Shown: positions 1 through 64,000 of the stretch, in pieces
Numbering within the stretch: position 1 is the first letter of the stretch
Layout: the number at the start of each line of letters is the position of its first letter
Assembly: GCA_963667665.2 (NCBI GenBank)
Contig: OY763927.2
Location: forward strand, 1,216,001 to 1,280,000
Length of the DNA: 64,000 bases
Origin: Nitrosopumilus sp.
GTDB lineage: Archaea > Thermoproteota > Nitrososphaeria > Nitrososphaerales > Nitrosopumilaceae
Direction: 5' to 3'
Notes under the pieces: generated by a model
Told to the model about the DNA's origin: nothing
The model's database searches: none
Seen by the model: only the letters and a program-made list of their open reading frames with translations
Program-made: the position numbers and the translations under genes

Positions 1-128
1 TGATTGTCAAATTGGGAATTTTCAGCAGATACAAACAAGTTTGGATTACTTGATGCCTCAGCATTCACTACAGGAATTAGTGAAAATATTGAGAAAATTA
101 TTAGTAAATAGAAGCATTTCTTGTCCAA
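1..128 (-). CDS. 5' end of a secreted protein with an S-layer (SlaA)-like N-terminal motif; runs off the window
   Basis: Manual translation from TTG at 128 (GTG at 131 possible): LDKKCFYLLIIFSIFSLIPVVNA-EASSNPNLFVSAENSQFDN. Signal peptide with AxA-like cleavage site. Not in the ORF track. Confidence 0.75.
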   Translation of the reverse strand, partial: MDKKCFYLLIIFSIFSLIPVVNAEASSNPNLFVSAENSQFDN

Positions 129-223
129 CACTCAAAATTCCATTTTATCACAAATAACATTGTCGTAGCATTTCTTCTTAGAAACTAGTAATACATAATA
201 AGAAATATCAAAAAATAAGGAAA

Positions 224-1576
224 ATGTTTGTTCAAAGAACCAAAGTTTTACAGATTTCACTTTTAGCTATTTTTTCTGCATTTCTAGTAGAGTTAATTTT
301 TGGTTTAATCTCAAACAGTCTTGCACTCATCACTGATAGTATTCATGCATTGTTAGACTGTGTAGTTACAATTGTTTTACTTTTGGCAGCAAGAATGGCA
401 ATCAAACCACCTGATGCAGAACATACCTACGGACATGGAAAAATTGAATCACTAGGTGGATTAATTGGAGGAATAGCAATTTTTCTGATTGCATGTTTTT
501 TTATTTATGAATCTATCAACAGATTACAGAGTCCGCCACCAAGTATTCTACCAGGATTATTTGCAATAATTGGTGGATTATACACAATAGGAATTGATTT
601 TTTCAGAATAATTCTGTTAAGAAGAGCCATAAAAAAAATTGGAGGTGCAACTCTCAAAGCAGATTTCTACCATGCATTTATGGATCTTGGTTCTACCGTA
701 GTTGCAATTGCGGGAATAGTTTTGATATCATATGGATTCTATTATGGAGATTTTGTTGCAGCATTAATTTTAGGAGGATTATTAGCAGTACTTAGTGTAA
801 AACTAATCTACAAAACTGCTCTTGATTTGACAGACATCATCTCACCTAAACTTGTAAAAGATGTCAGAGAGATTGCAACTTCAACAAAGGGAGTAATTGA
901 TGCCAATCCAATACTGATGAGAAGATCAGGTGATACAATTTTTACAGACATAACCATCTCATTAAGAGGTGATACTAGTTTTGATAAAGCACATGAAATT
1001 AGTAATAGTGTTGAGAGAAACATAAAAAATAAAATTTCAAATGCATCAATTACAATCCATTTTGAGCCAAATTGGAAAGATGTTCCATTGGATGGAAAAA
1101 TTTTAGATATTGCAAAAAGTGTTGATGGTGTAAAAGATGTTCATAATGTTAGTACACACAAAACCAAGGGAAAGACATTTTCTGATTTACATGTAATGGT
1201 TGACAAAGAGATCAATCTATCATCAGCCCATAAAATTTCTGAAATTGTTGAGCAGAAAATTCAAGAAAATATACTTGAAATTGCACATTCTACTATCCAT
1301 TTAGAGCCATTTGTGACAGTACCTGAGAAATTTAATGTAGAAGACACAATTACAGAAGATGAAATCAAGGAGGTTTTAGAGAAATATCCCGAAATCAAAA
1401 AAATTGGTCGCATTGTATCTTTGAGTTTTGAGAATATTCTCAAAATAGACATAGATTGTTCATTTGATAAGGAATTGTCAATTGAAAAAGTTCATGATTT
1501 AACATCAAAAATAGAACATGTCATTAGAACACAAATCAAAAATGCTGTAATTACAATTCATCCAGAACCAGACTAA
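224..1576 (+). CDS. Cation diffusion facilitator (CDF) family metal transporter with three C-terminal dimerisation domains
   Basis: DSIHALLD, PPDAEHTYGHGKIE, ADFYHAFMD; three repeats of the AHxIS...TIHxEP C-terminal domain. Confidence 0.92.
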   Translation: MFVQRTKVLQISLLAIFSAFLVELIFGLISNSLALITDSIHALLDCVVTIVLLLAARMAIKPPDAEHTYGHGKIESLGGLIGGIAIFLIACFFIYESINRLQSPPPSILPGLFAIIGGLYTIGIDFFRIILLRRAIKKIGGATLKADFYHAFMDLGSTVVAIAGIVLISYGFYYGDFVAALILGGLLAVLSVKLIYKTALDLTDIISPKLVKDVREIATSTKGVIDANPILMRRSGDTIFTDITISLRGDTSFDKAHEISNSVERNIKNKISNASITIHFEPNWKDVPLDGKILDIAKSVDGVKDVHNVSTHKTKGKTFSDLHVMVDKEINLSSAHKISEIVEQKIQENILEIAHSTIHLEPFVTVPEKFNVEDTITEDEIKEVLEKYPEIKKIGRIVSLSFENILKIDIDCSFDKELSIEKVHDLTSKIEHVIRTQIKNAVITIHPEPD

Positions 1577-2751
1577 ACCAAAATACTAGTCAGATACATT
1601 ACTAACATTCCTGCTGCAAAACCAGATACCACAGCAGCACTAGAGAAATTTTTGTCACCTTCATCTCTAATCCATTTCATTATTACAACAATTACTTGAA
1701 AAATAGCTCCTGCTCCAATTGCAAGAAAAATCACCGATGTAAATGGAGAATATACAAAACCACCAACCCATGCACCAAAAATGGCAGGAGAGCCTGCAAT
1801 TAACCCCATTGCGGCCAGTTTTCCTATCATTAATTTTCCTCTAGACATAGGGGCTGCGATAGCTATTCCTTCAGTAGTGTTATGCAAAGCAAATCCTACA
1901 ATTAGAAACGTGCTAAATGCAATAGAGCCCAATCCAACAGCTGCACCAATTGCAAGTCCTTCACCAAAATTATGCATTCCAATTCCAATAGAAATCATTA
2001 ATGCAATTGCGACAGGTTTTGAAATTTTTGAAGAATCAGCTTTTTTGACAAGTTTGTTTCCAGCATAATATAATCCAAGAAAAGACAATACTGTAACGGT
2101 AGCAACAAGCAAAGTACCATTAAAACTTCCAGCTAAACTCTCATCAGAAACATCAATTGCTTCTTCAATAGAATCAATTGCCAAGAAAAATAATAATCCA
2201 GCAGTTAATGCCAAAAAGAAATGGTACTTTTGTTTGCTTATTCTTTTTATGAAAGGAAGCCATAACAATCCAATCATTACAGGAATAATTCCAACATAAG
2301 TTCCAATTACTGCAAAAAAGATTACAAGATCAAAAGATGGTTCTAATGCAGGGGCAGCTGCCTCTATCTCTTTTTCAAATCTAGTTCCATCTTCGATAGT
2401 GATTCCAATTATGTAGGGTTCTGCTTCATTCCATTCAAATGGTATTCTTACCAAAGCTGTTTCAAACCGTTCTAGGAATCTATCGGGTTCAACTGCTGCA
2501 GGTTGTATTCTGTCATTAATATCTGCCATAACTACTTCAACAGAAATAGGTCCAGTGTTTCGTACAGTAGCTTGAATTTCAGAATCAACAAAATCTACTT
2601 TCTCAATAGTTATTTCAGGTAAAGGAACACCCAAATCTAACAAATCAGATCCAGGACCGAAAATGTATGCTATCAAAAGTATGAGAAACACAAATGGAAT
2701 TATACCACTTGCTAGAATCTTGCCTTTTGATGATTTGTTACTAATTTCCAT
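1573..2751 (-). CDS. ZIP family divalent metal transporter with an N-terminal extracellular domain
   Basis: HNFGEG and HNTTEG ZIP motifs; multiple TM helices. Confidence 0.92.
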   Translation of the reverse strand: MEISNKSSKGKILASGIIPFVFLILLIAYIFGPGSDLLDLGVPLPEITIEKVDFVDSEIQATVRNTGPISVEVVMADINDRIQPAAVEPDRFLERFETALVRIPFEWNEAEPYIIGITIEDGTRFEKEIEAAAPALEPSFDLVIFFAVIGTYVGIIPVMIGLLWLPFIKRISKQKYHFFLALTAGLLFFLAIDSIEEAIDVSDESLAGSFNGTLLVATVTVLSFLGLYYAGNKLVKKADSSKISKPVAIALMISIGIGMHNFGEGLAIGAAVGLGSIAFSTFLIVGFALHNTTEGIAIAAPMSRGKLMIGKLAAMGLIAGSPAIFGAWVGGFVYSPFTSVIFLAIGAGAIFQVIVVIMKWIRDEGDKNFSSAAVVSGFAAGMLVMYLTSILV

Positions 2752-3799
2752 AATCTACTCCTGTTTGTGATTTTTGAATTTGATTATCTTTAACTAGAAA
2801 TATTCCAACCCAACCTTTTTCTGAAAATTCTACCTTGTGAGCGTGAAATAGATACTTTCCAGGATATTCATACTGGAATTCCATAATACCACGCTCAGTT
2901 TGTGATAGAGTAATCATATCAGTGTAAAACGAAGGAACAGTATCGGTTCCTGTTGGATAATAATGATATAGATTGCCATGTAAGTGTAGATTGTTTATTG
3001 GATCGAATTCAACCATATTGACAACATAGATTCGAATTAGTTCATTAGTGTTAATTTCAATGGGATGATGTTGGTAATAAAATGGAATCGTGTTTGCAGC
3101 ATAGAAATTATTTTCAGTATCAAAATCAGTATCCAAACCATTTAGTACCATAACCATTTCATCTGCTAATGGTCTACCTTCTTTTGGATCAACTATGTAA
3201 ACACCATACAGACCACGGACAATATGTTCTTCAAGTGGCATCACATGACAGTGATATGGATGAACACCAACAGGACCTGCTTTAAATTCATAAGTAAAAC
3301 TACCTCCAGGTCCAACTATTTCAAATACACCATCCATCTCGGCTGGATGAATTCCATGAAAGTGCATTGTATGAGATTTTGAACCGTTATTCATGAAATT
3401 TATACGAACAAGATCACCTTCAGTAGCTCTTATGGTTGGACCTGGAACAGTACCATTGAATGTCCACACATTAAAGAATACACCTGGTGAAACTTCCATA
3501 ATTTTATCATCTTCTGCAATAATAGTAAATTCTCTTAGAGTAGTTCCATCAGATAACTGTGAAACTTTTCCATAGTTAAATTCTCGTAGATATTCCATCG
3601 GGTCAAATTCCAATGTTGCACTAGTATACAGGGGATCCAATACTTCACCTGTTGTTTTTATAACACCACCAGTATGTGTAACAAAGACGATCTCTTCTAG
3701 TTGGGCACTAATATCTTCTGTAAATGTAAAGTAAAGTGTAGACATTGCAATGATCACAAATATTGATACGATCATAATTCTAGAGCGATATTTTTTCAT
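2741..3799 (-). CDS. Two-domain multicopper oxidase (type C-like), membrane-anchored or secreted
   Basis: HTMHFHG, HCHVMPLEEH, LHLHGN, FHAHK copper motifs; N-terminal hydrophobic helix; ATG at 3799 preferred to GTG at 3817. Confidence 0.92.
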   Translation of the reverse strand: MKKYRSRIMIVSIFVIIAMSTLYFTFTEDISAQLEEIVFVTHTGGVIKTTGEVLDPLYTSATLEFDPMEYLREFNYGKVSQLSDGTTLREFTIIAEDDKIMEVSPGVFFNVWTFNGTVPGPTIRATEGDLVRINFMNNGSKSHTMHFHGIHPAEMDGVFEIVGPGGSFTYEFKAGPVGVHPYHCHVMPLEEHIVRGLYGVYIVDPKEGRPLADEMVMVLNGLDTDFDTENNFYAANTIPFYYQHHPIEINTNELIRIYVVNMVEFDPINNLHLHGNLYHYYPTGTDTVPSFYTDMITLSQTERGIMEFQYEYPGKYLFHAHKVEFSEKGWVGIFLVKDNQIQKSQTGVDYGN

Positions 3800-3837
3800 T
3801 AGATATATTCTGCGCACGTCTAAATTGTAATTTAAAT

Positions 3838-3889
3838 TTACCCTAAGCTAACTTTTTTAGCATTATCTAACTTTGTTAAACAAGACTAA
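3838..3889. promoter_or_regulatory. Three tandem DtxR/MntR-like operator boxes (TTAG-N6-CTAA type)
   Basis: TTACcctaagCTAA (3838-3851), TTAGcattatCTAA (3857-3870), TTAAacaagaCTAA (3876-3889); 19-bp period; upstream of the MCO-ZIP operon. Confidence 0.65.
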
Positions 3890-3941
3890 TTTACAAATTT
3901 TAAAAAATTACGTTTAAACTAAAGAAAATCAGTCATAATTT

Positions 3942-4445
3942 GTGCAAAAATCAGGAATAATGCTCATGAGTTCAGCTGCATTAATTGCAATAGGATTGCT
4001 TTTGTTAGTTTTAGGAAATCAAATTATCTTAGAAGGAATTAGTCAGGGAGAGGGAAAAGTGAGTTCTAGTCAATCACTGACAGTTTCAGCAGATTTTGAT
4101 TCACAAGAGACATCAACAGGAATTTTTGCGGTCCAAATTATGGAATTCAAAGATAACATATTTTCTGTTAAAGTATTAGATCCATTAGAGAGTGAAATTA
4201 TTTTTCAAACAATTAATGAAGAAACAATTGAAAAAGAATTTGATGTTTTAGAGACTGGAACATACGAACTAATCATTGAAAGTACTAGTAATGAGGAACC
4301 TATGATATTTGCAGCTATAGGACCACTTCCAGATGCTAACAAACAATTACTTGGCTCTATTTCAATTATTATACTTGTTATTGGAATGATTGGACTAGTA
4401 GTAGTAGGAATTTACGGAATTAAATATAGAAGAAAATCAATTTAG
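3942..4445 (+). CDS. Hypothetical membrane protein (N- and C-terminal TM helices, beta-rich middle)
   Basis: 167-aa ORF with hydrophobic termini. Confidence 0.75.
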   Translation: MQKSGIMLMSSAALIAIGLLLLVLGNQIILEGISQGEGKVSSSQSLTVSADFDSQETSTGIFAVQIMEFKDNIFSVKVLDPLESEIIFQTINEETIEKEFDVLETGTYELIIESTSNEEPMIFAAIGPLPDANKQLLGSISIIILVIGMIGLVVVGIYGIKYRRKSI

Positions 4446-4748
4446 ATAACTATCCATTTTTTCAAGACTATCAATGGCAGCATCAAAGTTATCACTATTT
4501 TCAACAATTGTGTTTAGTTTATCAGAATTGGCAGCAAGAAAACATTTTCCATCATCAGATTTTTTGGAAATAAATTCATGCTCTATCAAATAAGAGAGTC
4601 TTTCAAGAACCTCAGATTCAGATATGGAAACTTTTTGGGCTAAAAATGAACATTCTTTTTCACCATCTTCTAGTTCTGCCAATATTGAAGATGTTATAGG
4701 ATCAAACATACAATCTACGACTTTTTCTCGATCAAATGTTTCATCCAT
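4437..4748 (-). CDS. Small winged-helix (ArsR-like) hypothetical protein
   Basis: DPITSSILAELEDGEK...LAQKVSISESEVLERLSYL pattern; ATG at 4748. Confidence 0.65.
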   Translation of the reverse strand: MDETFDREKVVDCMFDPITSSILAELEDGEKECSFLAQKVSISESEVLERLSYLIEHEFISKKSDDGKCFLAANSDKLNTIVENSDNFDAAIDSLEKMDSYLN

Positions 4749-4835
4749 TTCACACAATTAGAAAAGTTGTAAATTTATAACTTTTCACACAAATCATGCC
4801 AATAAGATAATTAGGAAAAAGATACTCAGATAATC

Positions 4836-4988
4836 ATGCAAAAACTTTGCATCAAAGATCCATCAGGAAAAGGCAAACACTGTTTTTGTATAGATATTGA
4901 TGCCCAGCGAGGAGTCAAAAAATGCTGTAAATGTAACCAATGGAATGTTCAAGGTAATGACTGGACAGAAGATGCAGACTTTAGATAA
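4836..4988 (+). CDS. 50-aa Cys-rich microprotein
   Basis: MQKLCIKDPSGKGKHCFCIDIDAQRGVKKCCKCNQWNVQGNDWTEDADFR*; below the ORF-track cutoff. Confidence 0.6.
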   Translation: MQKLCIKDPSGKGKHCFCIDIDAQRGVKKCCKCNQWNVQGNDWTEDADFR

Positions 4989-5115
4989 TTTGAAATAAAA
5001 AATGGTATTATTATTGTGACTAGACACAAAAATCATCAGAAAAGAAAATTAGAAAAATCACCGAATTTGACGCCTAGCATGGTTTTTATCGGGGTTTCCT
5101 TGAATTTTGGAATAA

Positions 5116-5700
5116 TTGAGCAGTCAAGAATATAGACACATTGTAAGGATTGTGGGTAACGATATCCTAGGTGAGAGAAAGTCACTTGTAGGATTAACCC
5201 AGATCAAAGGTATTGGTTACAACTTTGCTACAGCAATTTTGGATACTCTAAAAATTAATACAAATTCCAATATCGGTAATCTTACGGATGATAATGTCAA
5301 AGCAATTGAAAAATTAATTTTAGATCCAATTGGAGCAAATTTTCCAACATGGTTTCTTAACAGAAACAAAGATTTTGAAACCGGAAAAAATTTGCATTTG
5401 TTAACATCAGATATTCCATTTACATTAAGAAATGATATTGAAAGAGAAAGAATAACTGCAAGTTGGAGAGCTTATCGTCATCTAAGTGGACTAAAAGTTA
5501 GAGGACAAAGAACTAGAACTTCAGGAAGAAAAGGTGGTGCAGTTGGTGTTGCCAAAGGTGGACTAGCAGCTCCAGTAAAGAAAGGTGATCCAGGAGCTCC
5601 AGGAGCAGATGCAGCAGCTACTACAGCAGATGCAGCAACAGAAAAGAAAGAAGCTCCAGCAGCAGAAAAGAAAGAAGCTCCAGTGGAGAAAAAGAAATAG
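5116..5700 (+). CDS. rps13: 30S ribosomal protein uS13 with Ala/Glu/Lys-rich C-terminal tail
   Basis: [31 protein letters not shown]. Confidence 0.97.
5641..5688 (+). repeat. 24-nt tandem repeat ([16 protein letters not shown]) in the uS13 tail
   Basis: gaaaagaaagaagctccagcagca then gaaaagaaagaagctccagtggag. Confidence 0.85.
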
Positions 5701-5709
5701 GTGTAATAA

Positions 5710-6336
5710 ATGGGAGACCCAAAATTACCACGTAGAGTTTGGAGAAAACCAAAGAGACCTCTTAATTATGAACTAAAGATGGAAGAGCTAAAAACTGTTG
5801 GTACATTTGGATTAAGAACTAAAAGAGAATTGTGGAAAGCACATACAGAATTATCGCGTGTGAGACATCAAGCAAGATCATTGCTTGCATTAAGACAAGA
5901 AGTTAGAGAAGAAAAAGAACCAATCTTAATGAAATCTCTTGCTAGAATTGGATTAGTAAGTAGTGATGCAACATTAGATGATGTACTTAATCTAAATGTG
6001 GACGATTTACTTTCACGTAGATTACAAACTATTGTTTCAAAGAAGCTTGGATTCAAAACTCCATATCAAGCAAGACAAGCAGTGATTCATGGACATATTA
6101 TGATTGGAGATAGAAAAATAGACATTCCATCATATACAGTTAGAGTGAATGAAGAAGACAATATTCACTTTACACCAGAATCTAAGATTCCAGAAATGTT
6201 AGAAAAAACAAAATCAGAGCCTGTAGTTGAAAAACCAGTTGAAGAAGAAGGTGAAACAACTACTGAAGAAGTTAAGACACCTACTGAAGAAGCACCAAAA
6301 GATGAAAGTTCTTCAACCGAACAATCAAAAAAATAG
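5710..6336 (+). CDS. rps4: 30S ribosomal protein uS4 with acidic C-terminal tail
   Basis: MGDPK, GLRTKRELWKA, RRLQTIV, QARQAVIHGHI. Confidence 0.97.
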   Translation: MGDPKLPRRVWRKPKRPLNYELKMEELKTVGTFGLRTKRELWKAHTELSRVRHQARSLLALRQEVREEKEPILMKSLARIGLVSSDATLDDVLNLNVDDLLSRRLQTIVSKKLGFKTPYQARQAVIHGHIMIGDRKIDIPSYTVRVNEEDNIHFTPESKIPEMLEKTKSEPVVEKPVEEEGETTTEEVKTPTEEAPKDESSSTEQSKK

Positions 6337-6375
6337 GCTTACCAGTAAATAACCCCAATTATCAAAGAGAATAAC

Positions 6376-8136
6376 ATGTGTTCAATTATTGGTTACTTCG
6401 GAAAGAAAATTGCTGCACCTATTATTGTAAAGGGATTAAAAAGAATGGAATATCGGGGATACGATAGTGTTGGAGTTGCAACAGAATCTGAAAATCAAAT
6501 TGAATTAAAGAAAGGTACTGGAAAAGTAAATGAAGTAAATTTAAAAGTTCAGTTAGATAAACTACCTGGAAAAATAGGTATTGGTCATACCAGATGGGCA
6601 ACTCATGGAAAAGTTACAGATGCAAATGCACATCCACATCAAAGTAACTCTGGAAAAATTGCTATAGTACATAACGGAATTATAGAAAATTTTGAAGAAT
6701 TAAAAAAACAGTTAGAAAATGAAGGATATAGTTTCAAAAGTGAAACAGATAGTGAAGTTATTGCAAACTTGCTTCAAAAAAATTATAAATCAACTGGAGA
6801 TATCAAAGAAACAATTTTGAAAACAGTCTCAAAACTTAAAGGACATTTTTCATTTGTTGCAATGTTTGAAAATGGTCAACTTGCAGCTGCAAGATTTCAT
6901 AAACCATTAATAATAGGAATTGGACAAGATGATTTCTTTTTGTCAAGCGATGTTTTAGGATTCATTGAACATACAGATGACGCAATCTATATGGAAAATG
7001 GAAATTTTGTTATTTTAGATAAAAATAAGTTTCAGATTTTTGATTTTAATGGTGAACATGCAAAATATGGAATCACAAAAGTTTCAAAAGAATTTGGAGA
7101 TGCTTACAAAGGAGATTATGCACATTTTACACTAAAAGAAATTTTTGAGCAACATGAAACAATTTTGAAAGCTGGAGAAAAAACAGCAGAAGCAATTGAA
7201 AAAACAGCAGACTATATCAGACATGCAAAAAACATCTACATAACAGGAAGTGGAACTAGTTACAATTCAGCCCTTATTGCAAAGCAAATTTTATCAAAAT
7301 ACGTCAAAATCAAGGCTGAGCCAATCATATCAAGTGAACTACAATTTGCACCAGATAGTATTGAAGAAAATTCTATCCTAATTGCAATATCGCAAAGTGG
7401 AGAAAGTGCTGACGTTTTAGATGCAGTAAGAATTGCAAAAGAAGCAAATTGCAAGATAATATGTATTGTCAATATGCTTACATCATCACTCGCACGTGAA
7501 TCAGATGTAGTGATTGGTATGAATTGTGGACCTGAAATTGGGGTTGCAGCAACAAAAAGTTTCACATCACAACTAGTAATACTCTATAAAATTGTGCAAA
7601 AATTAAGTAACAATGACATTACAATTAATTTTGAAAAGTTTTCTGAAACAATTTTAAAAATATTAGAGAATCCAAAAAAAATTCAACAGATTGCAAAAGA
7701 ATTAAAGGAAATTTCAGATATTTACATTTTAGGAAGAGGAATAAATTATCCTATTGCAATAGAGGCTGCCTTAAAATTAAAAGAGTTAACATACATTCAT
7801 GCAGAAGGAATTCCAGGAGGAGAATTAAAACATGGACCTCTTGCATTAATGGATTCTAATGTATTTGTGATCATTATCAATCCAAATGATTCAACTTATT
7901 CAGATACGCTAACAAGTGCTAGAGAGATAAAAGCTCGTGATGCAAAAATTATTGGAGTTTCAGATATAGAAAGTGATGTGTATGATTATTGGATAGAAAT
8001 TCCAAAAATAGATCAAGTATTGTATCCAATTTCAGAAATTATTCCAATACAATTGTTATCTTACTATGCAGCACTTGAAAAAGATACAGACCCAGATTAT
8101 CCTAGAAATCTAGCAAAATCAGTTACAGTGAAGTAA
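6376..8136 (+). CDS. glmS: Glutamine--fructose-6-phosphate transaminase (isomerising)
   Basis: N-terminal Cys, EYRGYDS, GHTRWATHG, SQSGES, PRNLAKSVTV. Confidence 0.97.
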   Translation: MCSIIGYFGKKIAAPIIVKGLKRMEYRGYDSVGVATESENQIELKKGTGKVNEVNLKVQLDKLPGKIGIGHTRWATHGKVTDANAHPHQSNSGKIAIVHNGIIENFEELKKQLENEGYSFKSETDSEVIANLLQKNYKSTGDIKETILKTVSKLKGHFSFVAMFENGQLAAARFHKPLIIGIGQDDFFLSSDVLGFIEHTDDAIYMENGNFVILDKNKFQIFDFNGEHAKYGITKVSKEFGDAYKGDYAHFTLKEIFEQHETILKAGEKTAEAIEKTADYIRHAKNIYITGSGTSYNSALIAKQILSKYVKIKAEPIISSELQFAPDSIEENSILIAISQSGESADVLDAVRIAKEANCKIICIVNMLTSSLARESDVVIGMNCGPEIGVAATKSFTSQLVILYKIVQKLSNNDITINFEKFSETILKILENPKKIQQIAKELKEISDIYILGRGINYPIAIEAALKLKELTYIHAEGIPGGELKHGPLALMDSNVFVIIINPNDSTYSDTLTSAREIKARDAKIIGVSDIESDVYDYWIEIPKIDQVLYPISEIIPIQLLSYYAALEKDTDPDYPRNLAKSVTVK

Positions 8137-9196
8137 ACAATCTGTGATATTCTTTTTCTACCATCTCTAAAAATTCTGCAGAATTGTTTCCCGTTTTGAG
8201 CATGGATGAGACAATGCTGCCACCTGCACCCACACCTTCTTTTGCAAATCCTTCTGAAAATGCCCTTAGACCAGAATATTGTGAATTTTTTAAGCCAGGA
8301 TCAACAGAGATTGCGGGAATATCAGATATTTCCTTGACTAAATTCTTGAAATTTGCACTTTCATCATTTGTAATATACGAAGTAGTTCCAATTGCAGTAT
8401 TTTCTTCATTAAATCCAATTTTTGATGCAAATGCCAATACTGCAGTCATCTGAGTTCCACCTGCCAACATAACTTTAGAAACATCAGAAGCAGCACTAAG
8501 CATTCCTGCAACAAAAGGAATCATAGGATCCCCAACTTTGGCAACAATACTGTAAGGATGATCAGAATTAATTCTATCAAGTGCAGAACTAACAATTTGA
8601 TTTTTCAATTCAACAGGATTGTTTGGAATACTAGAACTGACTTTAGCATCAAAACCTAATGCTTTCAATACAGCTAATGCAGTGGTAGTTCCACCAGGAA
8701 TACTCTCACCAATTATTAGACAATCAGTTAGAGATGCCATACTTCTTCCGACAATTCTACCATAATCAACAGCGTGTGACACTTGAGAATCAGTCATAGC
8801 ATCTTGATTTGAAATATTTTTTCCAAAAGGTAATCCTGTTTCAATGAAAGGTAATTGGGGAGAAATTTTACTACCAGCATTAATTGTTAAATGAGGAATA
8901 CTTGATGATTCCAAAGCAGTTTTTGTCAAAATCCCAGGAGTTGGTTTTCCATCAGGGGTCATTGGAATATTATCAATTGTTTTACAATATCCATAATGAA
9001 GATATTCTGCATCAGCTGGTGGAGTAAACTGTATTAAATTTTTATCTGCACCTGCAAAAGTAATTCCAGGAATTTCACAAGTTTCAGTATATGAAATTAC
9101 AAAAGAAAAAAGAAATCTTCCAGATTTAATAGTGTCTAGAAAATTTTGAGCCTTTTCAACATTACCAAATAGTTCAAAATTTTCCAAAAAATTCAC
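8123..9196 (-). CDS. cobT: Archaeal-type nicotinate-mononucleotide-dependent phosphoribosyltransferase CobT (cobamide lower-ligand activation)
   Basis: TETCEIPGITFAG, GESIPGGTTTA, LAGGTQM, KEGVGAGG. Confidence 0.88.
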   Translation of the reverse strand: MNFLENFELFGNVEKAQNFLDTIKSGRFLFSFVISYTETCEIPGITFAGADKNLIQFTPPADAEYLHYGYCKTIDNIPMTPDGKPTPGILTKTALESSSIPHLTINAGSKISPQLPFIETGLPFGKNISNQDAMTDSQVSHAVDYGRIVGRSMASLTDCLIIGESIPGGTTTALAVLKALGFDAKVSSSIPNNPVELKNQIVSSALDRINSDHPYSIVAKVGDPMIPFVAGMLSAASDVSKVMLAGGTQMTAVLAFASKIGFNEENTAIGTTSYITNDESANFKNLVKEISDIPAISVDPGLKNSQYSGLRAFSEGFAKEGVGAGGSIVSSMLKTGNNSAEFLEMVEKEYHRLFTSL

Positions 9197-9804
9197 TGAC
9201 CCATCATTTCAACAAACTGTTGTTCAGTTCGTTTTTGCATTACAGGGTTAGTGATTTTTTCTTCTCCAATAGTTGATATTTCAGAAATTCCATAATTGTG
9301 GCCAGAATACAATACCAAATTGTCATCTAAGGAATGGAGAACATCAAAAAGGCTATGATAGAGTTCTTTTGCACTTCCTCCTGGTAAATCAATTCTACCA
9401 CAATTTCCAACAAATAATGTATCACCTGAGAAAATTTTACCATCACCTATTAGACAAATACTGTCCTTAGAATGTCCAGGAGTATGAATTACTTTTAATT
9501 TTGAATTACCAAATTCGATATAATCTCCATCTTTTACTGTAATGTCATGTTTTAATTCAGAAGATTCGTGTTGGATGATAGGAGCTTTAGTTGATTCTAC
9601 CATTGCTTCATTTCCTTGAGTATGATCAAAATGGTGATGAGTATTTACAATGTATTTTATTTTCAAATTATTTCTTTTTATGATCATTTCTAATTCGATT
9701 AGATCCCATGATGGATCAATTAGGATTGCTTCACTGGTATCTTCATCTTCTACAATATAGGTAAAGTTCTGCATATTTCCTACTTGAATTTGATGAACTT
9801 TCAT
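9193..9804 (-). CDS. MBL-fold metallo-hydrolase (glyoxalase II-like)
   Basis: THHHFDH, HTPGH, FSGDTLF, SGHNY. Confidence 0.92.
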   Translation of the reverse strand: MKVHQIQVGNMQNFTYIVEDEDTSEAILIDPSWDLIELEMIIKRNNLKIKYIVNTHHHFDHTQGNEAMVESTKAPIIQHESSELKHDITVKDGDYIEFGNSKLKVIHTPGHSKDSICLIGDGKIFSGDTLFVGNCGRIDLPGGSAKELYHSLFDVLHSLDDNLVLYSGHNYGISEISTIGEEKITNPVMQKRTEQQFVEMMGQ

Positions 9805-10448
9805 AGGATACCATCTTCAGCTTCAGGAGGTATTCCAATTTTTTCGGCAAACAATTCTCCAGTCAAATCTTTTCGTTTTGGAATTCCTTGTTTCATTTTA
9901 TGAAATGTGACTGTCATGTCACATTTTGTGTAGATGTTTGCAGTCTCGCCTGTTTGTGGATTTAATCCAGATGGCACATCTACTGCAAATTTGTAGCAAT
10001 CTGTTTGATTGATGTAAGTAATGGCAGATGCATATGGCTCTCGAATTTCTCCAGAGATACCAGTGCCAAAAATACCATCAACTATTACATCTGGTTTGAA
10101 ATCAAAATCAAAAGTATCTCCAGAAACTAGTTTCACAGATGGCATTTTCTGCAAGATTGACCAATTCCAATTACTTTCCTCAGTTTTGATTTTATCAGGA
10201 GTGCCAAGAAGCATTACTGTAACTTTTGCATGGTAACCAGCTAAATGTCTTGCCATTACCAAACCATCACCGCCATTATTTCCCAATCCTACAAAAATCA
10301 GAATATTTTTTGAATCTACATTTCCAAGTTTGTCAACTAATCGTCTAACTGATGCAGCACCTGCATTTTCCATCATGAACTTTTTTAAAAATCCCATATC
10401 ATGACCTTTGTTTTCAATTTGATACATTTGATCAACAGTAATTTCCAT
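9801..10448 (-). CDS. nnrE: NAD(P)H-hydrate epimerase (YjeF N-terminal domain)
   Basis: MMENAG, GNNGGDG, DGIFGTG, AVDVPSG. Confidence 0.93.
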   Translation of the reverse strand: MEITVDQMYQIENKGHDMGFLKKFMMENAGAASVRRLVDKLGNVDSKNILIFVGLGNNGGDGLVMARHLAGYHAKVTVMLLGTPDKIKTEESNWNWSILQKMPSVKLVSGDTFDFDFKPDVIVDGIFGTGISGEIREPYASAITYINQTDCYKFAVDVPSGLNPQTGETANIYTKCDMTVTFHKMKQGIPKRKDLTGELFAEKIGIPPEAEDGIL

Positions 10449-10568
10449 GATTTACAAGAAAATCATATCCAAAATAAGAGCTTTCGGAATGTGTTTTAAG
10501 TAAAAAATAATTTTTTACTCATTAATTCGAATGATTTATCAACTACCTACATCTAAAACCACTAAACA

Positions 10569-11855
10569 ATGAGTTCTGCAGGGAAAATAATAGGAATTGC
10601 AATTGTAATTATCATAATTATTGTAGGTTTAGGTTATGTAATTGGAGATTCAGATACAGAGATTAGCGAATCTACAGATTCAACAGTTGAAGAAATTTCA
10701 GAATTATCAGGTGTTGTCAATATAGGATTAATTTTACCGCTTTCAGGGGATTTAGCTACACATGGATTAGAAAATTTGGAAGGCTCAAAATTAGGAGTGA
10801 TTGAGTTTAACAAGCATTTAGAGGAAATAGGAGCTTCATGGACACTTAAAATGACTTCAGAGGATTCTGCAACTAACCCAGTTATTGCATTAGAAAAATT
10901 AACTTCACTAAATGCTAAAGGAATTAAAATGATAGTCGGTCCTGAAACAAGTTCTAACATTAGAAACATGAAGGGGTATTCAGATTCAAACAACATGTTA
11001 CTAGTTAGTTGTTGTTCATCAGCTCCATCTTTGGCGATTCCAAATGACAGTGTGTATCGTCTAGTTCCAGATGATTCTAATCAAGGCACTGCACTTTCAA
11101 AGCTAATTCAACATGAAGGAATTGAAGTATTAGTTCCTGTTTGGAGAGGAGATACGTGGGGTGATGGATTAAGTGCTGCTACTACTAGTTCATTTGTTCA
11201 ACGTGGTGGAATTATAGATGAGGGTGTTCGTTATAATCCCGAGTCTCCAGAATTTTCTGCATCAACATCATTACTTGCTGAAATAGTTCAAGGACATGTT
11301 GATGAGTATGGAAAAGATAAGGTAGCTGTTATGTTTTTAGGATTTGCTGAAATTTTACAATTTGTACAATCTGCAGACCAACATGAGATTTTGGATGATG
11401 TTAGATGGTTTGGACCAGGAGCTAATACTAAAGAACATAAATTAATTGATGATCCAATTGGTTTAGACTTTTCAACTAATGTTCAATTTACTACAGTTCA
11501 ATTTGCAGCATCTAAAATGACCGATACTGGTGATGTAAATCCAATTTATGAGAAAGTGCAAGATCATCTAACTGAAACTTTGGGAACAGCACCTAACTCA
11601 TTTGTGCTTTCTTCATATGATGCTGTATGGATTATTGGTTTATCAATGCTTGAAACTCAAAGCACGGATGTCACTAAAATAAAATCAGTAATTTCAGATA
11701 TTGCAGAAAACTATAGCGGCGCAATTGGTCCCACAATACTCAATGAGGCAGGTGATTTGGCACAAGCAAATTATGAAGTCTGGGGAATCAGAGGCGGCGA
11801 GTGGGTATTATTAGGACAATATACGCAATCTACTGATTCAATTTCACTAATTTAG
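10569..11855 (+). CDS. Branched-chain amino acid-type ABC transporter substrate-binding protein (LivK/LivJ family)
   Basis: IGLILPLSG, IVGPETSS, YRLVPDDSNQG, SYDAVW; N-terminal membrane anchor. Confidence 0.88.
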   Translation: MSSAGKIIGIAIVIIIIIVGLGYVIGDSDTEISESTDSTVEEISELSGVVNIGLILPLSGDLATHGLENLEGSKLGVIEFNKHLEEIGASWTLKMTSEDSATNPVIALEKLTSLNAKGIKMIVGPETSSNIRNMKGYSDSNNMLLVSCCSSAPSLAIPNDSVYRLVPDDSNQGTALSKLIQHEGIEVLVPVWRGDTWGDGLSAATTSSFVQRGGIIDEGVRYNPESPEFSASTSLLAEIVQGHVDEYGKDKVAVMFLGFAEILQFVQSADQHEILDDVRWFGPGANTKEHKLIDDPIGLDFSTNVQFTTVQFAASKMTDTGDVNPIYEKVQDHLTETLGTAPNSFVLSSYDAVWIIGLSMLETQSTDVTKIKSVISDIAENYSGAIGPTILNEAGDLAQANYEVWGIRGGEWVLLGQYTQSTDSISLI

Positions 11856-12583
11856 GAAAGTCCCAAGTATAACTTTCCAAGTTCAGGATGAGCCAATAAT
11901 TCATCAGGTTTTCCTTTGAACACACCCTTTCCATTGGCAAAAAGATAAACAAAATCAGCCAAAGTAATGGCTCTTTTGACATTTTGCTCTACTAGAATAA
12001 TTGTAATTCCAAAATCATCTCTTAGTTGTTTAATTTTTGAGAGCACTTCATTAGCTAGCTTTGGAGAAAGGCTAGCAGTTGGTTCATCAAAAAGCATTAC
12101 ATTTGGCTGTCGAATCAGTGCCATACCCATAGCAAGCATTTGACGTTCTCCCCCACTGAGGGTATTTGATTTTGATTTTTCATATTTTTTTAATACAGGA
12201 AATGTCTCAAATATTTCAGGTATTCTCTGAGACACAAGTTTTGAATTTAAGGTATAACTTGCCATAATTAGATTTTCCTTGATAGTAAGATTAGAAAATA
12301 CATTATCTACTTGTGGAAGATATGCAATTTTTTTTCTGGCAACTTTATGAGGTGCAAGACGGGTAATTTTTTCACCATTATAACTAATGTCTCCAGAATA
12401 TACAGTACATAAACCAAAAATACTTTTGAGCAAAGTACTTTTTCCACTTCCATTTGGTCCCACCACTACAGTAATTTCTTTTTCTTTTGCATCAAAATCT
12501 ACATCAAACAGAATATGACTATTAACATATCCAGAGTTTAGCGCATCTACATGAATAGTTGAATGAATAGTTTTTTGTGACAT
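11852..12583 (-). CDS. livF: Liv-type ABC ATP-binding protein (LivF-like)
   Basis: GPNGSGKS, LSGGERQMLAMG, LVEQNV. Confidence 0.88.
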   Translation of the reverse strand: MSQKTIHSTIHVDALNSGYVNSHILFDVDFDAKEKEITVVVGPNGSGKSTLLKSIFGLCTVYSGDISYNGEKITRLAPHKVARKKIAYLPQVDNVFSNLTIKENLIMASYTLNSKLVSQRIPEIFETFPVLKKYEKSKSNTLSGGERQMLAMGMALIRQPNVMLFDEPTASLSPKLANEVLSKIKQLRDDFGITIILVEQNVKRAITLADFVYLFANGKGVFKGKPDELLAHPELGKLYLGLS

Positions 12584-13339
12584 TTATTCTCCCAGATAAG
12601 ATTCCATTACTTTTGGATGTTTAATGATTTCATCAGAACTTCCTTGTGCAATAATTTTTCCTCTATTCATTGCAAAGACATGATCTGCATATTGTAATGC
12701 AATGTCTAATCTATGCTCAACAATTAAAAATGTAATTTTTTGTTTTTTACAAAGATTTGAAATTTTTTCAAATATCTCATGTGCTAATGTTGGATTTACT
12801 CCTGCAATAGGCTCATCCATAAGAATCATCGAAGCACCAGACATCATTGCTCTACCTAATTCAAGAAGTTTTTGCTGACCGCCACTTAGATTTCGACTTG
12901 TAGTATCCTTTTTTTCCACAAGATTAACCATTTCCATTATTTCCATTGCTTTATCTGCAATTCTTTTCTCATCATTTTCCCATTTTGATTTTAATGGCGC
13001 CATAAGAAATGATTCACCGGCATTGCCATTACTAGAAATTAAAAAATTCTCCATAGTTGTAAGAGTGTTAAATGGTTGAGGTATCTGCCAAGTTCTAATC
13101 AGACCTGTATTGTAGGTATCAAACAATCCTTTTTGAGTAATATCAGTTCCATCAAAAATTATCTTACCATTATCTGGTTTTAGAAGACCAGAAACTACAT
13201 TGATGAGTGTTGTTTTTCCACTTCCATTTGGGCCAATTAGCTGATATAATTTCCCTTGTTCTATTTCCATATCAATTCCATCTAAAACAGTAAAACTGTC
13301 AAAATGCTTTCTGATACCTGAAATAGATAAAATACTCAT
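12584..13339 (-). CDS. livG: Liv-type ABC ATP-binding protein (LivG-like)
   Basis: GPNGSGKTT, LSGGQQKLLELGRA, DEPIAGVNP, C-terminal VMESYLG. Confidence 0.88.
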   Translation of the reverse strand: MSILSISGIRKHFDSFTVLDGIDMEIEQGKLYQLIGPNGSGKTTLINVVSGLLKPDNGKIIFDGTDITQKGLFDTYNTGLIRTWQIPQPFNTLTTMENFLISSNGNAGESFLMAPLKSKWENDEKRIADKAMEIMEMVNLVEKKDTTSRNLSGGQQKLLELGRAMMSGASMILMDEPIAGVNPTLAHEIFEKISNLCKKQKITFLIVEHRLDIALQYADHVFAMNRGKIIAQGSSDEIIKHPKVMESYLGE

Positions 13340-13392
13340 CAAAACATCAAAGGCGTAAAGAAATTAAGGGTTTTCGATCTTGGAATGATAAC

Positions 13393-14319
13393 TTGGCACT
13401 TGATCCAATATTTTCTGATGCTATAATTTTTGCAAGTCTTTTAGCTCTTCTCAGTATCGGACTTACACTCACATATCTTACAACTAGAGTTCCAAATTTT
13501 GCTCATGCCTCATTTGCTACTATTGGTGTATACATTGCATTAGTTGCGACAAGAGTTTGGGAGAGTTCACCATACATTGCAATTCCAATTGCATTTGTAA
13601 TTTCAGGAATAGTAGCTGTTGCTTTGTATACTTTTATTTTAAAACCATTAATTCGTAAAGGTGCTTCTCAAGCAATTCAGATGGTAGCAACTTTGGCATT
13701 TGATTTAATTGTAATTGCAATGCTAAACATTTTTGCAGATTATATCGTAAATACATATCAAGTTACATCTAGAGAATTTACACTACGAAGTTATGATGTA
13801 GAATTTATGGGACTGCCAGTGATTGTCTTTGCAGCACCAATTACAATTGCTATTTTAGCAATCACACTACATGTTGTGTTAAGGAAAACAAAATTTGGAA
13901 TTGCAATGAGGGCTGCAACTGAAAATTCTGACTTGTCAGGAATAGTTGGAATTAATGTAAAGTTGATTTTTGGTATATCATGGCTTTTAGGTGGAGGTAT
14001 AGCAGGAATAGCTGGTGCTCTAATGTCATTATGGTTTCAAGGAGACCCAAATTTAGGTCCGCAACTAATACCAAGTGTATTTGCAGCAAGTATTGTAGGA
14101 GGATTTTTCAGCATTTATGGAGCAATAGCTGGAGGTATACTAGTTGGACTAACTGAAGTTTTAGGAACACGATTTTTAGCTGGTGAATTAGGTTCTTGGT
14201 TGATTGCATACAGACCACTAATTCCACTGGTGTTCATTGTAGTTACATTACTATTAGCACCACGCGGATTGGCAGGAATAAACTGGTCAAGATTGAGGAG
14301 ACATGGTTCTAGAAGCTGA
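13393..14319 (+). CDS. livH: Liv-type ABC permease (LivH-like)
   Basis: IGLTLTY...PNFAH, TKFGIAMRA, GIVGINV. Confidence 0.88.
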   Translation: MALDPIFSDAIIFASLLALLSIGLTLTYLTTRVPNFAHASFATIGVYIALVATRVWESSPYIAIPIAFVISGIVAVALYTFILKPLIRKGASQAIQMVATLAFDLIVIAMLNIFADYIVNTYQVTSREFTLRSYDVEFMGLPVIVFAAPITIAILAITLHVVLRKTKFGIAMRAATENSDLSGIVGINVKLIFGISWLLGGGIAGIAGALMSLWFQGDPNLGPQLIPSVFAASIVGGFFSIYGAIAGGILVGLTEVLGTRFLAGELGSWLIAYRPLIPLVFIVVTLLLAPRGLAGINWSRLRRHGSRS

Positions 14320-15370
14320 AATAGTTTTCATTGTAGATTTACTTGCAATTTTTGCAATCTACCTTATTGTTAATCTAAGCTTAAACATGGAGTTTGGATA
14401 TGCTGGAATTCCAAATTTTGGAAAAGTTCTAGCAGTTGGTGCAGGTGCATTTGTTGCAGCATCAATTCCAGGAAGAATTTTTGCAAACATTGCAGGAATA
14501 GAGGGGGACTATATTGAAAACAATTTAGCCATAGTTTCTGAAATTAATGTTTGGTTAGTGGATAATACTGGAATTGGATTCATTGTATTCTTTTTGACAC
14601 TAGGTATTGCAGCAGCCGTAGGTGGAGGTTTAGGATTACTTACTGCATATCCTGCCATACGACTACGAGGAGATTATCTAGCAATTTCATTGCTAGCTTT
14701 TGGTGAAAGTATAAGAATAATTGGAAATAACTTTACACCGCTAGTTGGCGGTACGCTTGGTGTTCAAGTACCAGATCCACTATCATTTCTTCCAGGAGAA
14801 TTACGATTCCCAATAGCTACTATTGGATTGATCCTAATTGCAATTGTTGTGTATGTGTTTAGCGAAAAAATGATTCGTTCACCACTTGGAAGAATGCTTA
14901 GAGCAGTTAGAGATAACGAAGTGGCAGCTGAATCACTTGGAAAAAACACTACACAGATAAGAATTAAAATAATTATTGTATCTGCAGCACTTGCAGCAAT
15001 AGCAGGTGCATTGTATGCATTTTATGTTGGTGGAACAATTGCCTTTGCGTACGATAGAGCAAGTTGGACTTTTTGGCCATTTCTTATGATTCTCATAGGA
15101 GGATTAGCAAATAACAAAGGAGTACTCATTGGAACACTTCTCTTTGTTACACTACGAAAATTCATTATATTTTTCAAAGATTCATTTCAAGAATATGTCC
15201 CATTTGATGTTGTATGGTTAGACTTTTTGTTGCTTGGAATAATTTTGCTTGCAGTTTTATTATATAGACCACAAGGAATTTTTATTGAAAAGCCGACACC
15301 AACTATTACTCTAAATGGAAATAGTGAACCGTCAGGATTAAAGAAGATGTTTAATTTCTTTTTTAAATAG
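14303..15370 (+). CDS. livM: Liv-type ABC permease (LivM-like)
   Basis: RLRGDYLAI, SPLGRMLRAVRDNEVAAESLG, YRPQGI. Confidence 0.88.
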   Translation: MVLEAEIVFIVDLLAIFAIYLIVNLSLNMEFGYAGIPNFGKVLAVGAGAFVAASIPGRIFANIAGIEGDYIENNLAIVSEINVWLVDNTGIGFIVFFLTLGIAAAVGGGLGLLTAYPAIRLRGDYLAISLLAFGESIRIIGNNFTPLVGGTLGVQVPDPLSFLPGELRFPIATIGLILIAIVVYVFSEKMIRSPLGRMLRAVRDNEVAAESLGKNTTQIRIKIIIVSAALAAIAGALYAFYVGGTIAFAYDRASWTFWPFLMILIGGLANNKGVLIGTLLFVTLRKFIIFFKDSFQEYVPFDVVWLDFLLLGIILLAVLLYRPQGIFIEKPTPTITLNGNSEPSGLKKMFNFFFK

Positions 15371-15444
15371 AATATTACAAGCAAGATTGTCAAAACATTG
15401 GATTTAGCAAACGACTTTATCCTAGTTTTTAGACATTATCAAGC

Positions 15445-16059
15445 ATGACATTAAAGAATGTAAAACCATCACTAAACAAAATTGCAAAATCTTTAGAGAG
15501 TATCCAAGAAGCAAGGGAATTTCTACTAAAAAATACAAGAGAGATAATTATTCTCTGTAGCAGATCAATTATTGCAGTTCATAAAGGAGATCTAAAGACT
15601 GGAAAAAATAATTTGAAACAAGCAGACAAATTATTGAAAAAATATAAGAAAAAAGCAACAGGTGGACTTAGAAGATATCTAATTACACCAGAACAGGAAT
15701 TTGTAGAAGCTGCTTGTCTTATTGCAATTGTTGAAAAAAAAGAAATTCCTTCAGATAAGAAATTGTCAGTAATGCCAGAATCATATGTTTTAGGATTATT
15801 GGATTGTGTAGGTGAATTGAAAAGAATGGTATTTGATAAAATTAGAATAGGCAAGATTGATGAGGCTACAAAGATTTTTGAAGTAATGGAGAATTTGTAT
15901 CTTCATCTTTACACTTTTTCATTGTATGATAAAGTGGTAAAAGAGGCTAGAAGAAAAATCGATGTAAATAGAATTTTAGTAGATGATGTCAGATCTGCAA
16001 TTACAGAAGAGAAAAGGCGAAGTGAGCTAATCAAGACTTTACAAAAACTCAAGAAATAA
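15445..16059 (+). CDS. Translin/TRAX (C3PO)-family RNA-binding protein
   Basis: EQEFVEA, YVLGLLDCVGELKR, RRKIDV. Confidence 0.85.
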   Translation: MTLKNVKPSLNKIAKSLESIQEAREFLLKNTREIIILCSRSIIAVHKGDLKTGKNNLKQADKLLKKYKKKATGGLRRYLITPEQEFVEAACLIAIVEKKEIPSDKKLSVMPESYVLGLLDCVGELKRMVFDKIRIGKIDEATKIFEVMENLYLHLYTFSLYDKVVKEARRKIDVNRILVDDVRSAITEEKRRSELIKTLQKLKK

Positions 16060-16075
16060 TTTTTAAAATTCTGTA

Positions 16076-16160
16076 TGCGGGCGATGGGATTTGAACCCAC
16101 GAACTCCTGAGAGACTAGCCCCTCAAGCTAGCGCCTTTGGCCAGGCTGGGCGACGCCCGC
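16076..16160 (-). tRNA. tRNA-Leu(GAG)
   Basis: GCGGGCG acceptor; anticodon arm CTAGC-TTGAGGG-GCTAG; long variable arm; GGTTCAAATCC. Confidence 0.95.
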
Positions 16161-16212
16161 AATGAAATTTCCTTGTATGGTTTTTATAATCCTTGATTAC
16201 TTTTTTGTTCGT

Positions 16213-16449
16213 ATGTTAGTTCCTGTTAGATGTTTTACCTGTGGAAATTTAATTGCAGATAAATTTGAAGAATATCAAAATAAAGTAAAATCAGGGGAAG
16301 AACCAGAAAAAGTTCTAGATTCTTTGGGACTTGAGAGATATTGTTGTAGAAGAATGCTTTTGACTACTGTTGAGACAATTCAACAAGTAATTCCATTCTA
16401 TGAAGCAATTCAGAAAAGAAAACAGGAAGTTCAAGCTGAGTTAGAATAA
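16213..16449 (+). CDS. rpoN: DNA-directed RNA polymerase subunit N (Rpo10)
   Basis: [11 protein letters not shown]...RYCCRRM; true start is the ATG at 16213. Confidence 0.97.
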
Positions 16450-16450
16450 C

Positions 16451-17689
16451 TTGTCCAAGATTTCCTCGATTGAAGGACGTATTTTATATAATAGTAGAGG
16501 AAGCAAGACAATTGAAATAGATGTAAAATCAGAAGGTAAATTTCTTGGAAGAGTTTGTGCGCCATCAGGTGCCAGTGTAGGAAAATATGAAGCAGTAAGT
16601 TTTCCTAATGGAAAACCAGAAGAAAGTCTAAGAATAATTCAAGAAAATTCTCAAAAATTTATTGGATTAGAATCTTCAGATCTTAAAGGAATTCACGACA
16701 CTCTAAAAAGTCTGGATAATTCTACAAACTATTCAGAAATTGGAGGTGCACTTGCTTTTGCAGTGACAATTGCATCAATGGAATCAGCCTCAAAATCATC
16801 AGGAGAACCATTGTTTAAAACACTGTCATCAGAATCCTCATTCAAATTTCCATTTCCAATAGGAAATATTTTGGGAGGTGGAGCACATGCAGGACCTGGA
16901 ACACCAGACATTCAAGAGATTTTGATTTGTCCAACAGGGTCAAAGACTATAGAAAATGCTATTGAAACTAATTTGGCAGTACATAAAGAATTACGTAATG
17001 TTTTAGAAAAAGAAGATCCTAACTTTACTAACGGAAGAGGTGATGAAGGTGGATGGGCACCAAAATTAGAAAATGAAAAAGCATTAGAAGTTTCTGTAAA
17101 AGCTTGTGAAAATTTAGGATTTACTTTAGGAAAAGAGGTATCATTGGGGGTAGACTTTGCATCATCTACACAATGGAATGAAGAAAAACAAAAGTATGTT
17201 TATGACAGAGCTGGATTTGAAAATTCTACTGGAGAACAGATTGATTTTGCAGCAAATATTATTGAAAAATATAAATTAATTTATGCAGAGGATGCAGTCC
17301 ACGAAGAAGCATTTGAAGACATGGGAGAATTGACTGCCAAATTTCCAAACATACTGATTACAGGAGATGATTTGATAGTTACAAGCAAAGATATCCTGAC
17401 AAAAGCTATTGATTCAAAATCATGTAATGCAGCAATTCTAAAAGTAAATCAAGCAGGTAGTCTTTATGATGCTCTTGAATTTGCCAGTGTTGCAAATCAA
17501 AACAATATCAAATTAATCACATCACACAGATCGGGAGAATCAATTGATTCACAAATATCTCATATAGGAATAGCAACAAAATCAAAAATGCTCAAAGTTG
17601 GAGTAGTTGGTGGAGAAAGAGTAGCAAAACTCAATGAACTATTACGCCTATCAGAGCATGATTTAATACGCGGTATGGCAGAGATTTAA
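16451..17689 (+). CDS. eno: Enolase
   Basis: SRG, APSGAS, GDEGG, ILKVNQ, SHRSGE, ERVAKLNELLR. Confidence 0.95.
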   Translation: MSKISSIEGRILYNSRGSKTIEIDVKSEGKFLGRVCAPSGASVGKYEAVSFPNGKPEESLRIIQENSQKFIGLESSDLKGIHDTLKSLDNSTNYSEIGGALAFAVTIASMESASKSSGEPLFKTLSSESSFKFPFPIGNILGGGAHAGPGTPDIQEILICPTGSKTIENAIETNLAVHKELRNVLEKEDPNFTNGRGDEGGWAPKLENEKALEVSVKACENLGFTLGKEVSLGVDFASSTQWNEEKQKYVYDRAGFENSTGEQIDFAANIIEKYKLIYAEDAVHEEAFEDMGELTAKFPNILITGDDLIVTSKDILTKAIDSKSCNAAILKVNQAGSLYDALEFASVANQNNIKLITSHRSGESIDSQISHIGIATKSKMLKVGVVGGERVAKLNELLRLSEHDLIRGMAEI

Positions 17690-17696
17690 AATCGTC

Positions 17697-18320
17697 ATGA
17701 GTCAACAAGCAGAAGCAATAGACATCAAAAAGAAAATTTTAGCTACTGGAATTAGAGTAGGAACTCAAGTAAAGACAAAATTCATGAGGCCATTTATCAC
17801 TACAGCCAGTCCTGAAGGACTTTACATGCTTGATTTAGACATTACATTAGAGAAAATCAAAACTGCTGCGAAATTTATCAACAGAATAGGAACAGACAAT
17901 ATCATTGTATGTACAGGAAGACGATATGCAGAAACACCAATTGAAAAATTCTGTGAGATGTTAGATGCTAAGAAACTCCTTGGAAGATTCATGCCAGGAA
18001 CTTTGACAAATCCTTCATTGCCATATTATATTGAACCAAAATTAGTCTTAATTTCAGATCCACAAGTGGATGAGCAAGCAATTACAGAAGCAACGAATGC
18101 AGGTATTCCAGTCATAGGAATTGCAAATACGGATAATATTACATCAAAACTAGATGTAATTATTCCAGCAAACAATAGAGGAAGAAAAGCTCTTGCAACA
18201 GTTTACTGGTTATTGGTACGTCAAATTCTCATTGAAAGAGGAGAACTAAAAGAAAACGAATCAATGAAATATGAAATCGATGATTTTGAAACAAAGATTA
18301 CAGAAGAGGAAATCGAATAA
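17697..18320 (+). CDS. rps2: 30S ribosomal protein uS2
   Basis: GRFMPGTLTNP, IPANNRGRKAL. Confidence 0.97.
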   Translation: MSQQAEAIDIKKKILATGIRVGTQVKTKFMRPFITTASPEGLYMLDLDITLEKIKTAAKFINRIGTDNIIVCTGRRYAETPIEKFCEMLDAKKLLGRFMPGTLTNPSLPYYIEPKLVLISDPQVDEQAITEATNAGIPVIGIANTDNITSKLDVIIPANNRGRKALATVYWLLVRQILIERGELKENESMKYEIDDFETKITEEEIE

Positions 18321-18346
18321 ATCATTAAAAATTTTAAAGTGTTCAC

Positions 18347-19294
18347 TTGAAATCTAAAGCATCTGCTCCAGGAAAAGTTATTCTTTTTGGAGAACATTTT
18401 GTAGTATATGGAGTAAAAGTAATTCTTTGTGCAATCAATAAACGAATTACCGTCATTGCAGAAAAAGTAAAAGAAGAAGAAATATCTATCAAATCAAACA
18501 TAGGGGATTTAATTTTAAAACCAAACAAACCTATTGCAGAAATTGATTCTCCTCTAAAACCACTATACTATTTAGCAGACAAAATATTACAAAAACAAAA
18601 TCAAACTACAGGAATTAAAATTACAGTAGAATCAGACATTCCATTGGGAGTGGGTTTAGGTTCATCATCTGCTTGTTGTGTTGCAGGTGCTGCAGCAATT
18701 TCTAGATTATTTACAGAAACATCAAAAGAAGAAATTCTTGAACTTGCAATTGAAGCTGAAAAAACTATGTTTCAAAACACTTCAGGAGCAGATTGTACAG
18801 TTTGTACATATGGAGGAATTATGGAATATGATAAAAAAAATGGATTTACCAAAATAAGATCTGAACCCAATTTTCATCTTGTTATTGCAAATTCAAACAT
18901 AGAACATTCTACAGAATTAGTAGTTGCAGGAGTAAAACAATTCAAAGAAGAAAATGAAATTGAATTTTCCAAGTTATGCAATGATGAATCAAAATTAGTT
19001 GAAGATGTTCTAAAATTATTAAAAGACAACAACATCAAAGAATTAGGACATAAAATAAGTCAGAATCAGAAATATCTAGAGGTAATAGGAATTTCAAATG
19101 AAAAATTAAGAGACATGATCCTAATTGGAGAAAAATCATCATTTGGAGCAAAAATTACAGGTGCGGGAGGAGGTGGATGTATCTTTGCCTTGACAGATAA
19201 AACAAATTTGGAGCAGTCAATCAATCAATTCACAGATAAAAATTATGACTGCTTTTCTGTAAAAATTGATTTCAAAGGACTGGATACTTTTTAA
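18347..19294 (+). CDS. mvk: Mevalonate kinase
   Basis: APGKVILFGEHFVVYG, PLGVGLGSS, SGAD, KITGAGGGG. Confidence 0.95.
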   Translation: MKSKASAPGKVILFGEHFVVYGVKVILCAINKRITVIAEKVKEEEISIKSNIGDLILKPNKPIAEIDSPLKPLYYLADKILQKQNQTTGIKITVESDIPLGVGLGSSSACCVAGAAAISRLFTETSKEEILELAIEAEKTMFQNTSGADCTVCTYGGIMEYDKKNGFTKIRSEPNFHLVIANSNIEHSTELVVAGVKQFKEENEIEFSKLCNDESKLVEDVLKLLKDNNIKELGHKISQNQKYLEVIGISNEKLRDMILIGEKSSFGAKITGAGGGGCIFALTDKTNLEQSINQFTDKNYDCFSVKIDFKGLDTF

Positions 19295-19317
19295 TTAACT
19301 ACACAATTTGGAACAGC

Positions 19318-20061
19318 ATGATTCTAATAAAATTAGGTGGTTCAATTATCACAAATAAAGAAAAACCATTATCAGTTAGAAGAAAAACAATAGAAAAAAT
19401 TGCTAAGAGTTTAAAAAAAATCGATGAAACAATGATTATTGTTCATGGTGGTGGTTCCTATGGACATTATTGGTCTGTAAAATATAATATGCATACAAAA
19501 GAAAAAAAGTATGATCTTAGAGGAGTAGCAATTGTAAAAAATTCAATGATCGAATTAAACAAGATTGTTTTGGATTCATTATTAAAAAATAAATTAAATC
19601 CATATTGTTTTCCACCATCAAATTTTATGTTAGGAAACAAACCAATTTCAAAAAAGATTGAAGAAATAGAAAAAATTGCAAAATCAGGCTTAATTCCAGT
19701 AACATATGGAGATGCATTATGGTACGGTCAACAAAAAACATACATTTTGTCAGGTGACAAGATAATGACGCATCTTGCAAAAATTTTAAAACCAAGACTT
19801 AGCATTTTTGTTCTAAATGAAGATGGATTGTACTCTGATCTCAAATCAAAAAAATTAATTTATGAATTAAAGGGTAAACGTCCTTCAATTTCAGAAAATA
19901 AAAAAGATGTCACTGGTGGAATGGTTAGAAAAGTAGAGGAGGCCTCAAAGATTTCAAAAATGGGAATAAATGTATTTTTTGTAAATGGAAACAAACCTGA
20001 AAGAATTGTGAAAGCTGTTAAAAATAGGAAATTTGAAGGGACATTGTTTAGAGGAAAATGA
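19318..20061 (+). CDS. ipk: Isopentenyl phosphate kinase
   Basis: IKLGGSIITNK, VHGGGSYGH, SGD, DVTGGM; mevalonate gene context. Confidence 0.92.
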   Translation: MILIKLGGSIITNKEKPLSVRRKTIEKIAKSLKKIDETMIIVHGGGSYGHYWSVKYNMHTKEKKYDLRGVAIVKNSMIELNKIVLDSLLKNKLNPYCFPPSNFMLGNKPISKKIEEIEKIAKSGLIPVTYGDALWYGQQKTYILSGDKIMTHLAKILKPRLSIFVLNEDGLYSDLKSKKLIYELKGKRPSISENKKDVTGGMVRKVEEASKISKMGINVFFVNGNKPERIVKAVKNRKFEGTLFRGK

Positions 20062-20062
20062 A

Positions 20063-20713
20063 ATGTCTGAAGAATATGTAATTTTAGTTGATGAAAATGA
20101 TAATCCAATCGGTACTGAAGAAAAAGTAAAGTGTCATTTGCCTAATGGAAAACTGCATAGAGCATTTACTGCTTTATTATTTGATGAAGACGGTAGATTA
20201 GTAATTACAAGACGAGCAAAAGAAAAGATGTTGTGGCCAAGTGATTGGGATGGAACATTTGCAAGTCACCCAAGAGAATCTGAAACTTATGTATCATCAG
20301 GCGAAAGAAGAATGCCTGAAGAATTAGGAATTGAAGGAAAATTAGATTATTTACACAAATTTGAGTATCATATATCTTTCAAAGATGTGGGTTCTGAAAA
20401 TGAAATTTGTGGAACATTAATTGGAATAATTGATAAATCTACAGAACTAAAAGAAATTGAAGGGGAAATAGATGAAATTAAGTGGATTTCTGCAAAAGAG
20501 TTACTTTTAGAATTAAAGACAAATCCTCAAATTTATTGTCCATGGATGCTTATTGCTTTAGTATTATTAGATAAATCTGAGCAATCTATGCTTGAAAAGC
20601 ATGAAAATGTCTTATCTACATGGATGAATAATGAAGTTCATGATAGATTGCATGAAGCAATCAAGACACATTTACCAAAAGACAAGTGGAGATTAGTAAA
20701 TGGAAAAAAATAA
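20063..20713 (+). CDS. idi: Isopentenyl-diphosphate delta-isomerase, type 1 (Nudix fold)
   Basis: VILVDENDNPIG, LHRAF, WDGTFASHP, EELGI, ENEICG; ATG at 20063. Confidence 0.88.
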   Translation: MSEEYVILVDENDNPIGTEEKVKCHLPNGKLHRAFTALLFDEDGRLVITRRAKEKMLWPSDWDGTFASHPRESETYVSSGERRMPEELGIEGKLDYLHKFEYHISFKDVGSENEICGTLIGIIDKSTELKEIEGEIDEIKWISAKELLLELKTNPQIYCPWMLIALVLLDKSEQSMLEKHENVLSTWMNNEVHDRLHEAIKTHLPKDKWRLVNGKK

Positions 20714-21680
20714 TCCAATTGAAAAAAATGCAAAAATAGTAAACAAGTCTCTTAATTCAAAACTAAAAGGAAATCCAAAGAGACTCTATGATGCAGCTGG
20801 TCACTTGATTATTCATGGTGGAAAAAGACTTAGACCATATATGGTAATTAGAAGTTGTCAAATTTTAGGAGGTAAAGTTTCTAATGCAATGCTTGCTGCA
20901 AGTGCTGTAGAAATGGTTCATAACTTTACTTTAGTTCATGATGATATAATGGATAATGATGAGATGCGTCACGGAGTTCCAACTGTACATAAAAAATTTG
21001 GAATGTCAGTTGCAATTCTAGCTGGTGATGTTTTATTTTCAAAAGCTTTTCAAATAATTACTGAATCAAAATTATCTGCAAATGCTACTACTAAATTAGT
21101 TTCCAGACTATCAAAAGCATGTGTAGATGTATGTGAAGGTCAGTTACTTGATGTAAAGATGGCCGAAGATAAAAAAATTCCAACACAAACAGACTACATT
21201 ACAATGATTAGTAAAAAGACTGCAGCGTTATTTGATGTATCATGTGCAATGGGAGCTATTTGTGCCACAAACAAATCTAGCGACATTTCAAATCTTTCAT
21301 CATTTGGAAAAAATTTAGGAATTGCATTTCAGATAACTGATGACCTAATAGGAGTTATGGGAGATCCTAAAATTACAAAGAAACCTGTTGGAAACGATCT
21401 TAGAGAAGGTAAAAAATCACTTCCAATTCTAATGGCAATAAAATCAGCAAAAGGCAAAAACAAAAAAATAATTCTAAAGGCATTTGGAAATTCCAAGGCA
21501 ACAAGAAATGATCTAAATAAGGCGGTAGAAGTAATTCGCTCTCTTGGAATTGAAGAAAATGTTAGAAAACAGGCTCTAAAATATGCAGAAAAAGCAGAAA
21601 AATCATTGGGAAAGTATTCAGGCTTTGCTAAAACAGAACTAATCACATTATTGGATTTTGTAGTTATGAGAAGTGTATAG
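20700..21680 (+). CDS. Geranylgeranyl diphosphate synthase (short-chain polyprenyl synthase)
   Basis: GGKRLRP, FTLVHDDIMD (Phe at -5), GQLLD, KKTA, FQITDD. Confidence 0.92.
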   Translation: MEKNNPIEKNAKIVNKSLNSKLKGNPKRLYDAAGHLIIHGGKRLRPYMVIRSCQILGGKVSNAMLAASAVEMVHNFTLVHDDIMDNDEMRHGVPTVHKKFGMSVAILAGDVLFSKAFQIITESKLSANATTKLVSRLSKACVDVCEGQLLDVKMAEDKKIPTQTDYITMISKKTAALFDVSCAMGAICATNKSSDISNLSSFGKNLGIAFQITDDLIGVMGDPKITKKPVGNDLREGKKSLPILMAIKSAKGKNKKIILKAFGNSKATRNDLNKAVEVIRSLGIEENVRKQALKYAEKAEKSLGKYSGFAKTELITLLDFVVMRSV

Positions 21681-21699
21681 TTACAATAGGTGAATCAGC

Positions 21700-23409
21700 A
21701 TGGATAAAGAATTAAAAAAAGAAATTAGGAAAATGGCCCTTCAAAATGCATTTGAGCATGGAGGACAAACTCAAGATAAAATAATTTTGGGAAAAATTCT
21801 TGGAACTAAACCAGTATTTAGAACTAAAGTAAAAGAAATTACAGAAGATATTTCTGAAATTGTTGCAAATGTAAATCAGTTATCATCAGAAGAACAAAAA
21901 AAAGAAATTGATGAAAACTTTCCAGAAATTTTAGCACCTAAAGAAAAAATCAAAGGAAGAGAAGGCCTTCCAGAATTAGAAGGAGCTGAACAAGGAAAAG
22001 TCATTACAAGATTTCCTCCTGAACCAAATGGCTATCCGCACATAGGACATGCAAAAGCTGCCATCATTAATTCAGAATATGCAAAGATGTATGGTGGAAA
22101 ATTTATTCTAAGAATGGATGACACAAATCCTGAAGCAGAGAGAATGGAGTATCATGCAGCTATCAAAGTTGGATTAGAGTGGATAGGAATAAAATTTGAC
22201 ACTGTAAAAAGTACTTCAGATGATATGGAAGTATTTTATGAGAAAGGTATAGAATTAATCAATTCTGGAAAAGCTTACGTTTGTACTTGTAAAAGAGACA
22301 ACATCAGTAAGAACAGAAGAGAAAGAAAAGCTTGCAAGTGCAGTATGGGAGATATTGACAAAAATAATAAAAATTGGGAAAAGATGAAAGAAAAATACAA
22401 ACCTGGTGATGCAATTCTAAGATTTCGTGGAGACATGAAAGCAGATAATGCAGTCATGAGAGATCCAGTATTATTCAGAATAATTGATGAAAGTCATTAC
22501 ACATTAGGTAAAAAATATAGAATTTGGCCTAGTTATGATTTTGCAGTTGCAATTGAAGATAGTATTGATGGAATTACACATGCTTTTCGTTCAAAAGAAT
22601 TTGAACTAAGAAAAGAGCTAACTGATGCAATCTTAGATGCATTAAACATGAGAAAGCCATACCAAGGATTTTTCTCCAGATTAGAATTCAAAGGAATGCC
22701 AATTTCAAAAAGAATCATCAAGCCATTGATTGAAGAAGGCAAGGTTTCATGGTATGATGATCCAAGACTACCAACTCTTGAGGCACTTAGAAGAAGAGGG
22801 ATTAGACCAGAGGCTATCAGAAAATTCATTCTATCTTTAGGGTTAACCAAAGCAAATACTCTTGCTCCATTTGATGCACTTGAAGCATTTAATAGAAAAT
22901 TTGTGGATGCTGAAAGTACAAGATTATTCATGGTAAGCAATGCAAAAAAATTAACAGTGAAAAATTTACCAATATCATCAGTTGAAATTCCTAACCATCC
23001 AATTAATGACATGGGGAAAAGAAAAATTGAGATTGATGAAAATTTTTATATTTCTGGAGATGATGCACTAAACATAAAACAAGGAATGAAGATTAGACTT
23101 TTAGGATTAGGAAATGTTTCCATTACAAAAGTCGGTACAGAATTTGAAGGTGAGTTTATTGAAGAGAAAGAAACAAAAGATATTTTGAAAATTCAATGGG
23201 TATCACAAAAAACTGCACATGAAATTAAGATGATCATTCCAAAAGCATTATTCATTGGTGATGAATTTAATGAAGAAAGTTTAGAAGAATTAGATGTTTT
23301 TACAGAACCATATTATCTACAATTAAAAGAAGGGGAAGAAATACAATTTGTCAGATTTGGATATTGTAGAAAAGATTCACAGAATCAAGCGATTTTTACA
23401 CACAAGTGA
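21700..23409 (+). CDS. gltX: Glutamate--tRNA ligase
   Basis: TRFPPEPNGYPHIGH, RMDDTNP, QFVRFGY. Confidence 0.96.
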   Translation: MDKELKKEIRKMALQNAFEHGGQTQDKIILGKILGTKPVFRTKVKEITEDISEIVANVNQLSSEEQKKEIDENFPEILAPKEKIKGREGLPELEGAEQGKVITRFPPEPNGYPHIGHAKAAIINSEYAKMYGGKFILRMDDTNPEAERMEYHAAIKVGLEWIGIKFDTVKSTSDDMEVFYEKGIELINSGKAYVCTCKRDNISKNRRERKACKCSMGDIDKNNKNWEKMKEKYKPGDAILRFRGDMKADNAVMRDPVLFRIIDESHYTLGKKYRIWPSYDFAVAIEDSIDGITHAFRSKEFELRKELTDAILDALNMRKPYQGFFSRLEFKGMPISKRIIKPLIEEGKVSWYDDPRLPTLEALRRRGIRPEAIRKFILSLGLTKANTLAPFDALEAFNRKFVDAESTRLFMVSNAKKLTVKNLPISSVEIPNHPINDMGKRKIEIDENFYISGDDALNIKQGMKIRLLGLGNVSITKVGTEFEGEFIEEKETKDILKIQWVSQKTAHEIKMIIPKALFIGDEFNEESLEELDVFTEPYYLQLKEGEEIQFVRFGYCRKDSQNQAIFTHK

Positions 23410-23415
23410 TCAAGT

Positions 23416-24285
23416 ATGAAAATAGTGAGATTATTACATGAAAATATTGAAACATATGGTTTCGTTAAAGGAGATAAAGTAGCCACAAAAGATGAAATTA
23501 CTTTTCTAACAGGAATTCCAATTCCATTTACTGTAAAAGAATTTCTTTTTGATGGATGGTATGATGAAATCAAAAACAAGATTGGAGATTTGCCATATGA
23601 AGAAAATATTTCAAAATTCAAATTATTATCACCAATCCAAAATCCAAATAAAATAATCTGTTTGGCATTCAACTATTCAGACCATGCTGAAGAACAAGGA
23701 TTGCAAGCACCTGAAGATCCAGTCATTGTGATTAAACCACGAACAACACTAACTAGTACTGAATCAGATATTGTATGCCCAGATTTTGTTTCAGAATTAG
23801 ACTATGAAGTAGAATTAGCCGTGATTATTGGAAAAAACTGCAAAAATGTCAGTGCAGAGGATGCATCAAAGGCTGTATTTGGATATATGGTATTCAATGA
23901 TGTTTCTGCTAGAGATATTCAATTCAAAGATAAACAGTTTACTAGAGGAAAGAGTTTTGATACGTTTGCACCATGTGGTCCATGGATTACAACAGCTGAT
24001 GAAATCAAAGATGCCCAAAATCTAAAGATGACAACCAAAATTAATGGAGAATTAAGACAAAACTCTTCTACAAGTAAAATGTTTTTAAAAATCCCTGAAA
24101 TTGTTTCAAAAATTTCCAAAGTCATGACTTTAGAAAAAGGAGACATTATTGCTACAGGAACACCAGCAGGTGTAGCACTAAAGAATCCAAATGTAGAATT
24201 TTTGAAAGACGGAGATAAAGTTGAAATGGAAATTGAGGGTCTTGGAATTTTAAAAAATACAATAAAGTTTGTTAAATCAGACTAA
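23416..24285 (+). CDS. Fumarylacetoacetate hydrolase family protein
   Basis: LDYEVEL, NDVSARD, GKSFDTF, GDIIATGTPAGV. Confidence 0.93.
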   Translation: MKIVRLLHENIETYGFVKGDKVATKDEITFLTGIPIPFTVKEFLFDGWYDEIKNKIGDLPYEENISKFKLLSPIQNPNKIICLAFNYSDHAEEQGLQAPEDPVIVIKPRTTLTSTESDIVCPDFVSELDYEVELAVIIGKNCKNVSAEDASKAVFGYMVFNDVSARDIQFKDKQFTRGKSFDTFAPCGPWITTADEIKDAQNLKMTTKINGELRQNSSTSKMFLKIPEIVSKISKVMTLEKGDIIATGTPAGVALKNPNVEFLKDGDKVEMEIEGLGILKNTIKFVKSD

Positions 24286-25053
24286 AGATTTCTTCATTAA
24301 ATTAAATGAAATTTTATGTTCTAATGAATCAAAAATAGGTAATTGTTCTTTAGTCAAAATTTGTATTCTTTCATAATTTTTCTCCATACCATAATTTTGT
24401 AAAAAGGAAATTACTTGTAATGTGGTGTTTTGTGAGCCTGAAAATAATGTAACAATCAAAGTTTTATCAAAATGTTCGGAATCAGTAAAAATTGCAATTG
24501 AATTTTTACCATCCACATAAGATTTGACAATTTTATTTTGTTCATAAAATGTAGATAATGTATCATCATCAATAGGAAGCCATCTCCAAGATTTTACATA
24601 ATGAGAACATAATTGACGATTTAGAGATTTTTCAAAATAGATATCATAATTTGGATTTTTTTTTGGCATAAGAGAGTAAAAATTCCATGTTTGAAAGATG
24701 GCATAATCTAAAGAATGTGCCATTAAGTGAGATGAAGTGTTTTCAGTATCAATTAACATAAAGGAAAATGAGGCACCATTTTCTAGTCCAATTGATTCAG
24801 CATGTTTTACTAGTTTGGATGCAATTTTTTGTCTTCGAAAATTTGGATCTATCCTAATTCCTTCAATCCAAATTTGGTCTTCTGAGTAAAATGCATGACA
24901 TATTCCAATGGGAAACTGTTTTTCAAATAATAGTAAATTACCTTCTGATAACCAAGAATCCCAGACTTGTTCTACATAGTCTCCCCAAGAAAAAGTATTT
25001 TTACAAAATTTCAAAACTGGAATTTTATCTAAATCGTTTGCTTCTCTAATCAT
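24277..25053 (-). CDS. GNAT family N-acetyltransferase
   Basis: WIEGIRIDPNFRRQKIASKL; ATG at 25053. Confidence 0.85.
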   Translation of the reverse strand: MIREANDLDKIPVLKFCKNTFSWGDYVEQVWDSWLSEGNLLLFEKQFPIGICHAFYSEDQIWIEGIRIDPNFRRQKIASKLVKHAESIGLENGASFSFMLIDTENTSSHLMAHSLDYAIFQTWNFYSLMPKKNPNYDIYFEKSLNRQLCSHYVKSWRWLPIDDDTLSTFYEQNKIVKSYVDGKNSIAIFTDSEHFDKTLIVTLFSGSQNTTLQVISFLQNYGMEKNYERIQILTKEQLPIFDSLEHKISFNLMKKSLV

Positions 25054-25102
25054 TATTGTCACTGTACAAAACAATATTAAGAATAATCAAATAAAAACTA
25101 CA

Positions 25103-25411
25103 ATGGGAAAAATTATAGCTGGTAAAATATCAGATATTCCTCCTGGAAAGATGATCAAGGTTTCTATTGATGGAAAAGACATCTTAGTTGCAAATATTGA
25201 TGGTAAATATTGTGCAACTGATGATTCTTGTACTCATTCAGGTTCCAGTCTATCAGAAGGAAAATTAGATGGATGTACAATTACATGTGGTTGGCATGGT
25301 GCACAATTTGATAGTAAAACAGGGAAATTAGTTAAATTCCCAACAAAAATTAGAGATTTGACATCATACAATGTTGTGGTAGAATCAGACGACGTGTTTG
25401 TAGAGATGTGA
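25103..25411 (+). CDS. Rieske [2Fe-2S] ferredoxin
   Basis: CTH...CGWHG. Confidence 0.93.
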   Translation: MGKIIAGKISDIPPGKMIKVSIDGKDILVANIDGKYCATDDSCTHSGSSLSEGKLDGCTITCGWHGAQFDSKTGKLVKFPTKIRDLTSYNVVVESDDVFVEM

Positions 25412-25447
25412 CTATATACTGCTAATTTTTAAGAAAAGGTGTTAAAA

Positions 25448-25717
25448 ATGGTAGACGACGCTCAAAATAAAGAATCAATGAAAGAAGCAATTGAAACATT
25501 AAACCAAATTGCATCCAATAATTCTACTCCAAAGACAATTAGAAAATCAGTTTCGGATTTGATTGGAGATTTGAGTAAGGAAGGAGATTCATTATCAGTA
25601 AGAGCCGCAAATACAATTAGTCTACTAGATGACGTAACACAAGATCCCAACATGCCTTCATACGTTAGAACACAGTTATGGCAAGCGGTTTCAAAATTAG
25701 AAAGTATAAGAGAATAA
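25448..25717 (+). CDS. UPF0147 family protein
   Basis: TPKTIR...SVRAANTISLLDDVTQDPNMPSYVRTQLW. Confidence 0.88.
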   Translation: MVDDAQNKESMKEAIETLNQIASNNSTPKTIRKSVSDLIGDLSKEGDSLSVRAANTISLLDDVTQDPNMPSYVRTQLWQAVSKLESIRE

Positions 25718-25742
25718 ATTCTCTCATGTAGAAATAATACTA

Positions 25743-26504
25743 TTGAAAATTGAGGAATATTTAGAAACACTTCCAGAAAATTTACTTAGTGGGGAAGACG
25801 TTCAGCTACCAGAAAAATCTTTTAGAGAAATTTTCAAATTTATAGATTTAGGGGAAAATGATATTTTTTATCATTTAGGTTGTGGTAATGAAAAAGGAAT
25901 AGAGATAGCAGTAAAAGAGTTCAAAGTAAAAAAAGCTGTAGGGATAGATAACAATCCTGAAAAAATTCAACATGGAAAAGAAATTCTTGAACAAAAAAAT
26001 ATTCAAGGACAATTAGTTTGTAAAAATATAGAAGAATCAGATATCTCAGATGCTACAGCAATTTTGTTCTGGTTCACAGATGATAATGTGATTAATCAAA
26101 TGTTAGGAAAATTTGAAAAACTAAAACCAGAAACAAAAATAATTACAATTTGGGGACCACTTCCAGATTGTATTCCAGATAAAGTAAATTTTCCATACAT
26201 TATCAACAAAATACCATTCAAAAAAGCACAAAGTATGAAAGAACAGGTATTAGCAATTTTTGGCGTAAAATGCATAGATTTTGTCACAGCATGGGAATTT
26301 GCAGAAAGATATACAAAATCTATTGGAACCCCTGAAATTAAAAATGATCGATTTTTGACAATCATACAGACATTAATGATTTGGATTAATGCAAAAAAAT
26401 TAGGAGTTGCTTGTGGTGAAGAGATTCCAGAAGCTATTCAAACTTATATCAATATCATGAAAATGCAATTTGACATTGATTTTGAATATCTTTTAAAAGA
26501 ATAA
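25743..26504 (+). CDS. Class I SAM-dependent methyltransferase-like protein
   Basis: FYHLGCG, AVGIDN, DISDATAI; extra C-terminal helical domain. Confidence 0.75.
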   Translation: MKIEEYLETLPENLLSGEDVQLPEKSFREIFKFIDLGENDIFYHLGCGNEKGIEIAVKEFKVKKAVGIDNNPEKIQHGKEILEQKNIQGQLVCKNIEESDISDATAILFWFTDDNVINQMLGKFEKLKPETKIITIWGPLPDCIPDKVNFPYIINKIPFKKAQSMKEQVLAIFGVKCIDFVTAWEFAERYTKSIGTPEIKNDRFLTIIQTLMIWINAKKLGVACGEEIPEAIQTYINIMKMQFDIDFEYLLKE

Positions 26505-26539
26505 TCGGTGTAAGCCTTTTATTTTGTTTTGATGTAATA

Positions 26540-26893
26540 TTGAATATGGAAAGTAGAATTAACATCAATGTTTCTACAGTAGATTATGATAAAACAAGTA
26601 AAGCATTAACTCATCAACTAGTTCTTTTAGAAGAAATGGTTCATAGTAAAGAAGATTTTGTTATGACTGATTCTGAATTTGCATTTGGTTGGCACTTTTT
26701 TGTATTAAGTGTGAATAAATCGCTTGTTGAAAAATTGATCGAAATTATGGGAGCAGATTTTAATAAACTAAAAGGAAAAGGAATTGAAAAAAAATTTCTT
26801 ACATGGTTAACAAAGAATGTAGAAACCAAGTCTCCACGATTCAAACTTGCCATCAAAGAAGAAATGGAATCTAGTAAATTCGGTATTTTCTAA
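26540..26893 (+). CDS. Hypothetical protein
   Basis: 117-aa ORF with host-like codon usage. Confidence 0.75.
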   Translation: MNMESRININVSTVDYDKTSKALTHQLVLLEEMVHSKEDFVMTDSEFAFGWHFFVLSVNKSLVEKLIEIMGADFNKLKGKGIEKKFLTWLTKNVETKSPRFKLAIKEEMESSKFGIF

Positions 26894-27024
26894 AAATTAG
26901 GTATGAAAAAGGATTGATTTTTACTCATTAAGGCAAATGATCCCAAAATCTTCAAATTATATCTAGAATTAATATTTAAAATTCTTTTAGAAAATTTTAT
27001 CATCTAGAATGATTATCAATTATT

Positions 27025-27372
27025 ATGGATATACAAAAAGCAGTTGAAAAAATTTTGAAGGTAAGCCCATCTGTCAGAGTAGTCAGTGTGGTTGATCTCA
27101 AAGGAAAAGTGGTATTTTCAGAACGTGCTAAGAAAGTGAAAATTTTGGTGTCAAAGAAACAGAGCTTGGCATCATTAAAGGCAGCAGCAAATGATTGGAA
27201 ACAACGAAAAAAACTAGTAAAAACGCTTGGTACATGCAAGTATGTTGTTGCAGAATATGACACGATAAAGAGGATAATTATGCCTGCAGGAAGAAATCAT
27301 ATTTTGTATGTAACTACTACTGCAGCTTTAGATCATAACAAAGTAGTTCGTAAAGTACGCTCTTTAAAGTAA
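27025..27372 (+). CDS. Roadblock/profilin-like thaumarchaeal protein (DUF6659-like), highly basic
   Basis: ILKVSPSVRVVSVVDLKGK...LGTCKYVVAEYDTIKRIIMP...HILYVTT pattern; followed by a T-tract. Confidence 0.7.
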   Translation: MDIQKAVEKILKVSPSVRVVSVVDLKGKVVFSERAKKVKILVSKKQSLASLKAAANDWKQRKKLVKTLGTCKYVVAEYDTIKRIIMPAGRNHILYVTTTAALDHNKVVRKVRSLK

Positions 27373-27487
27373 TCAAAACAATTCTATTTTTTTTTACAGT
27401 TTATTCAAGCTAGATCATTAGTTATTTTAAAAAAATTTTAGTGACAATACATTTTGTTGATTGTCTTTTTTAGATTAGTCACTGAAT

Positions 27488-27754
27488 TTATTTGAGTTTT
27501 CTTTTTCCAGTTCCTCTACCAGAACTAACCCACATACCTTTTGTATCAGGTCTCTTTTTTGGTTCAGATATATCACTGAAACTTATTTTACCAGTTCCTC
27601 TACCAGAAGTGATATATTTTATACCACTGTCTTTAGCTTTTGCTTTAGCTGCTTCTTGGATTTGTTTATATTCTTCACCAGTCCACTTTGTAGCATCACT
27701 GTCAACTTCAATAATTCTAGTGCCTCTTCCGGATCGTACTCTTATTTTGACCAT
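27488..27754 (-). CDS. Small basic protein with three SGRGT motifs, paralog A (88 aa)
   Basis: MVKIRVRSGRGTRIIEVD...ITSGRGTG...VSSGRGTGKRKLK; start set by alignment with the paralog at 31102. Confidence 0.9.
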   Translation of the reverse strand: MVKIRVRSGRGTRIIEVDSDATKWTGEEYKQIQEAAKAKAKDSGIKYITSGRGTGKISFSDISEPKKRPDTKGMWVSSGRGTGKRKLK

Positions 27755-28034
27755 ATTAATCACATATAATATAGAAATTCTCATTAATAAAATTTCGAAA
27801 AAGCGCAATTTTTGGAAAATTTGTCGTATTAAATGATTTAATTAAATTATGTATAAAAAATTCAAATTATTTTCTTAGTGAAAGGTTTTAGAATTTTTAT
27901 GATTCATAAAATTATGTAGACCCTCGAGGTGACTTGTCAAGTTAGTTCATGGCCCTTACAAGAATTAACAGTAAAACCTTATTCTATGCCTAAAATTTGA
28001 CCTTAAAACAAATTTCATATGTGATTATTCTCAA

Positions 28035-28142
28035 TTAAAATTTGGAAATTTTTTCATGTATATCATAAAGATCTAATTTCTGATCTAATACAGCAGAGGC
28101 CACAACAGTTACAATTTCAATTATGGGTTTAGTAAATGTCAT
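28035..28142 (-). pseudogene. tbp: Truncated TATA-box-binding protein (TBP) remnant
   Basis: MTFTKPIIEIVTVVASAVLDQKLDLYDIHEK matches the TBP N-terminus (TKPI...NVVASA..DQK.DL..I...FP); removing one A from an A6 run gives HEKFPN; no further TBP sequence follows. Confidence 0.7.
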
Positions 28143-28204
28143 CAAGAATCACACTAAAGAAACTATATTTAAAGAAATTTAAAATGGATTGTTAGATGTG
28201 TTTT

Positions 28205-28285
28205 ATGGTTACTTGTGATAAATGCTATCACGAATATCATGATCAATGCATGGGAAAAGTAGGAATGTTTGACTGTGATTGCTAG
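28205..28285 (+). CDS. 26-aa Cys/His-rich microprotein (possibly truncated by a nonsense codon)
   Basis: MVTCDKCYHEYHDQCMGKVGMFDCDC* followed in frame by CLKK*; alternative ATG at 28196; AT-rich TATA-like element about 30 nt upstream. Confidence 0.5.
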   Translation: MVTCDKCYHEYHDQCMGKVGMFDCDC

Positions 28286-28311
28286 TGTTTGAAAAAATAG
28301 TTTTTCTAGAA

Positions 28312-29112
28312 TTATTTTCTGATTTCTATTAAAATATTCTCATCAAACCATCTGATCTGCTCTAAATCATCAAAATTATTCTTGATGTTTTGTTGAAATA
28401 TTTCAAGAGATTCATCAAATGTTTCTTTATCATATAGAGCAAAAGTAGAATAGTGGTTGTTTTGAGCTTGGTGAACTAGTCTATCAAGACTAGAGGTTCT
28501 AGAATGTCCAAATACTCGGGTGGAATTAATATGTATATCTGCATTTTGTATATGGTGTTCTAATTCATCTAGTTCGTACAAACGATCTTCTTTCTCTGTA
28601 AATAATGGAAAGTGTTCTCCCCAAATACTTCTAGAATTTTGATTTCTTAGTCTAGTGTATATGAAAAGATGTCCATCATCTTTGAGTGTTCGTAATGATT
28701 CAGACAAAAACTTTGGAACATCAAAATGGTGAATTGTATTAAAGGTAACAATGCAATCCATTGAATTATTCTCTAGTGGTAGTCTGTTTGCATCACCCAG
28801 TCTTACACAAAAGTTTGTAGTGTTCTCCTCTACAAGATAACTCTCTAATGATTCTAACATTTTTTCATTATAATCCACACAGTGAATATAAAATGAAGCA
28901 TCAAAGCATTTCAAAAACTCTAGGGAATACCGTCCATCTCCACAACCAACATCTGCCATGTTGATTTTCTGTTTTTCTTTTAGTTTGTCTTTTATGTGTA
29001 GGATTGGTTTTGTATCCAATGTTCTTACACTTCGATATTTTGAGGCAATAGTTGAAAAGTGAGTATGCATATCTTGCGAGTTTAATTTAATTTCATTTTG
29101 TATTCTTGACAA
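28312..29112 (-). CDS. Class I SAM-dependent methyltransferase (Methyltransf_11-like)
   Basis: ADVGCGDG, HCVD, LGDANRLPL, NTIHHFD, RTLKDDG. Confidence 0.9.
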   Translation of the reverse strand: MSRIQNEIKLNSQDMHTHFSTIASKYRSVRTLDTKPILHIKDKLKEKQKINMADVGCGDGRYSLEFLKCFDASFYIHCVDYNEKMLESLESYLVEENTTNFCVRLGDANRLPLENNSMDCIVTFNTIHHFDVPKFLSESLRTLKDDGHLFIYTRLRNQNSRSIWGEHFPLFTEKEDRLYELDELEHHIQNADIHINSTRVFGHSRTSSLDRLVHQAQNNHYSTFALYDKETFDESLEIFQQNIKNNFDDLEQIRWFDENILIEIRK

Positions 29113-29271
29113 GGATTACGATGACTTTTTGCCCTATATGAAGCCACTAGTTTTTCAATCAATTTAACATGAAAAGAACCAAAAAAACTAGATTCTTGAC
29201 GATAAAATCAAAATTTGGATTCTATATGATAAAAATAAAGAGATAATATACAATGCAGCGTAATATCCAAT

Positions 29272-29457
29272 ATGGTACTTGTACTGATAGGAATTGCATT
29301 AGGAATTTTAATAGTAATAGCTCTAATTATCAAGGCGACTAAAACGTCTTCTCGTGATGTTGTGGGGATTGACATACATTGCAAAAAGTGTGGTGTTAAA
29401 ACACAGGGATTACCATGTCCAAAATGTGAAAAAAGAACCCAGTCATTTGGTGTTTAA
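29272..29457 (+). CDS. Small membrane-anchored Zn-ribbon protein
   Basis: N-terminal TM helix followed by CKKC-x8-CPKC. Confidence 0.75.
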   Translation: MVLVLIGIALGILIVIALIIKATKTSSRDVVGIDIHCKKCGVKTQGLPCPKCEKRTQSFGV

Positions 29458-29636
29458 TTTTAGTTCTAAATTGTAATAGATATTGCCAAAAAACTAGTAA
29501 GTACTACTTATTGTTAAATTGAAATTTAGGCCTTCAAAGGGAACTAGTGTTTTAGTTTAAGACTCTACAATTTAAAATAATTTTTAAAAATTTTCAGAAC
29601 AAAATGCAATGTTAGAGTCTTGAAATAATTTCGGAG

Positions 29637-29709
29637 GGCCCTCGAGGGGAATCGAACCCCTGTCCGGGGATCCACAATCCCCTATACTAGCCACTGTACT
29701 ACGAAGGCC
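29637..29709 (-). tRNA. tRNA-His(GTG) with genome-encoded G-1
   Basis: G-GCCTTCG...GGGGA-TTGTGGA-TCCCC...AGGGG-TTCGATT-CCCCT-CGAGGGC-C. Confidence 0.95.
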
Positions 29710-29803
29710 ACCAGAAAGAAAAATAGTTTATCCTGTAATAATCTTTGATTATGAACCAAAACTTAGACTGTAAATTTATTATTTACTAGTTAGAATTTAG
29801 AAT

Positions 29804-29884
29804 ATGCGATTATGGTGGATTGCAATGGCAATAGCAATTGGACTAACATGGATTGGAATGAACTATGGACTTCCATTCAAGTAG
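29804..29884 (+). CDS. 26-aa single-TM microprotein
   Basis: MRLWWIAMAIAIGLTWIGMNYGLPFK*; TTTATTAT element about 25-30 nt upstream. Confidence 0.55.
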   Translation: MRLWWIAMAIAIGLTWIGMNYGLPFK

Positions 29885-29981
29885 CCTCAAATGCAAGAAT
29901 GTTTTTCAATTTTACAACTAGGATTTTTTCATAAAGTGATAGCGATCGCTTTAAATTTGTTGTATTAGGGTATTTTTCGAC

Positions 29982-31004
29982 TTGAGAAAAGGATTCATTG
30001 CCAATAGATTACGTTCAGGAAGAAAATCAGTAGAGAATTCTATTGAAAGTGAAATGGAGACCATACAAGGGGAAAAATTTGTATGGATTAATTTACAAAA
30101 TCCAGATAGAAAAGATGTTGAAAAATTAGCTAAAAAATACAATTTCAATACACTAAACATTGAGGATTGTATGACCAAATTTGAACTTCCAAAACTAGAT
30201 AGTTATGATGACCATTTCTTTGTAATTTTGCATTTTCCACCACTTGCACAAAAAGTAGGAATATCAAAAAATAGTCAGTTATCAATATTTCTTGGAAAAG
30301 ATTTCCTAGTCACAGTACATCAAGGAGATCTAAAACCCCTAGTTGAATTAGCAGAAATATGTAAAACAGATTCAGATCTACAAAGAAAAGAGAGACTATT
30401 AGGAAAATCCTCAGGAGTATTACTTCATGAAATTATAGACGTACTAGTAGATGATCTTTTACATACTTCTAGAAAGATAATTGCAAATCTAGATGAAATG
30501 GAAGATAGGGTATTTGATGAAAAAAAACCAGTAGCAAGAAGTATTGCCCTACTTAGAAGGGAAATTAACAGACTAAGAAGAATAGCTAATCCATTAAAGA
30601 AATTTGTATTAGAAATTGCAAAAAATATTAAAAGATTTGCAGAAAGAGATGATGTAGAACTAACTTTATTTTTTGATGATATTATAGATCACATAGACAA
30701 AGTAATTGAAACACTAGAAGAATCACGAGAAACTATGGAAATTTACAAAGATACAGACTTTGTGTTAAGCACGGAAAAGACAAACAAAGTACTTAGTTTA
30801 CTAACTATTATTTTCATGCTAACAATACCATCAACATTAATTGGAACATTTTATGGAATGAATGTCAATTTACCAGGAGGAATTGGGGATGATTCAATGT
30901 TCTTAGGTCCATTTACAATTTTTATAATTATTATTCTTGCATCAGTAATTCCTGCGATCATGATGTTTGTATATTTCAAAAAACTGGGCTGGATATCTAG
31001 TTAA
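29982..31004 (+). CDS. corA: CorA family magnesium transporter
   Basis: FVWINL, PKLDSYDD, YGMNV signature. Confidence 0.95.
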   Translation: MRKGFIANRLRSGRKSVENSIESEMETIQGEKFVWINLQNPDRKDVEKLAKKYNFNTLNIEDCMTKFELPKLDSYDDHFFVILHFPPLAQKVGISKNSQLSIFLGKDFLVTVHQGDLKPLVELAEICKTDSDLQRKERLLGKSSGVLLHEIIDVLVDDLLHTSRKIIANLDEMEDRVFDEKKPVARSIALLRREINRLRRIANPLKKFVLEIAKNIKRFAERDDVELTLFFDDIIDHIDKVIETLEESRETMEIYKDTDFVLSTEKTNKVLSLLTIIFMLTIPSTLIGTFYGMNVNLPGGIGDDSMFLGPFTIFIIIILASVIPAIMMFVYFKKLGWISS

Positions 31005-31101
31005 AATAAGAGATTTTAGAGTTTTTTACAAATTTCACTAAAATTAGGGTAAATTCCAACAAAGCACCCTAGATAAATACAAGATAATTTTACCTTATTT
31101 T

Positions 31102-31356
31102 ATGGTTAAAATTAGAGTACGAAGCGGAAGAGGCACAAGAATTATTGAAGTTGATAGCGATGCTACAAAGTGGACTGGTGAACAATTTAAAGAAATCCAA
31201 GCAGCCAGAAAAGCAGCAACTGGAAATAGAATGGTCTCTTCTGGTAGAGGAACCGGTAGAAGAAAATTGAGTGATATACCTGAACCAAAAAAGAGACCTG
31301 AATACAAAGGTACAATAACTTCAGGTAGAGGAACCGGTAAAAGAAAAGCGAAGTAA
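31102..31356 (+). CDS. Small basic protein with three SGRGT motifs, paralog B (84 aa)
   Basis: First 27 aa identical to paralog A; three SGRGT motifs; downstream T-tracts. Confidence 0.9.
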   Translation: MVKIRVRSGRGTRIIEVDSDATKWTGEQFKEIQAARKAATGNRMVSSGRGTGRRKLSDIPEPKKRPEYKGTITSGRGTGKRKAK

Positions 31357-31430
31357 TAAGAATTCGTAAAAAACCTAATTTTTCATTTTTAATATTTTTT
31401 ATTTTATATTATTAACTAGATTTGATTTTT

Positions 31431-32096
31431 CTATATTTTGATATCAGGATTTCCAGCTTTAAGCTTTTCCCAATCTGCAAGAAAGTTTTCTAAACCAATT
31501 TTTGTCAATGGATGTTGCATCATCTTGTCTAAAACTGCAGGAGGTAATGTTACTACATCTGCTCCAATTTTTGCAGCATCAATTACATGTATTGGATGAC
31601 GGATACTTGCAACAAGTATCTCAGTTTCAAAATCATAATTGTCAAATATTTTTCTGATATCTTTAATTAGATGCATTCCATCTTGTCCAATATCATCTAG
31701 TCTTCCAATAAATGGACTAACATATTTTGCACCAGATTTTGCAGCAAGCAAAGCCTGATTTGGTGAAAATATCAACGTAACATTAACAGGGATTCCTTCT
31801 GATGAAAGGGATTTACATGCTTTCAAACCATCAGGAGTCATAGGAACTTTAACTACAACATTATCTCCATATTCACGAAGACGTTTGCCTTCTTCCATCA
31901 TTCCAGAGTATTCTGTACTTACAACTTCTAGACTTACATCACCTTTGATAATTTTTGTTATCTCTTCCATTGCATCTTTAGGATTACCTTTTTCTTTAGA
32001 CAATAGAGAAGGGTTTGTTGTGATTCCATCTAGTAATCCCATATCATTAAATTTTCTAATAGATTCTAGATTAGCAGTGTCAAGAAAAATCTTCAT
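31431..32096 (-). CDS. tal: Transaldolase (TalC/FSA family)
   Basis: [30 protein letters not shown]. Confidence 0.95.
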
Positions 32097-33067
32097 AATT
32101 TTTTGTTCCTAATTTCTTTGACTTGTTTTACCATATTAAAAGATGTTATTCCATGCTTTTCTAAGAGTAAAGGAACTTCGTTATCTCTAGCAGATTCACC
32201 AAACATATCTTGAGCACCAATTCTCTTTATTGGTACAGGATATGTTTCAGAAACAGATTCTGTAACAGCAGAACCCATTCCACCAAAAATATTGTGTTCC
32301 TCAGTAGTAACTATACAACCAGTTTCTCTTGCTGCTTTTTCTAAAATTTTATTGTCAATTGGTTTTATTGAAAACATATCCAAAACTCTACAGGAAATAC
32401 CTTCTTGCTTTAATGTATCAGCTGCATCTAAAGCCATGCTAACAGTAATTCCACATGCTGCAATAGTACAATCAGAACCATCTCTTAGAGTAATACCTTT
32501 TCCAATTTGAAAATCTTGAGATTCTGAATGAATCAAAGGAGTTTTGGATCTTGCCATTCTCATATAAAATGGACCATATTCATTTGCCATTAAGTGAGTT
32601 AATTTGGAAACTGAAATAGTATCAGCTGGAATAAAAACTCGGAAATTAGGAATAACTCTCATTATTGCAATGTCCTCAAGTTGTTGATGTGAACCTCCAT
32701 CAGGTCCAACAGACAAACCTCCATGAGAGACAACTAATTTCACATTAAGACCATTTTTGCCTTGGGGTGAAGGATAAGCAATATTATTTCGAATTTGATC
32801 AACTGCTCTTCCTGGCAAAAATATTGCATAAGTACTAGCAAAAGAAATTTTTCCAGATGCTGCCAATCCAGCAGAAACTGTAACAAGATTTGCTTCAGCA
32901 ATCCCAACATTGAAAAATCTATCAGGAAATTCTTTTCCAAAACCAGAAGTCTTTAGTGAATCAGTTGTATCTGCACCTAAAACTACAACATTTGGATTAT
33001 CTTTTCCAACTTGTATCAAAGATTTGGAATATTCTGAACGCATATCAGTCATAATTTTTTCAATCAA
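32093..33067 (-). CDS. Transketolase C-terminal subunit
   Basis: [27 protein letters not shown]. Confidence 0.95.
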
Positions 33068-34731
33068 ATGTATCCTGCCTCCTGTGCAATTTTTTTAATT
33101 TGTTCTTGTTTCTCTCCTATAACATGCAAACCAATCCATTTATTCACTAAATCTGTCCCACCTAACTCATGGGCTTTATCAAGTAAAGCACTTCTTCTAG
33201 ATTTTAAAACCTCATTTCTAAAGTCTCTAATTGCTCCACGTACATCTTGCTGTCCAATAATAGCACCGCCCCCAACAAAGACACGAGCGCCTTCTGCAAA
33301 TATCGAGCCAATATTTTCAAGATTTACTCCTCCATCAGCCTCAATGTAGCCTGAAAAATTATGTTCATTTAGAATCGAATTCAATCTAGCCATCTTTGTG
33401 TGAGTTTCTTCAATGAATTTTTGACCAGATTTTCCAGGTACTACAGACATTACAATTAGTTGATCAAGTGAAGGTAAGAATTTGTAAGACCATTCAGGTA
33501 ATTCTGTATCAGGGTTTATTGCAAAACCTATTCCAACTTGATTTTGTTTTAATAAATCATGAATCTCTCCAAAACTAGATTCATCAGTTACTTCAGCATG
33601 AACTGTAATAATATCACTACCTGCATCAATGTAATCCCTAACATGTTTCACAGGATCATTAATCATCAAATGTGAATCAAATGGAATTACAGTAAGAGGT
33701 CTTAGTTCTTTGATTTTAGTATGATCAAAAGTTTTGTTTGGAACAAAGTGTCCATCCATTACATCAAGATGAATGTAATCAGCCCTACTCGAAACACATT
33801 TTTTAATTTCATTTTCTAGATTTGTCATATCACCTGCAATGATAGATGGAGCAATCATGAACTGTGAATTCAATTCATGATTAATGATAGGAACTACATC
33901 AGAATCAGGAGCTTTTCCATGCCATAGTGGATTATCCTCCATATGTTCTACTGATTTGCCCTTAACTGTTCTTGATATGATCATTGTAGGGATTCCTTTT
34001 GTTGCATTTGCTTTTGCAATGGCAGCATCAATTTGTTCTACTCTATGTCCATCAATTTCAATTACATTCCAACCAAAAGATCTCCACTTGTCACCAGTCT
34101 TCCAACGTGATGCATCTTTCCACATTTCAGAAAGATCATCACCTTCTAATTTTTCATCTAGTGGCATAATTTTTTCAGTGTAAGAATCTTGTTGAATAAA
34201 ATTTCTATCAAGAAAAGCAGTTAGATTATCAACCTTGTATTTTGCAGCAGTCATTGCAGCCTCCCAAATTTGTCCCTCGTCTGATTCTCCATCCCCAATG
34301 ATAGTATAAACATGATAATCTTTGGAGTTAATTTTTGCAGCAAGTGCAACTCCTATAGAATAAGATAATCCGGTGCCTAAAGATCCACCACAAAATTCCA
34401 CACCGGGACATTTTAGGTCAGGATGCCCTTGTAATCTACTACCAAATTTTCGTAGGGTTTCAAGTTCGGATTCTGGGAAATATCCTGCAACTGCCATATT
34501 TGAAAACAAACCAGGAGATGCATGACCTTTAGATAAAACGAAACGATCCCTGTCTTCCCATTGTGGATTTTTAGGATCAAATTTCAGATATTTATAAAAT
34601 AAACAACCCAAAATTTCAGCCATAGAGAAAGAGCCCCCAGGATGGCCTGAACCAGCAATATTGGTCGCTTTTATCACTAATTTACGGGCTCTAAGAATAT
34701 TTTTCTTAATTTGATAATAATTAAGCCCCAT
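33064..34731 (-). CDS. Transketolase N-terminal subunit fused to ribulose-phosphate 3-epimerase
   Basis: SGHPGG, DRFVLSKGH, GDGE (TK-N), then IAPSI, HLDVMDGHFVPN, DSHLM, MSVVPG, EADGG (Rpe). Confidence 0.95.
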   Translation of the reverse strand: MGLNYYQIKKNILRARKLVIKATNIAGSGHPGGSFSMAEILGCLFYKYLKFDPKNPQWEDRDRFVLSKGHASPGLFSNMAVAGYFPESELETLRKFGSRLQGHPDLKCPGVEFCGGSLGTGLSYSIGVALAAKINSKDYHVYTIIGDGESDEGQIWEAAMTAAKYKVDNLTAFLDRNFIQQDSYTEKIMPLDEKLEGDDLSEMWKDASRWKTGDKWRSFGWNVIEIDGHRVEQIDAAIAKANATKGIPTMIISRTVKGKSVEHMEDNPLWHGKAPDSDVVPIINHELNSQFMIAPSIIAGDMTNLENEIKKCVSSRADYIHLDVMDGHFVPNKTFDHTKIKELRPLTVIPFDSHLMINDPVKHVRDYIDAGSDIITVHAEVTDESSFGEIHDLLKQNQVGIGFAINPDTELPEWSYKFLPSLDQLIVMSVVPGKSGQKFIEETHTKMARLNSILNEHNFSGYIEADGGVNLENIGSIFAEGARVFVGGGAIIGQQDVRGAIRDFRNEVLKSRRSALLDKAHELGGTDLVNKWIGLHVIGEKQEQIKKIAQEAGYI

Positions 34732-34807
34732 CTTGATCGTTATCTTTGTAAATTTAATAAAAATCTATTTCTATAAAATTTTAATTTGATCGGGACTATA
34801 GACTAGT

Positions 34808-35185
34808 ATGGAAATTAAAGAAAATACTCCAATTGTAGTTTATGACAATCAATGTTACTTGTGTGTAAAATTTGCTAGATTTGTTGATTTTTTTGCAAGA
34901 GGTAAAATGACAATGGTAGGACACTATTCAGATTTTGGAATAAAAATTAGAAATGAAATTCTAGATGAATCTGCATTAGACATGTTTTGGTTTATTGATA
35001 AAAAAAGAGCATACGGAGGAAGAGCAGCATTATTACCATTAGTCAAATCAATTTTTTCTAAAAAAACAAAAAATACATCAACTATGAATATTGATAAAAA
35101 TTGTCAGCAAGACTGTAAAACTGTTAAAGCAGTTTTTTTGAGATCATCAAGTCTGCTTACAAATAGCAGAAAAATAGATCTCTAG
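34808..35185 (+). CDS. DCC1/DUF393-like thiol-disulfide oxidoreductase family protein
   Basis: VVYDNQCYLC (DxxCxxC). Confidence 0.75.
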   Translation: MEIKENTPIVVYDNQCYLCVKFARFVDFFARGKMTMVGHYSDFGIKIRNEILDESALDMFWFIDKKRAYGGRAALLPLVKSIFSKKTKNTSTMNIDKNCQQDCKTVKAVFLRSSSLLTNSRKIDL

Positions 35186-35220
35186 TAAATCTAAATAACA
35201 CATCATAACTCAGACACATA

Positions 35221-36699
35221 ATGAAGATAAAAACTGAAAGTTCTACAAAAAAGAAAACACAACTACTTTGTTGTTTTGTGTTAGAAAATTCAAACAAGAC
35301 TCTAGGATTAGGAAAATTTGATGCTAAAACATCCTCAGCAATTAATCAATCTCTAAAAGATATGCAAGGAAAATTTGGAAAATTAAACATTATTCCAGTA
35401 CCAGGAAAAAAACATGCACAAAGAATTCTACTTGCAGGGTTGGGAAGAAAAGAGAATTTAACAAAAGATACTATCAGATTAGTTTCAGGTAAAATTGCAC
35501 AAAAAGCAAGAGAGTTAAAACTTAAAGAATTTTCAATAATAACACCACCAAGTTTTGTAACTGATCAAATGTCATCAGTGACTCAGATTGTTGAAGGCTC
35601 CAAAATGGCTCTTTACAAATTTGACAAATTCAAGGCAGAAAAAATTAATAATTCACCAGATTTAACAATCATAGTTTCTAAATCAAATAAAACCTCACAA
35701 GCAATCAAAACAGCTGTAATTGTTGCAGATGGTGCCATATTTACAAAAAGTATTGCCAATTTACCTCCAAACGAGTGTACTCCAAGTACATTAGCAAATT
35801 TTGCAAGAACAATTTCCAAAAAGAACAAGATGAAATGCAGTATAATTTCTAAACCTGAATTAAAAAAGAAAGGTTTTGGCGGTATTACAGCTGTAGGACA
35901 AGGAAGTAAAAATGAACCTAAACTAATTGTTTTAGAACATAATCGTGGACCAAGAAATGAAAAACCAATTGTTCTAGTTGGTAAGGCAGTAACATTTGAC
36001 ACAGGAGGAATTTCGTTAAAGCCTGGTGATAAAATGAATGAGATGAAGTTTGACAAATGTGGTGGTTGTACAGTTCTTGGAATAATGAAAGCAGTTTCAG
36101 AATTAAAACTACCAATTAATGTTGTTGGAATTGTTCCATCAGTTGAAAATATGCCTAGTGGGGAATCATATAGACCTGGAGATATCATAAAGTTGTATAA
36201 TGGGAAATCTGCAGAAATTCTCAACACAGATGCAGAGGGCAGGTTGATTTTAGCTGATGCATTATCATATGGAGAAAAACATTATTCACCAAAAGCAATT
36301 ATTGATTTTGCAACTCTAACTGGAGCATGCATTGTAGCATTAGGTACCAATGTAGCAGCAATTGTATCAAACAATGAAAAACTAACAAAGAAAATTAATG
36401 AATCGTCTAAAAAAACAATGGAAGAAGTTTGGGAGCTTCCATTAAATCAAGATTATATGGATATGATAAAATCAGAAGTTGCAGATATGAAAAATATTGG
36501 AATTGATAGAGCTGCGGGAACCATAACTGCTGCAGCATTTTTAAGAAATGCAATTGAAAATACTCCATGGACTCATATTGATATTGCAGGAGTTGCATGG
36601 ACACAAGTAGCTACAAAAGAAAAATCATACAATCCAAAGGGTGCTACAGGTTTTGGTGTAAGATTGATTCTAGATTATTTACAAAATTTGAAAAACTAA
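35221..36699 (+). CDS. pepA: Leucyl aminopeptidase (M17)
   Basis: VGKAVTFDTGG, MKFDK, NTDAEGRL, HIDIAG. Confidence 0.95.
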   Translation: MKIKTESSTKKKTQLLCCFVLENSNKTLGLGKFDAKTSSAINQSLKDMQGKFGKLNIIPVPGKKHAQRILLAGLGRKENLTKDTIRLVSGKIAQKARELKLKEFSIITPPSFVTDQMSSVTQIVEGSKMALYKFDKFKAEKINNSPDLTIIVSKSNKTSQAIKTAVIVADGAIFTKSIANLPPNECTPSTLANFARTISKKNKMKCSIISKPELKKKGFGGITAVGQGSKNEPKLIVLEHNRGPRNEKPIVLVGKAVTFDTGGISLKPGDKMNEMKFDKCGGCTVLGIMKAVSELKLPINVVGIVPSVENMPSGESYRPGDIIKLYNGKSAEILNTDAEGRLILADALSYGEKHYSPKAIIDFATLTGACIVALGTNVAAIVSNNEKLTKKINESSKKTMEEVWELPLNQDYMDMIKSEVADMKNIGIDRAAGTITAAAFLRNAIENTPWTHIDIAGVAWTQVATKEKSYNPKGATGFGVRLILDYLQNLKN

Positions 36700-36833
36700 T
36701 AACCTCTACTATTTCTATCAGGTGTACCAACATTTGGATTTCTAAAACCATGTTTTTCCATCATGTGATTTAAAAATCTAATATCATCAGAAAATGATTC
36801 ACCACATATACTACAATTTTGCATTGAAATCAT
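36696..36833 (-). CDS. 45-aa single C2H2 zinc-finger microprotein
   Basis: MISMQNCSICGESFSDDIRFLNHMMEKHGFRNPNVGTPDRNSRGY*; C-x2-C-x12-H-x4-H. Confidence 0.7.
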   Translation of the reverse strand: MISMQNCSICGESFSDDIRFLNHMMEKHGFRNPNVGTPDRNSRGY

Positions 36834-36882
36834 AATCAAACCATTTAATTGAATATTAAAAGATTGATTGGAAAATAGAAAA

Positions 36883-36998
36883 TGCCAGCACTGTTGCTTC
36901 CCAAGAGCTCTCGCATCTTAGTAGCACAACAGCGACATCAGGTTTGACTTCCAAGTTCGGAATGGGATTGGGTCGCACCCTAACGCTATGGCCGGCTT
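36883..36998 (-). rRNA. rrf: 5S rRNA (unlinked from 16S/23S)
   Basis: GCCGGCCATAGC...CCCATTCCGAAC..GGAAGTCAAACC...GTGCTGGC; terminal helix I pairs; ends approximate. Confidence 0.95.
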
Positions 36999-37092
36999 GA
37001 AAAATGTTGTCAGATTCTCATCTATTAACGTAACGACAGATTTCAAATGTGCTCAAAATAGGTATAAAACAAAGAAAATACCGAGTTACAAT

Positions 37093-38880
37093 ATGACTCA
37101 TAGAGTTGCTGTTTTAGATCATGATCTATGTCAGCCAAAAAAATGTGGTTTAGAGTGCGTAAAATACTGCCCAATTAACAAATCAGGAGCAGATTGTATC
37201 ATTATTAGTGAAGAATCAAAAAAAGCTCAGATCGATGAAGACATTTGTAATGGATGTGGAATATGTGTCAAAGTATGTCCATTTGATGCAATAACTATCG
37301 TAAATCTTGCAAGTGAATTAGCTACAGATAAAATTCATCAGTATGGTCCAAATTCATTTCGACTATTCAAACTACCTACTCCAAAAAAAGGAGAAGTGGT
37401 TGGACTATTAGGAAGAAACGGAATGGGAAAAAGTACTGTAGTTAACATACTATCAGGAAATCTAAAACCAAATCTTGGTAGATATGAAAATCCACCAGAA
37501 TGGGATGAGATTTTAAAATATTATAGCGGAACAGAACTTAAACAACATTTTGAAAAAATTGAACAGAAACAAATTCGTGCATCAATAAAACCGCAACAAG
37601 TTCATCACATTGCACAAGCATTTGATGGAACAGGAAAAGAACTCATTGACAAATACGATGAAAGAGGAGTGTCAAGAGAATTAATCAAAGAATTAGGACT
37701 AGAGAATTCTATGGAACAGAGTTTAAAGGAACTAAGTGGTGGTGAGCTACAAAGATTAGCAGTAGCAACAGCAGCAGCAAAAGATACAGAATTTTACTTT
37801 TTTGATGAACCATCATCATACAATGATGTTTTTCAAAGAATTGGAGTTGCTCGCGTAATACAGAGTTTAGCAAAAATTGGAAAAAGTGTAATGGTAGTTG
37901 AACATGATTTAACATTATTAGATTTTCTCAGTGATTATATCGAAGTGTTATACGGTGAACCTACCGCATATGGAATTGTTTCAAGTGTTCTATCTACCAA
38001 AGTTGGAATCAATGTTTTTCTTGATGGATATTTACCAACAGAAAATGTCAGATTTAGAGACAAGAAATTTTCTTTTGATGTGTCCTCATCATCTACGGAT
38101 GTGTTTCAAGAAGGAAGTGATGTCATTACTTACCCAAAACTTGAGAAGAAATATCCTTCATTTTCTGTAACAATTGAGCCTGGTAGAGTAAGAAAAGGTG
38201 AAGTTCTAGGCATCATGGGAGCAAACGCACTTGGAAAGACAACTATGATGAAAATGATTGCAGGAGTTGAAAAGCCAGATTCAGGTAGTATTGACAAGAA
38301 AATAAAGATAGCATACAAACCACAGTATCTTCAAAATGATATGGATGTAGAAGTTATGGCATTATTAGATAAAGCAAATGATAATCCAATTGAAGGGAGT
38401 CTTGAAGAAGAACAAATACTTGAACCATTAAAAATTAAAAAATTATACAATAAAACAATCAAAAATCTTTCTGGAGGAGAATTACAAAAAGTTGCTGTTG
38501 CATCATGCCTATTACAAAAAGTTGATCTTTATGCATTAGATGAGCCATCAGCATTTTTGGATGTAGAAGACAGGATTGCAGTAGCAAAATTTTTGCAAAA
38601 ATTTGTTCGTTCTTTTGGAAAATCAGCAATTGTAATTGATCATGATTTACAATTGATGGATCTGGTTTCTGATACAATGATAATCTTTGAGGGAGAATCA
38701 GGAATATCTGGTCAAGCCACATCTCCATTGCCAAAAGCAGATGCTATGAATAAATTTCTAAAATCACTTGACATGTCATTTAGAAGAGATGAAAGAAGTC
38801 TCAGACCACGTGTAAACAAACTAGAAAGCAGATTAGATAAAAATCAGAAAGCATCTGGAAATTATTATTACAAGAATTGA
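37093..38880 (+). CDS. ABCE1/Rli1 ribosome recycling ATPase
   Basis: N-terminal 2x[4Fe-4S] Cys motifs and two ABC domains; true start MTHRVAV at 37093 (the longer ORF overlaps the 5S rRNA). Confidence 0.96.
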   Translation: MTHRVAVLDHDLCQPKKCGLECVKYCPINKSGADCIIISEESKKAQIDEDICNGCGICVKVCPFDAITIVNLASELATDKIHQYGPNSFRLFKLPTPKKGEVVGLLGRNGMGKSTVVNILSGNLKPNLGRYENPPEWDEILKYYSGTELKQHFEKIEQKQIRASIKPQQVHHIAQAFDGTGKELIDKYDERGVSRELIKELGLENSMEQSLKELSGGELQRLAVATAAAKDTEFYFFDEPSSYNDVFQRIGVARVIQSLAKIGKSVMVVEHDLTLLDFLSDYIEVLYGEPTAYGIVSSVLSTKVGINVFLDGYLPTENVRFRDKKFSFDVSSSSTDVFQEGSDVITYPKLEKKYPSFSVTIEPGRVRKGEVLGIMGANALGKTTMMKMIAGVEKPDSGSIDKKIKIAYKPQYLQNDMDVEVMALLDKANDNPIEGSLEEEQILEPLKIKKLYNKTIKNLSGGELQKVAVASCLLQKVDLYALDEPSAFLDVEDRIAVAKFLQKFVRSFGKSAIVIDHDLQLMDLVSDTMIIFEGESGISGQATSPLPKADAMNKFLKSLDMSFRRDERSLRPRVNKLESRLDKNQKASGNYYYKN

Positions 38881-39713
38881 CTCGAATGTTAAAAAAAGCA
38901 CTAGAAAACGCTCTCACATCAGAAGAAAGTGATGAGTTAATCTCAGCCTTTGATCAGATAGGAGATATAATTATTGTAAGAATTCCTGATTCTCTATTAT
39001 CAAAGAAAAAAATCATTGGTGAAACTTTGCTAAATGAGGTAAAAGTTGCTAGAAGTGTTTTTTATCAGGCATCAGATGTAGAAGGAGATTTTCGTACAAG
39101 AAACCTAGAGATTCTGGCAGGAGAAGAAAATACTGAAACAGAATATAAGGAATTTGGCTGTAAATTTTTAGTAGATGTTGAAAATGCATTTTTTTCACCT
39201 AGACTTTCGACAGAAAGAGAGAGAATTGCAAATTTAATTCAGGATGGAGAAGTGATTTCCAACATGTTTGCAGGAGTAGGAATGTTTTCTATAATGGCTG
39301 CAAAAAAGAAAAAATGTACTGTTTATAGTATTGACATCAATCCAGTTGCATCAAAGTTGTGTGAAAAAAATATTGAATTAAACAAACTTGTTGGAGAAGT
39401 GATTTCAATAAATGGTGACGCATCAGAAATTATCAAAAAACAACTAGTTAACAAATCTGATAGAACATTGATGTTGTTACCTGAAAGATCTGATGAATTT
39501 TTAGAATCTGCAATAAATACAACCAAAAATGGAGGCATTATTCATTATTATTCACATATTCATGCAGATAAAAAATCAGAAGCAGGAAAACTTTCAGAAG
39601 AACATTATCTTCAAGTAACACCAGTACAATCAGAAATTCTAAGTTCAAAAATTGTCAGAGCAGTGGGTCCTAGATATTATCAAACAGTAGTAGATGTAAA
39701 AATTTCAAAATAA
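38877..39713 (+). CDS. Trm5/Taw2 (Met-10+-like) tRNA-modifying SAM-dependent transferase
   Basis: FDQIGDIII, FFSPRLSTER, NMFAGVG, IDINP. Confidence 0.88.
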   Translation: MTRMLKKALENALTSEESDELISAFDQIGDIIIVRIPDSLLSKKKIIGETLLNEVKVARSVFYQASDVEGDFRTRNLEILAGEENTETEYKEFGCKFLVDVENAFFSPRLSTERERIANLIQDGEVISNMFAGVGMFSIMAAKKKKCTVYSIDINPVASKLCEKNIELNKLVGEVISINGDASEIIKKQLVNKSDRTLMLLPERSDEFLESAINTTKNGGIIHYYSHIHADKKSEAGKLSEEHYLQVTPVQSEILSSKIVRAVGPRYYQTVVDVKISK

Positions 39714-39714
39714 A

Positions 39715-39933
39715 CTAATCATCAGATGTAATTGATGCAGATGAAGGTTTTGTTGTTGCCATCACATATCCAATCCATGCAACTACTGCAAGAATTGCCC
39801 CTGCAAGCATCAATACAGACAATTGTAATACAATTGGACTCCATTCAGAGAGCATCAACAGATATGCATAAAGAAAGAATCCACCTATGCAAAGAATGAA
39901 AATGGTGATGCCAGTCCCTTTACGTTTGTCCAT
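39715..39933 (-). CDS. Small two-TM membrane protein
   Basis: 72-aa ORF with two hydrophobic helices, WIGYVMATT. Confidence 0.7.
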   Translation of the reverse strand: MDKRKGTGITIFILCIGGFFLYAYLLMLSEWSPIVLQLSVLMLAGAILAVVAWIGYVMATTKPSSASITSDD

Positions 39934-39970
39934 TACGATGAATTTTTTGTGAGTTATTTATTGGTTTGAA

Positions 39971-40468
39971 CTAATTCAATTCTATTGCCATTAGATATGC
40001 ATCTTCACCATCTCGATAGTAAGCATTTAGTTGTTGTCTAATAACAAAACCAAGTTTTTCATATAGCCTCACAGCATCATTATTACTACATCTGACTTCC
40101 AGGTGAAATTCATCACAATTTTTTAATTTTATACCCTTTACTGATTCTTCAACAAGTACATTTCCTATTCCTTTCTTTCTATAATCATCAAGAACTGCAA
40201 TAGATACTACATGACCTTTTTTTACAAAACCTAATTTCTTAAAATTTGAAAAACCATATTCAGTTTTACACATAATATAACCAACATGTTTTCCTCCAAT
40301 TTCTGCAACAATAAATGCCTCAGGAATTTCTGCAAGTAAACTTTCATAAAAATAATCAGAATAATGTTCAGGGAGTGTTTTCAAATTAATTTCCATGATA
40401 GGAATCAGATCGCTTGGTTCTGCTCGTCTAATATTGCAATCACCTAATTGTCTTAGAATTACTTGCAT
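39971..40468 (-). CDS. Ard1/RimI-type N-terminal acetyltransferase
   Basis: LPEHY, GHVVSIAV, LEVRCSN, YYRDGEDAYLM; ATG at 40468. Confidence 0.93.
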   Translation of the reverse strand: MQVILRQLGDCNIRRAEPSDLIPIMEINLKTLPEHYSDYFYESLLAEIPEAFIVAEIGGKHVGYIMCKTEYGFSNFKKLGFVKKGHVVSIAVLDDYRKKGIGNVLVEESVKGIKLKNCDEFHLEVRCSNNDAVRLYEKLGFVIRQQLNAYYRDGEDAYLMAIELN

Positions 40469-40518
40469 GCTATAACATATTTGTATCAATATTTAATTTT
40501 AAACCAGAAAGCCATTTA

Positions 40519-41652
40519 ATGGAAAGATTTAGTCTTAAACAGATGGAAGAGGATTCACAAGAAGAGGTTATTTCATTCGTAAATGCCATATTTGAGGTAA
40601 GTGATTTTATTAAAACAGAATTTTCATTAGAATTTAAAATTGAGGATTTAGAATTCAAATCAAAATTTGTGGATTTAGCAAGAAAGTTAGAAAATCGGGA
40701 TTATGCATGTAAGTTAGAAGAGATAGATGGTAGCAAATACGTCATTGTTCAAAAATTCACTCTAAGAAAACAAGGGAAAATAATGAGTTCATCATGGACT
40801 CCTCGAATTTTGTTTGCAATTGTCATTTCATTTGTGATGTTTGATGGATACTATAGAACATCATTGGCAAATTCGGTTGTAGAAATTGGGAATCCTCTAG
40901 AAATGGCAATATTTTACACATTAGCAGTAATGGGAATTTTAGGAATTCATGAACTGGGTCACATTGTTGCTGCAAAAGTACATAGACTAAAAACTACTTG
41001 GCCATATTTTCTTCCAGGAATACCAATATTTGGCATTCCAACATTTGGGGCATTTATTCAGTCAAGAGGACTGACAATTAATCGAGAAATTTTATTTGAT
41101 GTTGCTATTGCAGGTCCTATTGCAGGATTGGTAATTGCAGTAATAGTTTCAATTTATGGAGCATACACTGCACCAATTTTAGATCCAGAATTTGCTGCAG
41201 AGTTATTTGCAGAATCCAGATTGATTGATCGTGGTCTAGGAGAACCATTGTTAATGACTGCTAGTTTAGCAATGTTTGGTAAAGGAGCATGGTATGGGCA
41301 GATCATACTCAGTACACCTCTTATGTTTGCAGCTTGGATTGGATTTTTAATTACATTTTTGAACTTATTGCCGGCATGGCAATTAGATGGAGGACATATG
41401 GCACGAACATTACTTAGTCCAAAAATGCATAGATATGCAACTTATGGTAGTGTTGGAATTCTTGTTTTGTTAAATTATTGGCCAATGGCAATATTGATTC
41501 TTGTGATGAGTTCAAGAAGTCCTAGTGCATCTCCACTGGATAATGTATCACCACTTTCAAGAAATAGAAAACTTGCATACATTGGAATTATAATATTAGC
41601 AATTTTATGCGCGCCGTTACCAACAAGTTTTTTGCCTGGATTTTTATCTTAA
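40519..41652 (+). CDS. Site-2 protease (M50) family metalloprotease
   Basis: HELGH, AGP, NLLPAWQLDGG. Confidence 0.93.
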   Translation: MERFSLKQMEEDSQEEVISFVNAIFEVSDFIKTEFSLEFKIEDLEFKSKFVDLARKLENRDYACKLEEIDGSKYVIVQKFTLRKQGKIMSSSWTPRILFAIVISFVMFDGYYRTSLANSVVEIGNPLEMAIFYTLAVMGILGIHELGHIVAAKVHRLKTTWPYFLPGIPIFGIPTFGAFIQSRGLTINREILFDVAIAGPIAGLVIAVIVSIYGAYTAPILDPEFAAELFAESRLIDRGLGEPLLMTASLAMFGKGAWYGQIILSTPLMFAAWIGFLITFLNLLPAWQLDGGHMARTLLSPKMHRYATYGSVGILVLLNYWPMAILILVMSSRSPSASPLDNVSPLSRNRKLAYIGIIILAILCAPLPTSFLPGFLS

Positions 41653-42726
41653 CAAAAGTCTAGCACCATCAGTAACTACTGTAACTTTTTGTTTTGCACC
41701 TTGTGTTTTGAGAATATAGTCCAGGGAATATTTTATACCTTGCAAAGAAATCATGTTAAGTTTCTTTGCATAAAATTCTGGAAGAATTGAAACTAGACTA
41801 ATTTGAAAATTCTTTTGAACTTCTGAAAGAAATAACAAATCTTCCATTCCACTAATGTATTTTGTAGGATTTTGGAGTTGTTCTAAAGTTAATCTATCTT
41901 CAATGTATTGTTGAATAGCATCAGAACCTAAACCACCTTTACATTCAGCCACTAAAATAGCAAGACCATCTTTTTTGATTGCATTAGAACAATTCCAAAG
42001 TGAAGAAAAAGATTTTCCTAGATTATCATTACTTGCATCTTTACCAGTACTAATTATCATTGTTTTATGTTGACCTATATCTTTGATTGAATGTGATTCC
42101 ATAATTTTAGTTGTAGAAATAGTTTCTGAAGGATGACCTATAGAAAAATCAATTATGCCTTTAGAATTTGCAATTATTTCAATTCCTTGAATTTCAAAAT
42201 TATTTGTGAATTTTTTTGCTTCATCTAAACTTTCAGGATATTGACCGGGTGTTGGAAGATTTCCTTGTCTTTTTGCATATGCTGAAAGCATTGATTCTAG
42301 ACCAAATTTTTTGATAAGACGAGTAGAAATGGTTTCATAACCAAATAGTCCATCAAATTCCATTTCAGCCATAAATACAAGATTAGAATTTGAAATACCA
42401 ACATCATCAAATTCATTAATTGAACTTCCTTCAGGTAATCCTGCTTTGACTAAATTTAGAATTTTTTTATCAGTTAGAATTTTTGGAAAAGGTTTTGATT
42501 TTTGCTCACACAAAGTAAACAATGATGAAATAATTTTTTGAATAGATTTTGAATTATGTAAAACTACAAGTTCCATTGGTTTTGATAAATCAAGTGTATT
42601 GAGTTTTTCATTAATCATTGAATCTTCCAAAATTTCACCTTCAGAATCAATTTTTTGCTCTAAATTCTCTGCTCTTATATCCAAAACAACGTCTGTAATA
42701 CCATAATTTAACCAAATTTCAGGCAT
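41644..42726 (-). CDS. LarA (lactate racemase)-like protein, degenerate
   Basis: IWLNYG N-terminus; AIKKDGLAILVAECKGGLG C-domain pattern. Confidence 0.65.
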   Translation of the reverse strand: MPEIWLNYGITDVVLDIRAENLEQKIDSEGEILEDSMINEKLNTLDLSKPMELVVLHNSKSIQKIISSLFTLCEQKSKPFPKILTDKKILNLVKAGLPEGSSINEFDDVGISNSNLVFMAEMEFDGLFGYETISTRLIKKFGLESMLSAYAKRQGNLPTPGQYPESLDEAKKFTNNFEIQGIEIIANSKGIIDFSIGHPSETISTTKIMESHSIKDIGQHKTMIISTGKDASNDNLGKSFSSLWNCSNAIKKDGLAILVAECKGGLGSDAIQQYIEDRLTLEQLQNPTKYISGMEDLLFLSEVQKNFQISLVSILPEFYAKKLNMISLQGIKYSLDYILKTQGAKQKVTVVTDGARLLLR

Positions 42727-42776
42727 AATTCATAGATAATACAAACCAAAATAAATCCAGTGTAGTTAATTTTGGT

Positions 42777-43382
42777 ATGGACTTTGTTAAAGAGTTTGCA
42801 ACATTTTTGCATCAAAATGGCATTATAAAATTTGGAGACTTTACACTTGCTAGTGGAAAAAAGAGTTCATACTATGTAGATTTGAGACTAGTTCCAAGCT
42901 ATCCCCATGAATTTAGAAAAATGGTAAAATATCTTGAAAATGAGATTGTACAAAATATTGGATTAGATAAATTTGATTCTATTGTTTCAGTACCAACAGG
43001 TGGTTTGGTAATTGCATCAGCATTAGCTATTGAAACAGTCAAACCACTAATCTATGTAAGAAGTAAACCAAAAGATTATGGGACTTCAAAATCAGTTGAA
43101 GGAAAAATTCATGATGGAATGGAAGTGATCATGATTGATGATGTTGCAACTACTGGTAGTTCAGTTGCAAATGCAATAAAATCACTAAAAGAAGTCAATG
43201 TTTCTGTAAAAGATGCATATGTAATTGTTAATAGAATGGAGGGAGCAGATGAGGCATTATTGGAATTAGGAGTAAAGATGTATTCAATTCTAAATATTTT
43301 ACAAATCACAGAAGTATTGTACGAACAAAATCTTGTTGATGAGAGTACTTTAGAAAAAGTGAAAAATCAAATTAGTAAATGA
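42777..43382 (+). CDS. pyrE: Orotate phosphoribosyltransferase
   Basis: FTLASGKKSSYYVDLR, MIDDVATTGSS. Confidence 0.96.
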   Translation: MDFVKEFATFLHQNGIIKFGDFTLASGKKSSYYVDLRLVPSYPHEFRKMVKYLENEIVQNIGLDKFDSIVSVPTGGLVIASALAIETVKPLIYVRSKPKDYGTSKSVEGKIHDGMEVIMIDDVATTGSSVANAIKSLKEVNVSVKDAYVIVNRMEGADEALLELGVKMYSILNILQITEVLYEQNLVDESTLEKVKNQISK

Positions 43383-43494
43383 GTTTTGGCAGCTCAGACA
43401 AATGCCTTCCAATCATCATTCAGATATAACTCTGATTCTTCATTGCAGCCAGTAAATTTTGGATTTGCTTGTTTTAAAACTAATGGAAATTATA

Positions 43495-43568
43495 TGGGCC
43501 CGAAGGGCTTCGATCCCTTGGCTCACCGGTTATGAGCCGGTTACTCTACCAAGCTGAGTTACGGGCCC
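43495..43568 (-). tRNA. tRNA with CAT anticodon, most likely tRNA-Ile2 (agmatidine type)
   Basis: GGGCCCG acceptor (Ile-like, not the initiator AGCGGG type); ACCGG-CTCATAA-CCGGT; discriminator A. Confidence 0.88.
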
Positions 43569-43609
43569 TAAGCAGATGAATTTTTTCTCAGATATAAAAT
43601 GTTATGAGA

Positions 43610-44242
43610 TTAACAGTATTCTTCATAACAACTATCAAGCAACAAGTTTTGTGCAGAAATAGATTTGTCTGCAATTTCAAGCAAGTTGTTAGAGTCAGTT
43701 GAAGATTTTTCTAGTATATTTCTCCATGATGCAGTATGTCTAATGTCAGCTTCTGTATGGAGTTTGAAGTATTCTGTCGCTTCATCACTAGTCATTCCAT
43801 AGAATTCTGCTAATCCATCAAGTTTTGTTTGACTGATTTTAGGAATTTCTTTTTCAAAAGCATACATTGCACATGAACCACCCTCATAGGTATTCATTAA
43901 TTCATTCAAATCAGAAACAGCCTTACAAGTTTTGGTTAATCCAGTGTATGAAGTTAATTCATCTTCAGATACACCAAGCTCGACTGCAAAGTCGATCCAC
44001 AATTGTACATGATCAGATTCTTCTTGTTGGTTTGCAATTAATTCACTAATTACAGAATCAGGTGCTTTTTCAATAATTGGAGTCATAAAAGATGGAACTG
44101 CTTTTACAAGTTGAAAATATTCTTTAGAATAACCTGCCAAAGATTCCTGTGTTAACTTTCCATCAGACCACATCTGGTAAAATGGATGTTTAAGTAAACT
44201 TCGTTCTTCAATCATTTCATCAATTCTTTTTATTATATTCAT
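43610..44242 (-). CDS. CADD-like (PqqC/TenA heme-oxygenase-like fold) diiron protein, putative pABA synthase
   Basis: LLKHPFYQMW, EESDH, YAFEKEIP, TKLDGL, YFKLHTEADIRH. Confidence 0.82.
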   Translation of the reverse strand: MNIIKRIDEMIEERSLLKHPFYQMWSDGKLTQESLAGYSKEYFQLVKAVPSFMTPIIEKAPDSVISELIANQQEESDHVQLWIDFAVELGVSEDELTSYTGLTKTCKAVSDLNELMNTYEGGSCAMYAFEKEIPKISQTKLDGLAEFYGMTSDEATEYFKLHTEADIRHTASWRNILEKSSTDSNNLLEIADKSISAQNLLLDSCYEEYC

Positions 44243-44321
44243 GTACCATCTCCAAATTTGCCAATAAAAAATCTTTGTGGTTTACAAAAGATTTTATGGA
44301 CAAAATACTGAATTTTCTTGG

Positions 44322-44415
44322 GTTCCAGTGGTGTAGACCGGTCAAGCATTTTGCCCTTTCAAGGCAAAGATCCCGGGTTCAAAATCAAACGATGAAAATC
44401 CCGGCTGGAGCACCA
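44322..44415 (+). tRNA. tRNA-Glu(TTC) with a 15-nt non-canonical intron at 59/60 (44384-44398) and encoded CCA
   Basis: GTTCCAG/CTGGAGC acceptor; TTGCC-CTTTCAA-GGCAA; T-loop interrupted by a bulge-helix-bulge. Confidence 0.92.
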
Positions 44416-44429
44416 AGATTTAATTACTA

Positions 44430-45308
44430 TTGAGAAAGTTTTTTGATCAGACCATTTTGGATAGAAAAAATATTGAGATTAATCCTCTACTTGAGACATA
44501 TGGTAAATATATTGAAAAAATAGATCAGGCTTTAAAGAAAGAACTAGATCTTTATTCTGAATCGGAATTCATTGAACCACTAAAATATTCCTTAGATGGA
44601 GGAAAGCGAATCAGACCTATTATTTTGACCTTGGCTGCTGAAAGCGTGGGTGAAATTGATGAAAATATATTTTCAGCGTCATGCGCTGTTGAATTTTTAC
44701 ATATGGAATCAATCATTCATGATGACATTATTGATAATGAAACAATGAGAAGACAAAAAGATCCTTTTCATATCAAATATGGATACAACACAAGCGTCCT
44801 TACTGGAGACTTTGTTTTAGGATTAATTCTTGCAATATCTTCTAGATTAAACAATCCAAGAATTACAAAAGATTTGGCTACTACTGCTATGTTAATGAGT
44901 GAAGGAGAAATGATTGAAAGTAGATTAGAAACTAGTGAAGATGTTACATTTGCAGATTACCTCAAAGTAATTGAATACAAAACAGCAACTGCATTTGAAG
45001 TTGCAGCTAGAATAGGTGCAATTATTGCAAATGGAACAGAAGAGCAAATTGAGGCATTAACGAGATATGGAAAAAATATTGGAATTGCATATCAAATTAG
45101 AGATGATTTGCTAGATTGGAAAAATGAAGACAAATTGTTTAATTTGTTAATCAAGAAAAGTGTAGACCCAAGAGATGTTTTTGACAAAATGGAAGATATG
45201 TTAAAAGAGTATTCTGAAAAAGCGAGATCTCATTTAAGAAAGCTTCCAGAAAATGATGCAAAAATAAATCTAGATAATTTAATTAAGTTAACTTCGTTTA
45301 AGGCGTAA
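44430..45308 (+). CDS. Polyprenyl diphosphate synthase (probably medium-chain, quinone side chain)
   Basis: GGKRIRP, MESIIHDDIID, KTA, YQIRDDLLD; start uncertain. Confidence 0.9.
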   Translation: MRKFFDQTILDRKNIEINPLLETYGKYIEKIDQALKKELDLYSESEFIEPLKYSLDGGKRIRPIILTLAAESVGEIDENIFSASCAVEFLHMESIIHDDIIDNETMRRQKDPFHIKYGYNTSVLTGDFVLGLILAISSRLNNPRITKDLATTAMLMSEGEMIESRLETSEDVTFADYLKVIEYKTATAFEVAARIGAIIANGTEEQIEALTRYGKNIGIAYQIRDDLLDWKNEDKLFNLLIKKSVDPRDVFDKMEDMLKEYSEKARSHLRKLPENDAKINLDNLIKLTSFKA

Positions 45309-46782
45309 AGTCTGAACTAATTACTGGAGTTGCAAATTCTACAAATTGCATAAGTGGTTCTGGGAATACACCAAATCCAATCAAGAAAATCATTGAGAAG
45401 ATCATTACAGCAATAATTGGTTTTGATTCTTTAACTCTCTTCTGTGTTTCTCCTTCAAAGTACATCTTTCTGGTAATCCAACCATAGTAAGCAAGTGATA
45501 ATGCACTGTTAAGTACACCAGCTATTGCAAGCCATGGTGCCCACCATAATGTAGAACCAGCATCTAGTGCACTACCAAACAACATCAATTTACTCCAAAA
45601 TCCTGAAAGTGGAGGAACACCAGCAAGTGCAAATAGTGAGATAACCAAAGCTAGGGCAGTAATTGGCATTCTTCTTCCAAGTCCCTGTAGTTTATCGAGA
45701 TGAGTTACTGCAAGAGTTGTTACAATTCCTGCAATTGCAATAAAGGCCATACCTTTCATTACTGCATGATTTAGAATATGGTACAGTGAACCTTGTAAAC
45801 CAAGGGAACTATGAGGTGCAACTGCTAGTCCAATCAAAATGTATCCAGCGTGCGCTATGCTAGAATATGCCAACATTCTAGTGAGATTCTTTTGCATGAT
45901 TGCAGCAATATTACCAATAGTCATCGTCATTACTGCAAGAACACCAAGAGCTAATGTCCAATCAAGATTTAGAACAACTATACCAAGAACAATAATTCTA
46001 ATTGCTGCAGCAAATCCTACTTTCTTTGTTCCTGCTGCAAGAAGAGCAGCAATTGGTGGTGGTGCTCCCTCATATGTGTCAGGAAGCCATTGGTGGAAAG
46101 GTACGAGTCCCATCTTGAATCCAAATCCTGCAATAAACATTCCAACTGAAAGTAAAGCAAGTGGTAACAGAGACGGATCAAGTGTTGAATAACCTTGAAT
46201 TACTTCTCCAATGTTTGTAGAACCAGTTAATCCATATGAGATTGAAATTCCGTAAACTATGATTGCAGATGATAATGCACCAAACAAGAAATATTTTAGA
46301 GCAGCCTCATTAGAGCTTGGATTCTTTTTAATAAATCCAACCAACATGTATGTTGGAAGACTCATGAGCTCCCATGCAACAAATAGCATTACCAAGTCAG
46401 TAGAATATGCTACTAACACCATACCAATTGTTGCAAGTAGAATTAGAGAATAGTAAACAGCAGGAGAGTTATGTTTTCTCATGTAATTAAAAGAGCCAAC
46501 AGTAGTGAACAAAGCAACAATTAACATTGCTATTGCAAATAATCCACCAAAGGCATCATCTACAAGTACATCTTCTGAGAAAAGTGCAGCCGCTGCTACA
46601 TTATCATTAAGGAACTGGTATCCAACATAACCCATTGATACAATTAATGCTGCAAATGCAATTACCGCATAAAATGTGTTAGAACCTTGTTCTTTTCTTG
46701 CAATACTAATGATTGGAATAAGAATTCCAACGGTTCCAAGAATCGCCATTATTACCAGTGGGGTAGAAGTAATTTCTAACAT
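45298..46782 (-). CDS. nuoN: Complex I subunit N
   Basis: EAALKYF, FKMGLVPFHQWLPDTYEGAP, RMLAYSSIAH. Confidence 0.95.
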   Translation of the reverse strand: MLEITSTPLVIMAILGTVGILIPIISIARKEQGSNTFYAVIAFAALIVSMGYVGYQFLNDNVAAAALFSEDVLVDDAFGGLFAIAMLIVALFTTVGSFNYMRKHNSPAVYYSLILLATIGMVLVAYSTDLVMLFVAWELMSLPTYMLVGFIKKNPSSNEAALKYFLFGALSSAIIVYGISISYGLTGSTNIGEVIQGYSTLDPSLLPLALLSVGMFIAGFGFKMGLVPFHQWLPDTYEGAPPPIAALLAAGTKKVGFAAAIRIIVLGIVVLNLDWTLALGVLAVMTMTIGNIAAIMQKNLTRMLAYSSIAHAGYILIGLAVAPHSSLGLQGSLYHILNHAVMKGMAFIAIAGIVTTLAVTHLDKLQGLGRRMPITALALVISLFALAGVPPLSGFWSKLMLFGSALDAGSTLWWAPWLAIAGVLNSALSLAYYGWITRKMYFEGETQKRVKESKPIIAVMIFSMIFLIGFGVFPEPLMQFVEFATPVISSDFTP

Positions 46783-46792
46783 CTCATATCAC

Positions 46793-48889
46793 CTATATCA
46801 ACAATATCAGAACTACGAATAGTAATCCTGCTCCAAATACGAATAGATAAGATTGTGAGACACCAGTTTGCGTTCCTTGGACAACTTTAGCACTCCAACC
46901 AACTGCTTTCTGGAATCCATCGTTCATACCATAATCTATAGCTGTCTTTTCAAAGTATCTGAATACACCTCTTGATAACCATAATGGTGCTGCAACAAAG
47001 CACCAGTATATGATGGCGTTAAGATACCATCGATTTAAGAGAAATTTATGAATTCCATAAAAGAATAGATTAGAGTTTACAAATTTTACAGGATCAACCC
47101 ATCTACCAATATAGAAGATGTAGCCTAATCCAGCACCTATTGCAAATGCTGCCAATGATGAACCAACTGCAACAGGATTAAGTCCTTGCAAGAATTCTGG
47201 TAGAATTGATGATTCATTTGCATAATGTTCAGTGTGAATACCAAAGGAATTTTCAAGATAATCTACAAACGTATGGTGAAGTCCTTCTTCGAATGATAAT
47301 CCAATAAGACCAATTCCAATAGTTAGAACTGCAAGAATTCCATATGGAATCCACATTGATAATGGTGCTTCATGGATATGGTGTCCTTCTTCTTCCATCT
47401 TTTCGATGTGTTTGCTCTTCTTTCCAAAGAAGACCAGTCCCATCATTCTCATAGTATAGAAAGCAGTAATGACTGCAGTAAATACAGCAATTGCAAACAA
47501 TGGAATTGCCCATTCATTTCCAGATTCATAGACTGCTGCAAAGATTGCATCCTTACTCCAGAAACCTGTTGTGATAAATGGAGCACCCATTAATCCAAGA
47601 CCAGCTGCCCACATGAATGCATATGTTTTCTTCATCTGTTTTCTCAGACCGCCCATATCTGTCATAAATCGAGAGCCAACAGTATGCAATATAGCACCAG
47701 CTGCCATGAATAATGAAGCTTTGAACATTGCGTGTGAAATTAAATGGAAGAATCCTGCAGTGTAGCCATCAACATATTGATAAGATAATCCTGCAACACC
47801 TAATGCCATCATCATGTAGCCAATTTGAGAGCCGGTAGAATAAGCAAGAACTTTCTTTATTTCAGGATTCACCATTGCTTGTGTTGCAAGTAATAGTGCG
47901 GTAATTGCTCCAATCCAAGCAATAATCTCAAAGAATTGATCAGCAAGAATTCCTGCTGCTCCTAATGCAAATACAAGAGGACCTATTCTTGCAACTAAGA
48001 ATACACCGGCCTTTACCATAGTAGCTGCGTGAATCAATGCAGAAACAGCAGTAGGGCCAGTCATTGCTTCTAACAACCATTCGTTTAGCGGGAATTGTGC
48101 TGATTTTCCTACAGCTCCTCCAAAAATTAAAACAAACGCAGGAACCAAAAGCCCTTGAGAGGCCATTGTAACGGCCCATTCTGTATCTCCAATTAATTCT
48201 TTGAATCCAAAAGTATCTGCATACACAAATATCAAGAGCATACCTGCAATCATCATTACATCACCAACTTTGGTCATGATGAATGCCTTCATACCAGCAT
48301 GAGTTGGAGAATAGTAATCTAACATGCCAAGAACTGTACGTCCTTCAGTACCAACATGATCTTTCTTTTTATCGCGATACCAAAAGCTGATCAATGCATA
48401 TGACGCAAGACCTACACCTTCCCATCCAAAGAATACTTGAAGTAAGTTATCAGACATGACAATTAATTGCATTGAACCAATGAAGAACATCATCCAGAAC
48501 CAGAATCTTGTAATGTCTTTATCGCCTTTCATATATCCTGTACTGTAAATTAAAATGAGAAATGAAATCCAGCCAACAACATTTGACATTATAATGGAGA
48601 GTGGATCTGCCAAGACACCGGCTTTAAGACCAAGTGATTCTATCCATGGAATTTGATGATGTATTTCACCGGCCTCTAAAACAATTGGTATCATTGATGC
48701 TGCAGATAATGTGCTCATCAAAGCAAATCCAACTGCAATATAACCAGTTGCGTGTTTTGATAAGTGGCCAGTTCCGTATTTTGATAATTTAGCAATTCCA
48801 GGTATGATTAGAGCTGCTGCAAATGGAAGAATCCAAACTAACCAAGCACTAGTTGCTCCAATTTCAAATCCCATTAATTCAGTTGCCAT
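46793..48889 (-). CDS. nuoL: Complex I subunit L
   Basis: GWEGVG, GKSAQFPL, AMTGPTAVSALIHAATMV. Confidence 0.95.
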   Translation of the reverse strand: MATELMGFEIGATSAWLVWILPFAAALIIPGIAKLSKYGTGHLSKHATGYIAVGFALMSTLSAASMIPIVLEAGEIHHQIPWIESLGLKAGVLADPLSIIMSNVVGWISFLILIYSTGYMKGDKDITRFWFWMMFFIGSMQLIVMSDNLLQVFFGWEGVGLASYALISFWYRDKKKDHVGTEGRTVLGMLDYYSPTHAGMKAFIMTKVGDVMMIAGMLLIFVYADTFGFKELIGDTEWAVTMASQGLLVPAFVLIFGGAVGKSAQFPLNEWLLEAMTGPTAVSALIHAATMVKAGVFLVARIGPLVFALGAAGILADQFFEIIAWIGAITALLLATQAMVNPEIKKVLAYSTGSQIGYMMMALGVAGLSYQYVDGYTAGFFHLISHAMFKASLFMAAGAILHTVGSRFMTDMGGLRKQMKKTYAFMWAAGLGLMGAPFITTGFWSKDAIFAAVYESGNEWAIPLFAIAVFTAVITAFYTMRMMGLVFFGKKSKHIEKMEEEGHHIHEAPLSMWIPYGILAVLTIGIGLIGLSFEEGLHHTFVDYLENSFGIHTEHYANESSILPEFLQGLNPVAVGSSLAAFAIGAGLGYIFYIGRWVDPVKFVNSNLFFYGIHKFLLNRWYLNAIIYWCFVAAPLWLSRGVFRYFEKTAIDYGMNDGFQKAVGWSAKVVQGTQTGVSQSYLFVFGAGLLFVVLILLI

Positions 48890-48892
48890 ATT

Positions 48893-50446
48893 CTAAACTC
48901 CCAAAACCCCACTCATGTACGGAATTATTGATTTATAGAATATGTCAGGATAAATCCCCAACACAATAGAAAATCCTGCTAACACCATCATTGGTGCAAC
49001 CATGTACCAACTTCCTTCTTTCACATTTTCAAGATGTTCAGGAGTTTTACCAAAGAATACACGCTTTAGCATCCAAAGAAGATAAGACATTGTAAGAACT
49101 GTTGCAACAAGACCCAAACCAAATCCCACTGCTCGAAGTGTAGAACCTTCTTCAAGTGCAGTCTCTAATGCGCCAGCAAAGAGAATCCATTCTCCCATGA
49201 AACCGCTGGTTGGTGGTACGCCCATTATAGTCAAGGCACCAATTACTGCACATACTGCTGTAATTGGCATCTTGCCAGCCAATCCTCCAAGTTTTGAAAT
49301 ACTTCGGGTTCCGACTTTAACGATAATAATTCCAGCCATCATGAAGAGAATACCTTTTCCAATAGCGTGTGTTACATACATCATCTCAGCACCCGTAAGA
49401 CCAAGTACAGAAATTGTACCAATACCAAACAAGAGATAACCCATTTGGCTGATACTAGAGTAAGCAAGAAGACGTTTCAAGTCGTCTTGCATCAACGCCA
49501 TTGCACCGCCATAAATCATTGTAACAAGACCCCAAATGTAGAACCATATTGAAAGGTCAGCAAATGTAGCAGGTAAGAATTCAACAATTAATCTGAACAT
49601 ACCATAAATACCAATTCCAATCATGGCTGGAGACAACAATGCACTAATTGGTGTTGGTGCAGCACCGTGGACATATGGGAGCCAAATGTGAAACATAAAG
49701 ACTGCTAGTTTAACACCAAGACCTAATGCAATCGCAACTGCAGAAAGCATTGCAATGTCTTGAGGAATTTCTGATTCATTAATATCTGCAAAGTCAAAAC
49801 TTCCAACACTAAGACCAATCATCAAAAAGCCTAAAAGTAAAACAACTGCACCTGAGTGAGTCCAAAATAAGAACATCAAACCAATCTTTCTTCTATTACC
49901 TGCACCCCAAAGAGCAACTAAGAAGAAACCTGGAATCAACATGATCTCAAAGAATACAAAGAATTCAATCAGGTTTGTTGCAAGAACTGTTCCAAGCATT
50001 CCCACTGCAAAGAGAAGATAAAGTGCAAAGTATAGTCCAGATTTGGCATTTACATAATTGGTAAGAGCAGCTGATTCAACAACTGCAGTTTGTCCGCTTC
50101 CAGATGGAGTGATGTTTTGTTCTTCTTCGAATTGATGGTGGAATATGTGAATCATATATGGTTTTGAGTAAAGAACCAAGATTGTAGATAGAACGTAAAT
50201 CATTATTGCAAATGGTGATGCTAAACCATCTAACAAGAAACCAAACTCACCAAACTGGGTTGTCCATGGATAATGCTCTTCTACAGTTCCAGAAAGTGCA
50301 GCATTAACTATTAGAATTGTTGCATAAAGCAGAATTGCAAATGTAAACCACATTACAGGTGTAGGACCAAATTTTCTTCCAATAATGTATGCGACTGGAG
50401 CTAACAGTAGAGGCAGTATAACTGCCTGCAATAATGCATATTCCAT
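48893..50446 (-). CDS. nuoM: Complex I subunit M
   Basis: FHIWLPYVHGAAP, DLKRLLAYSSISQMG. Confidence 0.95.
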   Translation of the reverse strand: MEYALLQAVILPLLLAPVAYIIGRKFGPTPVMWFTFAILLYATILIVNAALSGTVEEHYPWTTQFGEFGFLLDGLASPFAIMIYVLSTILVLYSKPYMIHIFHHQFEEEQNITPSGSGQTAVVESAALTNYVNAKSGLYFALYLLFAVGMLGTVLATNLIEFFVFFEIMLIPGFFLVALWGAGNRRKIGLMFLFWTHSGAVVLLLGFLMIGLSVGSFDFADINESEIPQDIAMLSAVAIALGLGVKLAVFMFHIWLPYVHGAAPTPISALLSPAMIGIGIYGMFRLIVEFLPATFADLSIWFYIWGLVTMIYGGAMALMQDDLKRLLAYSSISQMGYLLFGIGTISVLGLTGAEMMYVTHAIGKGILFMMAGIIIVKVGTRSISKLGGLAGKMPITAVCAVIGALTIMGVPPTSGFMGEWILFAGALETALEEGSTLRAVGFGLGLVATVLTMSYLLWMLKRVFFGKTPEHLENVKEGSWYMVAPMMVLAGFSIVLGIYPDIFYKSIIPYMSGVLGV

Positions 50447-50751
50447 TATCCTTTCAGGCTCCTAAAGTCTGCAATATCGACATTTTGATACATACGATAA
50501 GCCACAATAATTAATGAAAGTCCAACTGCTACTTCGGCTGCTGCAATTGCAATTGAGAATAATGCCAAAGTCTGACCTCCACTATCAGGTATGAATCTAC
50601 CAAATGCAACAAGGTTAAGATTTGCAGCATTGATAATTATTTCAATTGCAAATAACATTCGAATAAAGTTACGTTTTACTGCAAGACCGTAAATTCCTAT
50701 GCCCAAAAGAGCAACAGAAACAAGTGTAAAATCAATTAGTTCGTTGGCCAT
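50446..50751 (-). CDS. nuoK: Complex I subunit K
   Basis: IEIIINAANLN, AAAEVAVGL. Confidence 0.95.
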   Translation of the reverse strand: MANELIDFTLVSVALLGIGIYGLAVKRNFIRMLFAIEIIINAANLNLVAFGRFIPDSGGQTLALFSIAIAAAEVAVGLSLIIVAYRMYQNVDIADFRSLKG

Positions 50752-51244
50752 CTTCCACATCCACTCGTCTAGCTAAAACTAATGCACCAGTTACAGTACT
50801 TGCTAAAATTAAACCCATCAAAATTAATGCAGGCCAATAATAAATTACAAAGTCTGCACCAATATCTCTAAAATTAACTGGTGGTTCATCAGTAGTTATT
50901 GTTTTGATTCCAGAATCTATGAAAACTGCACCTAATGACACCATTATTATAAGCATCAAACCAATTCCTGCGAATTTTCTTCTCTTGTCTTCAATTTTTT
51001 TGAAGATGAGTTCTCTTTTTACCAACATGACAGTAAATAAAATTAAAACTGCAATTGAACCAACATAGACTGCAAGTTGAAACAATGCAACAAATGGTGC
51101 ATCTAACAATAAGAAGAATCCAGCAATTCCACCAAGAGAACCCATCAAAGCAATTGAACCGTAAATTAATGATCTCATTTCAAGTGCAGCAATTGCAGAA
51201 CCAATTGTAATTACAGTTAATGCAAGAAAGGCAACATCAGCCAT
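50732..51244 (-). CDS. nuoJ: Complex I subunit J
   Basis: FQLAVYVGSIAVLILFTVML. Confidence 0.93.
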   Translation of the reverse strand: MADVAFLALTVITIGSAIAALEMRSLIYGSIALMGSLGGIAGFFLLLDAPFVALFQLAVYVGSIAVLILFTVMLVKRELIFKKIEDKRRKFAGIGLMLIIMVSLGAVFIDSGIKTITTDEPPVNFRDIGADFVIYYWPALILMGLILASTVTGALVLARRVDVEDGQRTN

Positions 51245-51734
51245 GTGATGCACCTCTATCAGTAATTATGATTTCACTATCTTGTGCAACGTATGGTTTT
51301 ACTTGAAGTTGAGCAGGAGTGTAGATTAATCCTTCTTTAGAAAACGAAGAAAGTTCATAGTCATTAGTCATGTATAGTGCATAAAATGGACATGCATCAA
51401 CACAAAGACCACAGAAAACACATTTACCATAATCAATCTGAGGCATGATTGCTTTCTTGTTGTGTTTATGTTCTTCTGGAACCTTTACCATTGCAATTGC
51501 TTCAGCAACTCCTTCACATGCAATAGAGCACAATTGGCAACCAGTACAATGATCATGAAATAACAGATGACGCCCCTTTAGTCCTGCAATTCCTACACCA
51601 GTTGAAGGATCAAATTGATATCCATCACCTACAAACTTTAGTTTCTCTTCAGGATAACGAAGCGTAAATCGCTTTATTGCAAGATGTTTAATTCCAGAGT
51701 TTAATGCACGAATAATACCTGTAGCAGTTCCCAT
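51237..51734 (-). CDS. nuoI: Complex I subunit I
   Basis: CTGCQLCSIAC and CVFCGLCVDACP. Confidence 0.95.
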   Translation of the reverse strand: MGTATGIIRALNSGIKHLAIKRFTLRYPEEKLKFVGDGYQFDPSTGVGIAGLKGRHLLFHDHCTGCQLCSIACEGVAEAIAMVKVPEEHKHNKKAIMPQIDYGKCVFCGLCVDACPFYALYMTNDYELSSFSKEGLIYTPAQLQVKPYVAQDSEIIITDRGASHG

Positions 51735-53047
51735 TATTGTAACCCTCCTGGCCCAAGCACTCCAGCGTAAAGCAAACCAAGTGCAATAAAGATGTTAATG
51801 AAACAAAGACCGATGAGTTTGGTCCAACCAAGGTTCAACAATAGATCAACTCTGACTCTTGGGAATACACCTCTTGGCAATATTATAAAGAAAATTACTC
51901 CAGCTGTTTTGAGAACAAACCAAAGTGTTCCATTAAGCATTTCTTGTGTTATTGTATCATGAAGTAATGGTCCCAATCCATCAACAGTGAGAGTAATAGG
52001 ACCCATTTCAATTCCTTCAGTAATAATTTGCTCTGGGAATGCAGGTACAACCATTGGTCCATTCCAACCACCAAGGAACAAAACAACAAACAAGGCTGCA
52101 AACGCATAAAGTTTCAGATAGGATCCTAATTGAACAAGTCCATACATCATTCCTGAGAGTTCTGTTAACCATCCAGCTACAATTTCACTTTCTGCTTCTG
52201 GCAAATCAAATGGAATTCTTTCTAATTCTGCAAGCATTGTAATAAAAAAGACAATAGCACCAATTGGTAAAAATATAATCCATGGGAAATTTGCTTGGCT
52301 TGCTGAAATTTCAGACAGGTTTAGAGTTCCAGTCAACATAACAACTCCCAACAAAGACAAGATTAACGGAATTTCAAATGAAACCATTTGGAATAAAGCT
52401 CTAATTCCTCCAATGAATGGATACTTGCTGTTTGCAGACCATGCAGAAAGAATTGTAATGATTGGGAAGAATCCAATTACTGCAAATACACCAAGTAATC
52501 CCAAGTCTATATCTGCAACGACCCAACCAGGAGCTACTGGAATTAATGCAACAAATGCAGCTGCTGTTGCAACAAAGAGTACTGGTGCTGCCCAGAAAAT
52601 TGGTTTATCAGCTTTTGCAGGTATAATAATTTCTTTAGAAATTAATTTTAATCCATCACCCATTAATTGTAAAATACCTTCAACTTTTCCGCAGTAGAAA
52701 GGACCAACTCTTAGTTGTATTTTTGCCATCATCTTTCTTTCAACGAAAATTACTGAAGCTGCCAATAATGCTGCAAAACCAAATCCAGGAAATGCCATTA
52801 CTCTAAAGATGTCAGTTGTCAGGAATGCATGTATTATCGGAAGAAGGCGTGTAGGATTTACTAAAGCTGAAAATGCAAGAAATGGTGTAAGTAATTCTCC
52901 ATCAATTACAGGCAATGGAATGACAAATAAAATCATGAAAATTGCTGGAACTCCAACTAAAACCAATAACAGTAAGATCCAGAAAATATTGTCAAGTAAT
53001 GATTGGACAAATTTACTTAGTTTGAAGTTTGGTGCAATAACTGACAT
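51734..53047 (-). CDS. nuoH: Complex I subunit H
   Basis: ERKMMAKIQLRVGP, RIPFDLPEAESE. Confidence 0.95.
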   Translation of the reverse strand: MSVIAPNFKLSKFVQSLLDNIFWILLLLVLVGVPAIFMILFVIPLPVIDGELLTPFLAFSALVNPTRLLPIIHAFLTTDIFRVMAFPGFGFAALLAASVIFVERKMMAKIQLRVGPFYCGKVEGILQLMGDGLKLISKEIIIPAKADKPIFWAAPVLFVATAAAFVALIPVAPGWVVADIDLGLLGVFAVIGFFPIITILSAWSANSKYPFIGGIRALFQMVSFEIPLILSLLGVVMLTGTLNLSEISASQANFPWIIFLPIGAIVFFITMLAELERIPFDLPEAESEIVAGWLTELSGMMYGLVQLGSYLKLYAFAALFVVLFLGGWNGPMVVPAFPEQIITEGIEMGPITLTVDGLGPLLHDTITQEMLNGTLWFVLKTAGVIFFIILPRGVFPRVRVDLLLNLGWTKLIGLCFINIFIALGLLYAGVLGPGGLQ

Positions 53048-54232
53048 TTACCTATCTGCCTCCACTGGCCAATAATTAAGACTCCAATAAACTGATGGCA
53101 TATTACCAAGTTTTTCACCTTTGAGAAGGTAGGGTAATGCAATCAAGTTTCTAAATGATGGAACACTTAGCTTTAATCTGTATGGCTCAGGTTTTCCATC
53201 AGAAACAATATAGTATCCTAAAGAACCTCTACCAGATTCTACACGTTTGTAAACTGAAGTAAGTCCTTTTCCTTTTGGATTTGGTTTTAGTTTAACTCTA
53301 ACAGAACCAGACTTTGGCATTTTTTGTAATGCTTGTCTAATAATGTTACAACTATCCATTATATCAAGCCATGGTATTTTAGATCTTGCGTAGGCATCTC
53401 CTGCTGTCATTACATTAGTATGGATATCTAATTCATCATAAGCATCATATGGTTCTTTAATTCTTAGATCATAATCTACACCACTTGCACGAAGTACAGA
53501 ACCAGTTGTTCCAAGTCTAATTGCATCTTGACGTGATAGTACACCAGTGTCTTGAGTTCTTGAAATCAGAATTGGGTTATCATAAAAGACTGCTGCATAT
53601 TCTTTAATACGTTTTTCAAAATAGTTTACTTGACGTAAACAAACATCTTCAAAGTTTGGTGGTAAGTCATTTCTTACTCCACCTGGAACAAAATGTGCAT
53701 GTGTAACTCTAGCGCCAGTCATTTTTTCCATAAGATCAATTAAGAGTTCACGGTCACCTGCTGGCCACATGAACATTGTAGAATGTCCTAAGAAGATTCC
53801 ATAAATTGCAAGCCAATACATTATGTAGATACATCTGTTAAGCTCAGATGCAATAACTCTAAGATACTGTGCACGTTCAGGAACTTCAATTCCAAGAATT
53901 TCTTCAACTCCCAATACATAGGGATAAAGAATATTACATGAATCATGAATAACTGGTCTTTCTAAGTGAGGAATGTTTAAGATATAATTTCTATATTCTG
54001 CCATTTTTTCTTCTCCACGATGAACATATCCGGGATCAGGATCACATGCAACGATATAGTCACCATCAATTTGTACAATAAGTCTCATGTGACCAGAACC
54101 TGGATGTTGTGGTCCAACATTGAGAGTCATGATTTTCTCATCAACTTTTTGAAGTGCTAATCCTGGTGGTAACCAATTTGATGATGGTTTTTCCATCTGT
54201 ATTTTTGATGATACTGGTAATTCTGTAGTCAT
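53048..54232 (-). CDS. nuoD: Complex I subunit D
   Basis: NVGPQHP, GYVHRGEEK, C-terminal EADR; ATG at 54232. Confidence 0.95.
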   Translation of the reverse strand: MTTELPVSSKIQMEKPSSNWLPPGLALQKVDEKIMTLNVGPQHPGSGHMRLIVQIDGDYIVACDPDPGYVHRGEEKMAEYRNYILNIPHLERPVIHDSCNILYPYVLGVEEILGIEVPERAQYLRVIASELNRCIYIMYWLAIYGIFLGHSTMFMWPAGDRELLIDLMEKMTGARVTHAHFVPGGVRNDLPPNFEDVCLRQVNYFEKRIKEYAAVFYDNPILISRTQDTGVLSRQDAIRLGTTGSVLRASGVDYDLRIKEPYDAYDELDIHTNVMTAGDAYARSKIPWLDIMDSCNIIRQALQKMPKSGSVRVKLKPNPKGKGLTSVYKRVESGRGSLGYYIVSDGKPEPYRLKLSVPSFRNLIALPYLLKGEKLGNMPSVYWSLNYWPVEADR

Positions 54233-54234
54233 CT

Positions 54235-54852
54235 CTATCTTCCCTTTATTGTAAAGTCCTTTCTGAGTGGAGGTAAATCTGCCCAATCTTCTGGCAAAAG
54301 TAATCGTCTATTATCAGGATGACCTTCAAAGTAAACACCAAACATTTCAAAAACTTCCCTTTCATGAAATTCTACACTGTAAAATACATCTCTAAGAGTA
54401 GGAAGTTTTGTTGCATCACTTCCAGGAATTGGATTTTCTTCTCGTTGAGCCCTAGTAGATAAAGCAAGAATTTGTCTTGCTAATGAGGGATCGGAGTAAG
54501 AGCCTATGTGATATACAACTGCAATTTCTTGTTCTAGAGGATAATCTACACCTGAAACAGATTCTACATGATCATAGTTTAATTCATCACGAATGAATTC
54601 TGCAACATCATGAACATTTTCTCGGCCAACATTAATTCCAATTCTGTCTTCTTTTACAAATGCAACTTCAACTTTATCACCAAACTTTTCAACAATTTTA
54701 TCAGAAATATTTTTTTCAAATGCAGGTAATTCTATTGATGTTTCTTCAGGTTTTTTTACTACAGGTTTTGTTTCAGGTTTAACTTCAGGTTTTGCATCTG
54801 CAGGTTTTGTTTCAGGTTTAGCATCTGCAGGTTTTTCAGAATCAGAACTCAT
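54235..54852 (-). CDS. nuoC: Complex I subunit C with repetitive N-terminal tail
   Basis: EREVFEMFGVYFEGHP, PPLRKDF. Confidence 0.95.
   Translation of the reverse strand: MSSDSEKPADAKPETKPADAKPEVKPETKPVVKKPEETSIELPAFEKNISDKIVEKFGDKVEVAFVKEDRIGINVGRENVHDVAEFIRDELNYDHVESVSGVDYPLEQEIAVVYHIGSYSDPSLARQILALSTRAQREENPIPGSDATKLPTLRDVFYSVEFHEREVFEMFGVYFEGHPDNRRLLLPEDWADLPPLRKDFTIKGR
54784..54837. repeat. 27-nt tandem repeat encoding KPADAKPE(T) in the NuoC tail
   Basis: ttcaggttttgcatctgcaggttttgt then ttcaggtttagcatctgcaggtttttc. Confidence 0.85.
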
Positions 54853-55376
54853 TATACAAACGTCCTAGCCTTCATTCTCTTTATTTTCTCTTGCAGTAAA
54901 ATACATCCTTGGATGAGAGTTTCAGGTCTAGGTGGGCAGCCTGGAACATAGACATCAACTGGAATTACTCCGTCAATTCCTGGAAGTACATTGTATGAAT
55001 CAAAATACAATCCTCCAGTAATTGCACAAGCTCCCATAGCAATTACATACTTTGGTTCTGGCATTTGATCATAAACTAATCTGAGACGTGGTGCCATTTT
55101 TCTTGTAATAGTTCCTTGAACAACAATTAGATCACATTGTCTAAGTGATCCAAATGCTTCAATGATACCAAATCTTTCAACATCATATCTAGGACTTGAT
55201 GCTGCGCCAAATTCAACACTGCAACAAGCTGTTTCAATGTGGACAGGCCAGAGTGACCAAATTCTACCCCAGTTGATGGCGTAGCCCAATGGTTTACCAA
55301 TTGCTTTTTCTAAAATGTCTCCTAACTTTCCTACAAAGACATTTGCATTTTCTGGTGTTACTAAGTCTTTAAGCAA
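54852..55376 (-). CDS. nuoB: Complex I subunit B
   Basis: TACCSVE, MGACA, PGCPPRPE. Confidence 0.95.
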   Translation of the reverse strand: MLKDLVTPENANVFVGKLGDILEKAIGKPLGYAINWGRIWSLWPVHIETACCSVEFGAASSPRYDVERFGIIEAFGSLRQCDLIVVQGTITRKMAPRLRLVYDQMPEPKYVIAMGACAITGGLYFDSYNVLPGIDGVIPVDVYVPGCPPRPETLIQGCILLQEKIKRMKARTFV

Positions 55377-55416
55377 TCTTATCCCCTATCCTCATAAATG
55401 AAATTGATATAAAAAA

Positions 55417-55791
55417 CTACCATATTCTTCTTCTCCCTGATTGATACAATGCAAATGCCATTGCACCAAACATTATAGCTAAAAATCCCATCATAGGTAA
55501 TGTTGCACTCTTTGGAAGTTCCAAAAGAGAACTTCCCCATGCATACAAGAAAATTGCCATGACATCAAATACTACAAACATCAGAATGTATGGATAATAT
55601 TGCATCATAAAGTGAGTTCGTCCTTCTCCTGACGGAACTTGGCCACATTCCATTGGCAAAAATTTTACAGGATTACTTCGTTTTCTTGGAGAAATCATTC
55701 TTGAAATAACTAATGCAGGTGCCATCGCTACTATACCAAAGGCAAACATCAGTACCACTGTACTATAATTGCCCGCTAATTCCCCGACCAA
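55417..55791 (-). CDS. nuoA: Complex I subunit A
   Basis: MECG, FVVFDV. Confidence 0.93.
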   Translation of the reverse strand: MVGELAGNYSTVVLMFAFGIVAMAPALVISRMISPRKRSNPVKFLPMECGQVPSGEGRTHFMMQYYPYILMFVVFDVMAIFLYAWGSSLLELPKSATLPMMGFLAIMFGAMAFALYQSGRRRIW

Positions 55792-55904
55792 TTTAGCTAT
55801 TTGACCGAATTTTTGTATAAAAAGGTATGCTTACTTTTCTAGATCTTGTTTTAAAAAAAATGGTTTTTGAAAACTACTTAATAGGATTATAACGAAAAAC
55901 GTTC

Positions 55905-56369
55905 ATGACATTAAATATTGGGGATGTTGCTCCTGATTTTGAACTTCCAGATACAGAACTAAAGTTGCGGACTTTGGATGAATTTAAAGGAAAAAAAATT
56001 ATACTATCATTCATTGTAGCTGCAAGTTCTCCAGTTTGTGAAGCTGAACTTTGTACACTAAGGGATTCTTGGCAAGAGATTTCAGATCTTGGTGCACAAA
56101 TAATCTCAATCAGTAATGATGGTCCATTTGCAAATAAAGCATTTGCAGAAAAACACCACTTCAATTTTCCATTATTAGGGGATTATAACAGTAAAACAAT
56201 TCGTGATTATGACATATTGATGAAAGATTTACTTCACATTAAGGATTACAATGCTGCAAAACGTTCTGTATTCATAATAATGGAAGATGGAAAGATTGGT
56301 TACAAATGGGTTTCAGAAGATCCATTAAAAGAACCAAACTATGAAGAAATTAAAAATTTCTTAAAATAG
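55905..56369 (+). CDS. Peroxiredoxin (BCP/PrxQ-like)
   Basis: GDVAPDFEL, SPVCEAELC, AKRSVFII. Confidence 0.9.
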   Translation: MTLNIGDVAPDFELPDTELKLRTLDEFKGKKIILSFIVAASSPVCEAELCTLRDSWQEISDLGAQIISISNDGPFANKAFAEKHHFNFPLLGDYNSKTIRDYDILMKDLLHIKDYNAAKRSVFIIMEDGKIGYKWVSEDPLKEPNYEEIKNFLK

Positions 56370-56380
56370 AAAAAAGTTTT

Positions 56381-56893
56381 TTATTCTATTTCTGCAACTA
56401 CGTCGCCTTTGGCAACAGTTGCAGTTTCCTTTACTTTAATTGATTTTATAACACCATCTTTGTGTGCTTTGATAGCTACTTGCATTTTCATAGACTCTAA
56501 AGTACAGACAACATCACCTTTCTTTACAGAATCACCATCAGTAACTGCAATTGATACAACCTTTCCTGGAATTTGACTTTTCAAAGCTAATTGTGCATCA
56601 CCAGTACCACCTCTGCCAGTATTTTTGTAAACAATTTCATCAAAGTGGGAATTAATGTTTAGAGTAATTGGGACATTATCAATTACAAGATTCATTTCAT
56701 TTGTAGATTGTTCAAGATATTTTGCTCGGTGATAGTTTTGATCTAAAATAAATTCAATTCCTTTTGAACTCATATTAATAATTTTTAATGTATGCTCATT
56801 ATCATTAATCTTAATAACATATTCATTATTACCAAGATTTTCTATTATTTTTCCTTCAAATGATTTTTCAATGTCGGGTATTTTATAATCCAT
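56381..56893 (-). CDS. accB: Biotin carboxyl carrier subunit of acetyl/propionyl-CoA carboxylase
   Basis: ESMKM biotinylation motif. Confidence 0.93.
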   Translation of the reverse strand: MDYKIPDIEKSFEGKIIENLGNNEYVIKINDNEHTLKIINMSSKGIEFILDQNYHRAKYLEQSTNEMNLVIDNVPITLNINSHFDEIVYKNTGRGGTGDAQLALKSQIPGKVVSIAVTDGDSVKKGDVVCTLESMKMQVAIKAHKDGVIKSIKVKETATVAKGDVVAEIE

Positions 56894-56899
56894 AATTCA

Positions 56900-58387
56900 T
56901 CAATCCAATTTATTTTTCCAATTAGAATTATTGTTAGTAATATTTTGTACACGACTCTTAAAGTATTCAGAATGAATTATTGCAGCAACCAAAGCTGCTT
57001 CACTTTTCTCTTCTTTTTCTTTCTTAAGATCTTTAGTTAATCTATCAATCATGCCATGACGCTTGAGAAAATCAGTGGATAATTCTCCATTTTTGTATTC
57101 ATCGGAATTTAGAATTGTTTTGTATAGAGGAATTGAAGTTTCCACTCCTTGAATGTAAAAGTCATTTAATGCTGAAAGCATTCTAGTTCTAGATTCTTCA
57201 AATGTTTGACCCCATGTACAGAGTTTTGCCATAAGTGAGTCATAAAATGGAGAAACTGCACATCCAGGATATAGATAAGTGTCACATCTAACACTTGGTC
57301 CTGCGGGAATTGTTACATCTGGAATAGGGCCAGTAGATGGAGCAAAGTCCAAGAACGTATCTTCTGCATTGATTCTACATTCTATTGCATAGCCATTCAT
57401 TTTGAGATCACTTTGTTTGAATGTAATTGCTTCTCCATTTGCAATATCGATTTGCAATTTGACCAAATCCAACCCAGATACAAGTTCTGTGATTGGATGT
57501 TCTACTTGTAATCTTGCATTAATTTCAATAAAATAAAATTCGCCATCATCAGCTCTTAGAAATTCAGCAGTTCCTAAATTTGTATAACCAACTGCATCAG
57601 CTGCTTTACAAACTAATGCACCTATACGATTTCTTGTTTCTTCATCAACAGCAGGTGAAGGAGTTTGTTCGATTAATTTTTGATTTCGTCTTTGAATTGA
57701 ACATTCTCGCTCAAAGATATGAACAGTATTACCATGAGTATCTCTAGCCATTTGAAATTCAATGTGTCGAGTTTTTTCAAGAAATTTTTCTACAAGAATG
57801 GCTGATTTTCCTACTGATGCCATTGATTCGCCTGTAACAGCTTCATAGCCTTCGCGTAATTCTTTATCACTAGTTACTATTCTAATTCCACGACCACCAC
57901 CACCATAAACTGATTTTAACATTACAGGATAACCAATTTTATTTGCAATTTTTTCTGCATCATCTGCATCTTTTACTAGACCGGGACTTCCAGGAACAGT
58001 TGGAACTTTAGCTTTTAACATTGCAGCTTTGCATTTCATTTTGTCACCACAGAGATCCATTGAATCAGCAGACGGACCAATAAAATTAATTTTATTTTTT
58101 TCACATAAACGAGCAAAGTCATCATTTTCAGAAAGAAAACCATAACCTGGATGAACAGCATCTGCACCAGAGGATAACATAACTTCCAGAATTTTTTCTT
58201 GATTAAGATATGATTTTGTAGGAGTAGCCTCTCCAATGTAATATGCTTCAGTAGCTTGTTTTACATGCATTGAATTGTAATCTTCATCAGAATAAACTGC
58301 AACTGATTTGATTCCAAGTCTTTTACATGTTCTAATTACACGTAAAGCAATTTCTCCTCTGTTTGCGATAAGTACTTTTTCAATCAT
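56900..58387 (-). CDS. accC: Biotin carboxylase subunit of acetyl/propionyl-CoA carboxylase (3HP/4HB cycle)
   Basis: ANRGEIA, HPGYGFLSEN, RECSIQRRNQK, EINARLQVEH. Confidence 0.96.
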   Translation of the reverse strand: MIEKVLIANRGEIALRVIRTCKRLGIKSVAVYSDEDYNSMHVKQATEAYYIGEATPTKSYLNQEKILEVMLSSGADAVHPGYGFLSENDDFARLCEKNKINFIGPSADSMDLCGDKMKCKAAMLKAKVPTVPGSPGLVKDADDAEKIANKIGYPVMLKSVYGGGGRGIRIVTSDKELREGYEAVTGESMASVGKSAILVEKFLEKTRHIEFQMARDTHGNTVHIFERECSIQRRNQKLIEQTPSPAVDEETRNRIGALVCKAADAVGYTNLGTAEFLRADDGEFYFIEINARLQVEHPITELVSGLDLVKLQIDIANGEAITFKQSDLKMNGYAIECRINAEDTFLDFAPSTGPIPDVTIPAGPSVRCDTYLYPGCAVSPFYDSLMAKLCTWGQTFEESRTRMLSALNDFYIQGVETSIPLYKTILNSDEYKNGELSTDFLKRHGMIDRLTKDLKKEKEEKSEAALVAAIIHSEYFKSRVQNITNNNSNWKNKLD

Positions 58388-58393
58388 TTTAAA

Positions 58394-59941
58394 TCACAGA
58401 TTTATGTTTCCGTGTTTTCTTGGTAGTTGTTTTGCTCTTTTGTTTTCAAGCATATCTAGTGCTTTTATTAGCATAGGTCTTGTTTCAGCAGGATCAATTA
58501 CATTATCAACAGTTCCATGAGAGGCTGCAACGTAAGGATTTTCAAATTTTTCTGCAAATTCATCGATTAATTCTTTTTTAAGAGATTCAGGGTCTTCAGC
58601 TTTTGCAAGTTCTTTTCTATACATGATTTTTACGGCTGCTTCTCCACCTAAAACTGCACATCTTGCAGTTGGCCATGCATAGTTGATGTCAGTTCTAAGA
58701 TTTTTACTTCCCATTGCAATGTATGCACCGCCATATGCTTTGCCAATTACTAAAGTAATTCTTGGAACAGTAGCTTCACAAAATGCAAAGAGTAGTTTAC
58801 TTCCATGTCTAATGATTCCATTGTGTTCTTGATTAGAACCAGGCATGTAACCAGGAGTGTCAACTAAAGTGATAAGAGGTATGTTAAATGAATCACAGAA
58901 TCTGATGAAACGTGCAGCTTTGTTTGATGAATCAATATCAAGTGCACCAGCAAGATGCATAGGATTGTTTGCAATAAATCCAACAACTCTTCCATTCATT
59001 CTTCCATAACCAACTACAATATTTGGTGCAAACAATTCATGCACTTCAAAGAATTCGTGATTATCAACAATTGAGTTAATGATATCTTTCATGTCATAAG
59101 GTTGCAAAGGATTTTCTGGAATTATATTAATCAGATTATGATCTAATCTATTTGGATCATCATCAGTTGTAGTTTTAGGTGGCTCTTCAGTATTATTTTG
59201 TGGAAGATATGAAAGTAGTTTTTTGACATAATCCATACACTCGTATTCATTTTCTGCAACGAAATGTGCAACTCCACTTTTTGTACCATGTGTCATTGCA
59301 CCACCAAGATCTTCAAATGAAATTTCTTCACCTAATACAGTTTTGACTACATCAGGTCCTGTAACAAACATAGTTCCTATCTTGTTAACCATAATTACAA
59401 AGTCAGTCATTGCGGGAGAGTAAACAGCACCACCTGCAGAAGGACCAATGCTTGCAGTAATTTGTGGAATAACTCCAGAAGCTAATTGATTGTAATAAAA
59501 AATATCTGCAAAGCCATCAAGACTCATAATTCCTTCTTGGATTCTAGCACCACCAGAATCCATTATCCCAATAATTGGGCATCCTGTTTTAAGTGCATGT
59601 TCCGTAAGTTTTGTAATTTTTTGAGCTCCCATTCTACTTAGTGTACCACCAAGTATAGTAAAGTCATAAGCAAAGACAAAGATTTGTCTACCATTTACTG
59701 TCCCATATCCACAAATTACACCATCTGTAAAGAATTTCTTTTTCTGCATATCATATTCATGATAGTGATGAGTGGTTAATGGATCCATTTCAGTAAAAGT
59801 ACCTTCGTCGAGTAAAAGATTAATTCGTTCACGAGCAGTTAATTTGCCCTTATCATGTTGAGCCTTGATTCTATCTTGGCCCCCTCCTTGTAATGCTATG
59901 TTATTCTTTTTAGTATATTCTTCAATCTTTTCAGAATGCAT
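58394..59941 (-). CDS. pccB: Carboxyltransferase subunit of acetyl/propionyl-CoA carboxylase
   Basis: GKLTARER, DSGGARIQEG, KAYGGAY, RKHGNINL. Confidence 0.96.
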   Translation of the reverse strand: MHSEKIEEYTKKNNIALQGGGQDRIKAQHDKGKLTARERINLLLDEGTFTEMDPLTTHHYHEYDMQKKKFFTDGVICGYGTVNGRQIFVFAYDFTILGGTLSRMGAQKITKLTEHALKTGCPIIGIMDSGGARIQEGIMSLDGFADIFYYNQLASGVIPQITASIGPSAGGAVYSPAMTDFVIMVNKIGTMFVTGPDVVKTVLGEEISFEDLGGAMTHGTKSGVAHFVAENEYECMDYVKKLLSYLPQNNTEEPPKTTTDDDPNRLDHNLINIIPENPLQPYDMKDIINSIVDNHEFFEVHELFAPNIVVGYGRMNGRVVGFIANNPMHLAGALDIDSSNKAARFIRFCDSFNIPLITLVDTPGYMPGSNQEHNGIIRHGSKLLFAFCEATVPRITLVIGKAYGGAYIAMGSKNLRTDINYAWPTARCAVLGGEAAVKIMYRKELAKAEDPESLKKELIDEFAEKFENPYVAASHGTVDNVIDPAETRPMLIKALDMLENKRAKQLPRKHGNINL

Positions 59942-60043
59942 AACAGTGATCTAAAGCATGAGGGTTTCATATATTAATTTAATTTGGTATTAAAAAAATT
60001 ATCAAATTTTTACAAAAATTCAAGTATTATTCATTTTAGAAAT

Positions 60044-60355
60044 TTAGGAGTTAAGAATTATGAATTTCTTTTTGGTTGATTTTTGGTAAGAGTCAAAAGC
60101 ATCTTTTTCCTCACTGCATTTCTTACAGATACATAATTGAGATACATTTGGAATATCACAATTTTCCTGAAATTCACATTGCGAACAACCAGCAGAAGCA
60201 CCACATACTGCGCATTGTAATTCATTGATTTGAGCACATTTTTCATGTTTTACACCTAATCCTTTTGCCCATAAGCCAATTTCATTGACTTTAATTTTTT
60301 CATTACACACTATACAAGTTCCTGGAAACTTCATAGGAATTTTTCTCCAACTCAT
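60044..60355 (-). CDS. Cys-rich putative multi-zinc-finger protein
   Basis: CIVC...HEKC, CAVC, CSQC, CICKKC. Confidence 0.8.
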   Translation of the reverse strand: MSWRKIPMKFPGTCIVCNEKIKVNEIGLWAKGLGVKHEKCAQINELQCAVCGASAGCSQCEFQENCDIPNVSQLCICKKCSEEKDAFDSYQKSTKKKFIILNS

Positions 60356-61509
60356 TGGATTAGTTCAATCTCCTTGTCGATAATATCACCAAAAGTTTCT
60401 TCTAGGTCTAATTCAAGAGTATTATTTTTAATACAAAATAAAACATAAGGAAAACAAAGTGCTACAAAAGTACTAGATGATGTATGTAATTTTTTTGCCA
60501 TGACAGATGATAATGACTTTATTTTTTTGCCATCCCAACGAATTCTATTAAGTAAAGGCCATGAAAGATTGTATTGTGAATATCTAATTCTGTCATCATT
60601 TTGATACAATTCTATCAAAACATCATTAAGATAACGTAAAAGTCTCCAATTCTGAGTTTTCATAATCTTACCATAAAGCATATCAGCATTTGAAATAACT
60701 TTTAGATATTTTGCAAGTGTTATATTATCTAAATCACTTGTGATTATACTAGAATAAAATGCATCAATCTTTGTTCTTGGATCAATTTGCATAGAATACA
60801 AAACACCTCTAGCTTCTTCAATGGAATTTGCTTTAAAGAATGCATTTACTCCATCTTCAACATTAATACTTTCAAAAGACGTTTCAGTTTGAGGATTAAA
60901 TCCAGTTACTAAAGATTGAGTCAAATTAATCATTGAGCGGATATCTCCATGTGATTTGTCAATAACTTTGATCAAAGAGCCAGGACTTAGTTTTGCACCC
61001 TCTTTTTTCAGAATATTTTCAAGATAGACTCTCAAAAGACGAGGAGGAATTCTTTTGAAGTGGATTGTTTTAACCACTTTTTTGATACCTTTCATTTTGT
61101 CTAATGCATCATCGTTTGCAGCAAGGATGATAGGTACTGTTGGTTCTTTTAGAATATCAACAAGGGCTGCGGCTCCTCCATAATCACCACGACCATGAAT
61201 GCCATCTACCTCATCAACAAATATCATTGGAGTTCCTAAAACACTCACATTACCTAAGACAGGTATGAGAATTTCATTAAGTCTGGATTTACTTCGGGCA
61301 TCACTAGCATTAAGCCCAATCATATCATATTCAAATTGTTTTGCTATAAGATAGGCTATTGTGGTTTTTCCAATTCCAGGTGGTCCAACTAAAAGAAGAG
61401 GTTTTGTTCCTTTCTTCCATTTTGTAAACCATTCCATGATAGCAGCACGAGGTTCTTCGTTTCCCACCATATCAGAAATAATCTGAGGTCGGTGTTTTTC
61501 AGACCACAT
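60352..61509 (-). CDS. rfcL: Replication factor C large subunit
   Basis: WSEKHRP, GPPGIGKT, LNASDAR, DEVDG, GDIRS. Confidence 0.9.
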   Translation of the reverse strand: MWSEKHRPQIISDMVGNEEPRAAIMEWFTKWKKGTKPLLLVGPPGIGKTTIAYLIAKQFEYDMIGLNASDARSKSRLNEILIPVLGNVSVLGTPMIFVDEVDGIHGRGDYGGAAALVDILKEPTVPIILAANDDALDKMKGIKKVVKTIHFKRIPPRLLRVYLENILKKEGAKLSPGSLIKVIDKSHGDIRSMINLTQSLVTGFNPQTETSFESINVEDGVNAFFKANSIEEARGVLYSMQIDPRTKIDAFYSSIITSDLDNITLAKYLKVISNADMLYGKIMKTQNWRLLRYLNDVLIELYQNDDRIRYSQYNLSWPLLNRIRWDGKKIKSLSSVMAKKLHTSSSTFVALCFPYVLFCIKNNTLELDLEETFGDIIDKEIELIQ

Positions 61510-61517
61510 CAATTATA

Positions 61518-62633
61518 TCACTTGGGAAGTTTGGATTCAAACTCTGACCATTTGTTAGCCTTTTGTAATTTATTATACCAATATTGGTTATAATGCTCTA
61601 CAGTCAAAAACAAAAATTCTAAAAATTCTTTGTGGGAAAATCCTTCAGGTAATAATTCTAGAGTAAGGCGAGCATCTTGCAAAAACAGATTACTTTTTTC
61701 TAAAGTAATTTCAAATCCTTTTTTCACATCATTTGCTAATAGTGAATAGTAAAGTGGCCAAGAGGGGATTTTTACAAATCCATTTTTAATAGAGTCTTCA
61801 ATTTCATTTCCACAGCCAACACCTTCTGCAGCTCTTGCCATACCTAAATAGAAAATTTCTCCTAATGGTCGTTCTGCTAAAGCCATGTTTTTACCTGCAG
61901 TTCCCATTACTGCTCGATATTTTTTGTAAGAGAGTGCCATTTCTTCTTCAGTAATTTCAGTTGGTTTTGATTTTAATTTTTCATCAAGATATTGTCCTAT
62001 TCTTGCATCTTTGAATCCTTCTTCAAATTCTTTTAGTACTTGTTCACCGCCCTTTGAAATTTTATCACGAGCTAATTTCAAGATGTATGGATTCATTAGT
62101 TTGTAATCATCAAGAAATTCTAAATCTTCATCTCTATCTACAATTCTATCCATTGGTTCACTGAGATCTATTGCTAAGATATGACCCTCAACTACATTCT
62201 GTTTTAATTGAGGATCATCTCTTCCAGAATAATCTGCCGCAGCGTCAAACAATCCATTAAAAACAGGAAAGGTCATTTTTACAAAATTTGAGTTTAAAAT
62301 TCTAAGTACCCTGTCTTTTAGTACATCCAGACTTTCTAATTTTGATTTTATAGGCTCAATTTCTGATGCATTTAGTATTATTTCAGTTGAACCTACTTCA
62401 TTACCAAATGCTTGCTGAGTAGAATTTGGGTTAGTATCAGATTTTATTTCATTAAGAAGGCCTTGTGCAAATCTTTCGGCAAAATTTGGGAATTCATTTT
62501 CTGTTTCTTCTTTATATTTTTTAAATAATTTGTAACCTTTTGATTTGAACAAGCCTTGTTTGATAATTTGTTTACCAGGTTTTGTGCTCATCAAAGCTTC
62601 TTTACTTACAACAGATTGATCTTTGCCACTCAC
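61518..62633 (-). CDS. Hypothetical protein with a degenerate isoprenyl-diphosphate-synthase-like fold
   Basis: 371-aa ORF; motif-by-motif correspondence to the GGPP synthase in this window (see findings). Confidence 0.8.
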   Translation of the reverse strand: MSGKDQSVVSKEALMSTKPGKQIIKQGLFKSKGYKLFKKYKEETENEFPNFAERFAQGLLNEIKSDTNPNSTQQAFGNEVGSTEIILNASEIEPIKSKLESLDVLKDRVLRILNSNFVKMTFPVFNGLFDAAADYSGRDDPQLKQNVVEGHILAIDLSEPMDRIVDRDEDLEFLDDYKLMNPYILKLARDKISKGGEQVLKEFEEGFKDARIGQYLDEKLKSKPTEITEEEMALSYKKYRAVMGTAGKNMALAERPLGEIFYLGMARAAEGVGCGNEIEDSIKNGFVKIPSWPLYYSLLANDVKKGFEITLEKSNLFLQDARLTLELLPEGFSHKEFLEFLFLTVEHYNQYWYNKLQKANKWSEFESKLPK

Positions 62634-62715
62634 AAACGTAAACTTCTTTGTTGTTATTTATGCTTTCAAAATAAATGTTTACTTCACTTAAATTACGAAA
62701 ATCTAAATGTTCAGT

Positions 62716-63516
62716 ATGGAAGTAATAGAAATTCTTCGAGAAGCTTCAAATAGAATTTATAAAAATGTAAAAGATCTTGCAGGTACTGAACAAGCTGCAG
62801 GAGATTTTGGTAGAGGAGCAGGAGGAGACATTTCACGAAACATAGACATTGTTGCTGAAAAAACAGTTTTAGATTATCTCAAAGAAATTAATTTTGAATG
62901 TATTGTTTTAGGTGAAGAATGTGGAAGAGTTGAATTGTCAGATAATTCTAAAGGATATATCATTATGGATGCTATAGATGGGTCTGCTAATGCAGTACGT
63001 GGTGTTCCTTTTTTCTGTAGTTCATTGGCATTTGCAACTGAGAATAAACTTAGTTCAATTACAGATGGAGTTATTACAAATCTAACAAATGGAGAAATGT
63101 ATTGGGCTTCAAAAAATAAAGGCGCATTTTTCAATGAGGAGCAAATCAAAGTTCACAACAGTGATCCAATATACAAAATAGTTGGCATTAACATATCTGG
63201 GGCATCAATAGATTTGATGAAACGATTACATCCAATATTTGAAAACCACAATCACACAAGACATTTTGGTGCAAATGCCCTAGAAATGGCATTATTTGCA
63301 AGAGGATTGATGGATGTTTTTATTGATTTGAGAGATAAAATTAGAATTCAAGATATTGCTGCAGGGTATCTAATTGTTAAAGAAGCAGGAGGATTACTAT
63401 TAGATGCAGATTTGAACCCACTTGATGCTGATCTAAGTTATGATACAAGAGTTTCTTTTATTGCTGCTGCAAATCAGAAAATTCTAGATGAAATAGTATC
63501 GCAGATCAATCAGTGA
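62716..63516 (+). CDS. Inositol monophosphatase / fructose-1,6-bisphosphatase family protein
   Basis: GEE, DAIDGSANA, RHFGANALE, DIAAG. Confidence 0.92.
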   Translation: MEVIEILREASNRIYKNVKDLAGTEQAAGDFGRGAGGDISRNIDIVAEKTVLDYLKEINFECIVLGEECGRVELSDNSKGYIIMDAIDGSANAVRGVPFFCSSLAFATENKLSSITDGVITNLTNGEMYWASKNKGAFFNEEQIKVHNSDPIYKIVGINISGASIDLMKRLHPIFENHNHTRHFGANALEMALFARGLMDVFIDLRDKIRIQDIAAGYLIVKEAGGLLLDADLNPLDADLSYDTRVSFIAAANQKILDEIVSQINQ

Positions 63517-63648
63517 ACAAATTACAATAGAAAATTAAATTTTCACAAGTAATTTTATAGTTTTTCATACTTGAGAGCAGTAATCGAATTTTGAGAATGA
63601 AAATATAAAAGAAATATTTTTATCTATAATAGGAGAAAAGCTTCTTGT

Positions 63649-64000
63649 ATGGTTTCTGAGATGAAGGCAAAGGTCACTTATATGGAAATGTTAAAAGAAG
63701 ATCTTGTAATTATGCGAGTAGTTCCAGAAAATGGAATGCCAGAATACAGAACTGGTCAATTTCTAACTATTGGTCTTCCAATACCAGCAGAAAAAAAGGT
63801 AGTTAGAAGAGCATATTCACTTGCATCCCATGCAGGGAATAGAGATTATTTTGAATTTGTAATTAGATGGGTAAGAAAACCACTTCCAGGTCGTGTTACA
63901 ACTGAATTATTTTATCTAGGTGTTGGTGATGAAGTATCACTAGGATATCCTACAGGAGCTGCATTACAAATTAGTGAAAAGTTACCTAACGGAGAAAAAG
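63649..64000 (+). CDS. Ferredoxin--NADP(+) reductase family protein, 5' part (runs off the window)
   Basis: Manual translation MVSEMKAKVTY...YRTGQFLTIGL...VRRAYSLASH...PGRVTTELF; RxYS FAD-binding motif. Confidence 0.85.
   Translation, partial: MVSEMKAKVTYMEMLKEDLVIMRVVPENGMPEYRTGQFLTIGLPIPAEKKVVRRAYSLASHAGNRDYFEFVIRWVRKPLPGRVTTELFYLGVGDEVSLGYPTGAALQISEKLPNGEK

Follow-up and report, generated by a model that had tools for sequence, protein, structure and literature searches.

A Nitrosopumilaceae-specific family of small basic proteins with three predicted [RK]-G-T hairpins and a possible role in nucleic-acid binding

Two short genes that point away from each other bracket a tRNA-His gene in the genome of Nitrosopumilus sp. 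(contig OY763927.2, positions 1,216,001 to 1,280,000; this whole stretch of 64,000 nucleotides is called the window). What are their products, and do the two genes form a system? A preliminary description had noted three SGRGT motifs in each product, a common SDI.EPKKRP segment, a high Lys/Arg content and the absence of Cys. The translations and the composition bear out all of these features, with K+R accounting for 22 of the 88 residues of paralog B and 23 of the 84 residues of paralog A. The coordinates and strands of both ORFs and the position of the tRNA-His gene between them also agreed with the sequence (Table 1).

Table 1. Features of the window around the two paralogs.
Feature	Position	Strand	Remarks
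115-aa protein, no known family	27025..27372	+	slot-B syntenic anchor, convergent with paralog B
Paralog B, triple RGT-hairpin family	27488..27754	-	88 aa + stop, pI 10.3; slot-B copy
Putative own promoter of paralog B, conserved A+T-rich stretch	27755..27801	-	inferred from upstream-region alignment
Class-I SAM methyltransferase	28312..29112	-	outside family
61-aa membrane/zinc-ribbon ORF	29272..29457	+	outside family
tRNA-His (GTG)	29636..29708	-	landmark between slots, co-oriented with paralog B; context
CorA Mg2+ transporter	29982..31004	+	PF01544, E = 2.8e-67; slot-A upstream anchor, context
Putative own promoter of paralog A, conserved A+T-rich stretch	31067..31101	+	inferred from upstream-region alignment
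Paralog A, triple RGT-hairpin family	31102..31356	+	84 aa + stop, pI 11.4; slot-A copy
Transaldolase	31431..32096	-	PF00923, E = 2.5e-66; slot-A downstream anchor, context

Paralogs A and B are 69% identical (BLASTP, E = 2e-39). As described earlier, residues 1-27 are the same in both, although six codons of this stretch are not; Ser8, for instance, is TCC in one copy and AGC in the other. In a Nei-Gojobori comparison of the two copies, codons 1-27 have a pS of 0.27 and a dN/dS of 0.10, and the codons after 27 have a pS of 0.30 and a dN/dS of 0.74. Since synonymous divergence is equal in both parts of the gene, the N-terminal identity is due to purifying selection, as had been proposed, and not to recent gene conversion. 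The genes are real, and their translation, also postulated from the sequence, is seen in the cultured relative N. maritimus. Its ortholog A9A414 was detected in 28 of 28 published proteome samples (13-28 spectral counts) and A9A1X0 in 27 of 28 (0-15 spectral counts; both from PMC12974425 supplementary file 5), these counts not being absolute abundances.

The two ORFs are members of a stand-alone family of about 85 aa that is specific to Nitrosopumilaceae and has no name. We call it the triple RGT-hairpin family. At E <= 0.01, 479 database proteins match, so the family cannot be a product of chance. By profile search, it is present in 95 of 114 Nitrosopumilaceae genomes and missing from all 86 genomes that represented 13 other families of this class. 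Whole genera within Nitrosopumilaceae are devoid or nearly devoid of it (g22, 0/10; g27, 1/9), and so is most of g34. The genes are always short and stand-alone, with one to five matches per genome, and paralogs that are just about 30% identical coexist within one genome. Cultured carriers are N. maritimus, Nitrosarchaeum koreense, Nitrosotenuis and Nitrosopelagicus brevis. Among the long matches examined (P0237, P0233, P0239 and some fragments), none is a genuine fusion: they comprise a repeat protein unrelated to the family, ORFs that are frameshifted or chimeric, and ORFs with mis-called starts. Fused forms may still occur among other long matches, such as P0201 (7492 aa) and P0231 (1870 aa). 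The viral contigs searched contained no relative.

The absence of a named family, noted at the outset, holds in database searches. Neither window protein matches anything above threshold in Pfam or NCBIfam, enzyme-like families included, and the same is true of 64 diverse family members in Pfam. Nothing significant turned up among PDB sequences, whether a single protein or the 64-row profile served as the query. In the ESM Atlas, the matches are unnamed Nitrososphaerota clusters at 0.93-0.94, and no named lead was obtained (best, 0.80).

The alignment of the 64 diverse members changes how the repeated motif is to be read. The family-wide signature is [RK]-G-T, occurring three times, together with W-x-G-x-x-[FY]. 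The three motifs keep [RK]GT in 64/64, 59-64/64 and 63-64/64 rows, respectively; within W-x-G-x-x-[FY], the W is kept in 57/64, the G in 62/64 and the F/Y in 62/64. At motif 1, however, Ser is present in only 23 and the first Gly in only 24 of the 64 members, and three SGRGT motifs occur in merely three rows. The preliminary description had likened the threefold SGRG of each window copy to a histone tail that is Arg-methylated or Ser-phosphorylated. This analogy fails because the conserved motif is [RK]-G-T and not SGRG. In addition, the motifs are predicted to lie at structured hairpin turns instead of in a tail, and no histone-fold match was found in Pfam for the window proteins or the 64 members. 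A histone-tail-like module is thus very improbable. The histone of the window's genome is encoded by a separate gene.

The genes occupy at least three different conserved genomic slots, and the twins are old paralogs, each in a slot of its own. Slot A, beside CorA and/or transaldolase, accounts for 52 of the 103 distinct rows of a family tree, and slot B, beside the 115-aa gene, for 32. The tree was built without L020, L074, L105, L108, L114, L118, L120 and L122, which are two-RGT members, fragments and a TAG-interrupted copy. In N. maritimus, ABX12198.1/A9A414 is letter-identical to a slot-A relative, and the Nmar_0195 protein falls in the same 90% cluster as a slot-B relative; the GenBank protein accessions of the two are 107 apart. 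The slots adjoin in the window and in at least three other genomes, but they are far apart in most genomes. The suggestion that the two genes form a system is therefore not upheld.

Each gene appears to be monocistronic. The A+T-rich block upstream of paralog B is common to the slot-B genes of relatives L123 and L090, and that upstream of paralog A to the slot-A genes of L123 and L088. The 115-aa protein serves as a syntenic anchor for slot B and is at most a candidate functional partner of paralog B. In L015/L123, L039 and L020, the tRNA-His gene precedes the slot-B gene at a distance of 88-170 nt, and an Rfam search over 26000-33000 found nothing but this tRNA. The methyltransferase gene and the 61-aa ORF are both missing from the same interval in L123; compared with the closest relatives that carry both twins, they look like an insertion between paralog B and tRNA-His. 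Slot neighbours are CorA and transaldolase, the 115-aa unknown, gatD-gatE, or zinc-finger genes, and none is common to different slots. Since the neighbours are convergent or unrelated, they give no hint of function.

A short motif repeated three times in a small ORF could also mark a multi-core precursor of a modified peptide (RiPP), as had been suggested. However, a maturase, protease or transporter gene is not conserved in any slot, both window proteins lack Cys, and the strongest constraint falls on the N-terminal hairpin and the helix, as in a folded domain. Orthologs at steady levels in 27-28 of 28 whole-cell proteomes also speak against a precursor, and we give this reading almost no credence.

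The structure predicted by AlphaFold2 from the 64 sequences consists of three beta-hairpins and one long helix. The strands are at residues 3-8/13-18, 48-50/55-57 and 75-78/83-86, and the helix of 17 residues (27-43) comes after the conserved W-x-G-x-x-[FY]. [RK]-G-T is placed at the tip of each hairpin, in line with the earlier proposal of a hairpin with the motif at its turn, and these turns have a pLDDT of 70-85. The model as a whole has a pLDDT of 76.9 (60.7 in an earlier, poor run with 13 sequences). The fold is unsettled because the pTM is just 0.44 and the model is not compact. With this model as the query, so that a fold could be missed, Foldseek found no PDB match with E <= 0.001, and VIA-align gave a best Z of 2.1 over 48,161 chains. 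These empty searches mean that nothing matched, which does not make the fold new.

Two candidate identities were considered and rejected. The AbrB/SpoVT/MazE domain (PF04014) is one that we take to share the element order hairpin, helix, hairpin with the first 58 residues of the family. The family helix is about twice as long, however, and a third hairpin is added. PF04014 has no match at E <= 1 in the 64 members, and when the family profile was aligned by hhalign with the 53-aa AbrB-like protein of the same genome, the probability was 0.6%. The ubiquitin-like UBX-L domain OTU1_UBXL (PF21403) matches the N-terminal hairpin weakly: residues 3-22 give E = 0.12, and 8 of the 64 members show the match, with a best E of 0.022. 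The score of 13.4 bits is short of the curated cut-off (22.7), no more than a single hairpin is covered, and neither Foldseek nor VIA-align gave a beta-grasp match.

We tentatively favour the view that the family is a lineage-specific, abundant, non-enzymatic nucleic-acid-binding protein. The proteins are basic, with a pI above 9 in 83 of 88 representatives at 50% identity, which makes nucleic-acid binding plausible. In this view, the phosphate backbone would be contacted by the Arg/Lys and Thr at the three hairpin tips and by the amphipathic strands through their basic faces. Four of the 88 representatives are acidic (pI < 7), unlike what a pure charge-driven binder would predict. Sequence, profile and fold searches revealed no likeness to any known DNA- or RNA-binding protein.

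Lineage-specific chromatin proteins are well known in archaea. Cren7, Sul7d, MC1 and the like are small (60-100 aa), basic and beta-rich; they stand alone, are often multi-copy, are confined to one lineage and are abundant in the proteome. The triple RGT-hairpin family is like them in size, basic charge, predicted beta-rich structure, stand-alone genes, copy number, lineage restriction and abundance. No sequence match to them was found (Pfam, 64 members), and no fold match in the Foldseek and VIA-align searches, in which an SH3-like or Alba fold could have been missed. Pfam gave no match to Alba (PF01918), Cren7 (PF11520) or Sul7d at E <= 1 for the 64 members and at E <= 10 for the window proteins. 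Cren7 was not found in the window's genome, and Alba has five matches there. We know of no counterpart to the threefold [RK]-G-T hairpin architecture. Alba resembles the family in its length of about 90 aa, its basic charge, its multiple copies and the order of its spectral counts in N. maritimus. Its sequence is unrelated, however, and it scores about two to three times as high as A9A414. In the 28 N. maritimus samples (PMC12974425), the main Alba has 37-60 and the second Alba 0-7 spectral counts, and the histone has none in any sample. Both family orthologs thus rank between the main Alba and the histone. In supplementary file 2 of Hocher et al. 2022, the two N. maritimus proteins are classed as 'other' and not as NAPs or candidates, as far as that file goes.

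The same proteome data bear on an RNA-centred alternative, in which the family would be an RNA chaperone or an accessory protein of the ribosome, particular to this lineage, with hairpins that insert into rRNA or tRNA. Ribosomal protein S6e has 32-55 spectral counts in the 28 samples (PMC12974425). Per length, the counts of the family are within about 1.5-fold of those of S6e, and both follow a similar pattern, with a peak at 27 °C under iron-replete conditions and lower values when iron is limited. Translation-related genes are also found nearby in several slots. Of 20 loci in other genera, 10 have gatD-gatE beside the copy; EF-1alpha/S10 is next to a third paralog in three genomes; and in 7 of 34 loci the slot-B gene is preceded, at a distance below 170 nt, by a tRNA-His or tRNA-Val gene in the same orientation. 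However, these neighbours are convergent or separately transcribed, so the adjacency may be mere synteny. Paralogs of about 30% identity in one genome and genera without the family are both unusual for ribosomal components. In the PDB profile search, uL29 came first but fell short of significance (E = 0.25). Ribosomal families are not matched in Pfam or NCBIfam; absence from the PDB says little about ribosome association. We consider a ribosomal or RNA-chaperone role unlikely. Within nucleic-acid binding, a DNA or chromatin function, as a lineage-specific nucleoid-associated protein, is somewhat ahead of an RNA or ribosome function. The lack of the family in whole genera is easier to reconcile with a dispensable chromatin protein than with a core component of the ribosome.

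A role that does not involve nucleic acids is also conceivable, in which the protein is a small hydrophilic adaptor, a signalling substrate or a stress-protective hydrophilin. In an adaptor or signalling substrate, the three exposed [RK]-G-T tips could be Thr-phosphorylation (or Arg-methylation) sites or protein-docking loops. The invariant Thr after Arg/Lys at three turns predicted to be exposed is consistent with this, as are the few acidic members and the two SAM methyltransferase genes nearby in the window. Furthermore, Nmar_0195 transcripts drop when copper is limiting (log2FC -3.23; data of Qin 2018, listed in supplementary file 4 of PMC12974425). However, no kinase, FHA or methyltransferase gene is conserved beside any slot, and the methyltransferase gene near paralog B is the one that L123 lacks. 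The hydrophobic residue at T+3 is accounted for by the second strand of each hairpin. Such a role seems rather improbable. A full-text literature search found no paper on Nmar_0195, Nmar_0302, A9A1X0 or A9A414, and the supplements of Qin et al. 2020 (PMC7490402) do not contain these protein ids.

A bolder form of the nucleic-acid-binding view, which we rate as unlikely but worth stating, holds that marine ammonia-oxidising archaea use the triple RGT-hairpin proteins as their main architectural proteins of chromatin (or of chromatin plus RNA). The proteins would then have a DNA-binding fold of a new type, in which three hairpin 'fingers' grip phosphates. They would stand in for the histone, whose gene is present but whose product went undetected in the N. 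maritimus proteomes, and the invariant Thr at each tip could be a ready regulatory switch through phosphorylation.

Nitrosopumilaceae are among the most numerous archaea of the ocean and drive marine nitrification. The triple RGT-hairpin family is annotated just as 'hypothetical' in them, although it is family-wide, multi-copy and well expressed. Neither Pfam nor NCBIfam includes it, and no structural relative is detectable. Since the proteins are small, look soluble and occur in cultured strains, their function is directly testable. Should the family organise DNA or RNA, the diverse set of archaeal architectural proteins would gain a new kind, and this would explain how these cells cope with a histone that goes undetected in the proteome data considered here.

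The ORF list and direct translations agree with the preliminary description of twin genes flanking a tRNA-His gene, with divergent orientation. Composition counts likewise confirm that both proteins carry SGRGT three times, share an SDI.EPKKRP stretch, are rich in Lys and Arg (22/88 residues in paralog B and 23/84 in paralog A; pI 10.3 and 11.4) and lack Cys. The paralogs share 69% protein identity (E = 2e-39) and 80% DNA identity. As had been noted, residues 1-27 are identical despite six differing codons, including TCC/AGC at Ser8. By the Nei-Gojobori method, codons 1-27 have pS 0.27 and dN/dS 0.10, against 0.30 and 0.74 in the remaining codons. Since pS is similar in both parts and the N-terminal dN/dS is low, the shared N-terminus is a product of selection and not of fresh gene conversion, and the strong purifying selection proposed for it holds. 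Family genes also have a conserved A+T-rich upstream block of their own. Each gene faces a long antisense ORF, and such ORFs are seen again in relatives; most likely they are no genes but shadow frames cast by a coding strand rich in G/R/T.

Positions of the family genes and associated features (window positions unless prefixed by genome, G, or locus, L)
Feature	Position	Strand	Remark
Methyltransferase-like protein	25743-26504	+	253 aa
115-aa protein	27025-27372	+	no Pfam family
Paralog B	27488-27754	-	88 aa
Antisense ORF	27492-27836	+	mirrors paralog B
Class-I SAM methyltransferase	within 28312-29457	-	266 aa
ORF with membrane helix and zinc ribbon	within 28312-29457	+	61 aa
tRNA-His(GTG)	29636-29708	-	between paralogs
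Antisense ORF	31095-31307	-	mirrors paralog A
Paralog A	31102-31356	+	84 aa
Type C copy, window's genome (outside window)	G000:C1:363938-364162 = L003:1489-1761	-	90 aa
Type C copy, L114	G020:C1:1362458-1362679		one in-frame TAG
Alba-domain match, L133	G171:C1:583258-583446
Alba-domain match	G000:C1:1289749-1289937
Alba-domain match	G000:C1:935024-935212
Alba-domain match	G000:C2:2636-2824

Of 482 candidates from a word-indexed search, 479 proteins pass E <= 0.01, and every source name shown among the 120 matches listed is 'hypothetical protein', the sources being Nitrosopumilus or Nitrososphaerota. When 1.84 billion representatives clustered at 50% identity were searched in full with a HMMER profile, 123 matched at E <= 0.001, almost all of 55-117 aa. 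The few long matches fetched as possible fusions (P0237, P0233, P0239 and some fragments) proved to be ORFs with frameshifts or wrong starts, or a repeat protein unrelated to the family. Whole-genome searches within Nitrosopumilaceae found a match in 119/151 genomes and 26/27 genera (0/10 in genus g22, 1/9 in g27 and 2/9 in g34). Two unpublished genomes, G117 and G133, count as matches in this tally; leaving them out gives 117/149, with 0/8 in g27. A class-wide search with a 64-row profile matched 95 of 114 Nitrosopumilaceae genomes, G117 being among the non-matches here, and did not find the family in the 86 genomes searched from 13 other families of the class (0/86). No relative was found in the viral contigs searched. 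Named records of relatives (67 loci) come from Nitrosopumilus, Nitrosarchaeum, Nitrosopumilaceae, Marine Group I and Thaumarchaeota. Exact look-ups add Nitrosarchaeum koreense, Nitrosotenuis cloacae, Nitrosotenuis aquarius, Nitrosopelagicus brevis, N. maritimus, N. adriaticus, N. cobalaminigenes and N. ureiphilus, all annotated 'hypothetical'. On the distribution that the preliminary description had left to a profile search, the family is real and wide within Nitrosopumilaceae, yet lineage-bound.

Conservation was counted over 64 aligned rows from diverse members. What stays invariant is a threefold [RK]-G-T: R45/K19, Gly 64 and Thr 64 in motif 1, R42/K21, Gly 64 and Thr 59 in motif 2, and R52/K12, Gly 64 and Thr 63 in motif 3. 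Just ahead of the helix, W (57/64), G (62/64) and F/Y (62/64) are conserved, as is a K-G ahead of the last hairpin. The 'SG' of SGRGT is confined to the Nitrosopumilus/Nitrosarchaeum branch; motif 1 has Ser in 23/64 rows and the first Gly in 24/64, and only 3/64 rows have three SGRGT. A histone-tail form, modelled on the SGRGK of H4/H2A, is very improbable, and a RiPP precursor, with the repeats as modified cores, still more so. Most representatives examined (83/88) have a pI above 9; 4 are acidic.

AlphaFold2 with 64 sequences (pLDDT 76.9, pTM 0.44; poor with 13 sequences, pLDDT 60.7) places strands at 3-8/13-18, 48-50/55-57 and 75-78/83-86 and a helix at 27-43. Three hairpins with RGT at the turn of each are thereby predicted, and hydrophobic/basic alternation along the strands is visible in the sequence itself. 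Of the hairpin with an SGRG turn proposed for each repeat, the hairpin is retained in the model, but SG is not family-wide. With so low a pTM, the model does not fix how its elements pack together, and folding may need a partner, nucleic acid or self-association. Foldseek with this model gave no match at E <= 0.001, and the best Z in VIA-align over 48,161 chains was 2.1. Pfam gave OTU1_UBXL alone, below threshold (E = 0.12, in 8/64 members), NCBIfam no match, the PDB nothing significant by sequence or profile, and the ESM Atlas unnamed archaeal clusters alone, in line with the earlier failure to recognise a named family. An AbrB-like reading, prompted by the hairpin-helix-hairpin order, was rejected (hhalign probability 0.6%).

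Neighbour clustering defines at least three conserved slots and a deep fourth branch. Slot A, between CorA and transaldolase/transketolase, houses paralog A; slot B, convergent with the 115-aa protein, houses paralog B; in other genera, a copy occupies a gatD-gatE slot (10/20 loci fetched). The deep, divergent branch, type C, occurs in several genera, and the type C copy of the window's genome has 33% identity to paralog B, with motifs EKGT, AKGT and RRGT. The type C gene of 3 genomes has EF-1alpha, ribosomal protein S10, a small RpoP-like ORF and two zinc-finger genes in its vicinity. The L114 copy may be a pseudogene. Among 103 distinct rows, 52 adjoin CorA and/or transaldolase, 32 the 115-aa gene, 11 gatE and 8 none. 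On their tree, slot labels change 17 times against a shuffled mean of 53.6 (0/200 shuffles as low), and each window copy groups with its own slot-mates, the two being separated by a branch with 96% SH-aLRT support. A previous, less complete tree had the B clade nested next to the A group of the window; 88 columns are too few to order the deeper branches. The same order of paralog B (-), tRNA-His, CorA (+) and paralog A (+) is seen on the single contig of L015/L123, in the Nitrosarchaeum MAG that carries L039, and in L020. Most genomes keep the two slots far apart; in N. maritimus the GenBank protein accessions differ by 107. The slot-wise synteny indicates that the twins are neighbours by synteny and not the two-gene system suggested before.

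Between paralog B and the tRNA, the window contains two genes that L123 lacks there, the class-I SAM methyltransferase and the 61-aa ORF; the pair looks inserted next to the tRNA gene. In 7/34 slot-B loci scanned, the family gene has a co-oriented tRNA 36-170 nt upstream (tRNA-His in L015 and L039; tRNA-Val in L023, L075, L077, L079 and L090), which could reflect co-transcription or a rearrangement-prone junction. The 115-aa protein is a constant convergent neighbour of slot-B copies, with Nmar_0196 its presumed N. maritimus counterpart. The 253-aa methyltransferase-like gene, whose Pfam matches are all below threshold (including a weak DOT1 histone methyltransferase match, E = 0.001), is syntenic with the region in L098, L100 and L123.

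Expression can be followed in N. maritimus. A slot-A relative is letter-identical to ABX12198.1 (A9A414), and a slot-B relative falls in the same 90% cluster as Nmar_0195 (ABX12091.1, A9A1X0). In the supplementary spectral-count table of PMC12974425 (28 cultures), A9A414 has 13-28 counts, in 28/28 samples, and A9A1X0 0-15, non-zero in 27/28, in keeping with the real translation proposed earlier. The same table gives 10-21 for the adjacent Nmar_0196 (all 28 samples), 37-60 for the main Alba (Nmar_0255), 0-7 for the second Alba, 32-55 for ribosomal protein S6e, and 0 in 28/28 for the histone (Nmar_1432). Counts for the family proteins are probably too low, since K/R-rich proteins yield short tryptic peptides. 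The comparison table of PMC12974425 lists Nmar_0195 and Nmar_0196 under 'general metal response'; for both it cites a copper-limitation transcript log2FC of -3.23 from Qin 2018 and gives protein values taken from two other studies. According to Hocher et al. 2022 (PMC7613761), histone is < 0.06% of the N. maritimus proteome, and both family proteins are classed there as 'other'. A literature text search found no paper naming the N. maritimus family genes. Some Alba-domain matches form the last part of open frames 244 to 772 aa long, with a long Pro/Glu/Thr repeat upstream in L133; these may be Alba proteins extended N-terminally by low-complexity sequence, or simply non-coding frames that happen to be open.

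Small size, basic charge, the lack of a catalytic family, stand-alone multi-copy genes and three tips point to an abundant structural binder, not an enzyme or regulator. In the model, three equivalent exposed tips would carry Arg/Lys, Gly and Thr, and these tips and the basic strand faces may bind nucleic acid, a reading we hold tentatively. Ribosome or RNA association is rather unlikely: an abundance similar to that of an r-protein and the recurrent placement next to tRNAs and genes of translation speak for it, but the placement may be mere synteny. A modification or adaptor role is slightly less likely again. Within nucleic-acid binding, DNA or chromatin is placed ahead of RNA or the ribosome because whole genera are without the family, paralogs have diverged to ~30% identity and the histone gives no spectral counts in N. 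maritimus. These searches detected neither a name nor a relative for the family, and the kind of protein is most likely one already known, a lineage-specific small basic architectural protein.
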